A stretch of 63,598 nucleotides of DNA, counting the filler, from Lenisia limosa (lineage: Eukaryota; Protista; Breviatea), in NCBI GenBank assembly GCA_001655205.1. It is 13 parts of 13 records of this genome, joined end to end, with 100 filler letters (N's around TTAATTAATTAA, not from the genome) between each part and the next. Parts side by side here need not be neighbours in the genome. Positions count along the whole stretch, not along the records: positions 23,582 to 24,877 come from LPNZ01004078.1; 12 more parts are not named here. One strand, written 5' to 3'. Both the position numbers and the translations under genes were made by a program. Shown piece after piece: positions 1 through 63,598 of this stretch. Within the stretch, counting starts at the first letter, position 1. Each line of letters starts with the position of its first letter. Under the pieces are notes generated by a model that saw nothing but the letters and a program-made list of their open reading frames with translations, searched no databases and had not been told where the DNA came from.

Positions 1-1407
1 TCTCGGACCCGCCAACAATTGGCCGGCATGCTACCCCATTGTCTACCACAGTATCAAAAACGACATTTCCAGCTTGGGGCAGAGCATCTGTCGTCGCCAA
101 TACTTCAACTGGTGGCGTATGGGGGCTGATGAAACATATCTCCATAAATAACGTCAGCGTGGCGGTGTGGGCAGCTTCGGTAGTTTCTCCTTTTTCATTT
201 CTCCTTTCTAGACCAGTTTGGGAAACGTTTCAGTTCATTGATTGATATGGTATATGGAGGCATGAATTATTGCTTACGTTACTATCTCATTTTGCCATTC
301 ACAGCACAATCACGTCACCTTTCCAGTTACCTTCATTACATACTGTGCCAATGCTGCTGCTGCCACTGCTTTCCTTATGTCTGGAGAGGGAAACAATGTG
401 CGGGGGTGCAGGGTGGTGGGTATTTGGTACAATAACACGGGATTTACCTCCGGTCTGAATAAGGGCAATTAGTGGAGAGGTTCATTGTGGTGAGTGCTCC
501 CACGGACCATATTGAATACGATTTAACCCTTTGTAGGATTTGGATTACCAAAACACGTAACGCCATGATAAGCAGAAAAGACCAATACGTATCTCATCGC
601 AATACTTGACTTTTTGCCTTTATCACACTATAGGGAGCCCAAGACTTTGGAATCGCCCTGGCCTGGCTTGTGCTCTACCCAGGCCTTGCGTTCTTCCTGT
701 GGTACTTCAGATTCTATAACGCTGTCAAGTGGGAGGATTTCGACTGCATTTCTCAACATTTTTTTTTTTGTAATATGCTTTCATTCCATCTTTGCTTCTT
801 TTGGAATATTCTTTTTTTTCATCTTTGCTCCCCAGGAATAATCAACCCTCTGGCTACGGATTCTTCTGGATCTTCTTCACCCTCCACTTCATCATCATCG
901 CCATCTCTTGCATTGGTATTCAAGGACNNNNNNNNNNNNNNNNNNNNNNNNNNNNNNNNNNNNNNNNNNNNNNNNNNNNNNNNNNNNNNNNNNNNNNNNN
1001 NNNNNNNNGTTGCAAACCAACTTCCTTTAGAAAGTCCTCACTATAACTCTACCTTTGTACGTTGCCTCCAAAACAACAAGATTGGAGGGATTCAACAACA
1101 TCCTGCATTCTCTAGCACCAAAACTAACTATTCAGTGGCTTCATCCACATGAAGATTCTTCTGGATGAGAACAAACAGGTTGAAGCATTCTTTGCCATTG
1201 CCTCTTTTGCCTGCTTCTTCTTCTGGTAGGCTGTTTGTGTTTAATGTGAGGGAGGATTGTTTTTTTTTTGTTTTTTTTTGTTGTTGTGAAGTTATCCCAT
1301 TCATTCCGCGTACATTTCTGTTTTCCTGACAACCAAGTTTCATCTGGACCATAGTTATGTACGTGCAGTCTTATAAGCATCAACAGCAAATGGGTAGGAT
1401 TGGTTGA
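1..1407 (+). CDS. SCAMP: Secretory carrier membrane protein (SCAMP family), spliced, 5'-truncated
   Basis: Joined exons read LGPANNWPACYPIVYHSIKNDI..QYFNW / TFITYCANAAAATAFLMSGEG / GAQDFGIALAWLVLYPGLAFFLWYFRFYNAVK / NNQPSGYGFFWIFFTLHFIIIAISCIGIQG / GFIHMKILLDENKQVEAFFAIASFACFFFW. This matches the SCAMP NNWP motif, the LWY E-peptide region and four TM helices. The last exon and stop are tentative. Confidence 0.85.
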
Positions 1408-1962
1408 CTTGTTCGTGACATCTGGGGAGGCTTCGACGCCTTGATACGCTATTTATTAATATATTTTTTAGATTTATTAGCAATAGGTATATCTAACCCC
1501 CCCCCCCCNNNNNNNNNNNNNNNNNNNNNNNNNNNNNNNNNNNNNNNNNNNNNNNNNNNNNNNNNNNNNNNNNNAAGCAAAGAAGGCCGTCATTGGATGA
1601 TAGGCTTCTGTTAATGTATTTTATGTTTCTTGACCAAGCTGTTCCCATGTGTAATAACACCAAATCTTTACGTCTTGCAATGAGACAATACATATATAAG
1701 TGGACGCACCAAGGGCGCACTGAACACAGATGGGGTATATACCAGTGTACCAGTCTTCCTTATCCATGCGAAATGCAAAACTCAAATAGGTCCGGTTTTA
1801 AGTGTAAGCAGTCCCGGCAGCGCGGGCAAAGTGTGGAAATTTTTTCTAAAATTGAATCCCCGTTTCCACTGTTTGACTTAGGTTTGTGGTTATTAAAGCT
1901 GTAATATTGCAGTATTCTGTCCATTTTTGAGTTGACAGTTCAGACAGAACAGACTTGAAAAA

Positions 1963-4900
1963 ATGTTGAAGGTGTTTGCCTTTTTCGCGTTGATCGCACT
2001 TGCCCTTGGCCTCACTAAGAAGGAGGTCACTGATACCCTCGGATCTGTTGACGGAAACGACCACGTTGGTTTTCAATTTCTTCCAATTCCTCTTACCACG
2101 CTAGATCCACGTTGTTATCGTTGCTGGTTCTGACACATGGGGCAACTATCGCCACCAGGTTAGATATTACCTCTATTCTTCCTTGATGACTCACGAAATC
2201 TTCTCACGTTCTTTCCAGGCTGATGCCTACCACGCCTACCAGTCCGTTGTTGAGCACGGAATCCCTACTGAGAATATCATTGTGATGCACACTGTTTGTG
2301 GGGTAGAGCTGGTCCGATCATACCGATACTGAAGCTGCCCTCTGAGTTCTGATCATGGATACTTTAGGACGACATTGCCAACAACCGCCGCAACCCCCTC
2401 AAGGGTTACGTCCGCAACTACCCCAGGTTTCTGGGGTGAAACAGTGAAGCTAGTAAATTATCACAATAACTCATGGCATTCGTGGTAAAAAGTTGAGCCA
2501 TCTTCATGTCATGACACGTCTTTGGCTGTTTTGAAATCCTGAAATTCTCACAACATAGCCGTGATGCGCCCAACGTGTATGAAGGTGTCCCCAAGCACTA
2601 CACTGGTAATGATGTCACTCCCGCCAACTTCCTCTCCGTCCTCGTTGGTATGCCTGGCTTTTTAGTACCCAAGCGTTGTTTCCTTGTTTTAATGGCTTTA
2701 TCATAAATCCTCCCATTCACCCCTCCTTATTGCAATATCTGTCATTACAATGTTTACTATAAATGCCAACTTACCCCCCACCCCCTCTGTAGGTAACGCC
2801 ACCCGTTCCGGCGGTCCCGTTCTCGAGACCACCAAGGATGACCGTGTCTTTGTCTTCTTCGGTATGCCACGGTTATTGTATCCTCTCTCAGGGCAATATG
2901 GTTCAGCTTTTACGAAATGTACTACATTTTGATCGTTGTCATAATAAATATCATATATATATACATGTATACATCTCGAAAATACTGACTTGCTTGAGGG
3001 ACTTATTATCTACCCACCGGTAATCATTTGTAGTCGACCATGGAGGCCCCGGCATCCTTGCCTTCCCCAACGAGTACCTCCATGCCGCTGACCTCATCAA
3101 CGCTCTCAACGAGATGCACGCCAAGAACATGTACAAACAACTCGTCTTCTACGTTGAGGCTTGCTTTGCNNNNNNNNNNNNNNNNNNNNNNNNNNNNNNN
3201 NNNNNNNNNNNNNNNNNNNNNNNNNNNNNNNNNNNNNNNNNNNNNNNNNNNNNNNNNNNNNNNNNNNNNNNNNNNNNNNNNNNNNNNNNNNNNNNNNNNN
3301 NNNNNNNNNNNNNNNNNNNNNNNNNNNNNNNNNNNNNNNNNNNNNNNNNNNNNNNNNNNNNNNNNNNNNNNNNNNNNNNNNNNNNNNNNNNNNNNNNNNN
3401 NNNNNNNNNCCGCCAACCCCAACCAGTCCTCCTTCGTGTGCTACGAAGACAGCCAACTCGGCACTTACCTTGGTGAGTCTTGTGGATAGCATTACCTTGG
3501 GATACTCTTCTTGTATCACTGAGCACTCTTTCCATAAGTAGCATTTATAAACACCTATTCTTGATCTTTGTCCACCCCCCACACCCCTCACATTCAAGGT
3601 GACTTCTACGACATTGCTTGGATTGAAAACACCGACAAGGTTGATACCACCTCCGAGACCCTCCAGGAGCAATATGAGGTGCACTAGAGAAATCTATTAA
3701 ATGCAGCCTTCCGTTTTAAAACAATAGTCTCACCTGTCATCATCCATATCATTAACCCCACAGCTCATCACCCACTGGGTCAACGCGTCCATGATCTGCC
3801 AATACGGTGACCTCAGCATTGCCCAACAGCCCGTCTGTACGAGGGGGGTATTTACAAACGGGAGGAGTTTCACTTTTGAGAAGACCTCAATTGGTCGTAT
3901 TCGATAGACCCTCGAAAAGTATTGAAAAATCCTGTAAATATCTTCGGCAACATGGATGTTCGCATCTATTGTTGAATGGCTTGGACTGTACGCGGCTGTG
4001 TTTTATGAATGTAGCCGACTTCATGGGAAGCAAACAAGCCAAGACCTTCCCCACCACCAACCTCGCTGCCCCCAAGGAGGTAAGCGAAACTGTTCGTTAC
4101 TCCTGATTTTTCAGGGGGTATTTTCAGCTTGGACGGCTTCAGTCCTGGTTCCCTTGTGGACCATTTCTCACATTCTAGGTTATTCCAGCTCGTGAAGCTG
4201 AGAGGAACACTTTTATTGGCCACCTCATCTCTGAGGGTTTGGGGGGTTTGCCTTCCCACTGTCAATGGGTTCATATTTATGCAATTAGTATACTTCACAT
4301 ATCTGCAAAATCTTCAATTGATCTCCAATATATTATTTTACCATTGCTATGTTTAATAGTCCAGAATTGTACATAACCTCCCAGGCGTTTCAGCCAAGGC
4401 TGCCGAGGCCGTCGTCGCCCAGCAAGAGAAGTACATCAACAACCTGTTTACCAAGGTCCAGAGCGTTCTCTCCAACCAGTGCGGGGGAGGGGGGTAAGGC
4501 TTCACTTCGGTTCGGGAAAATATCGATAGTTTTCGAGGATTTATAGAGAAATTTAGTCTTTTTCCAAACCGAAGTTAAGCCCAGGGGGTGCACAATTGAA
4601 TCAGATTTGTTAATTCATTTACTCGTAAAACCTACATCATCTGGGTCTGACACCCCAGGCACCCCATCCTCAGCCTCCCCGAGCCACCCTGCAAGAAGAA
4701 GTGCGACACCAGCTGCATGTGCTACGAGTACTGCGAGTACCGCCATGTCTTCGTAGGGGGCGGCTAGTGTTATTATGAGGATTTGTAGAAGCCCCAATAT
4801 ACATAAGTATTTATAGTTATTTGATACGACCGTTTGGGTCAAAAAAAAATCTATTATTTTCGTATAATGTGTGTACTATATCTTCCATTAGAGAAGCAGG

Positions 4901-5505
4901 ATAAATTGAGAATTTGAAATTTAGTGATCTGACCGATCAGGGTATGTGTGAGAAACTTTGCTGTTCAGACACTCTCGAGGGCTGCCACGTCTTCAACGCT
5001 GGACTTGACCACCCCACCTGCAGCAAGGTACTCAAGGGGGTGTTAATCCTATCCAACTTGTCTTGTTTGGAAACAGGAACTGATCTGTAAATGCCTCGAG
5101 AGTTGATTCGGAAACTACATAGCAAAAACCGTATTGATGTTCTTAGGATCTCATCAACGCCATCACCAAGACTTGTGGGCTCAAGTACAACCTCCACGTA
5201 AGCTTTACGACTGATGCCTTTGATATCTTGAATATTCAATCCTGCTATTGAAAATGGCTTCATCATCATAAGAGCTCTTCGGTACAAACGTCACCATAAT
5301 CCCAATGTTGTTGTGGTTGGGTTGCGTTCCAACCCCCCATCCCCCACCATTATTCCATTTCCTCCTCCCCTTACTCTTCATCGAAATTTCCTTCATCCCC
5401 CAGATTGCCGAACGCCTCGACCGTCTCGTGACCCTGTGTGTCGAGCCTGCTGTCAACGGCCTGACCTTCAAGCAAATGACCGACGTTATTGCCCCCCTCT
5501 GCTAG
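1963..5505 (+). CDS. LGMN: Legumain / asparaginyl endopeptidase (peptidase C13), ~18 exons
   Basis: Signal peptide MLKVFAFFALIALALG, then HVVIVAGSDTWGNYRHQADAYHAYQ, DDIANNRRNP, YTGNDVTPANFLSVL, catalytic DHGG and YVEAC, and CQYGDLSI. The C-terminal prodomain ends at TAG 5503-5505. Partly N-masked. Confidence 0.95.
4495..4582. mobile_element. MITE family A copy in a legumain intron
   Basis: TA-AGGCTTCACTTCGGTTCGG..CCAAACCGAAGTTAAGCC with the family core ATATCGATAGTTTTCGAGGATTTATAGAGAAATT. Confidence 0.8.
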
Positions 5506-5891
5506 GCGTATAGGAGTATTATTGGTTTTGAAATGTATGGAACATCATCAAAGGTCGAAGGCTTCTTCATTCTTCTGTTTTTATCAATAATGCAACTTGA
5601 CGGTCTTCAGCCAGCAGGCCAGTTGCAGGCCTGTCTTTCTCTGTCTGTCTTGATCAAGTCTTGATTGTTAATTTGAGGCAGATTTGAGGGAGGGGACCGA
5701 AAAATTGCCGATGTTATGCAGGAAGGTTGTGCGTTAAGGTCTTGTTGACCATCCCGACGGCTTGGTTTATGGCATTTTTTGCTGCCATTTCGAGAATTCT
5801 CTTCATAAACATATTAAAACAGTAATTATCTACGTAATATATTAGGATAACTTGAGAAATAACAGCTAACGTTCCTCTTTTTGGGGCACTC

Positions 5892-8800
5892 ATGTTCTCC
5901 AAGCGACACCATGGTCTACTCGTTGCCCTGTTTATTTTACTAAACACCCATTTATGCGTTTCGGAAGGTTAGGAGAGTGATTTCTCGAAATCACCTTACA
6001 TGTGACGTTTGCCCTCTCACAAGCCGCAGTGAGTACCCCCTTCGGTTATCTCCTTGACTCTGGAGTGCTAAAGAGCTATTCTTTCGATATCAGCGGGGCC
6101 ACGGTTCTTTTGGAGCGCGACACCACTTTTGACGTACCTTATACAAACTCTTTGATTGGTGGGAATGGATTATAGGATTATTCCACGTTCTCTTATTAGT
6201 GTTACGTCATTTATTCCATTGAATTGAAGAAACGTGATTCTGGGTATATGTATGGAAAATGAAGCCATATAAACATGATGTCCCTTCCCCTGGTAATGTA
6301 TTGTATTCATACATACTCACTTCATCACTCAATGTGAGAGCATCGAAATAGGTTCAAGTTCAAACAATTTGCATTGTGACAGAGGAGGGATAACTGGGTC
6401 ATAAACATTGTTTAAAAATTATGTTTGTACCAAACAAGCCTCTAAATTGGGTGACAAGTCTCTCTCTAATTACTCTTATCTGTTTTCCTTGTATTAAAGT
6501 ACCCCCCCCCCCCCNNNNNNNNNNNNNNNNNNNNNNNNNNNNNNNNNNNNNNNNNNNNNNNNNNNNNNNNNNCTGTTAATAATGGCATTTATTCTATTGG
6601 TAGGCTTGTAGATTAATGACAGATTACTTGCACTGTAAATCTAGCATAACAACGTTCTTTAGTTATCAAATATTCTGCTCTTTTGTATTTTTTTTTTTTG
6701 TTTTGGCAGCTAAACATATTTGCTCAAATAACCATATTTTGTATTTGGCTTGTTTACAAAAGAGCACCTGTAATGTAATGATCCAGTGAATAAGAACGCC
6801 CAAGAGTCAGACTCATTTGTACTTCCTTCGAATGTTCGAGTTCTATCAATTGAGAAAGAAGTGGGTGATGAGAGTTTCAAGCTGGTGAATAATTGGCATT
6901 ATCGAGTGTCCATGGTTTTGGCGTGGGTTGATATCAACCATTCCCACCGAGTTCAAATTTCAATAATGCATTCTGTTACGACCAGTTGAAGTGTACCTGT
7001 TCTTCATAACATTTGTTTTAGGCGTTCCAAGCTGAACAGGCTTTATTGGCACTGTGCGTGGACAAAACCGCTAACAGGCTGTTTATTGCCCGCTACATCT
7101 TCTCAAATGACGTGACTATTAACTCGGTAGGGTGTAAGCTACTTTGTTTCTTTCCATCATCGTCCTGGCAGCAGTATGTGACAGAAGCAACAGCCTTATA
7201 CTGTAGATGGGAATGCAAAGGAAGGACCTCTCAGCCTCATTCAAATACGCCGGGGTGGGTGTGAGTGCCTACGATCCAGTGAACCGAATGATGTTCTTCA
7301 TGCTTGCCGACGGCAGTGGCGCTCAGTCCATTGTCACGTTCGATGCAAATACCATGTTGGTGGATATGTTCAAATATTATCTGTATTTCTTGTAGTTGTT
7401 TCCGCTATGACCAGGCAGGACCGTCACTTCTGTGGCCAGTGTATCATTTACTGTCATTTCCCTGGACTTCTGGGTTGGCAAAGGCCTTTACTCAACTTCA
7501 TTCGATTCGGAGACTGTGAGTGGGAAGAAAAATGATACTATTTTGACAGAATTTACGAGCTATTTCACTGACAACAACAGGGAAAAAGTGCTCTTCATTC
7601 ATTCAAAATGGGAGTTGTCTCAAAGATTCATGAGTATGTTTGGAAACAACTGGTTACAAGAATTAAGTAACTCCGCTATATAATTAATGTATGAAAGAGA
7701 AGCTTTTCCTTCACCCCGCAGGTTTTCAAGCGATTCTCTCTTTTTCTTCCGAAGCGATCTGGACCAATTAGCTGGGAAATTGACAATCGTGTCAAGATCG
7801 CTCAGTGTCATGAAGGTGTGGGGACTGTTACTATTTATTTACACCAAGCTTTATAAATTCCTTATCCAGGTGGATTAAATGTGATAAAACCTCATACATC
7901 CTAGCTTCTTTCCATTTCGCTGGACGATCTGAGTGCCCTATCCACCTCCGATATTTCAAGTTATTCGGTTCTTGATTTCTTCTACACCCAAAGTAAGTGG
8001 AACACATAATTTCTGCCAGTTGATAGGTGAAATGTGAGTGTGACAATATTAATTAAGCGTCAGTTTTTTCACAATTTAGCTGAAAACTGGTCATGCCGCT
8101 TTTTTGATGACGACGGTACTCCTGGCTTTGTACACGTAAACGGGCAATCTTCAAAATCTTCCATTTTTCCTTCATTTGCTTTTGTAATATATTCTTAGAG
8201 CTATGAGCCAGCCATTAGAGCGGAAACAGTAGTACCGGGAACGGTTGTGACTGTATCTGCAAGTCCTGGTTATTTTATCATCAACAAAGGTGGTTGATTG
8301 GTGCTCCATAAAATTATTGACGTTTAACATTCACTCAATCATTGAAAACAATTGCTTGACTTTGATTCCTCTCAATAGATTAAATTTTACTGACCGAATA
8401 GATGCCGATCATTCAGCCTTGTGTAACGCAGATAAAACGTGGTCAAAATCGGGCTCTTCTGTTGCCAAGGTGGGTCAATAGCATAGTGAATTGAATATGA
8501 AAAAGAGTACTCTTTCGTAAGCAAATCTACTTGCCTTCTCTCATCAGTTTATTTCAGGTACCAGCCATTTCAAATGTCCAAATGAACCCCCCAGTCACAC
8601 CTTCGGTTGAGACTGTAACGCTGAGTTTTACTCCTCTTGATACTGCTTCTGCTGAGGACTGTGTCATTGAATGGACTGTAAAGGGAACTGTATGTGGAGG
8701 ATTGTCCTTTTTTTAGCTATTGATTACGTTGTATATTCCTACTAAAGGTTTCACTGGTCCAAACTGGTGGATTTCGTTTTCGAAAATGTACCGAAAAAAT

Positions 8801-11800
8801 ATGTAGTCCATAATAGTTCTGCAGCTTAACCTTGCTTGTTTTGGCAGATTAACTTTCCAGGTTGTGGGTGTTACGTCAACAGTTCTCAACATTCGTGACA
8901 TCAACGGAGGACAATTACTGGATGAAGGAGACGTGGTAACTGTCTGAGGGGTACAATGCTCTTTTGCAACAATAGAATAATACGCTTCTATTATGTCCTA
9001 TCTTGTGTTAATTAGCATGAAAATATATTCGGCATTTGACCTTTTTAACATATCCAGGTGTCAGTAACCCCAATGACATCCTCAATTTACAACGAAGATG
9101 ATTATGTCCCTTCTGTCACTAAAGTTACGGTTTGCTGCAACAGATAATCAGCTTCAATAGTTTAAATGTATTCCTTTCGCCAATACTTGTGAAATCTATA
9201 ATATCTCACTGGCTTTCTGATAAATGGAATCAAGCTATCCATTCCACCATGTGAATAGATATTGATGATTTCATGCCAAATATAACACCCAGATTTCTGC
9301 CACTGCCGTAGCCTGCCCAGATTTCTGTCGAAGCTGTTCATCAGAAACTGTCTGTACGGAATGTCATGACAACTTCTTTGTCAAACAGGTTAGCTCCTCA
9401 TCAATGTTATTAATTATTGTCATGCAAATTGTGACAATATACAGTTTGTATTACGTTCAATCTTACCTAAACTCATTCAAATTAGACCTGGCTTTGAGGT
9501 TTGTTTGTTAAAAAAGCAATCCTCAATGATATACTCGAGACTTTTAAACTAAGCGGAATTCCAATTAACCACCTATAACCCCCTCTCCAGTCCGGCTCGT
9601 CATTTATCTGTTCGCCATGCCCCGCAGGATGTCCAAAATGCTCCCGTACCGGCCAGTGTGACACCTGTGCCGCCGGGCTGAGATGGGACACTGATAAGTG
9701 CAATGTAAGGGGGGTAAAATTGTCTGATGGAGAGGAAGGGAAATCAACAATTGTATATATCATACAATATCATATCATATGTTTACACTATTATTGTGTA
9801 TATTTGATTCACCAAAACAAACCTCGTCAAAAGATTACAAAATTGACTTTTGTTAGGTTTGTTCAGGTGCCACCTATCCCTCTGTCAACAACACCCCCGG
9901 ATCCTGCATATCCTGTGTTGAAGGGTGCGGGGCATGTGACGGACCTGGGTTGGAGAAGTGTTCAACTTGCCAGGCTGGGTTATATCGGGACTTCAAATTT
10001 GGCTCGTGTGTAGCCGAGTGTCAACCTGGTGAATACCCTCAGATCTCAGGATCGTTCAGTGATTGTACCGTAAGCAATGGTTGAGATTTAATTACTTTTC
10101 TGATATACATTTTAACAAGTGACATGTTCCTGTTGACTAAATAGACGTGCACGATTGGATGTGACATTTGCACTGCGAGAGGCCTCAGTGACACGGCTTG
10201 TTCACAGTGTGCAAACGGCTTTCACCGGTCCCTTAGCGGCAACTGTGTTTATGACAATGACGTTGCATGTCCAATTGGCTACTTCCTGGACAGCGAAGGC
10301 GACGAGGCCAAGTGCTCCAGTTGGGGGAGGGGGAGTTAAGAAATCAAATGTGCTTTGTCACTGTAGTCGATATGGTGTCAATTTGCACCTACTTGTATTG
10401 TACACTATACCACTAAAGTGTTTTATCTGTGAATAGCGACATCTTGTATTCTTGTTTGAGGATATTTGAATACAGCAGATTTGGTTTACCGACTTTAGAA
10501 TGTCTGGAGAACTGTGCTGAATGCCATGATGGCTCAACGTGTTCAAGGTGTAATGACTGTTTGCTGGGTAACTGAAAAGAACAGCTCTAAGAAACTCACA
10601 ATATTCTGGACCTTATCCTGTTATCAAGAATTGAGGATAAATCTTGATACATTTTTGAAGCACATCTGACTGGAACAGACATGTACAAATGGGAAACACC
10701 AATCACAGATGTTTGCTCAGCACCATGTACCAAACCCGACCTTGACCGGAATACCATTATTCCCGACTACACCCTTTGCGAATCTCATTTCTGTACGAGG
10801 CTTGGATGACTGTCAACATACAACATACGTCTCATATTGTCTCATCAGCATTGTTAGTTTTAGTAACATTGCAGTTCATCTTGTTTCAGTTTGAAAGATT
10901 TTACTTGAATTAACCATTGACTAGATGGAACCTGTCCGTTTATCTGTTCCGTCAATTACGAGGCGCCCCCCGGTAGCGCAGCCACGTGTGTGTTGGAGAA
11001 CGGAGAACCGAAGTGGTCAGGATTCAGCTGTCAAAAAAGTGCGCCGGGGTATCTTATCCCATACTGGGCAAGGTTTAAGTTATTTGTTTGCCTAATAACA
11101 GAATATTTTTACGTATGTAAAAATAAACACAATATACACTCTAATATTATTATGCAATGAACCTCAACTATTTATCTATAATGATATAGCTTCATGTAGG
11201 CTTCTTGAGACATTAACATTGCAGTTGTTTCAATTGAGGAGTCAAGCTCAATGGCTAATATTGAGTCGCAGGAAACTGTGTCTGCTGAAGCTCAGAATCC
11301 TGATGTCATTGCCATATCAACGGATAGCGCTATGAAGGTGGGAACTGGATGAATTTCATGTCACTATTACCATTCTCAAATAAGCGTAATCACAATTTCG
11401 AAGTATTAATGAAATCTCAGGTCACGGGTGCAAGTCTCCTTGCTGTCGGGGCTGCCTTGACGATTGTGCTTGTGGCAAGGAAGAAGAACAAGGTCCAGCC
11501 AGAGTGGCCGGATTCACCAAGAGACAAAGAAATGGACAGGTCAAATGACTATGTTATTGGTTGGAGGGAGGGTGGCGGTATTAGTGGGCAAATACTTACA
11601 TGTTGGGTGTCCACTTGAATGCGTTGCTTCTAATATGGGCCAGTTGCCCCTTCAAATTAAATGGCCCATTGAAGAATATTTTTGAGATCTGAACTTCTCT
11701 CAATAACCCTTCAGAGTCGGAGGTTACGTTCAGCCCCACAGATCAGTTCATCAGCGATAACGACGTTGACGACATCCCGCCTCAGAACCAGGGGGTCAAT

Positions 11801-12013
11801 CTTCACGTAAGTGGGATAAAGGAATGAAATGCAGTATTGGTTACTCGTCTGATGCTCATTTCTGTTCAGGCTGAGTTTTCGTCAAGCAGCCAGGACTTGT
11901 ACTCAATGAACCAAGAGCCTCAGACAAAGCAGAACCCCCTGCCTCAGTACTGTTCGTTTGTATCACGTTCTCAAGCGTCCACTCTGATGTCCCCGACTGT
12001 GGCATGGTCGTAG
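5892..12013 (+). CDS. Large type I membrane protein with furin-like Cys-rich repeats and a sushi/CCP-like domain
   Basis: Signal peptide MFSKRHHGLLVALFILLNTHLCVSE; beta-rich ectodomain exons; CPDFCRSCSSETVCTECHDNFF, CISCVEGCGACDGPGLEKCSTCQAG, CTIGCDICTARGLSDTACSQCANG; GTCPFICSVNYEAPPGSAATCVLENGEPKWSGFSC; TM ASLLAVGAALTIVLVA followed by RKKNK; stop TAG 12011-12013. Confidence 0.8.
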
Positions 12014-12378
12014 ATTGGTCGTCGCGTCCCTAATATTTGTATCGGTTTTGTTCAGTGGGTTTATAATGTGGGTGTTAGAATCCTCGTCTGTATCTAATTA
12101 ATTAATATTATGTTTCTTTATTATTATGTATGTATATGTGTATGAGATTTAATGTATGTCTGTCTTATCGTGTCAAATGTGCCCGGACCAACAAATGCAG
12201 AATCCATAAATAGAAAAGTAGAGATAAAAGCGACGCCACGCGGTCGCCTGAATGGTCAGCATTGTGTGAGAGGATTGACTCAAAAAAGCACCCCAATTCT
12301 TTGATAAACTCAAAGACCAGTGAAGGCAAGAGAACAAAACTGATTTTCCAAAGGGACCCTTGGCTGACCATGAAACAA

Positions 12379-13720
12379 TCACTCCCAAGGGGAAGAGTTC
12401 ACGATTTTGACGACAATGTTGTCCTTGTCCACAACGTCACAGAACGTGTGTCGCCATTCCACTTGCGATACGACAAAACGCGTTGGGTCACTGAGGGAGC
12501 GTCCAACCTAAAATCGTAAAAACGAGCGGAGAATATCACAGGAGTGGTAAGCAAGAATCGCAAGAAGTAACTGATACTGGGCCCCTTGTCCACTCACCTC
12601 CATCTTGATGACCTTGCCGCGCCTGAACCGCTCCGTCAAGCCGGACGTGACGTCACCAAGCGAATAGGCCACGAGGCGACGGTTGCCGAACCTGCTCTCC
12701 GTCACGGGCTGTGGGCTGTGGCTGTGGGATCCGATGATAGTCTCGAAGTACGGCAGGAAGTCCGGTACCGTGGCGACCTGGGGGTGAATATGGAAAACTT
12801 ACGAAACAAACAAAAAAGTCAAAGTACTGACAAGGTGGGAAATATTGGGACAAAGATACATATCATAAGCAGCTCTAAAATAAAAAAAATAATAAAAATA
12901 CACGCAGATCTGGGGCAGTATACTATTACGAAAAAAACTTGAAAAACACAAAAGCAAGCCATACCGGACCCGGGGAGATTCTTGGTTGCAAAAAGCAAAA
13001 ATATATAAACTCTAAAAGTATCTCTCCTAATCCTTTCCCAAGAAAAAGCAGGTTGAATAAACGTACAAACAAATATAAATACCAAAATAGTAAATTTAAG
13101 TGTTGCAAAAGGTAATAAAGAGACCCAGCAAACCACTTCGGGGCGAGGGTAGACCTCCAGTTCGTAGCCCCTGGTACAATAAGAGAAAAAAAAGATATCA
13201 ACTTGGTGCATGGCAGAAATCAAACCCATCTCTAATTCATTAACCCATCTGTTGTGTAAGAGACATAAAATATTAAAATGGGGGGGGGGGGNNNNNNNNN
13301 NNNNNNNNNNNNNNNNNNNNNNNNNNNNNNNNNNNNNNNNNNNNNNNNNNNNNNNNNNNNNNNNNNNNNNNNNNNNNNNNNNNNNNNNNNNNNNNNNNNN
13401 NNNNNNNNNNNNNNNNNNNNNNNNNNNNNNNNNNNNNNNNNNNNNNNNNNNNNNNNNNNNNNNNNNNNNNNNNNNNNNNNNNNNNNNNNNNNNNNNNNNN
13501 NNNNNNNNNNNNNNNNNNNNNNNNNNNGGCTGTGGAAACGACATTACAGACACGGGTCAGGACAAAATTGCACCTCCATTCCACATTATTTGAAACATCA
13601 CTTCCACGGACCACTCATACCTGAGGTGGACAATCAAGTCTGAAGGTTGATTGCTCCACTGGGTTGCTGGAATATCAAATGAACTCTGATACTAGAACCA
13701 CACTCATCAAATCATCAGGG
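12379..13720 (-). CDS. CapA / PGA_cap-like metallophosphoesterase, 3' part, spliced
   Basis: Exons read ATQWSNQP, GYELEVYPRPEVV (cf. HWGxEY..P) and FETIIGSHSHSPQPVTESRFGNRRLVAYSLGD (cf. IGHHPHV.QP..AYSLGNF). The last exon ends IVNSSPWE-stop at 12379. The 5' end is lost at a spacer. Confidence 0.75.
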
Positions 13721-13736
13721 ATAGAGGGAAGATTGG

Positions 13737-13836
13737 NNNNNNNNNNNNNNNNNNNNNNNNNNNNNNNNNNNNNNNNNNNNTTAATTAATTAANNNNNNNN
13801 NNNNNNNNNNNNNNNNNNNNNNNNNNNNNNNNNNNN
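13737..13836. other. Assembly spacer N44-TTAATTAATTAA-N44 (one of 12)
   Basis: The 12-mer lies at 13781, 15646, 20784, 23526, 24922, 34930, 37337, 52249, 57073, 59077, 60823 and 62378; it has stops in all six frames and is always embedded in N runs. Confidence 0.97.
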
Positions 13837-14229
13837 TAAAAATAAAGCAAATATTGCTGTTAGAATTTAGTACATTCCACCAACCAGTCAGTAGCCACAA
13901 GCGTGTATAATGCGGCTTTCTCGGCCACACTTTCGCACAGGTTGAAAATGAGAATACCATTGGCCAGGGCCTGGCATGCTGCTGTTCGGATCTGGACGGT
14001 CATTTGGTTCGCAAAATAACAAGGTTGCTTTTGGGACATTATAGATACGGGTTTTAGAGGAGAATGTGGTAGCAACGGTTGTTTATTTTATTTCGAGTGC
14101 AAATACCTCTGTAAACACCCCGTTTTCCCCCATTTATCCCTCAACTTCTCAGATTCTGCACTGAAAATCAACTGAGATATATTTTAGCCACATTTTAGCT
14201 CCTCCTGGATTGCGGCTTGATTTCGGCGC

Positions 14230-15440
14230 TTTTTTTGTTTTTTTTTTGTAGAAAAACGTTTATTTATTAAGAAGAAAAGGAAACGAAATATACAAAAAAA
14301 AATAAAATAATATGATTAGCGCTAGTATCCTTCTTCGATTGGCCATGTGCCGTTCTCGGAGTGTGGCAAGGCCCTGGGTGAGGACAATCTGTGGCTAGGT
14401 GGTGGAACGATTCTGGTTTGGCTACGCAGAGAGGGCATAGCGAGCTGGTGTTCTGGAATTTTGCAAACCATTTTCGTGTGGGGAGAGTGTTAGAGATGAC
14501 TTGGAGTCTAAACTTTTCGAGGGTCCACGGAAGAAGTTTTTTACTGTTACAGCCGGAGCCTGGTATAAATTCGTTTGTGCCAGTATAGATTGCGTATGTG
14601 GGGATCTGTAGTGCGGAGTGCATTGAGAGGTCAGCAAACCGGGGCTCAAGGCTCTTGTGGACAATGGCAAGGAGAGTTTGGGTGTCCGGGCTGTTGTTTG
14701 CGGGGCCGAGAGGGGGTCCTTGATAGTTTCGCAGGTGAAGTAGCATCCTTGATGGTGGGCAATTATCGGGGCTAGGTTATGAAGATTCCTTCCTTCGCCA
14801 GTTTATCAGCAATGGAATTGCCTTTGGCTTCTGGGCTTGTTGTTTGCTTAGGTGGGCCTTGATCCATTTAATTTCGGTGTTATTACCTAATGTACGGATG
14901 GCGAGGGCTACGGCGTAAGCTTCTTCTCGGGGGTGTGGGGGGACTGCGGACTTATTTCTGTTTACGGTTTCGACCGCGGCCTTGTCGCAGAAGATTGTCG
15001 TTTTTTCGTCTTGGGGGAAGACTGAGGGGAATGAAGTTGTTAATTCCCTTGAGGTAGCGTTGGTATTTCTGATGGTCCATTGTTGAAATTTCTTGGGGGG
15101 AGAAAGGCCATTTCATGTCGAGAGCTAGGGATGCCAGGGGAAGGGCAAGTTCTATCATGTCCGATGGGATGATGGCGATTCTGAACTAGAGAAGGATGGG
15201 GCAGATCGCCAGGTGTCATCCTTTCAGGTATTTGGCTGGTTCATCTATTGGGCCGAAGCCGGGGGTCATCCATGGTGGCCAGGGGAGGCAGTTCTTTACC
15301 TGAGTCCTGGCCGGATGCGATTACTTGGCGACGATAGGGTGAGTTCTGTTTGGTCATGAAGTAGTGGAGGAGGGTGGTTATACCGGCGGTGGCTGCTAGG
15401 GACTGAATGTAGATTTTTTGATAGGACAAAAAATGTATTT
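14230..15440 (-). mobile_element. Decayed non-LTR retrotransposon (LINE) 3' fragment: RNase H, C-terminal zinc finger, poly-A tail
   Basis: The minus strand gives, with frameshifts, ELALPLASLAL, TTIFCDKAAVETV and EIKWIKAH..GNSIADKLAKEG (RNase H). These are followed by LPTRKWFAKFQNTSSLCPLCVAKPESFHHLATDCP (zf-RVT-like). The T-tract at 14230-14247 on + is the poly-A tail. Intronless, and GC-richer than the flanks. Confidence 0.85.
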
Positions 15441-15700
15441 ATTTCAGTAAAACAAAGATAAAAAAGATTCATAGGAGAGCGGCGGCGGAGTGGACGGGGA
15501 GTGGAGGGAGGGTGATCTCTTCAGGAGCGGCGGTGGGCGGACTGGGCGGCGGGTAAACAGACTAGAGCGAGGCGGCGGGATGGTGATTACTTCTGTGGTG
15601 ANNNNNNNNNNNNNNNNNNNNNNNNNNNNNNNNNNNNNNNNNNNNTTAATTAATTAANNNNNNNNNNNNNNNNNNNNNNNNNNNNNNNNNNNNNNNNNNN

Positions 15701-16290
15701 NATCCGTGACATGAACGGAAAGAACCTGGTCCTTCAAATCAAGCTCCTTCTCCAGTAACCCTTCCCTGAACCAACTGTATATTCATTTAGTTCTCTGTTT
15801 CAGCTTTGGATGAGGTTGTTTTCCAAGGAAATGGGTTGATACTTTCATGTTGTCAACACCTCAAACTTTCAACCTTCCAACCTTCCAGTACGCTTAACTC
15901 AACGTAACTCCTGCCAAAAACTCTATTTTTTGCTGTGACCAGTAGAATGACAGAAGAATGACGTGAGAGTGACCCCCTGTTTTTGTCCCCTGGAACCCCT
16001 TGAAAAATAACTATAACGATGCGGTGGATGTCTTGGTTATCTCACAATCATAATTATCCTGGTCAGCACTGGAGGTCGGTTTCTAATAGTGCTGACGTCA
16101 TGACGTCTTCAATCCGAAAAACCAACCAAAAGACCTGTAGACCTGAAAGAACGAAAGAACCTTGCGACAGATTTGCGAACAACGTGGAAACAACAGCTGA
16201 ATAATATTGTAGCAGCTGAAGAAAGGAAGAACGACAGTGAATCCAGAATCCAGAATCCAGAAGACAACTTCTTCACTGAGCAGAGATGAA
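15701..16290 (+). CDS. Unassigned gene fragment
   Basis: Exon-like reading SEKPTKRPVDLKERKNLATDLRTTWKQQLNNIVAAEERKNDSESRIQNPEDNFFTEQR-stop; no family recognised. Confidence 0.35.
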
Positions 16291-16521
16291 GTTTATCTGT
16301 GGATTGTTGTTGTTGGCCCTTCAATATGCTTCATGCTATGTGTAGGCGGGGGCTGGGGGAAGGGGTGCCGCGGTCCTTCAATATCGCAAGTGGCCTGTAT
16401 GTTGCTGTAGGTATTGGTGTAGGGGGGTGGTCCTTCAAGAGGTGACATGTCTGTCATGCATGATGCCAAGGGGGGGGGGTGAAGCCAAGCTCTTAATATA
16501 TCTTTGAAACACAAATTTGCC

Positions 16522-18106
16522 TCATTTCATAGGAGCATCACCCCTTCTGGATCAAGTGCGGTGACAGGGCTAGTGATTGCCGGTATGTAGCGGACCCAAG
16601 AAACTTGGTCCTCAGAGGAGGTCGTATCATATGCATGTTTTTTTATACTCCTCCTTGCTTGGTTAGTATTCCATACTCACATTCTATACCCATATCACAT
16701 GCCTTTTTTTGGAACAAGAAAATGGAGTTCATCAAATCTAGTCTTTATTGCTGTTTGACACTTTAGCGGAGGATACGCCTGCCTGTGAACCTGGAGCAGT
16801 ATGCTTGGGATTTTACTGTTTAGTCCATTATTGGGTAATAACTGTGATTAGTCCACTTCTTGGGTGTTAATTGTGACCAGTCTTCACTCAAGTTCAGTAA
16901 ACACCAGTAATTGAAATGATATTAGATGACAAAAAAAAACAATTGATATTAGATGACAGTATCGACAGTAACAAAGCAATTGTTTACAAACACATCTTGA
17001 CTGCTTGACTAAAAAAACAGATATAATGCCGAAGAATATCTTACATTGATTGTTGACTTTTCCTTTACTTCTGCAGATCAGCTACAGTGGAGGAACGCAT
17101 AAATTCTGTGGAACCTCAACTGGCTCAGCTCAATGGGTTTCAATCAGTGACCTTGCGACCCACGCGGGGTGAGGAAGGGAGGATATCAATACAAATCGTA
17201 TAATGATATATAATTGTTGTGAGGAATATCCTTTTTGGAACGAAAATGAGTCCTTTCCACCAAAGGTTTCACTCCACAATATCGATATTTTTTGAGGATT
17301 TGTCGAGAAAACCTATCTTTTTTGTTCCAGCGGCTCCCTACCATGTTTTACTTTTGTAGCCTGCCTGACGCTACCAAATGCCCGGGCACACCAGAAAACC
17401 CGGCCATGTCATGCGCAATTATCCCTGATGAGGTTTGGGGAATATTTATACAATTAATTCATTACAAACACTATCATGTCAACCTGGTATTTATCCCTCT
17501 TATACTTACCTTTTCTACATAATGTACTTACTCTGTCGTATTCATACGACATAATACTACTTTATGTAAGTAGAGTTCTTTTTACCCTTTTTAGTGTCTG
17601 AAGGCTGTCCATACCCTTCGAAACTACACTGACGGCTCAACTTACCTCTCCGAGTTGGTGGCCAACATGGATATCACAATTCAATGAAGTGTTCTTCTGG
17701 TTATTGCTGATTCAGACTTGAAGACTATTTCATTGGTATTATTTAGTTCTTGAAACCTTAACCTACGCCGCCCAATAACCCGCGTCCAACTATGCATGCC
17801 TTCACCTTTATTTCCAATTCCTAATGCATATAGCTGCCTTGAAACGTACAACCTTGCCACGTGAGTTCAGAGGGCTTACTTTTTACGGAAATTTGTCAGA
17901 AAATATATACATAGAAGAGAACATTGGTTCAGAAATAACTATAATTAGGGGTTTTTGTGTTGGGTGAGAAATGATCATCATATTTGGTTGGCATGAGTTC
18001 ACCGATTCAGCTTGACGCGAACATTCACCTACTCGGGTACTTCGCCGTCATATGTGACCCGGGACGGGGTGCAGTTCTATTCCGTTCCCAGCACCGATGT
18101 TCAGGT
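16522..18106 (+). CDS. Unassigned spliced gene, probably extracellular (GTPENPAMSC motif)
   Basis: AG/GT-bounded exons including LPDATKCPGTPENPAMSCAIIPDE and TFTYSGTSPSYVTRDGVQFYSVPSTDVQ. GxxxNPAxSC is seen in collagen/fibrinogen C-terminal-type domains, but the assignment is weak. Confidence 0.35.
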
Positions 18107-18227
18107 TGGGTTTGGCCCACTCTTTGCTTCTTTGAAAAACATCCACAGTCGTTTCTGGATGGATGTGGTTCTGAAGAGTGCTTTCACAATCTGTATTTTT
18201 TTTTTTTGCTCTAGTTTACCCTCGCCC

Positions 18228-18450
18228 AGACATCGATTGAAGATCACTTTACCTTCCCCAGACATCGATTGAAGATCACTTTACCTTCCCCAGACATCGG
18301 TTGAAGATCACTTTACCTTCCCCAGACATCGGTTGAAGATCACTTTACCTCCCCTAAACATCGGTTGAAGATCACTTCACCTCCCCCAGACATCGGTTGA
18401 AGATCACTTTACCTCCCCCAGACATCGGTTTTGAAGATCACACCTCCCTA
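18228..18450 (+). repeat. Minisatellite, 7 x 32 bp (AGACATCGGTTGAAGATCACTTTACCTTCCCC)
   Basis: Units start at 18228, 18260, 18292, 18324, 18356, 18388 and 18420; head-to-tail with no spacers. Confidence 0.95.
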
Positions 18451-19365
18451 CGCTTTCACCGGATACGAAGCAACTTTAACGTTCCAATGCCCACCTTCAG
18501 TCCCATGCCACCCTGACTTCAACTGCAGTTGGGCATTCTCCGATATCATTTTTTTATTTCTAATTACTCTAGAGTATATCATAACTTATAACGTGCATCT
18601 NNNNNNNNNNNNNNNNNNNNNNNNNNNNNNNNNNNNNNNNNNNNNNNNNNNNNNNNNNNNNNNNNNNNNNNNNNNNNNNNNNNNNNNNNNNNNNNNNNNN
18701 NNNNNNNNNNNNNNNNNNNNNNNNNNNNNNNNNNNNNNNNNNNNNNNNNNNNNNNNNNNNNNNNNATGATAAGTAGTTTTTCACCCCTCCCACATCTTGG
18801 AGTTATTTGAATTGATGAGACCCCTTCTACAGTGGGATTGTTCACACCATCAATTATTGAATATTTCTGCATTCCAAAAATAATTTCGGTTTTTTCTCAA
18901 GTATTTAGATTTCGTTACATCCACATCAACATCATCAGTCTGTGCATCTTCAGCTGGAGGCTTTGCATTTGGAGTTCTTGGTTTGTTATCAGGGTTTAAA
19001 TTTTTGTGCATGATTCATTCTTAAATTGTTGGAAGATCCAATGATTTTGAAATAGCTCATTTTGGTAAGTATCTGAATACCTATGGAGGCAAACACGGAC
19101 AACTGACTAATTAGGAGAAAATGACATTCCTTTTCCGAGTACTGGGGATTACATCTCAAGCACCGGCACAATTTCCGTTTGAGGGGGCTGAGTTTGCAAA
19201 CGCAAAATGATCCTGTAAAAATGTATCATTTTCCAAACTGAAAGATGATATGAATTGAGAGTTGTGATATTTTACCACTATATGACTTCCGAGCTAACAT
19301 GAGGCGGGTTTCACACTATAACTACTATTAATTGTTGATATGATATAATAGTATAGCTGTGATTT

Positions 19366-19470
19366 CTAATTTCTACGTTAACATAATATAGTATGACTCT
19401 GTCTAATTTCTACGTTAACATAATATAGTATGACTCTGTCTAATCTCTACGTTAATAGTTAACATGATAT
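19366..19470 (+). repeat. Tandem repeat, ~2.5 x 37 bp (CTAATTTCTACGTTAACATAATATAGTATGACTCTGT)
   Basis: Directly visible. Confidence 0.9.
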
Positions 19471-20474
19471 ATGACTCCCTGTTTAGCGAGAAGTTATTCT
19501 CAGCAACACCTATTCTTCATCGCAAGACTTCCTCTATCTCCGCTCTGAGCAGAGGGGTGGTGGTACCCAAGGTGGGGGGGATGATTACACATAGTAGTGA
19601 AGAACAATATGAGAATTGACATTTTGAATTATATCAATAACACGACACCTGAGTAAAACTATCCATTATGAACTTTCATCTTTTTTTTCTTTTTTTTTCA
19701 TAATCCGTCCATACTGTGGCCACTTTCGGGAAGGGATTATTTGTATTTTGTTAAATCCCAAACCCCCCCCCCAAAAAAAAAAAAACTGAAACCNNNNNNN
19801 NNNNNNNNNNNNNNNNNNNNNNNNNNNNNNNNNNNNNNNNNNNNNNNNNNNNNNNNNCCTTTCACTCCCTGGAGAACAACTTTTAATTGTTTAGAGCCGT
19901 TCGAGTTTGCCCTCGCTATTAAGTTCACGAGCTAATAGTCCAGCCGTTTATGTGTTATTGTAATTTATTAATTTATTTCTCAGTTTGTGAATCAAATAAT
20001 GTTTTTCTCATGAGAAGCAATTTGTATTTCGTGAATATTCCATGACTTCGGATATTTTCTCAGTGTTAGTAAAAGGTTCCAGTTAAGCAAGCGATTCTTT
20101 GCAATTCCTGCAATATGTACTCATCATATAATTGTACATCATGTATCGCACACACACAACACAACCTACTTAGAACCTAAACAAACAAAACTAACAAAAT
20201 ATTCTACTTACACTCTCTGGCTACCCCGTTCCCTTCTTCTCTGCGGGAGGTGAGGGCAAAACAGAGTCAAAGTTATGTTGTTGGGTGAAGCAGTAGATGT
20301 GTCAATCGTGGCTTATTTTGGGTTATGAAGATGAACCCATATTATATCATACATATCATACATACTTTCTGAGAAAAGTGAAGGGTTATGGCGTTAAAAA
20401 GTACAAAGTGTCACTATAGAAGTGACTAATAATAGTCAAATTATGATGTCTGAAATTCTGATGTTGACCCAGCA

Positions 20475-20633
20475 ATTTATTCAGGGTTCTCACCGATGAG
20501 CGTCGGGGTGTTGCTTCCTCCTCATCTCCCATTGGGGAAAACAGAGACGGTGTACTGGGTGGCAAGCTCATGGTTGCATTGAGGGGGGGAAGGACGTTGG
20601 CAGCTGAGTGTCTTGACGGCCGCGGAGGGGGGG
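20475..20633 (-). CDS. Isolated exon of an unassigned gene
   Basis: PPPRPSRHSAANVLPPLNATMSLPPSTPSLFSPMGDEEEATPRRSSVRTLNKLL, preceded on the minus strand by a module D acceptor. Confidence 0.4.
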
Positions 20634-21203
20634 CTGTGGAGAGTCAAAATGTATGAAAAACAAAAAAAGCCCAAAATCAATTCCGTTGGCTGAGCACACG
20701 AGGGTTGATAACAACAAAACAAACAAAACAAACAAAGCCNNNNNNNNNNNNNNNNNNNNNNNNNNNNNNNNNNNNNNNNNNNNTTAATTAATTAANNNNN
20801 NNNNNNNNNNNNNNNNNNNNNNNNNNNNNNNNNNNNNNNGATACAACCTTATTTTTTTCTTCCTTTTTGCTATTATACAATCATATATAATGTACAGTTT
20901 AGAAAATTTTAGAGACGAAAGCTTAGCAGTTTTTAATCCTTCCAGGTTGGGCTGTCACCTTACTCAGTATTATCCTGATTTCCTTTGCATGGCTTTGGGG
21001 TGCCCAGGTGTGTGGATATTTCAATTTCCTTTTACCAAGGCTTTGTTTGTCTTGTTTTCAACCCTCGGGTGTTAAAATGCCAGCCAACAGGGTTGAGCGG
21101 GGTTTTTTTGTGTTTCCTACAAATTTCTATTTTACATGAATACCGATCTTTTGTTCTATCCCGGAAACGAAGGTGAAGTTCTAATTTTTACCCCCACCCC
21201 CAG

Positions 21204-23260
21204 GATTGGGCTCATGGTTTCATTTTCTTTGTCGGTGCACTTCAAGGCTACGTGCTCTTTATTGGCAAGGTTGGTATTAAACTGGGGTGACCTTGATAGG
21301 TGGGATTAAACTGGTGAATAACGAGTAAATTTTATTGATGAAAGGAAACCATTTGTTGGACTCTTCGTGTTTTGTGTTTAGAAATCCCAAAAATCACATA
21401 AAACGGACTTAATATCTGGCTTGAAAGAAGGGGGGGGAAAAAAAAGGAAAAAAAATCCGTATTTTCCTCTGGGCGCAAGAAGTTCTTTTTAAAAAGAGTC
21501 ATTCCCCTAATTCAGTATCTTTTCCCGGCAAATTCGCTAGGATCAAGTGTAGTATCTGTTCTATGCGCTGTGACAAGCGCATTCCGGATCCACGGATCCG
21601 GTCCTTGTCACGCCATTCTTTGGAATGGTAGTGGAGCTCGTCAGGTGTCAGCTTGCTGGCTTACCAATGAGCATACCCGGTGTGACTCGAGAGCATGCAC
21701 CCCTCTCTCAGTCGCCCGCCCACTACTATTATTTTTTATATTTACAAAAAAAATTAGGTTCACTTCATAACTTCTATTTTGATATGTATTTGTTATATAA
21801 AATTCTCCTCCCAGTTTCATATATTTTTGAGATGCGGTGCTGCGGAAGCGGTTATCAACCCTCGTGTATTATCAGCCAACAGAGTTGATTTGGGGCTTTT
21901 TGTTTCATAAATTTTCCAATTTTACCCCGCGCAGATGTCATTCACAAGCTTCTTCCGAAAGCTCTTCACAAACTTCGATCTGCGCGGCCTCAGGTCCCTC
22001 GTTTTCCTGCTCTTGATCAATATGATCATCTTTGCACCCAGCATGCACTCTGGTGAGGTGGTGTTCTAAGAATGCTGTGTGTACAGAGTTGTAAGGCAAA
22101 TGATCGGGTGTTATACTCTCTTATAAGCATGATGGTGTGTGTGGATGGCTTCCGCCAGATACAACCTTGTTTATTTCTCAACTCTCCATATCTGACATTG
22201 TAGGCAAGCTCCTGAGTCATGACGTCAAGGGGTACCTGGAGAACCCTGGGCTCCAAACGGCACTCGGCGGCTTCATTTTCTCCATTGGCATGCAGCTTGG
22301 TGGGTGAAGGGGGGTCTAATTAACTAGGGCTTCCCTACGGACCCAAAAACGGAATTTCTCGATAAATATCAATATTTTTTCGGTCTTTTTCGGATCGTAG
22401 AGACTAATCACCCCCCTTCGTGATTTGACTTACAGCCCGATTAGCGTCTATCACAAGGGCTTCCCTGCGGTCCGGAAAAGACTGGTAAAATATCGATATT
22501 TATCGAGGATTTATCGAGAAATTCAGTCTTTTATTGAGACCGTAGGGAAGCCCTATACAGTATAAACAAGATGCAGAGAACTTCAGTTTACGAATTTAGG
22601 GGGAGGGTGTGCGAGCGGTGTGCTCTACTCAGTCGGCGGCGGATCACTCAGATCTCTTGCCACTTTCATTTTCTTCGTTGTTGGTTCTGTCATCGGTTAG
22701 AGGGGAGTTCATTATGGGTGAGCTAAATTAGTTGTTTTTTTTTAACTCGTATGCATGTAGTACACGTATGTTTCACGAAAATTTAGCTGACAGTGTTAAT
22801 TTTAGGGATTCTTTTACTTAAATTTCCATTTTATTTTATTTTTTCCCTCAACCCCNNNNNNNNNNNNNNNNNNNNNNNNNNNNNNNNNNNNNNNNNNNNN
22901 NNNNNNNNNNNNNNNNNNNNNNNNNNNNNNNNNNNNNNNNNNNNNNNNNNNNNNNNNNNNNNNNNNNNNNNNNNNNNNNNNNNNNNNNNNATGAAGAGAA
23001 ACACTCTTTTGTGGAGGATGGTGGGTTGGAATACTCATTACTATCCGGGTGCATGCTCATTCCTATCTGCTCGTTACATTTATGCTCATACTATCTTGGT
23101 GCATGCTATTTGCTCCTTTTCCTGCTGAACTCACCGAGTAGGCACAGCCCCGTGGGCATGGATGGAGGGTATTTTAATTCAGGCCCCCATCTTAGGTGTC
23201 GTTTGGCTGGCGCTTTATCATCTTGAGCCACTTATGAAGAATTGGGCGCTGGAGAAGAAG
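21204..23260 (+). CDS. yeeE: YeeE/YedE-family (TsuA-like) sulfur/thiosulfate transporter, spliced, partial
   Basis: Exons 21204-21269, 21935-22052, 22204-22299 and 22600-~22694 join in frame: GFIFFVGALQGYVLFIGK MSFTSFFRKLFTNFDLRGLRSLVFLLLINMIIFAP..TALGGFIFSIGMQLGGGCASGVLYSVGGGSLRSLATFIFFVVGSVIG. The GMQLGGGCASG signature is typical of bacterial YeeE/YedE. Confidence 0.88.
22455..22555. mobile_element. MITE family A, subfamily A2 (arms GGGCTTCCCT.CGGTC / GACCGTAGGGAAGCCC), in a yeeE intron
   Basis: Near-perfect TIR; a second, degenerate copy lies at 22325-22406. Confidence 0.85.
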
Positions 23261-23591
23261 GGTTGGATGGTTGCCGTTTCAACTCGAAAGTCGATCGTTT
23301 TGTCATATCACTTCTTAATCGTTTGATCATATCGCAACTTACTTTATTGTTTTTGACCATATTATCACTACTTACCTTATTGTTTGATCATATCACTTAC
23401 CATATTATCACCACTTACCTATTTAATGGACCTCCCCCCACCCACTCTTTTTAATAGAACTAAAGCCCTAATTGTGACAATNNNNNNNNNNNNNNNNNNN
23501 NNNNNNNNNNNNNNNNNNNNNNNNNTTAATTAATTAANNNNNNNNNNNNNNNNNNNNNNNNNNNNNNNNNNNNNNNNNNNNCCCTTCTTAG

Positions 23592-24554
23592 GGCAAGTAT
23601 CTCCAACTCGGGGACCAAGAGGTGGAATTCAACCCCAACTTCCAGCTTTATCTTCACACCAAACTTGGTAGGGAGTTCTGGAGCACAAGAAAAAAAATAT
23701 AATACATTAGAAATCCATATTGGGTAAATGACCTACCATATAAGGCAACCCTTCTTTCCTGGCTTACCATATCAGGCAACCCCCACTACAAGCCCGAAAT
23801 CCAGGCCCAAACTACTGTCATCAACTTCACGGTCACTGAAGAAGGGCTTGAGGACCAAGTATGCTGGGGAGGCACATAGAAGCTGTGTCACAGTGTTGTA
23901 AGGCAAATGATTGGGTGAATTAATATTTAACCATAAGTCAACATCTCTTAGAAACTTGCTGGTGTAGGCACTCTAATATAGCCTCGAGAATCATAATGTT
24001 AATCTTATTAAATACCCTCAATTTCACCAGTTGATTTTGTGCTTTTTATTGTTTCATGAATTTTCCTATTTCACCCCCCCCCCTAGCTCCTAGCCCTGGT
24101 AGTCAACATGGAGCGTCCTGATTTGGAGGCACAGAAGTCGCAGCTACTTAAGCAGAATAATGAGTTCACCATCAAACTCAAAGAACTCGAGGACTCTCTG
24201 CTGCACAGGTGGGGTTGGAGTTTTTCTCTTGTTATTTGTTTGGTGTTTATTTTTATTTATTTTTTTATTTTATTTTTTATTATTTTTTTTTAGTGTTTGT
24301 GTGTTTTCTGGTGTTCAATTTTCAGTTTTTGCTTATCCCCATACCCCCCAGCCAACAGAGTTGATGTGCGTCTTTTTTTTTGTTTTTGTTAAATTTTCCA
24401 TTTTTACGAGTAGTTGTTTTTTGCAGAAGTAATTCATTCTTACCTCACCCCTCCCCCCAGACTATCCACGGCTGAAGGCGACTTCCTGGCCAATTTGGAC
24501 CTAGTAGAAAACCTCGAAAACACGAAGTACCTTGCAGCGGATATCGCCGATAAG
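23592..24554 (+). CDS. Dynein heavy chain, internal fragment (AAA5/stalk-return region), axonemal outer-arm beta-like
   Basis: Four exons: [25 protein letters not shown] / [28 protein letters not shown] / [41 protein letters not shown] / [22 protein letters not shown]. From recall this resembles DNAH9/11/17. Confidence 0.92.
23859..24086 (+). repeat. Composite repeated intron: module C at the donor and module D at the acceptor (dynein intron)
   Basis: CAA|GTATGCTGGGGAGGCACATAGAAGCTGTGTCACAGTGTTGTAAGGCAAATGATTGGG..CAGTTGATTTTGTGCTTTTT..ATTTCACCCCCCCCCTAG|CTC; the flanking exons join in frame as EDQ|LLA. Confidence 0.85.
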
Positions 24555-24597
24555 GTTGGTTAGGGGCTACTCTCCCACCCCACATAAAACACACATA

Positions 24598-24675
24598 CAG
24601 TGACCGGGATAAGTCTTGACCGATTTGCAATGTGGTTTCCCAAGGAAAAACGATCAAGACTTATCCCGGTCACTG
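24598..24675. mobile_element. MITE family B (TIR CAGTGACCGGGATAAGTCTTGA)
   Basis: 78-bp hairpin CAGTGACCGGGATAAGTCTTGACCG..CGATCAAGACTTATCCCGGTCACTG preceded by TA; related copies at 60066-60132, 60191-60226, 62181-62207 and 62483-62560. Confidence 0.85.
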
Positions 24676-24978
24676 CATAAACACACACACCATCACGTTG
24701 CTATCCTCATATCCCCCACGCTGGAGGGATGCTGTGCCTCAGAAGCTCCTGGCCTGAGCTTTGTTTGTGTTGTTGTTATCAACCTTCGTGTGTTGTCTGT
24801 CAGCCAACAGAGTTGATTTTGGGCTTTTTGTTTCATAAATTTTTCCATTTTGTTCATCGAAATTTCCTTCGTTTTACNNNNNNNNNNNNNNNNNNNNNNN
24901 NNNNNNNNNNNNNNNNNNNNNTTAATTAATTAANNNNNNNNNNNNNNNNNNNNNNNNNNNNNNNNNNNNNNNNNNNNA

Positions 24979-25080
24979 CCTTCATTGGTATCTGAACATT
25001 TCTCACCCCCACCTTCATTGGTATCTGAACATTTCTCCCCCACCTTCATTGGTATCTGAACATTTCTCACCCCCACCTTC
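24979..25080 (+). repeat. Tandem repeat, 3 x ~32 bp (ACCTTCATTGGTATCTGAACATTTCTCACCCCC) at an intron 5' end
   Basis: Directly visible; it duplicates the donor region of the last FERM exon. Confidence 0.9.
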
Positions 25081-28000
25081 CGCGTCAACGGGTAGGGTAG
25101 CACGAAGATTCCGTCAGAGCCCATAGCCAATAGGACCGAGCGGCTCTCCTCCGAATCCTCTAAAGTAGCGTGGTAGAATGCTGTGGCAATGAGAAAGGAA
25201 GAAGGAATATCTGTTGGGGCTGGGCTTCAGTTCGGTACGAAAAAGACCAATAAAACATTGATAGTTTTCGAGGATTTATCGAGAAATTCAGTCTATTTTT
25301 AAACCGAAGTGAAGATCTATCGATACCCCCATACATGCTCCGTACCACGGGCACCGTCGGAGGTGCAGGAGATAGAGAAGCTGAAGGATCTTGGCGGATC
25401 TTCCCGCGTGTTGCTACAGAGGGGGGGTGAGAAAAACAAAAATAAAACGAAAACATCACAAATTATTAAAATGGGGTTTTTTTAAAAAAGAACCGTCTGA
25501 CTGTGCAATGAAGTAGTGACTGTGTATAACACATATACTATAATAAATGTAGCTTGGATACTATATATTAGACTTAGGGCTTCACTTCGGTTCGAAAAAT
25601 TACTGCATTTCTCGATAAATCTTCGATAATATCGATATTTTTTCCGGTCTTTTTCGAACCGAAGGGAAGCCCTAATTAGACTCCATACGCATATGCATTA
25701 TGCCCCTACGGGAAACAAAGAGCTTGAAACACGAAACTGTACATTAACTTACATTAACGGGGGCATATTGATTAACTTTTGCTGGTATTTATATAATATT
25801 TTTATAATCTATGTAATTATTGTCTCAGCATGCCAATACCCTGGCCCACAAGAGGTAGAATTAATTAGAGCTTCACTTTCGGTTACAAAAAGACGAATAA
25901 ATATCGATATTTATCGAAGATTTATCGATTCAGTCTTTTTTGGAACCGAAAAGCCCAAGAACTAATATTAAAGTACGTAGCCCCCCCCCCCTCCCATCAT
26001 ATACAGCAATGAGAAATAAAAAATAAGTAGTATCTGGCCGAAGCCGTCACACCATCACGCCATCATACATGATATTGGTCCACCAATGATTGGACAACTA
26101 TCCGCTTCCGCACATCCTTAACCATGTCTTTTGGAACTAGTTCGTAGATAATATTCCTGGGGTAACACGTGAGTTAGGAATGAAAATGGAAAATACGGCT
26201 TGGATACTCATTTAGGACAACAGGCATCATGATAATATGCGAAACAAAATAGCCCCTTTGTTGTTATATAAACATAATAAATCCTGATTGAGCCAATAGC
26301 ACTAAAGCTGATCCCCTCATAATGTACATACGGCTTCACTTCTGTTTGAAAAAAAGACTGAACGTCTCGACAAATGCTCGTAAACTATCGATATTTTCCC
26401 GAGTTTTTTTCGAACCGAAGTGAAGCCCTAACTGTACCTTTTCATTAAGAACAGTTGCCCCTTTATCTATCAATATCACAATATAACCCCTCATTTTATC
26501 AATATCCCCTCCCCCCAATACTTCGCTGCTTTCTTTGCGTCTGCGCCACCGCCATCGGGCTCCTGCAGCTTCAGCGTAAGTCCCCCGAGGTATAGCAAAT
26601 CCCCCGGTGTTTGTCGGTACCGTCCGCTGAAATGTCAGTTCTAATATCAGGGTTTTCAATTAAGTACTGCTTCTGATAATAGTGTTACGATCATATGACT
26701 TATATTTGAGTCGAAATAAAGGAAACCGCATTACTGAGGTTTTATCAAGAATTCAGTCAGTTTTAGACCCAATAGCAGTTGACCAACAGTATCAACACCA
26801 TCCTGATGACGTGGACAGAGAAACCATACGATATGGTGACCAACCACACATAAACCACAACAAACCTAATAACCCTGCTCATGTTCTTAGCACCAACCTA
26901 ATAACCCTGCTCATGTTCTTAGCACTCTTAGCACCAAGTAACTAAGGCTTCACTTCGGTTCGAAAAAGACCAGTAAATTGTCGATAGTTTTCCAGGTAAA
27001 CAAAATTTGGTCTTTTTTCGAACCGAAGTGAAGCCCTACATAACAGCACCAACCTAATGACATTGTGATGGGCCTCGAAGTAAAGAAGGGCAACGCTGTT
27101 CTCCGACTTCGCTCTTCGCTCCAACTGAATTGTCAGAGACTGAAAAAGGGGGCATCTGGCCAAAGCCGTCCGCAGTAAAGGATCTTGATTGTTGATTCAG
27201 GCCGTATATAACTAGGGCTTCACTTCGGTTCAAAAAAATCCAGTAAAATATCGATAGTTTCCGCGGATTTATCGAGAATTGCGGGCCATTTTCGGTTGGC
27301 ACCCTTAGCCGAGGCCCTCCCAGAGGGCTACAGATCTCGGGGGAAAGCTAACCTTCTTCCAAATATTCTATACGATATAGGAGAAATAAAATAAGGTTGT
27401 ATCTGGCCGAANNNNNNNNNNNNNNNNNNNNNNNNNNNNNNNNNNNNNNNNNNNNNNNNNNNNNNNNNNNNNNNNNNNNNNNNNNNNNNNNNNNNNNNNN
27501 NNNNNNNNNNNNNTGATGTTTCAGAAATATCGCCACACACCTTCCTCGAGAACGCGATAGAAAGGGAGAAGTAAATCAGGGGTGTTTCCTCGGGGGCTGG
27601 CACTGCGGCCGCACCTGGGGGGTCAGGGAACATAACAAACAAAGCCCAAGCCAGTCGCTTCTGAGCGAGGGGGGTGGGATAGTGTTGGGAAGAGAAAAAC
27701 TCAAAGTATTACCTCTTAGCATTTAACGCAGATATGAAGGTTCAACAAAAAAAAAAACTCAGAACAATAAAGTTTGTAACACTATGTTCCTCCTATGTGT
27801 TATACGCTGAATCCTCCAATCGTGCTGTGGCCCTTTATTTTTTGCCCATCCATACCAGTTAACTGTGTGACAATTTCATGCCAGAACTGCATTTTGTTCA
27901 TCACAATATCAGAGGGCTCAAGCGGCAATTCTAAAGCAATGGTTAGTACCTTGGATAACTCTTCCATTGTTTCATCAGAACGAAACTTCAGATCACCGAT

Positions 28001-28418
28001 ATGTTGGCATAAGACTGGTGTTCAAAGCAAAGGAGAATTCTTTGACTCTTCCACAAGAACTCCACAATACCCAATTGTTCAATCAGCCCAACAAAGAAAA
28101 CAGCCATGTCTTGGCTGCCACTTGGCATGTCCCAATTGCTCACCAAAAGATGTCGAACGAAGCCATATTTGAAAGAGGCGGCGTTCTTCCGCGCGCAAAC
28201 CTAGCTTTTCTGCTACTTGGGCTCTGGGAAGAATAAGAGGAGAGAGGATGGGCGGAGAAAATACCAAAACAAACGTACCCTAGAGCCTTTGATGTTGTTT
28301 CTGGTGCAATCGACTCCAGCGCGATTTCTCTTCCACCAAAAAGTTGGACAATCAGGACATCTCCCTCCTAAACGACGAAAGTAAAGGAAACAAGGAAACC
28401 AAATCGACCAACCATCAT
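25077..28418 (-). CDS. FERM-domain protein, spliced, 3'-truncated
   Basis: F1 lobe VLIVQLFGG..PETTSKALRAQVAEKLGLRAEERRLFQIWLRS; F2 lobe VALLYFEAHHNVIR..YELVPKDMVKDVRKRIVVQSLVDQYH..QHAGRSAKILQLLYLLHLRRCPWYGA; F3 lobe FYHATL..VLLAMGSDGIFVL. Confidence 0.8.
25575..25674. mobile_element. MITE family A, full-length reference copy
   Basis: TA-GGGCTTCACTTCGGTTCGAAAA..TTTTCGAACCGAAGGGAAGCCC-TA. Neighbouring copies at 25222-25318, 25866-25956, 26329-26430, 26943-27038 and 27213-27297, all in FERM introns. Confidence 0.9.
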
Positions 28419-28675
28419 GCCAAGATCAATTAAATCTCTCTATTTAGTTAAAGGGCTAATACTCTGTTTAATATAGACTGTGAAGAGCTGGAATATGGGA
28501 AATTTTTTGGGATAAAGCAGCAGTATAGACCCTACAGAGACACTTTCACTGGAATTTTGCAGGTAAGGTAGATTTTATGATTTTATGACAGTAATTGAAG
28601 ATTTCAGTTAAAGTTATATTAATAGAGGCCAGAAAAATGGGAGAAAACGTTATGTAATTGGAATTATCAGTGAAA

Positions 28676-31600
28676 ATGAGCTCTGCAGACCCCTTTGCTG
28701 CCTCCTTTGAGAGCTATTCATTGGATCCAACATTAGAGGCCATATTAGCAGACAGCAGCGGGAATGACGAGGTTATTGCCTCCAGTTCCGTTGATCGAGA
28801 CCCAAGTCAAATTGTTATGGATGCTGAGGCCTTATTGAACATGGATGGGTCCCAGCCAGGATCAGAGGTTGGTGTCATGGGCCTAAAGATCAAATATTCA
28901 AGGGGAAATGGATGCTTGACTGCTCATGATCTCTTTCCTTTTTGTGGGAATTCTGACACTATCAATGAGATTTTTCCTTTGAACGGATTGTACCATATTA
29001 TTTTTTGAGGACAGTTGAGAAGTGCTATCTTAACAAGTAAAAGAGTGTCTAGATTGTATTGTGGAAAATGATTGGAAAGCTGTTGAACCGTATTTTCATC
29101 TAAGTTTCCTGTTTTGACTTTCGTGCGTTCCCCAATTGTTTCCAACAGTTCATTAAGTTCCCCCCCCCCCNNNNNNNNNNNNNNNNNNNNNNNNNNNNNN
29201 NNNNNNNNNNNNNNNNNNNNNNNNNNNNNNNNNNNNNNNNNNNNNNNNNNNNNNNNNNNNNNNNNNNNNNNNNNNNNNNNNNNNNNNNNNNNNNNNNNNN
29301 NNNNNNNNNNNNNNNNNNNNNNNNNNNNNNNNNNNNNNNNNNNNNNNNNNNNNNNNNNNNNNNNNNNNNNNNNNNNNNNNNNNNNNNNNNNNNNNNNNNN
29401 NNNNNNNNGGGAAGGTGACGAAGAGATTCTCAACCTGCTGAAAGAAGTGAGTGGTGCCTTTTATTGAATTCTTTCTTCACATCTCACCTGAACTTATACT
29501 ATAATCCAATATCTCTTATAAGCGTGATGGTGGACGGCTTCGGCCAGATTCACACACACCTTATTTTTTTTTTATTTCTCTTTGCTATAATATATGATAT
29601 TGATTCTGCATATTTTATAGATGATGATGCATACTGTTCTTAAACGATGATGATGCATACCGTTCTCAACCGATGATGATATAAAGCCTTTCTCTGACAG
29701 CTTAGGCTAAAGAAAGACCGTCATACGAAGCGGTAAGAGAGATCAGTCAGTACCCTTCTGGGAGTCCTGAATATCATATCGAATACTGTTGAATGATTGA
29801 GTTAATTATTATTACACTCTAATCCAATATCACTAGGAAAGCATGATGGTGTGGACGNNNNNNNNNNNNNNNNNNNNNNNNNNNNNNNNNNNNNNNNNNN
29901 NNNNNNNNNNNNNNNNNNNNNNNNNNNNNNNNNNNNNNNNNNNNNNNNNNNNNNNNNNNNNNNNNNNNNNNNATCCATTGATACTTTGAAGAGGCGGGTG
30001 GGGTGATGATTTCCTTTCATAATGATTTGGTGAATACTATTCTATACATAGTCCCTAAAACAAAATTACGAAATTATTAGGTTTTTATCAAGATCTCTTG
30101 TAAGTGTGATGGCGTGGATTTTGAAGACACGTCCTATTTGTATTATCCTTGCCATTTATCTATTTGTTAGGAAAGTACCCTTATTTGCCCAGGCTGAGGC
30201 TTTGGATGCGATTGTGATCCAAGAGGGCCGTAGTATTGCTGAGTGCTCCATTCTTGAAAGGGCTAGTTTTGGTGTGAGGATGGAGGGTTTTGGTGTGAGG
30301 ATGGAGGGTTTTGGGGGGTCTTGGTTGGTGAACGTTAGCGCTTCACTTCGGTTGGGTTTGGTGATAACACGGCTTCTGTACGGTCAAAAAAGACCGAATG
30401 TCTGATAATCCTCGGTAAGTATCGATATTTAAACGGTTTTTTCGGACAGCAGGGAAACCCTAGTTAAACTAAATCCAACCTTTTTTTCCCTTGTAACGAA
30501 CCATTATCAGCCCGTTAACCATTTAGCGAAACAATCCGACTTGATTAAATACAACGATTACAAATTGTCTTTACAAAGATCATCCTTTCACTTGAAATTA
30601 CATGAATCCTACTCCTGACAATACTTTCAATATTTTCGATGATCTCTGTGATCTGACTTGCACAGTGTCAGATTCGCAGCACACCACGACCGAAATTGAT
30701 AGCGGTATAATGAGTGTACTGTCGCGACCGGAGATAGGCAAACAGGCCGGCCGCCCCATTGCTATCGACGTTTGTTGGTTTCTTAATATCCATTGTTGTA
30801 ATAATGTTTGTTGGTTTCTGTAATATAGTACCCGTTTGTATGAAACCAGTGGATATGTGTAAGCATATCTCTAGTAGATATGGGTCAACTTACCATTGGT
30901 GGATATGGTTAACATATCAAGTATGTGGGTCAGTGACATCGTTTATTGGATATAATACTTGCCATGTCCTTGTATGACACCCCCCTCGCGTGTTGTCAGT
31001 CAACAGAGTTGATTTGGGCTTTTTTTGTTTCATAAATTTTTCAATTTTACTCCCCCCTCCCCAGGCCTCAGCATCGCTGGCGGTAGTGGGTACCTCTCTT
31101 GGCCTGGTTCTGGTCTTCCAAAGAACGCGACAAGCTTTCCAACTCAAGATCATCCTGGGCACTGCTAATCAAACGGCCAACCTCGGTTCGTCATGCCTCC
31201 CCTAGATACAATGTTTAGCTTATATGTTGTGATTGGTGCATGTTTGTCATCTCATATCCACTTTGATTGTAATACTAAGTCTCTCTCTTTTCATTGTTTT
31301 CCTGTTATTCCCCCTCCCGCTCCTATTTCAAGGTTATCATAATTGATGATATTTTTTATTAATTTATTTAAAACAATTTTCTATTTTTACTCCGTCCCTC
31401 CTTCTCCTTCAGGTCTTCCCTTTGGTTCAACAAAAAACCGAATTTATCGATAAATCCTCGATAATTATCGATATTTTACCAACCCCCGTGTGTNNNNNNN
31501 NNNNNNNNNNNNNNNNNNNNNNNNNNNNNNNNNNNNNNNNNNNNNNNNNNNNNNNNNNNNNNNNNNNNNNNNNNNNNGTGACATCGTTGGTGATTAGCCC

Positions 31601-34600
31601 GGAGGAAACCACCATTGCTGTTGGGCATGCCGAGGGTGGCATTGCGCTTTGGCAGGTCGGAAATGTGTTTTGAAATCAGGGGAATTCATGTATTTGACAT
31701 AAATACAAACCAACACGTTGTTCTTATGTTATTAAGCTGGATCAAGATCTCATGGTAGGTTTCGATTAAGCTTGATAACATCAGCTTTCACACATTGAAA
31801 CTTTTCATGATTGAAAGCGGAAGTCAGTTTTTGAAACCTAGTTTATTTGATTTAGGGCCTGTTGGACTCCCGCTTTAATCATATTGCTCCAAATCATGAT
31901 TTTGCCTCATATCCTGATTTTGCCTCATATCCTAATTTCATTCTCATTCAGACTGACGGTCTTCTCTTGAGAGTCGAGCAAATGAGTAATGCCGCCATCA
32001 CCGCCGTGTCGTTCCTTTGGACTAAGGTGGGATACATATTATTATAGAATGTCGTGATTATGATTTTAGTAGTGTGTAAGGAGCATAATAATGATACTAT
32101 CAGATAACAATGCATATGATTGTTTATAATTATTATTCATCATATAAAACAGGTGGGTACGGCTTCGGTCAGATACTACCTATTTTTATTTCTCACCTCT
32201 GCACATAATGTAATAACCTGGGGTTCACAGCTGACATCTTAGAATCGCCTCATTGTGGGGGATGCTCACGGCAAAGTACAAGACGCTGAGGTGAGGCATG
32301 TTTTGTCAGGGGCTCTTTTTGGGGCAGACAGTTCATGGAATATGCAATAACACATATCATATCGTATCATATGGGTACAATAAAACACCATGACACCAAA
32401 CACCAATATACTGGTAACATACATGTACATATTATATCCATATATATGTCATCATATACTACGTAGTTTTTTTTTGTTTTTCAAGTCCCACTGATTATTG
32501 AGAAGTCCACTTGTAAGTTGAAAAGCCAGAGATTTCCTTAAAGACCAACGCGTTTTTTAATTGTATTTTGGAGCAGGCATGATGCCACCCCTACCATATG
32601 TATCTATCTATTATTACTATGCCACAGCAATTAAGTGTATTATACTTTGCGTGCTCCGTTTTCCCACTGACTTTTACAGGTTCGGATAGCAAGGTTCCGA
32701 AAGCAGGTCAAACTCGCATGCCAAGTTGTCCTGCCACCTGCCAAATATGGTAAGTATGAAGCAAAATATAGTATGTCAGAAAACATCTTTTGTATACCTC
32801 GTGATGTTTTGTGATTCAGCAACAATGAGGCTCTCTTAGGAGATTGAAATTTATGAGAGGTCAATATGCTTTATGTGAATGTGTTAAAGGCTTGTATCGG
32901 AAATCAATAACTTATGCCTGGGGTGGCCGTCAAATATACACTAAGGGGGTAGGGGAGGGGTGTTCAGCCAAAGCATGATATATACATAATTACATTGCTG
33001 TTTAAGGGGGGCGGGGAGGGGGTCAAGTCCAATTACTTATAGAATATGATATGTATACATACATTTGACGGCCATCCCTGGTATTCAATACTCCTTATGA
33101 AGGTGGTGTGTTTTTAACGTTCAGGCGGAATTTGTGCGATTTTGCCTTGTCCTGCTGTTCCACATCACCCTGCTGTGTCCTTCGATATTTGTTGTGTGCT
33201 TACTACAACTGATGTAAGTGGGACACTCCGTCTAATAACGGGTAGTGATGTAAATGGTATCATGTAACAACTTTTTGTCTTCTATGTAATCTTGTTTTTG
33301 ATGTGTGAAATGTTATGGTTGTACAATCCTTTTGTACAACTTCATTCAGATACTCCCATTATTTTGTTCTTATTTCTTCATATTTGTTTTTAGTCCATCT
33401 TTATTTCACATACATATCTATCGCGACTTTTGCGTTTATTACCTAGGCGCTTCTGGTCAAACTATGTCCCACCCCAAGCGTTCTTCTCCGTCTTTGCGCT
33501 AATGAGTCCGTGCCGGCCCTCAGTCTGCCCTATGCATCATGGTGTCCCTCACCCACGTCTACGGTGCGGGGTTCTTTGATTGTTTCCGGGGTTTTTTCTT
33601 GTTTCATTATTTCCGCGGCTCTTTCATTGTTTCCGCGGCTATTTCGTTGGTTCTATTGGGCTTCGCTACGGCCTTAAAACAACTCCAAATTTAAGGGTTT
33701 TTTATGGGCAGGGATATATTAGATGGTTACAGTTTATGTTATCTTTTCGATAAATATTGAAATTCTTCTGCTTGTTTTGGACCTCCTGGAATCCTCGGAT
33801 ATGTAACAATTCTAGTAAACTGACGGGGAAAGAAGGTCATCATTCCCGTTTCTTTTTATGAATGTTTTCTTAAGTGTTTATGTTTGTTCCACTTTTAATG
33901 TCACAGGAGTAGGGCTTCAATTTGGTTCAACAAAAGACTAAATATTGCGATAAATCCTCGAAAACTATCGACATATTACCGTTCTTTTTCGAACCGAAGT
34001 GAAGCCCTACACAGGAGGCTTCATTACAAATACAATGATTCCACTCCTAATAACCCTTCAGTCATCACAGTCGCTCCAACCACCGCTCCTTGCCGTCGTG
34101 TGGGATACCAACTTCTATTGTGTCAAAACAATGAGTGGGTGGTGTCTGGATTATAAGGATGGGGGATTCTTTCTTTATCAGGTTAACATTGAATTTAAAG
34201 GGTCTTCTTTTTTTTTCCAACTATATTCCTTCTGTAGCAATGCAGTATTCAAATGAATACGCTTGAGCGCCGTGCAATTAATTGAAAAATTATTTGAAGT
34301 CGGACATAGTGTAATGAGAACCCTATTCTAGACACTTTAATTTCTAATTTTGTCAATTAATTTCCTTAAAAATTAATTGCACTGAGCCCAAGAATATACT
34401 CGTCTCATTATCCAGTTGACGAGTGCGATATGAACTTTGCCAAAATCAGTGAATTGACGACTGAGGACACCTTGGTATCTGTTGCATGGTGGGGGAGGGG
34501 GGGTCATGTTTCGTGAGCTTTCACAGAATGTGCAATATTTGTATTGTTCTTCCTAATTAATTGATCAATAAACAAAGCTTTCATAAACCTGTCGGAAATC

Positions 34601-34803
34601 ATCAATAAAGTCCGCATAAATTCTGGATAAATCTTCTAATATTTTTTGAATAGAGAAACAAAAACGCTGGTATTTCTCAAAATTCAATCTTTTTAACCCC
34701 CCCCCCCCCAGGAGCACATCCAGTGAGTGTGTTTGTCAGACCTCTACCGGCGGCGCTGTAGTGATCCACGCCGTGTCGTCACGAGTCCTGGATTCCCGGC
34801 CTG
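28676..34803 (+). CDS. VPS8: VPS8-like CORVET subunit, N-terminal acidic region and beta-propeller, 3'-truncated
   Basis: Acidic N-terminus MSSADPFAASFESYSLDPTLEAIL; ASASLAVVGTSLGLVLVF (cf. VPS8 IAVGTSHGLALIF); VTSLVISPEETTIAVGHAEGGIALWQV; LIVGDAHGKV; PPLLAVVWD. Confidence 0.72.
32917..33081. mobile_element. MITE-like element G (TIR CCWGGGRTGGCCGTCAAAT)
   Basis: CCTGGGGTGGCCGTCAAAT..ATTTGACGGCCATCCCTGG, 17/19 inverted match; one copy seen, in a VPS8 intron. Confidence 0.65.
33910..34009. mobile_element. MITE family A copy in a VPS8 intron
   Basis: TA-flanked TIR; other VPS8-intron copies at 30369-30462 and 31411-31480. Confidence 0.88.
34270..34384. mobile_element. MITE family H (TIR GTGCAATTAATT)
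   Basis: Homologous over its full length to the reverse complement of 35950-36074; partial copy at 61148-61230. Confidence 0.8.
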
Positions 34804-35073
34804 GTATAGCCAAAGTGGGAAGGGGGTCACTGGATAAAGTGGAGGTACAATAATCATGTAAAGTGGGGTACAATAATCATGTAAANNNNNNNNNNNNNNN
34901 NNNNNNNNNNNNNNNNNNNNNNNNNNNNNTTAATTAATTAANNNNNNNNNNNNNNNNNNNNNNNNNNNNNNNNNNNNNNNNNNNNAAGAGATATTATATA
35001 GTATAATATTAATTCACCGAACCATTTGCCTTTGAAGACCCAAACAAGCACGTTTTAGTCTCTTGAAGCTCAC

Positions 35074-37020
35074 CTGAGAGTTACAAGGCAATCAAGGGCA
35101 AAAGCACAAGCCGCTTCAGCATGGCCTTCGGGGGAGGTCGGAAGACCAGCAATGGCGACGTAGAGGTCTCCTGGGGGGTGGGAGGTTATGATGTTATGAA
35201 ATTGAGAGGATGATGCTTAGGGGTTCATTTCGGTTCGAAAAATACATATAAAATTTCTCGATAATTCTTCGAAGAATATCGGTATTCAGTCTTTTTTCGA
35301 ACCGAAGAGAAGCCCTAGTGATGATGAGTATGACAAAAGCATGAGGCCCAATAATATGCTTCACAAAAAATACAAAGTATATAGCAAGAAAAAACAGGGT
35401 TGAAGCCGTCCACACCATCACGCTTATCAGAGATATTGGATTACAGTATAGTATTAGTTCATCCAATCATTTACCTGACAACTCTGTGCACACAGCCTTC
35501 TGCGTGCCCCGAACATACCTGAAGTATAGCTCTTCCAGAGGTCAAACTTCGGAAGGAGGCTGTCCAGGCCGGACCAAACCTCATTGAGAAGCAGTGCCAC
35601 CAACTGGGGGGGGGGGGGNNNNNNNNNNNNNNNNNNNNNNNNNNNNNNNNNNNNNNNNNNNNNNNNNNNNNNNNNNNNNNNNNNNNNNNNNNNNNNNNNN
35701 NNNNNNNNNNNNNNNNNNNNNNNNNNNNNNNNNNNNNNNNNNNNNNNNNNNNNNNNNNNNNNNNNNNNNNNNNNNNNNNNNNNNNNNNNNNNNNNNNNNN
35801 NNNNNNNNNNNNNNNNNNNNNNNNNNNNNNNNNNNNNNNNNNNNNNNNNNNNNNNNNNNNNNNNNNNNNNNNNNNNNNNNNNNNNNNNNNNNNNNNNNCA
35901 ATCATTTGCCTAACAACCCAGATGGAACTCATTTATCAGAAGCATGACTTAGTGCAATTAATTTTTTGAAGAAATTGATTGACAAAATTTGATAATAAAG
36001 TGTCTGAAATGCAGTTTACATTACAATATATCAAACTTCAGGTTGTGCATTTATTTTCTCAATTAATTGCACGGAACTCAAATTAGAAGCATTGAGTGTG
36101 CCATGACAGTCTCACTGGATCAATATATCAACGATATGTACCTTGGGCTTGAGGTAGGATGCGAGGTGAGAGAACTCGACAATGTCCAGCTGGATGACAG
36201 AAACCTGGTGTAGGTTCTCGGCAATGACTGACTCGCCGCTTAGCACCTTTTCGACCGCCGCTACCGGCAATAGAGCTATAGGGTGAGGGGTTAAGAGTAT
36301 CCAGAAATGCGGTACACATGAGACAGTAGAAAAAATAATGTACACAAAGGGATACGCTTTTGAGATATTGCTATTCTTTTCATCTCCCATTAGGGGCTTC
36401 ACTTCGGTTTGAAATTAGTTTCTCGATAAGTCCCCGAAAACTATCGACATTTTAACGGTCTTTTTCGAACCGAAGTGAAGCCTTATCCGCCATTCAACAA
36501 CAAGTCACCCCCTCCCACTGAGTAGAAGGTCAAAGCTCCGCTCCGAGCTAGCAGCAAGGTCGGCGGAAGAGAGGAAGAAGTCGCGATGCTGCCGCTCCAG
36601 CGCCCGGGCCGTGACAACTCCCAACGACGCCGGCAGCACTGGGGAGGGGGGTTATATATAGCTATATTAATATGTAGGACGGGGGGAGGGGGGAAGGAAT
36701 AAAAATTGGAAAATATATATAGCGTCCGAAAAAGACCGATAAAATCGATATTTATGGATAATTAATCGAGAAATGCAGTCTTTCTTGATCCCCCTCACGC
36801 AAGATACACGCACGCCACGCTGCTTCTGTGAAAATGAACCCTGAGCTGACAAGCGGCATGGATTCTGAAAAGTGAAATTGACAGGAAGAAGATCATGAGA
36901 TCAAATTTCCGTGCATCACATGGGCACTTTTCGGGCCGGACACATATTTTTGTTTCAATTTTACTCCCCTCTCACGAGCAGTAAGCACAGCACAGACGTA
37001 AGTGGTTGAATAGAGCACAT
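35074..37020 (-). CDS. Membrane class III adenylyl/guanylyl cyclase, C1-like catalytic half, fragment
   Basis: ARALERQHRDFFL..SFDLLL / LLPVAAVEKVLSGESVIAENLHQVSVIQLDIVEFSHLASYLKPK / NEVWSGLDSLLPKFDLWKSYTSG / DLYVAIAGLPTSPEGHAEAACAFALDCL. Both metal-binding Asp positions are present. Confidence 0.85.
35218..35317. mobile_element. MITE family A copy nested in a module C intron of the cyclase gene
   Basis: TA-flanked TIR; further copies at 36391-36485, 36724-36785 and 37120-37180. Confidence 0.88.
35380..35518 (-). repeat. Intron module C, full copy starting at the GT donor of a cyclase intron
   Basis: CAG|GTATGTTCGGGGCACGCAGAAGGCTGTGTGCACAGAGTTGTCAGGTAAATGATTGG..AGCGTGATGGTGTGGACGGCTTC. Other copies at 22073-22180(+), 26005-26068(-), 27140-27195(-), 27370-27411(-), 29488-29590(+), 29815-29857(+), 30085-30125(+), 32152-32200(+), 35899-35920(-), 60636-60778(+), 63243-63400(+) and 20840-20870(+). 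Confidence 0.85.
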
Positions 37021-37559
37021 CGAAACCAACAAAAATGGTTCCGAGGAAGAGGAAAGTGGATGGGAGGAAGAGGAGTGTCTAAAGAGTCAGTTGAGAGAAA
37101 GGAAAGGCTAAATAACTTGGTCCCTACAGTCCCAAAAAAATTATATCGATATTTTGACGATCTTTTTCCGAAAAGCCCTACTAATAACCAAGGTGGAATT
37201 AATGAGGTTACTCGTAGTATCAAATAAGGATCTTTGATCAACCCTCAAACTTCAAAGGGACGCGGGAGGAGGAAATCTTTCTTGGGGTTGAGNNNNNNNN
37301 NNNNNNNNNNNNNNNNNNNNNNNNNNNNNNNNNNNNTTAATTAATTAANNNNNNNNNNNNNNNNNNNNNNNNNNNNNNNNNNNNNNNNNNNNTATCATAT
37401 GTATATATAGTATATCATAAACACACATATATTATCTGATAATATATCATATGATATAGTATTATATTATATCATCATATACTATATATTATGCAAAATA
37501 AAACAGTCTGTTACTATAGGTGGGGACTGAAAAGGTAGCGGGCGCATAAATTTTTGGCT

Positions 37560-40486
37560 CAGAGCCCATAAAACTTAAGAAAGACTGCATCCAGTAAAAA
37601 TATTGTGAGTTTGAGCTTCCGGAACCTTTATGAGCTCTTCGCTGCTTTTTGTATAACTTTCTCCATTATACTCAAATAATATCGCTATGTAGTCTGAGAA
37701 TAACTGCATGAAGGCCTACCTCATCCTAAGGCCTTCGTTATGGTATGTGTATTACGTAATACATATGATATGATATCGATAAGATATAGTCTGGGGTCCT
37801 CTAACCTTGGCCCAAAGAGCATCATCAAGGTCTTTTTGTTGAGCGTACAAGGACGCCACCCACTACAGTGATCAGAATGCCGTTGAGAAGAGAACTGAAA
37901 AAGAAACAATATTAGCAAATCTTTCACCTTAGCTCTGAGATTGAGGATCGATGGACCACCTAAGGCACTTCGAGCAATGACATACTCCCTCCATGACCAC
38001 CCGACAACTGAATCATTATTGTTTATTACCCAATAATGTCAGACTAAGTAGGCTTGTTCAACATCCTGTTCAACTTATCAAGACATTAAAACAATTTTTT
38101 ACAATTTCCTCTTGTTCTCACCAGAGTTAGGAGCACTAGATGTCGAAGGGGTCCCTTCCAAGGGTAATAGAGCAGTTGACCGGTACTCCTTATTAGAGCC
38201 CTGGAACAATAAATATCACAGTAAATAAATAGTATATATTTGCAATTGCAGCCTACCTTCGATCTCTTCACAGTAGCACCAAGGGTTTGTTCCCCTCCTT
38301 CCACTTCATCTTCTATGTTAATCATAAAATATTGTTGAGAGAAAAAAAACAGTATCACAAATACGAAACAAAAATCAATTGTTTTGAAACTTACCCGTCT
38401 TAATACAGGGAATTTGGTACATGACAAGAGGAATTCCAGAAACCGGTTGCGGGGACTAGATCGAAGTAAGTTGTGGCTCTTATCAGTCTTATGAAAATTC
38501 TGTATCCAACCTGTTTCATGAATTTCTCACAGAGTTCCGCAGCCCTCTTTAGACCTGCACTGTCTTCTGATCCACATACGATCAAAATGTCCTTAAAGTG
38601 TCAATAAATCAAAAGACCAACTCAATAATGATGTTAATTGGAATTATGCAACAAACCTGATTTGGAACAAAAACCACAGGAGCGCCCTTGGTGTTAATTC
38701 TACGGATGATGGATGGAAGAAGAAGACGGGAGGCATCATTGTTGTCCTGAAATGAGTAAACAATGAACTGTTTTGATCAAACATACCTGCCATGGAGAAG
38801 CAAAAACACTGTCAGGCTCAATGACTCTCCACTTTAGGGTAGATTCTACCCAGTTAATGGGAAACGGTTAATCATTCACCAACCCAATTCTTCGAGGTTC
38901 TTCAATGCCAGAGGCAATAAGTCATCAAAAGTAGTGTTCCATCTTGTATGTTTAAAAGACTACGTTTTGTTCCAATCTAATGAACAGATTTTTCAAAGAG
39001 CTACCTAGACCAATGCTTACTCCTTAAAGTGCCCCTGTGTGAGACGGACTACCGCTTGGGGCTGCTCCCAAACCAGCTCCACAGCAAGTGATGTGCCTGG
39101 AGATTATGATGTAAATCATCAAACAAATGTCTAAGCAAAACAATGCCAAAACAAATCTGTGCAATAAAACAACACGAACCTGAATCTAAACGTCTGTGAG
39201 GAACAATTGAAACATCTTTGTCTGAAAGTTTCATCTTTATTTTGAGGACTTCGTAAACGCTCATATCCCTGTGGAAACAAATGAAAAANNNNNNNNNNNN
39301 NNNNNNNNNNNNNNNNNNNNNNNNNNNNNNNNNNNNNNNNNNNNNNNNNNNNNNNNNNNNNNNNNNNNNNNNNNNNNNNNNNNNNNAAGGACTTGGGTGC
39401 GGGGCGGGGAATGGTCAACAAATTAATAATCTCACTAAACACTTCCTCTGCCAAAGTCAATCAATGTTTTTTAAAAAAAAGTGAAGATATCAGAGAAGGC
39501 AAACACACCATCAGTGACCTTTTTGTTTTCTTCCTCTTTCCTTGACATAAAGATACTCCTGAGCTCCAAATAAGAGCTACTTCCTGCGTTTGGCTCCCAA
39601 AGAAGTGTACCCTTCTTTGTCACCTTGGTCTGAAGGTGGTAAGAAGGAAGCGAATGATGCATATCTTTGTATCAAAATATTGCTCATTCCCATCACCTCA
39701 TAGACGTTAAGATCACTTTCTTTGATCTCATCAATGTTCTTCTTCTGCTTGCATAAAAAAATGGTTGGAATCCCCAATGGAAAAGGGAACCTACCTTTAA
39801 GGCATTCTTGTGTTGAACTCTTTGGTTCTCAAGACGCTGCAACACGGTATTTTTAAAAAGCTCAAATTCCAGGAGGTCAGCTTCTGAAGGTTCTTCCTGG
39901 AGGTATTACTGCAAAGGATTGAAAAAACTACGCCAATTTTCGGATTTATTCTTAAGAAGTGTGGGAATTATAAACAAACCTCTTCGTCATCTTCTTGTTG
40001 TTCAGTTTCTATGTCCTAGTAGGGTAATTAAAGAACTCTTTTTTTAATGGTGAACAACTGCCAAATAATCACCTCTATGCAAACCTCGGGAGTCTTTTGA
40101 GATGGGTGTGTTCTCCCACCAGTCCTAACTTCTTCAAGGGCCTAATTGATATGAGTTAACAGTTGTTGGAAACAACCAAAGAATGACAACAACAACAACA
40201 TCACAAAAGAAGGCAGACATGAAATATGAAACCATCATACTTCCTTAGCAATCTGTTCCATAATTGATGGTTTTTCTAAATTAGTGAGTGAGTACACAAA
40301 GCCCTAATATATAAGGCTTTAAAATTGTAGTTTATGATATATAAAAAAATGAAATGTCTTATTCAAATCATCATTACAACAACATAAAAAAAATCCCAGA
40401 TTCATGATTTTATTCACAAACCAACATCACACCAACATACTTTCCTCATCAGCCTTGACTGGCTCAACTTCTTCAATAACCGCCAT
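37560..40486 (-). CDS. Unassigned multi-exon protein with small introns
   Basis: ATG at 40486 (MAVIEEVEPVKADEE); many short GT-AG-bounded exons, e.g. DILIVCGSEDSAGLKRAAELCEKFMKQ and DNNDASRLLPSIIRRINTKGAPVVFVPNQ; no family recognised. Confidence 0.55.
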
Positions 40487-40859
40487 TATTCCAAGGGGNN
40501 NNNNNNNNNNNNNNCCAGGTGAATATCTAGTAGTTTGGTGGAGATGGTTTGGATGCGGCTTATACTATAAACTATAAAAAAATAAATGCACTCAAAGCTC
40601 ACAAACTTTAACTGCAATGGCAATGGCTGTGACTGCGTGGCTGCTTCGCTTGTGCTTTTTGGGGGCACCTGGGGCACTGGACGACTGGACGTTCCATGAG
40701 ATATTTCAAAGGCTCGCAGAGCTCCGCACCGGATAGCCCCGCCAGGGAAGGACGCTCAAGAAAGTTCTTTGGTGGCGCCGAGATTGCCCTCCCNNNNNNN
40801 NNNNNNNNNNNNNNNNNNNNNNNNNNNNNNNNNNNNNNNNATTGAAAATTTGAAAATTG

Positions 40860-42000
40860 ACAGGAACTGACAGAAACACATCTACTACTTGGACCCCTTT
40901 AACCCTGCTTCACACCCCAACTTCAACCAACCTACCAGGTGTGACACCCACACAGATGATGTCATTTGGGAAAGGTGTGAGTCTGTTAAACATACCCTGC
41001 TTACCCCCTAGCCATAGCTATAGTGTCTTAGATACAATCATGTTTTTATACTTATAATTCAACCCTTCCCCTACTACATTCTTCTTTACTATATAGATAT
41101 AGGGTACTCCTCAGATATATTTTTGGCCTGGATGTAATTTGGTTTAGTTTACCAGAAGCCTCCCGCCACTGAACAAATTCTTTATGCCTTGCTTAAAACT
41201 GGTAGGGGTATAAATGGTGTATATCACAGATTGGTTGCTAATAAACAATTCATCGAAAGTCGGAAAACTTGGATTTTAAGATTTTAAGTATCAGATAGTC
41301 ATTCAAACCAATATACCTTAATGATAGACCCACCATACACCCATTTGAAACGTCAACATTTTTATATTACTTTGAAAAATGGATTCACCTTCCGTTACAC
41401 TATAGAGGACCAAAAGTCACCCGCTTCGTTGGAGGTTGCCCTTCCCATCGCAAATGCAATTGGACTACATTTAATGACAAGTATGAAAGCATAAGTGGTT
41501 AATCTGTTCAAAATATTCGAACTTTCAGGTTGCCTTCAAATCATATAGAAAATAGAGGTGAATCAGAAATATGAAGAAGATTGCACGTTGACCCGTCTTC
41601 TTGTTTTTATATAACTTCAGAATTTAGAAACAACTTCACTTTTGACTCGTTTAGCTGAGTCAGGTACTGTTGTAAAGGTGATTTCCCCCAAGAAGGTAAC
41701 AGGCTCTCAGTTCTCTTTTGCCACAAATTGGGTCCTTTTATTGATTGACAACATAGATCGCAGTCACAACCCCAATTGCTCACAGCAGTAAATTTGGAGT
41801 GGTCCAACAGCTACTCTCCTCTCACCCCAACGTATGCTATCTCTTTTGCATGAAAAGATCCGTTGTCTTTGTGTGCCTTAACCTATCCAGGTTTCTTTTG
41901 TTGAATCAAAACCTGACTTTAAAATTTGCTAGTTATTTCTTGATCAAATATAACATTACATTCTGTACAGCTCTGGATGTTTATCCTTGTGTATTTTTCT
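40860..42000 (+). CDS. Unassigned multi-exon gene fragment
   Basis: Short exon-like segments (DQKSPASLEVALPIANAIGLHLMT; NLETTSLLTRLAESGTVVK) between tiny introns; frame continuity not fully established. Confidence 0.35.
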
Positions 42001-42399
42001 CAGAGGTATTTTTTTGACCCCATGCCTGGAGGGAAGGGGTAAATCATCAGATGATTGTCAGATGATGGCGAAGTTTCTCGGCGGACAGTCGGCGGATGAA
42101 TGAAACAATGAAACAAATGCAATAATGCAATTGCAACAATGCAACATCTTGGAGCCCCGAGTTTTTATAATAACTATCTACTACCCCATGCAAATATGCA
42201 ACAATACACCTCTTCCAAAATATTTCCCGGTACGCACCGTGCATAATTCCTGCTAAGCTTGGTCCTAAAAAAACTGATCGAAAAAGTGGCGTGGAGTTTG
42301 CGCGAAGTGGCGTACCGAGAACAACAAATCCAAGAATCAAACTTGAATCAAACCTCTTTTTCAACCTTCCACCTTGCTTCCACCTGGTCACACACCGGC

Positions 42400-45300
42400 G
42401 CACCAGACGGTGGGACTGCAGGCTGAAAAGAAGGCGCTTGACGGAAGGCCTGGTCGGTCATGTTTGTTACTTTGAAAGATCCACTGGACTTCCCGCAAGT
42501 GGTCAGGTCTCCTCGCTTTGTAGAGTATGCATTCTCAATAGGCCCCATCTACCCGCTAAGTTCCTTGGAAAGTAGGCTTATTACGACTCTGATTTCCTGC
42601 ATTGACTTCTTCTTTTGGTTGTGATTATACAAAGGATCTTGGATTTGTGTATTTCTCTTCGATGAAAGATGTTTTTTTTTTTGTTCTTTTTTTTGTTTGT
42701 TTTTTGCTAAGGAGCATGATTGCCAAGGTTGCATCCCGAGCCCGAAAGACCCCCGACTACGAGTGTACAGGGGTGCAGTGGCTTGGCGTATTCCCTCTGT
42801 CGACCATAACAAAGTAGCCTTTCCTGAGGGAATTGCTTTAGTGGGCAACGCGTGATTCGATAATAATGGGATGAAACTACAGAACGATAATGACTCGTTC
42901 AGTTTGCTCAGCCCGGAGGTTGCCAAGTGTCGCCATCTCCCATCACCCCTAAAGTTGGTTCATATACTGACTTTTTCTGCTTACCCCAGGTTCACTCCTT
43001 CACGTTGACAACGGAAAATGAGCGTCAAATGACTGGCATTTCCATTATTTCTTCGCTCCAGATTCCGGAAAAACAGTGTCGAAAGACGGGTATTCCCATT
43101 GGATGGTTTGAAGGACCCAGTGATTTTCTTGCGACGAAATTACCATTTACTATTATTGATCTATCAGGTACATTCAACATTCTTTTACTATTTTGTCCTT
43201 CTATCCCATAACTGCTGTTCTTCGAGACTTGGCCTGTTACTATTTCAACCTTGGTCAACCGTCATCCCCACCTGTTTGCTCGGAGTGGTTTACTTTTGCA
43301 CTGTATTCAAGTGTGTAATATTCGATTAGTATATTATTCTTCAGCTTCTCGCTCCTCTTGCTCGTCACATTTCCCTTTCCATCTTTCAACTGCCTCCCCC
43401 GAAACCAAATTTTAATGGGTATGTTGGGCCATTCTTTCAAGACAATGATTGTGGTGCCGAAGGAGATAATACTTCAGATTTTCACTATGCCCTGCCAAAA
43501 CGCTCCAGGGCGTTGAAATACCACCCCCTACTATTTCATGGAGGGCTATTCCCAACTTGCCTCATTCACAGACGTCACTGGTAGGCAGATAACAATAAAT
43601 TAGGCTAAACAACTAGTTATTTTTTCTCCTTGTTTTTGGATATGATATGTTTTTTTTTTTGCTTCTGACATTTTTTTAAAAAACAGGTGTCTATTGGACG
43701 GGTTCTTGGTCCAGACGCTCTCGTAGAAGCAGTCATTGCAGTGGCGCTTGAGCAGCATATCGTCATCACATCTAGTTCGAACAGTATTTTGGCTGAGGTT
43801 TGTGGTTCGTTTTCTTGTTTTACCTAGTATGTTTCATTATTTATCATTTCAGACATGTGAATGCCTCCAAGCTCTTATTTCCCCCCTCCAGTGGTTCCAC
43901 CCTGTTATCAGGTAGGTTTAATCAAGGTTATTCACAATTTAGTGTTCTTCCCCTTTCATTGGCCGATATTGTGTTTTCTCCCACCCCTTTTATGTGTGGC
44001 ATTTCGTCAAAAATGGTCAATTACATTGACCTCCCCTTAGAGGTAAGATACATTTTTATCTCATTCTTCAACTCGCTGTTATTATGGACCCTTCAGGATC
44101 TCGTTATGATTGATATGGATCGAGGTACTGTGACTTGGGGCCCTCTCATCCCTGCTTTGCCTGAAGACCAATACGCCACCTTGATGTGGAGAGTCACCTC
44201 TGTCCTTCATCCCCGACTTGCCTCTTTGGACTATGTTAACCAAATGTCATCTTTGAACCTCTTGCCTATCTTTCACCAGCCCCCTTTCGGCCCAAACTTG
44301 TAGGCACCTGTGTTATTTCTTATTTTTATTATTCACTCTATCTCATTCCCCTCCTGATTATCTAGCCAATTATCTGATGATGAGCGAACCGACCTACTGT
44401 TGGTCCAAGCATTCCAACTCTTCTTCGCTGATTTACTCCATAATTACAGAAGGTTGGAACCATTTCTCTTTTGGTTTCTTTTCATATTTTAGCCATCTTC
44501 TGTACCTTAGAATGTCCCCTGTTCCCACCGCTCTCTTTTCAAAGAATTCCTTTCTTCTCAAGGTTTGAAACCGATATGCATATCATGTATCACGCTTCAG
44601 TCCGGCTCGGCACAGCCCTTTTTGGCCGAACTTATTGACACGCAATCTTTCACAATGTTCATAGAAGCTCAGACAGCTCCAGTGGAGGTAGACACTTCGA
44701 TGGCATCGCTCGTCTATTAACTTTTCTAGAACCTCTTTGACGAGTTGTTGGTGTTCTTGAATGTACTAGATGCTAAAGGACTGTAAGAGGATTATGCTTC
44801 TCTTTCTTCTCCCCGGTTCTTTTGGGTTCTCAAATTTAAGGTCACTCAACAAAGTGATGACAACATCCATTCCGGAGGAAGTCTTCGAGCGATGTCCTTG
44901 GGCAAAGTCGGTTAAATAAGATTTCTCCGTTCTCAGTTTACTACATTCAGACCAAAAGGAGTACCCTTGAGTCCCCCCGAACACGAAATGGCTATTCCCT
45001 CTGCAGACACTTCAATAGCCATCTCAGGTGGCTTTGGTATTTGCTTGATTGAAGCAGAATATGGTACTATTATATGTTTTATTCACTTGGGACGCTATGA
45101 GGGTGGGAAGAGTTTGACTGTGTTAATGGTGTTCGGAAGAACGAGAATCATTTCCGAGAATGTCCTGGGTAAATACGGGCAATGATACATATGACATATA
45201 GAGTATATATACTCTATATCATATATTATTGCTGTTTTATATATAAATTGTTTATTATTCAGCTTATACATCGCCCAATTTCCCTGGTGAACTGGATCAC

Positions 45301-48300
45301 ATTCCCGATAAGGGATCTTCTGCACAACTCCCCGCTGTAAGTCATCTATTTCTTACCTGTAGCAACTTACTTTAGTTCTTATTACCATCCCCAGCCTCTC
45401 ACAAAAAATGTGCCCCTTCAAGATGTTATCAAAACCATAAGCCGGTACACTCCAAACTATCAGGAAGAAGAGCACGTCCTGATGCCGAAAGAAGAGGTAA
45501 CTGCTCTTCTTATTTATCTACTTAATTTCTTAATCACATTTTAAGGTTGCATTACGACACATTAGTAGAGTGGTAAGCCTTCTCCTATCATCACAAACAG
45601 GTGAGGGTTTTTACAGTGAATTTGCTTATCATGCGAACGCATTCTTTTTCTTGCGTTTTAAAGTTGACTGCAATGGAAATGATTTGTTAATTAAAGTTCA
45701 GTTTCTTACGATGACTTGGAATCTGCCAGTGCACTTATGGTTGAGAAGTGTGGAAGAAACGCTCTCTGCCAAGCTGTCGGCAAGCACATTGTCACAACTA
45801 CGGTAACATGAGGGAAATGGTGTTGACAAGCTTTTCTTAAATCACCATTTTAGTCCGAAGTGAACTCCCCAACTTACGCTAGTCTCTCCCAACTCTTCCA
45901 AGCTGCCCTCCTTGAGTGTCAAGTCAGTATTACACCAACGCATTAGGCTTTTTGTAACACATACAGACCCATCGAGATTTTGCTGTTGCACGAATGCTTA
46001 TGAGTTTATCTGGAAAGATTCACATGACTCTCAATAATATCCAACGGTGGGCATTGTAGAACATCATATTATATGTAGATGATGATGGTGTTATTTCATC
46101 ATTATTCTTGAATATTCGAACTAAACACTTTAGATTTCTTTACTCCTCTCTCAAGAACCTTATCATTTGGAGCAACAATGGATTCTGGGAGAACGCTTTC
46201 TTCTTCACCATTCGTGACGAGAGGATTGTGGTAAGTTGTAAAATCTACTTTCGAGCCCTCAATCCGTTTGATAAATCTAGTTTTATGGTTCGTCATTCTC
46301 AGAGTTTTTGAAGAAGATTGAAGGTTACAATGAAGAAGAGATGGCGAAACTTGATTCCGATGAAGAGGCTTTGATCTTTAGTCAGGTATTGCAGTGTGAC
46401 ATTTGATAGTCATTCTTACTGAATAGCTTGGACGATTTGTCTATGATCAACTCTATTTCACGGGCCTGAGAGAAGTGCGAATGTTTGCAGAGATGGTTTG
46501 GGAATCTGCAGGCTTGAAGCGTGACACCTTCGCTACTTTTGACACCATGCTGGAGGTTAGGGGTAACTATGATGTCGCAAGTGTTGGTAGTTTTTTTTTA
46601 CCATTTAGAATATGGCTTCTGCCTATACCCTGAGTGAACAGCAGACAGAGGATCACACCAGTAATCTTCCTACAACCCCTGCAGACAAGAAGAGAAAAGA
46701 TAAAGAAGAAAAAGAAAAGAAAAAGGTGAGATCAATATAATACATGTAGTAGTATTTTCTGTACACTCGTTTTTTAAGGTTGCTTCCGTTTATTACTACA
46801 GGCTGACAAGAAAAGAGAAAAACAGAGGCTTAAGGATGAAAAGCGTGATGATATGTCAGATTCAACTTCCACTGTGAGCATGCTCTCTGAAGTTTAATCT
46901 TGCGGTTCCATATTCATATTACTTATCATTTCATTCCTGATCCTTTAGTCTTCCCTTCGTGGCTCAGATTATGAGTTCCTTGCTGCTAAACATGAGGTAT
47001 GTATGACTCTCTTCAGTTGCTTCATTTCTCAAACTAGTATAGTATAGCAAGTATTATATTTTTAGGTACGAAGCCACGGAACAATACAAGCTATCCTGAA
47101 TGGAAGATCCAACAAAGAGGTTCGTCCCTTCATTTCTTCTGTCTCTTCGACAAGCCATTGACCGAGTGTTCAGAAGCCTCGAATTCGCCGTCGTTTCTGG
47201 CATCGCTCCAGCTCAAGCTCCAATCTTGTTCTTGATCCGCCAAGCAGCCCAGTCGCTAAACCCTCTTCTTCCCCCACTGTAACTTCTTCTCTTCAGGTCT
47301 GTTCTTTATCGGGCTCGTGCAGCCATCCATATGTTAACTCTTTTCAGAACTCTTCAAGCTATGACCTCAAGACAGAGTCCCCACCCACTGCTACTGCCAC
47401 CATGGCGACTGATAATGTCATTGTTATCTCCCAAGCGCTTGTCGGGCACCATGAGAGTATTTCTGCTATTGTGGGCTCGAGAAGGGGATCGAATGCCATC
47501 TTCTTAACCTTAAGAGACTGACAGTTATAGGCGAGAGGGCCGAATGGCATGGCTGTTACGGGAAGTTTAGATCACACAGTGGCCCTGTGGAATACGTCTG
47601 GACTGGAGGTCCATGCTCTTGGTCTGACTGATGAAGATGTACGCTTACTTGCAATTTTAATGGTCTTCTTCACCTTCTCTTCCTTTCCTGGTTCAATTTG
47701 TTTTTGACTGAAAAAAGGGTGTACATCCTTCCTGCGAGTTTTCCACCAAAGCACGCCCGTCGTCTGTGCTGAAGGGTGATTGGGCAAGTTATCTGTTGCT
47801 GATTTTGAAATGGAGTACTTATTCTTCAGGTCACACTAACCGCTTAACTCGAGTGTTATTCATGGGGGGTGAGGACGGACCTGGTACACGAGTCGTCAGT
47901 GCGGCTTATGATAAGAGCGTCAGAATTTGGGATACAAACACTCAGCATGTCAGGGGGTTTGATTCACTGTTCTCACTATTTTGTTTTGTTATCTTAGTTC
48001 ATGTTTGCTCTCTTTAGGGCATTGCAACTCTCAGTGGGCACACAAATAAAGTTACTTGCCTCATTGAATGCCCAAATAGTAAGGTCTTAGAATTTGCACT
48101 TTATTTTAACTCTTAAAGAATTAATAGCCAGTGCTGGTATTGACCGTCAGATCTGCATTTGGGACAGTAATAGGTTTGTGTTTTCCAGTTCAACAACTTA
48201 ATATTGCTCATACTACATCAGATTACCGAAGCCTGTCCACTCAATCAAAGCCCATAAAGACGGGATTCTAACCATTTGGGCACCCAATGCTCAGAATGAA

Positions 48301-49694
48301 AACTGTAAACAGGGAAACAGAGTCAATTTAGCCTTCTAATAGGATCCTTTTAATCTTTGCAGCCAATATTTTAGTCTCCGGAGGACGTGATCGAATTATC
48401 AAGATCTGGGATGTAAGAATTCCTTCCGCACCACTTCACGTGCTGCCAACACAGATGGACTGGATTCAGAGCATTGAAGGCTTTGGTGACACAGTTGCTG
48501 CTGGTCTGTCTTTTTTTTTTTTTTTTGATNNNNNNNNNNNNNNNNNNNNNNNNNNNNNNNNNNNNNNNNNNNNNNNNNNNNNNNNNNNNNNNNNNNNNNN
48601 NNNNNNNNNNNNNNNNNNNNNNNNGTATATATGACGGGACACTCTTGCAAGCCGACCTTATCTCAGGCCAAGTTCTCTCTTCGGAAAAGGTCCACCCCCT
48701 TGGCATTGTTGCTGTCAAGGTGTGTGGATACCTCTTGACTACCGTTCAATGAGCTAAAATTCAAAAAATGTTCATGAATTCATGAAGTCTCTAGTGAGTT
48801 TTCCCAATATCCTACTTTTCCTCCCGGCAGCCAGTTTTTTCAGTAGTTTTCCAATAAGAAAATGCTGAGTTTTTTTCCTGGAGTGGTTTTCTGCTGTTTT
48901 GACAAGGACGAGTTTGCGAAGCGTACGAGTGTTCTCCTCAACAGAAAACTCCGAGCAACAAAAGGAAGACAACCACGTGGGAAAAAACGAGGGGAAATTC
49001 GAATGGAAAGGCGGGATTTTCCACTTTTCCTGGAGTTCTTTTTGGAAAACTACATTAATTATCTGGAAAAAGTTTTTTGTGAATCCATTTTTTTTTTTTT
49101 TTTTTTTACATGAACACTAATGAAAAGGGGCGATAACCAGTGTTTTCCAATCGAATCCTCCCTTTAATCTTTAACTCTCATCAATTCCGGGTAGAAATCG
49201 CCTTGTAAAAAAAACAAATGGATTTGATTGAAATGACTAACATCAGGCTGACCCGGAGCGCAAACAATTCCTTTCGGGCGATATTGATGGCTTCTTCTCA
49301 GGAACTAACATGATGACTGGCGGAAGCACCTTCGCTGTAAAGCACCACACACTTGAAGTTTGCTAGTTCTCTCCTTCACCCTCAGATCTCTGATCTCGAT
49401 TGTCGAGATGGTTTATTCGCCACAACTTCGTATGATAAGGCAGTCAAAATTTATGCCCATAACCTGCCTGGTGAAGAGCCCCGTCCTCTCACTTCTATTG
49501 AGGTGGGATATTTGGTTACCCTAAACTGAACTTGATAGGGTATGTTTCAGAGCCGAGTGACTCATGTGTCTCTGGGCAAAAAAAGAGGAAATATTCAGTC
49601 TGTGTTGGCTTCAGGTTTGTAGATGATTTTTGTTCTCTGTAACTCTTTAGGATGGGATGGAACCCTTGGTCATTCAGTGATTTGCATGCGATAG
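42400..49694 (+). CDS. DENN-domain Rab GEF-like protein with C-terminal WD40 repeats
   Basis: uDENN FAQPGG / VHSFTLTTENERQMTG; cDENN ALEQHIVITSSSNSILAE, CLQALISPLQWFHPVI, SPTPFMCGI, DLVMIDMD; dDENN QAFQLFFADLLHNYR; IWSNNGFWENAF; WD40 repeats GSLDHTVALWN, AYDKSVRIWD, GHTNKVTCL, GRDRIIKIWD. Stop TAG 49692-49694. Start approximate. Confidence 0.88.
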
Positions 49695-49873
49695 TTATTG
49701 TTTTTATTTTTTTTATGAAAAGGGGTTGCTTTTCTATGTATTATTGTTCTTTGTGGGGATGATTCCAACAATCAGGTGTGAGTCTCATTTACAGGGATAA
49801 GAGAGAAGACCCCCCCCCCCTAAATAGCGAATGAAAAAGAATACCTCTATTAAGACCATTGAAATAAAGACCA

Positions 49874-52107
49874 TCAAAACAAGAAGAAGAGAAGAAGAGC
49901 CACAACAGAAATACCCAAAGCAGAAGCAGGGCTCAGACCACTGAAATATTTATACAATAACAAAGAAAATTTGATCAGGAAACGCCTACCAGGATCCTTC
50001 ATCGCAAACATCAGGATTACAGTCCATCCAGCATCCTCCACAATGTGTGTTACTTGTTTGGGGGTCAATACACTCTGTGCCACAGATAATGTTAGGAGAC
50101 TCACAAGGCGGTAAACTACGTTGTTATTGGCTGAGCAATCTAGAAACCAGAATACCATTGGTAGCCGGAACAGACGAGCCCGTCCTCGCAAATGTTGCCG
50201 CAGCCTCCGCAGTTGTTGATGTCAGACGAAGTGTCGAAGCAGGTACCATCACACCATGAACCTTCACATTTACTGGGATAGTGAGAAAATAACTCAGATA
50301 AAAGTGCGCAACAGTTTTGTGAAAGCTCACCAGTATCCAGAAGAACAGGTTGTTCTGGCGCTACATTGATTACCACAGCTTCCACAGTTGTTCATATCGG
50401 TATCTGAAAAATTAGAATGAAATGAACAAGAGTAGTTGTAGTCTACCACCAACCAAGATTGAAGCAAGTATCTCCACCACAAGAGTCATTATCACCAGGC
50501 AAGCCAGAACAGTCCTTCGCACTATAAATGTTAACAGCCAACAATATGTGCAAGCTTGAGTTGCCGTTTATCAAGCGTGTCAGTTGGCTCAACAAAGAAA
50601 TCCTCTCACCAAACACCCGCCAAACAATCTTGCCCGACAGAGCAAGAAATGTTACAAGCACCGCAGTGCTCAGCAGTATCAAACTTCAGGCAGGTCAACG
50701 TACCATTGGACTCGCAGATATTAGTCTTCCAGGGGCAAGTGCTAGTGTATTAATAAACATTTTCACTCATAAATGTCTACAAAACAGTTGATCCTGTCTA
50801 CCATCTATAAGAGTCTTCATCGAAGGAGTTGGACTTCGAACAGAATCCATTATCACCACAGACAACCCCGCAACGGTTGCAGTTGCTGAGACCAGCTGAA
50901 AAGGGTAATAAGCATCGACAGATAGGATCTTTCAACATACATTTGGAAATGCAGCCACCATCACAATAAATCTCTGTATTGGAGCTACAAACACTGAAAA
51001 GTTACAAAAAAAAACTATTAAAACGAGATCGGAACCAACCATTCGCCATTTTTGCAGCTAGCGCCATTGCACACGTTTCCGCAAGCACCACAGTTGTCAT
51101 CAGAGTAGTCAGTATCAACACATTCCCCGTTGCATACATCAATACCGAAAGGGCAGAGCGGAACACTGAAAAGATTAGACGATGTAAATAAAATCCCACC
51201 ATTTGCCCTGTTCAGCACTACAGGTCATATTGAATGCACATGCGTTGCCACAAGCGAAACAGTTGTCGTTGTCGTCTTGAGGCATGCATTTACCATCACA
51301 CAACTGAGCAACTCCATCACATTCGCTGAACATGTGAAATAGAAGTTAGAAATAATACTGTAATTCGATAGTACCAACCAGGTTCCAGCATTACAAGAAG
51401 AGTCGAAAGGACAAGCGTTTGAGCATGCTCCACAATGGTCATCTTTAGAAGCGGTGTTGACACAATCTCCAAAACAATCCGTTTCAAGGCAAGTGGCAGA
51501 GCTAGAGGGAGTTAGAACACATGCCTGCCCCTACCATAAACCAGAAACACAGAACTGGCCAGCAGAGCATGTAGTACCACATGTGCCACAGTTTTTGTTG
51601 TCTGTCTAAAAAGGTAAGTCAACCCAAAAGCAGAATAGAGGCGGATGATGATGATGGTGGTAAGTCCAATTCCAACAACATACCTCAGTGTTTACACATT
51701 GTCCAGCACATTGAGTTGCGTCTCCGCAAATGGCATCCATACAAAGGCCTCCATCAGTGCACACCTCGTCTAGAGATGTTACTTTGTATTCTGAAAAGGA
51801 ATAGAAAAAAAGAGCCCCCCCCCCCTTTCTCCTCACTATCAGCACATCCGCTGCATGATCCACAATGGAAGGCCGTATGAGGATAAGTTTCTTCAGGGGT
51901 CTGTTTTTGCAGACAGTTTTCTAATCCACAACCCTAAGGAGATTAATCGTCAACCAAGCAGTGGTTCAATTCCAGCATACAACGTAAGGACAAGAACTAG
52001 AAGGCAATTCAACAGTCAGTTCGTAGTTAAAAATGGCATCCATAGTGACCGCAACTCCTGTCATAGCTGAAGTATACCACCCAGCGATAACTGGTTGCCT
52101 AAAATGT
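49874..52107 (-). CDS. Cys-rich surface protein with STIG1-like CxDxxxDxxNCGxCGxxC repeats and a GPI-anchor-like tail
   Basis: Repeats CVDTDYSDDNCGACGNVC, CFDTSSDINNCGGCGN, CVNTASKDDHCGACSNAC and PQTSNTHCGGC; hydrophobic C-terminus GLSPASALGISVVALLLFFLF-stop at 49874. The 5' end is lost at a spacer. Confidence 0.78.
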
Positions 52108-54184
52108 AAAAGGTGTCATATGATACTTTTATATTATAACCTTATTTTTTATTTCTCATTGCTATATATATATATAGCTATGTATGATATATGACATGTA
52201 AAGANNNNNNNNNNNNNNNNNNNNNNNNNNNNNNNNNNNNNNNNNNNNTTAATTAATTAANNNNNNNNNNNNNNNNNNNNNNNNNNNNNNNNNNNNNNNN
52301 NNNNCGGGCTTAACAAGCCTGAACCGTGGCAACCCACTTTCTAGAGCGTGGTTGGTTTTTAGTTAGTTTTTAGTTATTAGGTCCTGTTTCTCTTTGTTGG
52401 AATTACAAGTTAGTTATGTGTAATGTATGTACTGTTTATGAGTTGTAGACACCTGTGATCCCCTGTGTGTTTAATTTATGGTTTTTTATAAAATATATTT
52501 TTTTTCAAAAAAAAAAACATTTTCAACTTTCAAACACAGTTACCAAACAATAAAAAACACCTTGGATGCTTCCCCGCCGTTTGGAGATTTTTGCCCCAAA
52601 ACGTATTACATTCAAACGAACAATTTAATAATGCCATGACTTTCTTGGAAAGAACGCTTCATTCGACAGCACCAGGCCTCATTGACCCTAATTTCCATCT
52701 TCTTCTCGTCTCAGTTGACATAGCATACAGAAACCATTGAGTCTTTTCTCTGAGATGCAACACTCCCACTTCAAATGATATGGCGGTGACCTTGCGTCGT
52801 TTATCTCTTAATTGGAATTGGCACGAAAAGAAAAATGATTATTGTACAATTATATCCTCACAAAAGAAATCAAGAAAAAGACAAGAACAATTAGACGACC
52901 AAGCAGGCTACCTCTGAAATATGTCAGAGAAAATTGATAAAACATAATAAATCATCATCAGGAATATCTGTTAAAGCAAAGTGACCCAAAAAGATAAACA
53001 CCCACCCGCCCATCATATGTCAAACAATTCCTCAAAGCTGCACCTCACCCTCCTTCCCTTTAATGTCACATACCCCTACCTGCTTTGGGCTGTAGTGTGA
53101 GGGAGGCCTGGTTGGCCGCTGCCCCCTATGTTCAATGCCTATAAAAAAGGTTATGCTCATTAAGGGAGATGTTCAATTACTATAATTTAAGGTTATGTTT
53201 AATTAAGGGATATTCAACTCCAAGATTATATATCATATAAGATACGCTTATATGTTCAATTCCTAGAATATACGTTTATGTAAAAGGCGACGCTCAATTG
53301 CAATAATATGGTGTTAGAGTGGGGCAGGGCATTAATAGGCTCAATTATACTCTAATAGAAAAAGACCGATTAAATATCGATGTTTATCGAGGATTTATCG
53401 AGATATTAGGCCTTTTTTGGAACCGTAGCGGTGCTCAATTGCGATATTATAATATAAATAAGGTTTCACCTAGGTGAGGAAAGATGGGTAAACTATCGAA
53501 ATATATCGACTTATCGTGCGCACAACTTACTGCATGCCTCCCAGAATAGTTCCCACCTTTTCGGTCATCTCTTGTGGGGTAGTTGCTGAAGCCTGGGTCT
53601 TGGATTCTGAAAGGTCAGAGGTGGACAGGTTTTTATATGATATCATATTTGGGGCTTGGTTAAGATTACGTAACGAATCCGGTTTGCCCCTCACAAGGTC
53701 TTTTTGAGCAAAGCTTTGGCTTCTTCCAATTGCTGGGAGTCCTAAAGAAAGGGGGATAAAAAGAAGGGAATAAAAGGGAGGGGCGATAGAGCTCTGAGAG
53801 CATTGTTGAATTTGATTATACTATCCAATGATTATATTTATCCCAAACTTATTTCCATGATTATCCCGGTTTTATTGATCCCATGATTTTATTGATCCCC
53901 TAGATTGTAATTATTAATTGCCTGCCCTCAAATAAATCTTATTCTTTAGAAAGACGTTCCACCATACCGGGTGTACGTTCTGCCTTTTCACTTTACGCCT
54001 AAAGGGGTTAGAAGAATAGGGCCAAAAGAGCCTACGAATGATTTCCAGTCATCCCTATGTTCCCCTGATATAACGGTTTTATGCTATTCAAATTATTGAA
54101 TGCTACATGTATATCTAAGGCTTCCCAATGGTTCAAAAACCCTTGAAAATATCGATATTTATCGAGGATTTATCGACAAATTTA

Positions 54185-54670
54185 TTGCTTACTCTTTGTT
54201 CAAAGAATCTTATCATTCTCTTTTTTATTTGCTTACTCTTTGTTCAAAGAATCTTATCATTCTCTTTTTTATTTGCTTACTCTTTTTTAGGAATATTATT
54301 GACCCAGCTTCTATAAAGGGATTCTGCGTGAGCCTACAAATGGTTGCCAGCCATTGCGATATGGGGGATTCGGACCTCTCCGGTGGTGTCCTCGACTTCG
54401 ACACGACGCATCATCAGGCGTAACGTGTCCTAAACAAGGGATAAAATTGGAGCATCAGGCGTAACGTGTCCTAAAAATAGGACACAATCATCAAATCAGT
54501 AAAAAGACGAGTGTTGGTATTTCAATGTTGCCCGGACCGGCGGTATAAAGCCCCCCCCCNNNNNNNNNNNNCTTACCAAGAATCTTATCATTCTCTTTTT
54601 TATTTGCTTACTCTTTCTTACCAAGAATCTGATCATTCTCTTTTTTATTTGCTTACTCTTTCTTACCAAG
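54185..54670 (+). repeat. ~42-44-bp tandem repeat (AAGAATCTTATCATTCTCTTTTTTATTTGCTTACTCTTT) in two blocks, plus a doubled CATCAGGCGTAACGTGTCCTAAA
   Basis: Blocks at ~54185-54290 and ~54573-54670; the doubled motif lies at ~54412-54475. Confidence 0.85.
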
Positions 54671-55676
54671 TAACTCATTCATAATCTCAGGGCGACTTAC
54701 ATGCTTGACGGCGTGAGAACACCGGTGGACTCGGCCCTCCCCTGCCCCGCATTTGATGATCATACTGTGGGTCAATGGGGAGGGGGGCTATTTATGGCAT
54801 GGTAATTTATGGCTTTTATGGTAATTTATTGATGGTATTTATAGTATTTGGAGGAAGTCCAGTTTTCCTAGTCCCTCAGAGGTCCAATCATATCACCCAG
54901 TTGAATACTCCCCCCCTTACCTATATCCCCTCCCCTCCTGAGATGATAGCACTTACGCTGGANNNNNNNNNNNNNNNNNNNNNNNNNNNNNNNNNNNNNN
55001 NNNNNNNNNNNNNNNNNNNNNNNNNNNNNNNNNNNNNNNNNNNNNNNNNNNNNNNNNNNNNNNNNNNNNNNNNNNNNNGTTGATTTTGGGCTTTGCTATT
55101 GCATAAATTTTCCAATTTTACTCCTCTCCCTCCATCCTCCCCATTCACCATGCAGATGAACACATTGTTCTCGATGCAGTCTTCAACTGAGGTTATCGAG
55201 TTCCTGACGCATCACATGGACCATGAGTTCAGCTGCAACCAATGTGGGAGGGTGGTGATGTTGACGTCAAATAGTATACACTGGTCATGTAAAATGCGCT
55301 GGTTATGTAATGTATGTAATATACACTGGTTAGACATAGAGCTACTAGCTTGGGCTCGGTAATAATACGATCAACTTATTAAGTCAGATGACCTCGTGAT
55401 TGTAACCCCATGCTGAATTGTTTGTTTTGTTTTATTCAATTCCGGGGTTTTAACTAGCCAACAGAGTTGATTGAGGTCTTTTTTTTTTGTTTTTATTTCC
55501 TACATTCCCCCCCTGTCACAGGTTCGTAACTGTTTGATACTTTGTATTATCTCTCTCAGGGTTTTGTTTTTCTCTTTTGTCTATTGATTTAAAAAGAGTA
55601 TTTACCCGCCCCCTCCAGGCAGATTCCCTGGACCCCTGTCTAACGCCTTCCACTCCATCATGGCATATCAAGCTGT
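54290..55676 (+). CDS. Unassigned spliced gene fragment
   Basis: Exon-like segments after AG acceptors, two of them supplied by module D (55155, 55521), e.g. MNTLFSMQSSTEVIEFLTHHMDHEFSCNQCGR. Confidence 0.3.
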
Positions 55677-57742
55677 TNNNNNNNNNNNNNNNNNNNNNNN
55701 NNNNNNNNNNNNNNNNNNNNNNNNNNNNNNNNNNNNNNNNNNNNNNNNNNNNNNNNNNNNNNNNTGAAAAAGACCACCAAAATCTCAATATTTTTCGAGG
55801 ATTTATCGAGAAATTATCAATAGTTTTCGAAAAATTATTTGATCTGGTCTTTTTTGTTCTATTTCCCATCATCTCTACATACATTTTAAATGCCCTTACA
55901 TTTGTTTAGGGCGGCCCCCAACCCTTCATTGATGACCTCATCGGTTTCCTCCACTACATTGTTTGCCGGCTTTTGGGCACGATAGGCAATAATAATGATA
56001 TCCGTGTCAAGTCTTATCCCAAGTTTATATAGGGACCTCAACAAGTTTTGACACGATTGACTAAAGATTAAGCTCAATATCCATGTCACCACTATAGTTC
56101 CAAAGACAGACTGTTGTTGAAAAGAGCTGAAAATTTCCTGACAACACGATCACGATATTGTACACTTACAATACCACTTACTGTTCAGCGCCCTGCCCAG
56201 CCCCAACACAAGAAAAACCCCGTGTCCGATTGCATTGTTGTCAATGTTCACCCCAACCCCAGCATGGTACGTGGGGGGTGGGGGGTAGAACGAAAATTAA
56301 AATTAATAAAGAATATTGGCGTTAAGGTACCTAAACATTTTAATTTACACCCCAATCAAACGTAAAATGGGCATTTGGACTGATTTTTTCTTGTCTAGTT
56401 TATTTTGACAAATATTATACCTTATATTTCTTCTACATAAACCCTCATATGTTGTCTTGGCTTCCTGCCATTTTGTTACTGCTTCTCTCCATTTGCCAGT
56501 TCTGCTACTTTTACTTTGGTTTTACTGCGTTTTTGTTATCATAAATATTGTAATGCATTTTCGCTGTGGTACCAGACATCAAATCATTCAAATTGAGCTT
56601 AAACCGTACTTGAGTGTGTTTCACTTTATGTTTACCTTTTACTTGTTGAGCTCTTTTAGCAAATGACTTTCATAGGAAGCAACAGATTTCCCCCTTTCAG
56701 TTCCCGTCACCAAGATTAACGGCTTCGTGTATGGCCTGGAGTTCCTTTCGGGTGGAGGGGGGGGNNNNNNNNNNNNNNNNNNNNNNNNNNNNNNNNNNNN
56801 NNNNNNNNNNNNNNNNNNNNNNNNNNNNNNNNNNNNNNNNNNNNNNNNNNNNNCCTTCGGGTGTGTGCAACGCATTTTCAGCACCAGCCACGGCCACAAA
56901 GGGCAATTCGTGGGGGGGGTATAACAATTGTGTGTGAGGGGTGGTAGTAATAATTGATAAACCAAGAAGCCAATAGCATTTATGTGGGTGGTTTATTCCA
57001 TGTTTTCCACTGTGCTCTTCCTCCCCCCNNNNNNNNNNNNNNNNNNNNNNNNNNNNNNNNNNNNNNNNNNNNTTAATTAATTAANNNNNNNNNNNNNNNN
57101 NNNNNNNNNNNNNNNNNNNNNNNNNNNNTGCATTTCCTTCTATTTCTTGGAAGCGGGGGTGAGGGAAGAACAATTTGGAGGCCTTGGTTGAAGGTTTGGC
57201 AAGTTGAGAGGAGTCAGAGATCCGCACCCAGTCCGTGCCGCCTTTTCTTATTTATTTATTTCTCTTAAATCTTTTGTTGTCTTTTTGTCTTATTTTCCAT
57301 AAACCTACATTATTGTTGACCACACTACTGTTCAGCATAGACACTCTCAATTAATCAAAAAAAGTGGATTCTTTGTGTAAGAGGGGGGGGGGGATGATGT
57401 TGATGCGTAATCATCAACATCAGCTTAGAGGAAGAGATTTATCNNNNNNNNNNNNNNNNNNNNNNNNNNNNNNNNNNNNNNNNNNNNNNNNNNNNNNNNN
57501 NNNNNNNNNNNNNNNNNNNNNNNNNNNNNNNNNNNNNNNNNNNNNNNNNNNNNNNNNNNNNNNNNNNNNNNNNNNNNNNNNNNNNNNNNNNNNNNNNNNN
57601 NNNNNNNNNNNNNNNNNNNNNNNNNNNNNNNNNNNNNNTGTTTTCTTTGTAACAATATATTAGTTATATTTGCATTCTAAATAGAAATCAGTTAGTTTTC
57701 AGTGCATAGTTTTTATTCATATTTACCGCCAAGCAGGCCACA

Positions 57743-58835
57743 ATGAAAGCCGAGCTACACGCTCATATCAACGGCTCTCTTAGAGATGCCAGCATTCTTG
57801 AACTTGCCAAGTGGGATGAAGGATTATCTTCTGTTCGTGTTGTCTCATGAAATATGATTGTTTATTGGTATCTGAATTTGGTGTTTGTGTTTAGTTTTGC
57901 TCATATATTGGCTTGAAGACGTATTTGCGGTGTTATTTGTTCCACTGTGCCCTTGACCACGTTAGAGAGTCCGACATTGTCATCACAAACCCCCATGTCT
58001 TTGGCAGGGGTGAGCGCTCCCTTTCTGACTGCTTTTCTCTGTTCGGTCTCATTCATCAGGTTTGGTATTGTAGAGGGGGGGGGGGGCGGNNNNNNNNNNN
58101 NNNNNNNNNNNNNNNNNNNNNNNNNNNNNNNNNNNNNNNNNNNNNACAATTAATCTAACTTACTATCACCAAATAGAAGTCAAAACAATGGTACGCATGT
58201 AGTAATTATATGCCACTCCTTATTCCAACCTTTGCTCCAAGCCCCTGTAGGGTACAGAGTGATGATATATGCATATATTTTTTTAGCACAGAAACAAAAT
58301 GGGGACAGGGTTCTATGAGGACTATTGTTAACACCAGAGATTTATTGAGGCTTTCAACAATCCCCTCCATTTCTTTGAGTTCGTTAACCGCCAAGGTTGT
58401 TGATAGGACTGAGAGGGTCTCTCGGCTCACTGCAGAGGTGAGAGAGGGGGGGTTAATCTCAGGTGGGGGAGAGTGAATAGACTACCCAAGCGCAGATCAT
58501 TTCAAGTGGTTTTCAAACAGCAATCAACATTATTATAGTACTCCTTTTCATGCCACCCAGGTTGTGACAGACTTTGCCAATGATGGGGTGGAATATTTAG
58601 AACTGAGAAGTACCCCTCGCACTGGCGGCATTGACTTGACCCCCCAGGTTTGCTAGATTATTGGTTGCGCTCAAGACATTAGCTACCTCGTGTTTTTTTT
58701 TATTCCAATTTTATTTGTTCTTCATCAATCAAGGTACAAATGGAAGAGTTTATTTCGAGTTACAATCTCACATTTTAGACCCACGTGGCAGCCATTAAAG
58801 AGGGAATTGAATTGGCCTGCTCACAACTTGCCAAG
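57743..58835 (+). CDS. ADAL: Adenosine deaminase-like protein (ADAL / N6-mAMP deaminase), 5' part
   Basis: MKAELHAHINGSLRDASILELA (HxH metal motif) / GERSLSDCFSLFGLIHQ / VVDRTERVSRLTAE / VVTDFANDGVEYLELRSTPR / THVAAIKEGIEL. Confidence 0.88.
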
Positions 58836-59711
58836 GTAAGGAATGGCCAGTTTGGCGGGTGGATGGTTTCAGCCTGATCCAATCTGAATAACTTTATGGT
58901 TTGGACATTTCTCCTCTGGTAGGATTTGCACCCGTTTAATATCAAATCAAGTTTAGGAAAATGTAACTCTTTTCACCCCCTCTTAGCCAATATTTTTCAT
59001 CAAAATTTCCTTTGTTTTACCCCCCCCCCCCCNNNNNNNNNNNNNNNNNNNNNNNNNNNNNNNNNNNNNNNNNNNNTTAATTAATTAANNNNNNNNNNNN
59101 NNNNNNNNNNNNNNNNNNNNNNNNNNNNNNNNACTTTCGGTTCCAAAAAAGACTGAATTCTCGATAAATCCTCGATAAATGTCGATATTATACAGGTGTA
59201 TGAAGCTCTTGTTAACGATAACTAATTTAATGGGCTTCACTTCGGTTCGAAAAAAAAGACTGAATTTCTCGATAAATCTTCGAAAACTATTTTCCTGGTT
59301 TTTTTCGAACAGAGGTGAAGCTCTAGAGCCAACCCCCTACATTTCTTCGATATCATCTCTAATCCCCCAAGTGTTTTTTTTTTTGTTGTTGTTGTTACGC
59401 TGGAGTGAGGGGGGNNNNNNNNNNNNNNNNNNNNNNNNNNNNNNNNNNNNNNNNNNNNNNNNNNNNNNNNNNNNNNNNNNNNNNNNNNNNNNNNNNNNNN
59501 NNNNNNNNNNNNNNNNNNNNNNNNNNNNNNNNNNNNAACCCAAATTACAGGGTTAAATTGGACTTCTTTTTTTTTGTTTCATAATTTTTCAATTTTATGC
59601 TTTTTTGTTTCATAAACATTCCATTTTTATGTACGCTGGAGTGATGGGAAGCGACTGGCCTGGGCTTTTTTGTTTCAATTTTTTTTTCCAATTTTACTCC
59701 CTCCCCCTAAG

Positions 59712-62700
59712 GCCCAAGACACCTCTCAGACCTACCCCTCTCCCACCAACTCGCCAAGAGAGCCCCAAAGAGAGGGGTCATCTTCAATGCCGGTCCCCTC
59801 GCTTAGGCTACAAGTGGGTGTAACAAAATAGGACGTATAAATACGTATCACTCTTTGAGTCATTTTCATTAGGGCTTCACTTCGGTTCGAAAAAAAACTG
59901 AATTTCTCGATAAATCCTCGAAAACTATCGATATTTTACCGGACTTTTTTGAACCGAAGTGAAGCAGTTGATACCCCAAATCCACTCGTGTTTCTCTTGT
60001 CTTTGTAGAAATAACCACATACATAGGTCCCACCACCAAACTAATAAAGATATAGTTAGTATACATAGTGACCGGGATATTTTCCTTGGGGAAATCACAG
60101 CCAATCGGTCAAGACTTATCCCGGTCACTGTATCATATTATACTTCCATGTCATATATCTTTTTTTTATATTTAATGATGGCTATCCAAATAACCGGGAG
60201 ACAGAAAGGACTTATCCCGGTCACTATATTATGTATACTATAACTATATATTTATTAGTTTGGTGGTGGGACCTATGTATGTGGTTATTTCTACATTGAC
60301 TAAGTAGAGATGCATAAGCTGGTTCATGCTTATTTCTCATTGCTCTATGTTTATGAGTTATACTGACCGTACTTGGAGGGAAAGAGGGCTTTTCATAGTT
60401 TGTCGAAATGTTATTCCCTTATGAATAATTAGTATCCCTCTTCTTCATAAGCATTCTGAGTCAATGCGCCATAGTGTGGTTCTACATTTGATATTGTTTG
60501 TCGAAATGCTATTACGACGCAGGTCCCCACGACCAAACTTGAGAAGATGAAGGGGCTGACTATTTCGTCCGGCTGTCTCCCGCTCAACGAGTCAAACTTG
60601 GAAATGAGCATCACAAAGTGGGGGGAGGGGGATAAGGTGTGCTAGGGAGGCATGAAGAAAGCTGTGTGCACAGATTTGTAAGGCAAATGATTGGGGGAAT
60701 TAGCGTGATGGATACAACCTTGTTTTCTTCCCCATATCTATAAAATCCAAGATCTCTTAGAAGCGTGATGGTGTGGACNNNNNNNNNNNNNNNNNNNNNN
60801 NNNNNNNNNNNNNNNNNNNNNNTTAATTAATTAANNNNNNNNNNNNNNNNNNNNNNNNNNNNNNNNNNNNNNNNNNNNTGAGGATGGATTATTTGTGAGG
60901 ATGGAGGGGTCGAAACATCGGTTTGGTTTGATAATGAATCCTAAGTCGATTTTGAGAAGGGGGAAAAAACAAGGCAAAATTGACGTGAATCACATCCAAT
61001 CCTACGCAAGCAAAGTATGGCGTGCTTCAGATATCTGAGACAACTTTCCCATTGAAACTTTAACATACCAGGGTACTCAGCCGCTGCCCTCAACCAAACA
61101 TCTGCAACCCTGCCCTTTAGCCCCCAGGTAAGATTATATTTAAGGCTCCGTATAATTAATTTTTTAAAGAAATTAATTGACACAATTTTCTCCAGAAGTC
61201 CCACTTCAAATTTTGAAATTATTTATATTTAATCTTCATATTATACGTTTTCGGTTCGAAAAAAGTCTGAATCCTCGATAAATGTCGATAAATGTCGATA
61301 TTTGACTGGTCTTTTGGAACCTAGTGTGAAACTCTTAATAAATAATAGGTTAGTCTTTTTCAGACCAGAGAAACCAGAGTAATAATGCTTCGAAATTTTT
61401 CATAGTTCCAATTCAACAAATACTTATCAAATCATATTATATTACTTTCTAGTTATGTCACCTCATACTTATTTTTGTTTTTATAAATTAAGAGGTGGGT
61501 GGGGGCAGTCACATTGGTACCATTATTATTGATCATAAATAACGCTTCAGAGTTCTTCGCACTTCCAACTCGACCAGATGGCTCGATCCATCAAGGAGGA
61601 AAACAACAGGGCAATTCACTCGTAAGTTGGACTTCATATCAATCCAAAATGGGCTGTGAGCTTTTTTTAAAAAAAAGAATAAATATATTCACATTTAAAA
61701 TCCAGAGAGAAATACATAGGCCCACCCACCATCGTCTTCCTCCTCCTCCCACCATCGTCTTCCTATTCTTGTTTAACTTGTCATTTTCATGTTCCTTGCT
61801 CTCGTCAGGCAGCTTGAGGGGCTACAGGAAGATGTCCATGCCCGAAACACTCATTACCTGCCCCCCCCCCCAGAGTTTTTTTTTTTCNNNNNNNNNNNNN
61901 NNNNNNNNNNNNNNNNNNNNNNNNNNNNNNNNNNNNNNNNNNNNNNNNNNNNNNNNNNNNNNNNNNNNNNNNNNNNCGTGATAGTACCTTTATGTCAATG
62001 TTCTTCATCGACATTTCCTTCGTTTAACCCTTCCCCCAGACAGCTTGAGGTGCTACAGGAAGAGGTCCATGCCGGGCTTTCCGATGTGTTCAATCGGACA
62101 ATGCAGGCCATCGAAGGCGCCCGGGGTGGGAGGGCTAATATTATGTATTAGTATCATATTTTTATGTATATATCAAGAGCAAATCGGTCAAGATCCCGGT
62201 CACTGTATATTATTTTTATATATGTTCTAGATATATAATTATATAGAATTGATATATAATTATGTAAAGGTGTGTGCGGTGGTCAGGGGAGAGGTGAATG
62301 AGATGAGAAGAATGGGAGAGGAGGTTGTATATGNNNNNNNNNNNNNNNNNNNNNNNNNNNNNNNNNNNNNNNNNNNNTTAATTAATTAANNNNNNNNNNN
62401 NNNNNNNNNNNNNNNNNNNNNNNNNNNNNNNNNGGGGGGGGGGGGAGGAGGTAAGATTATTGGTAGTACTATATATAATATACATTGACCGGGATAAGTC
62501 TTGACCGATTTACAATGTGGTTTCCCAAGGAAAACAGGTCAAGAATTTTCCAGTCGCGTATATATTATCACATGAGGTAATATTTGATATACTATTTTAT
62601 GGTGGGATTATGGCGGAAGGGATTTAAATGTAAATTGGAGGATTTTCATGTTTTTTTATTTGTTAGTGTCCTTTTTGTTGTTATCAACCCTTGTGTGTTG

Positions 62701-63508
62701 TCAGCCAACAGAGTTGATTTTGGGCTTTTTATTTTTCATTAATTTTGCAATTTAACCTTTACGCCTATATTCTTCATCGAAATTTCCTTCGTTTTACTCC
62801 CCTCCCCAGACAATCAGTAGCCTCCTCGCGATGGAGCGTGGCTCAGACCATGGTATGAGGGGGTTCCTGATGAGGGCATCATTACCATGGTGTTCACTTT
62901 ACTGACTATTATTAATAGGTCCTCAACGAATCTCTGTCCACTACTGCTCTTATTGCTCTCACTGCTCTCGGCCCGGGCTATTCGTAATGGGGGGTATGGC
63001 GCATAATTGTACATGTAGTAGTATCATATTTTGTGATTAATGCTAGACAAGATATGGGCAATATGGGATATTTGGGATATTTGTGTTGGAAGATAGGGAG
63101 GAATGGGGACAAGTCTTGGTGGTTAAGTTGTTTCATCAATGGGAATCCGGAGTAACAGATTGTTCAGAAAGACGACTCTTTTTGGAATGTAGGAAGCATA
63201 ACTGTCTATGTATATACATACATCACATATTGCTGTATGTATGTATGCTGGGGAGGCACGCAGAAAGCTGTGTGCACAGAGTTGTATAGTTCAATACTAT
63301 ATATAGACTTCAATATCTTAATCAGCGTCATTTTGTGGACGGCTGCGGCCAGATACAACCTTGTTTTTTTATTTTTTCATCTCTATATATCATATATCGA
63401 GAGAGTATATTCTAACATTTTAGATTCCACCCAGGAGCGCCCATTGACACTCTCATCAATTCCTCCAACTTCACCCTCACCATGCTTGCAACTGCTGCGG
63501 ACATACAG
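59712..63508 (+). CDS. Isolated exons of several unassigned genes on short contigs
   Basis: AG/GT-bounded exons at ~59712-59815, 60522-60617 (VPTTKLEKMKGLTISSGCLPLNESNLEMSIT), 61550-61621, 62040-62125, 62810-62852 and 63435-63508 (GAPIDTLINSSNFTLTMLATAADIQ). They are separated by spacers, so they are not one gene. Confidence 0.35.
59870..59965. mobile_element. MITE family A copy
   Basis: Same TIR and core; other right-end copies at 53356-53430, 54116-54183, 55765-55855, 59133-59190, 59230-59325 and 61243-61336; a degenerate copy at 17264-17332. Confidence 0.88.
60004..60295. mobile_element. Compound inverted-repeat element (family F) enclosing family B pieces
   Basis: TGTAGAAATAACCACATACATAGGTCCCACCACCAAACTAATAAA at 60004 and its exact reverse complement ending at 60295. 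Confidence 0.85.
62677..62809 (+). repeat. Intron 3' module D(+E), ending at the AG acceptor
   Basis: TTATCAACCCTTGTGTGTTGTCAGCCAACAGAGTTGATTTTGGGCTTTT..TTCATCGAAATTTCCTTCGTTTTACTCCCCTCCCCAG. Other D copies at 20634-20720(-), 21055-21135, 21852-21934, 24028-24086, 24349-24420, 24771-24877, 30978-31064, 55079-55155, 55432-55521 and 59660-59711. Confidence 0.88.
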
Positions 63509-63598
63509 GTTGGTTTGGGTCACTCTCCATTAAATTATGTCCAACTTCATCCTCCTCCCCTCTAGATTATTCGGTTCGTGACTAGTACCTTTACGCCA

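Follow-up and report, generated by a model that had tools for sequence, protein, structure and literature searches.

Introduction

Introners are the one process known to be capable of adding introns genome-wide. The working criterion by which they are recognised is that the introns of a group are alike out to both splice boundaries (Gozashti et al. 2022, PMC9860276), and surveys have counted 548 families in 175 genomes (2022; PMC9860276) and 1,093 families across 201 species (2025; PMC12130899). Among the families that have been classified, most are DNA elements bearing terminal inverted repeats; to about 72% of families no transposition mechanism can be assigned (PMC9860276, PMC12130899). The introner elements IE-A to IE-D have been described in Micromonas pusilla (Worden 2009; Verhelst 2013, PMC3879977; Simmons 2015, PMC4540971), and reverse splicing has been proposed as their route (PMC3879977, PMC4540971). 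As summarised in the 2022 survey, the introner-like elements of fungi (van der Burgt 2012, via PMC9860276) have no target-site duplication or inverted repeat, lie on the sense strand and are biased towards genes; reverse splicing is their proposed means of spread, after which copies would soon decay into ordinary-looking introns (PMC9860276).

Here we analyse an intron of a dynein heavy chain gene of Lenisia limosa, which lies in a window of 63,598 nucleotides, the whole stretch of DNA studied; all positions count along this window unless a contig is named. A first-pass annotation of the window had proposed that this intron belongs to an introner family built from a 5' cassette, C, and a 3' cassette, D. 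Our results point to an abundant family whose ends lie at the splice sites, and suggest that the dynein intron is probably a copy of it.

Results

The part of the window taken from LPNZ01004078.1 (positions 23582-24877), referred to here as the piece, carries on its + strand part of a gene for a dynein heavy chain of the axonemal outer-arm type, comprising four exons (Table 1). The best solved match of exon 3 is the Chlamydomonas outer-arm alpha heavy chain (7kzm_A residues 3484-3522, 31/39 identical, E 4e-11), followed by human DNAH9, and G+C content is 49-53% in the exons and 32-45% in the introns. Two public runs of the same organism hold this stretch: X1, which is taken as DNA because its depth is equal over exons and introns, and X2, a poly-A RNA library. 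Logan contigs reproduce the locus base for base. A single 576-nt contig of X2 aligned to 23775-23858, 24087-24205 and 24458-24558 in consecutive contig coordinates, with joints at 23858|24087 and 24208|24461, and its loose end before 23775, TCACACCAAACTT, is the end of exon 1. The joint 23858|24087 establishes that 23859-24086 is a true GT-AG intron which is removed exactly, at junctions that coincide with the module ends, as had been expected; the coordinates and sequence of this 228-nt intron were confirmed by direct check. Intron 2 begins with GTATGCTGGGGAGGCAC, ends with a C-run and TAG, and is placed between ...GLEDQ and LLALVVN... of the heavy chain, at the site called EDQ|LL below. The RNA contig covers the gene up to 24558 and then goes on into the next exon as TCCAAGCCCAGAAAATGG..., so that GTTAGG at 24559 is the donor of intron 4.

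Intron 1 showed no similarity to introns 2-4 by local alignment. It carries a 23-nt duplicate (23729-23751 against 23760-23782, 87% identical) of its own acceptor and the first 7 bases of exon 2, in which AAG replaces CAG, and the 3' end of the intron may have been lengthened or shifted by this small local duplication.

Table 1. Exons, introns and repeat modules of the dynein piece, and introns of the compared contigs.
Feature	Position	Strand	Description
Exon 1 of piece	23592..23667	+	translation, 25 residues + 1 nt
Intron 1	23668..23775	+	108 nt, GT-AG, essentially single copy
Exon 2	23776..23858	+	translation, 27 residues; RNA contig covers 23775-23858; DNA depth 15.3 = single copy
Intron 2	23859..24086	+	228 nt, phase 0, GTATGC...C-run TAG; RNA joint; repeat depth begins and stops at its ends
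Cassette C	23859..23965	+	donor-proximal part 23859-23889, highly conserved core 23890-23927, decaying tail to ~23965
Intron 2 centre	23966..24024	+	single copy at at least 80% likeness, depth 27.8-51.6
Cassette D copy	24025..24086	+	candidate branch sites TTCAT, TTCAC; C-run; acceptor
Exon 3	24087..24208	+	40 residues + 2 nt; structure match and RNA contig
Intron 3	24209..24460	+	252 nt; RNA contig joint 24208|24461, 3-nt CAG ambiguity
Internal D-core copy in intron 3	24349..24407	+	alignment; depth 1,600-4,100 at 24330-24417
D-like end of intron 3	24437..24460	+	alignment
Exon 4	24461..24558	+	32 residues + 1 nt; RNA contig
Intron 4, 5' part only	24559..24877	+	donor GTTAGG at 24559; remainder cut by piece edge
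Hairpin H, 84-bp palindromic MITE	24595..24678		22-bp perfect stem; target-site duplication flanks
Long D cassette	24726..24877	+	copy nearest family consensus; depth 47,000-193,000; loose end behind 24843, 59 contigs
EDQ|LL intron, L003/L004			G+C 39-42%; phase 0; GAG CAG|GTAGGT...TCTCAG|CTA CTA
EDQ|LL intron, L010			G+C 41%; phase 0; GAT CAG|GTACGT...GCTAG|CTA TTG
EDQ|LL intron, L011	L011:37-152		G+C 65%; phase 0; GAC CAG|GCGAGG...TTGCAG|CTG CTC; GC-AG intron
EDQ|LL, L002			G+C 58%; phase 0; acceptor only, CAG|CTG CTC
Similar introns, L003	L003:1591-1787 and L003:1926-2091		GTAGGTGTCAT...ACACCTCTCAG; neighbouring, in homologous dynein gene

The repeat content of the piece was assessed by aligning 4,905 X1 DNA contigs to it, and by a narrower second alignment at no less than 80% likeness in 10-nt bins. 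Unique DNA depth was 15-28, both exons flanking intron 2 included. Summed depth in the first alignment reached about 121,000 at 23890-23933, about 112,000 at 24594-24637 and 47,000-193,000 at 24726-24857. In the second, depth was 15.3 up to 23854, 909 in the donor bin (the value expected from six repeat and four unique positions), about 1,800 up to 23884 and 148,000-184,000 over the C core (23895-23924), and was down to 27.8 by 23975-24024; over D it rose from 190 to 4,700 at 24025-24084 (3,100-4,700 within 24045-24084), with 57.8 in the acceptor bin and 27.8 in exon 3. The limits of the repeat match the splice sites of intron 2 to a few bases, a coincidence far beyond what chance would give. 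The donor-proximal part of C, which by eye is an estimated 13-15% off the family consensus, has a depth of about 900-1,900, or 35-75 copy-equivalents at 80% likeness or more, and the C-D family as a whole ranges from about a hundred copies for the terminal parts (at least 80% like the diverged intron 2 copy) to several thousand for the cores. These copy-equivalents are summed depth over unique depth and are rough, since contig word depth differs from true copy count. The family consensus without the hairpin extends beyond 23927, and the intron 2 copy tracks it, decayed, to about 23965.

Other copies of the family end in the same way, as seen in contigs of one run, possibly the same data from which the genome was assembled. 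In this DNA run 1,117 contigs match the ends of intron 2 at 80% likeness or better. A 760-nt contig from another locus aligns starting exactly at 23859, and a loose-end 5' consensus of 75 contigs, ATGATGGGGAGGCACGCAGAAAGCTGTGTG, matches 23861-23888. At the other end, 58 contigs pass from D through the C-run, read CCAG and continue into unlike sequence (agreement 0.39), and the flanks of the other copies are generally unlike the dynein locus (agreement 0.39-0.6). The depth steps, the 760-nt contig and the 58 CCAG contigs bear out the earlier proposal that the 5' cassette starts at the donor and the 3' cassette ends at the acceptor. The branch candidates of D, of YTNAY type and read off the sequence, lie 14-32 nt from the AG; as C begins at the donor and D has these candidates, the C-run and the AG, the two cassettes hold all cis signals of the intron. 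In terms of the introner working criterion, several introns of one genome have a common sequence (D in introns 2, 3 and 4), and at intron 2 the similarity reaches both splice boundaries, with depth steps in the bins of 23859 and 24086. Module depth in the poly-A RNA contigs was 12-30, against 7.9 over the exons; relative to neighbouring exons the modules are about 2,000-fold rarer there than in DNA, which fits sequences that are spliced out or silent. A query of public runs with the long D cassette matched only X1 and X2.

Introns 2, 3 and 4 have D in common by local alignment. The scores of introns 2 and 4 (51) and of introns 3 and 4 (47) were each exceeded by none of 300 dinucleotide shuffles (z 9.8-12); the likeness of introns 2 and 3 alone was not significant (z 1.1). 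All four module copies within the piece lie in sense orientation relative to the gene. The last 43 nt of intron 3 (24418-24461) are single copy, so the similarity does not extend to the splice boundary there; the claim that D runs flush into the acceptor thus stands for intron 2, the only such case within the piece, and fails for intron 3. The 5' part of intron 3 is T-rich, of low complexity and unlike C, the 5' ends of introns 3 and 4 were no more like C than shuffles were, and the D copies of both introns are unaccompanied by C. From the D copy of intron 4 the family consensus goes on as ...CCATTTTTAC, a C-run and then CAG. At contig joints the intron 4 hairpin follows immediately on the C core; other joints run from C into D, from the hairpin into C and from D into C, or repeat C or D in tandem (C-C, D-D). 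With modules joined in so many orders, the repeat landscape is a mosaic, and the single ancestral C-D element of 230-350 nt that had been envisaged is too simple, the more so as introns 3 and 4 hold D without C. Within intron 3 we also observed a T-rich low-complexity tract with a period of about 10-12 (24246-24292), which is equally long in an independent X1 contig, where it was skipped as a repeat.

The hairpin of intron 4 had been taken as part of C. Its 32-nt arms are 91% complementary, its DNA fold has a free energy of -29.3 kcal/mol (z -9.7), and a perfect 8-9-bp duplication, AAACACAC(A), lies on either side of it, at 24587-24594 and 24679-24686; the flank is an AC-rich microsatellite, so that a duplication arising by chance is less improbable there. 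Depth is 8-28 in the sequence on either side and about 112,000 over the hairpin itself, equivalent to thousands of copies. Judged from its sequence, hairpin H is an independent 84-bp MITE with its own duplication, inserted into an existing intron 4 and unrelated to C. The decayed C hairpin proposed inside intron 2 was not recovered either, since 23928-24024 has no significant similarity to the intron 4 hairpin. Only sub-threshold miRNA-precursor-like Rfam matches were obtained for hairpin H; MITE hairpins often give such matches. A duplication of 8-9 bp is hAT-like in length, and it also suits P, Merlin or Zisupton elements. Like hAT-type MITEs, hairpin H is short, palindromic and non-coding; it has terminal inverted repeats, is bordered by an 8-bp target duplication and occurs in thousands of copies, the assignment being made from duplication length and form.

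The ends of the C-D family are of another kind. C compared with the reverse complement of D did not score above shuffles, and no flanking direct repeat longer than 2 bp was found at intron 2, and only a 3-bp CAG at intron 3, in agreement with the earlier remark that terminal inverted repeats are lacking. With neither inverted ends nor a duplication, intron 2 does not have the marks of a MITE-type introner. The features of the reverse-splicing type that it does have are element limits that equal the intron limits and the missing duplication. The RNA fold of intron 2 is nothing unusual (z +1.2); CTGGGG, close to the donor, is weakly complementary to the C-run that precedes the acceptor. Scans of the piece gave no Rfam family above threshold and no tRNA-like sequence, so that nothing points to an origin from a SINE or snoRNA. 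JGI metagenome contigs, scanned exactly for the D core and hairpin core, and viral contigs, scanned for the C, D and hairpin cores, contained no match; protein queries made of the open frame across D and of the exon 3 ORF gave no candidates.

No protein identical to exon 3 turned up in a representative search, and all relatives had at most 78% identity. Intron positions were therefore compared across distant dynein fragments and their contigs. An intron at EDQ|LL is present in at least three other contig lineages (Table 1). L001 has no intron across codons 3-125; L008, without an intron at EDQ|LL, has one at 44|45; and the fragments resembling Chlamydomonas or animal sequences are interrupted at 48|49, ahead of GLEDQ, and not at EDQ|LL. 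None of the positions of introns 1, 3 and 4 was matched in the compared relatives. EDQ|LL is the sole one of the four intron positions common to any relative and the most widely shared in the region, and it is at this position that the intron is flush with family sequence at both ends. By a rough count, the 379 coding bases contain about nine other intron positions used by relatives, and a random new insertion would coincide with the position of some relative with a chance of about 2% per intron; an old site, or else a strong hot spot, is thereby favoured. The first-pass annotation had held that positions shared with distant eukaryotes would speak against an introner origin, and the phase 0 intron at EDQ|LL in L003/L004, L010 and L011 goes part of the way in that direction: the position does not appear to be new, although at the distance of these relatives a recent re-gain is conceivable, the site of intron 2 may predate the C-D family, and creation de novo is unproven.

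Some apparent breaks at EDQ|LL were discarded. That of L007 is an assembly frameshift and no intron, and the starts of P0047 (L008) and P0141 (L009) at this site merely reflect start-codon choice or a contig end. L007, a long-read metagenome contig, has two frameshifts in conserved dynein exons at 2898-3264, assembly indels that mimic exon breaks. The L002 sequence, an ENA metagenome contig, starts at 1-28 with GGCAGCGTCAGATGTGTATAAGAGACAG, which we take to be a Nextera transposase adapter; its 5' end is thus untrimmed library sequence within a public assembly.

Other lineages hold suggestive introns of their own. In L003, a JGI metagenome contig, the introns at 53|54 and 99|100 are about 85% alike from first to last base (an estimate from the alignment), with two gapless segments of 86-87% identity, and both are ordinary intron positions in L010. 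From their sequences, they would be either an independent introner-like pair or the product of intron-to-intron conversion. At L005:115-255, and likewise in L006, a 131-nt GT-AG intron lies ten bases downstream of EDQ, with an 8-nt direct repeat (ATTTTAGC/ATCTTAGC) at both sides, and its splicing adds one codon (EDQILA-P-MIVNV); it looks like an intron made by a transposon with target-site duplication. The L003 pair and the L005/L006 intron keep the hot-spot reading alive. Elsewhere in L003, at 1277-1340, a dynein intron starts with (GTAT)n and contains telomere-like CCCTAA/AACCCT repeats.

Discussion

We consider it probable that an introner-like family is represented by the intron at 23859-24086, a copy that has diverged moderately. 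We propose a dispersed repeat in which the conserved 5' cassette C opens with the donor GTATG and the conserved 3' cassette D supplies the candidate branch sites, the C-run and the acceptor AG; a full C-D unit lying within transcribed sequence would then be removed exactly by the spliceosome. Copying would take the unit as an exact intron and leave no duplication at the target, and the intron 2 copy would either have created the intron or have replaced an earlier one at the same site. Creation and replacement of the EDQ|LL intron by a family copy appear to us about equally probable. For the family, the introner reading is kept because random colonisation of an old intron would not align the ends of the element with donor and acceptor. 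That part of the first-pass annotation, an abundant family with its ends at splice sites, holds; the origin of intron 2 from it is less firm, the EDQ|LL site being shared. The single-copy centre of intron 2, the internal D of intron 3 and the shuffled modules speak against the introner reading as well, and so do the D of intron 4 without C, the low depth of the donor-proximal part of C and the ordinary RNA fold of intron 2. Having no duplication and no inverted ends, the C-D family falls in with those of Micromonas and fungi; reverse splicing is the route proposed for these, and we infer that it may have carried the C-D family too.

That the EDQ|LL intron is older than the family, and was occupied by C and D from abundant transposable elements or through gene conversion between introns, is possible but rather doubtful. 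Such an account agrees with the same position and phase in L003/L004, L010 and L011 and the acceptor in L002, with the true secondary insertion, a hairpin MITE with its duplication, in a neighbouring intron, and with the D fragments inside introns 3 and 4 and the shuffled modules of other contigs; in Micromonas, 32 introner remnants lie buried in conserved introns (PMC3879977/PMC4540971). However, a random insertion would not set its first base on the donor G and its last on the acceptor G, base-exact deletions would be needed to trim the old intron away, and the depth steps fall at the splice sites, other copies also starting with GT and ending with CAG before unlike flanks. A different compromise, which we regard as unlikely, would be that the family owes at least part of its spread to the takeover of intron sites already present. 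After excision, the element would enter a spliced transcript, or displaced DNA, by reverse splicing at the precise exon junction and would then be copied back, and an ancient position would end up with a young family-type intron flush with both splice sites. A takeover-like pattern appears independently in L003, with its similar introns at the ordinary positions 53|54 and 99|100 of L010.

We think it quite unlikely that intron 2 is an old copy of a cut-and-paste DNA-transposon introner, of the MITE type known from Aureococcus, Symbiodinium and some Micromonas, whose inverted repeats and duplication have decayed. Most classified introner families are such DNA elements, MITEs such as the hairpin with its 8-9-bp duplication are active in this genome, and the CTGGGG/C-run complement points the same way. 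Yet this complement is weak and its G-run and C-run are equally explicable as splicing signals, C is no more similar to the reverse complement of D than shuffles are, and the flanking duplication is at most 2 bp at intron 2 and just CAG at intron 3. Chance resemblance, low-complexity sequence or an assembly artefact is hardly credible: although the introns are T-rich and C-rich and introns 2 and 3 taken alone reach only z 1.1, the pairs that include intron 4 lie far above shuffles, more than 1,000 independent contigs match the ends of intron 2, the Logan contigs agree with the locus throughout, and the RNA contig confirms the junctions. The reading as an introner-like copy therefore remains the one we prefer for intron 2.

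The C-D family is a further member of the well-documented introner class. What is notable in it is the very high copy number, the conserved ends round a variable centre, and the flush copy at a shared position. The locus is useful as it brings together RNA-verified junctions, clearly delimited end cassettes carrying all splice signals, the lack of a target duplication and a shared intron position. If family copies prove to be enriched at conserved positions, this would point to introners replacing old introns and not only creating new ones, and age estimates based on intron positions would be unreliable in such genomes. Without such enrichment, this would be one more introner family, of very high copy number, in a flagellate with a green-algal-looking dynein.

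Set beside the surveys of Gozashti and colleagues, the C-D family would join the roughly 72% of families without an assignable mechanism; its module cores are absent from two text supplements of the 2022 survey (PMC9860276). The fungal introner-like elements, as far as the survey describes them, resemble intron 2 in having neither target-site duplication nor inverted repeat; they are reported to fold stably, whereas intron 2 does not, and their copy numbers are far lower than those of the C-D family. The likeness to the Micromonas elements is drawn from architecture and not from sequence, and the C-D genome is AT-richer. In both systems hundreds to thousands of similar introns occur per genome, and the element spans the intron, carries the splice signals and encodes no protein. 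The Micromonas elements lie on the sense strand only, as do the four copies of the piece, and some of their families lack inverted repeats or target duplications, as at intron 2. Nested or merged copies and remnants inside conserved introns are likewise known from Micromonas, and have a counterpart in the mosaic described here. Unlike the Micromonas elements, the C-D family conserves only two end cassettes round a variable centre, and whereas those elements are reported at unique positions, the copy in intron 2 occupies a position shared with other lineages.
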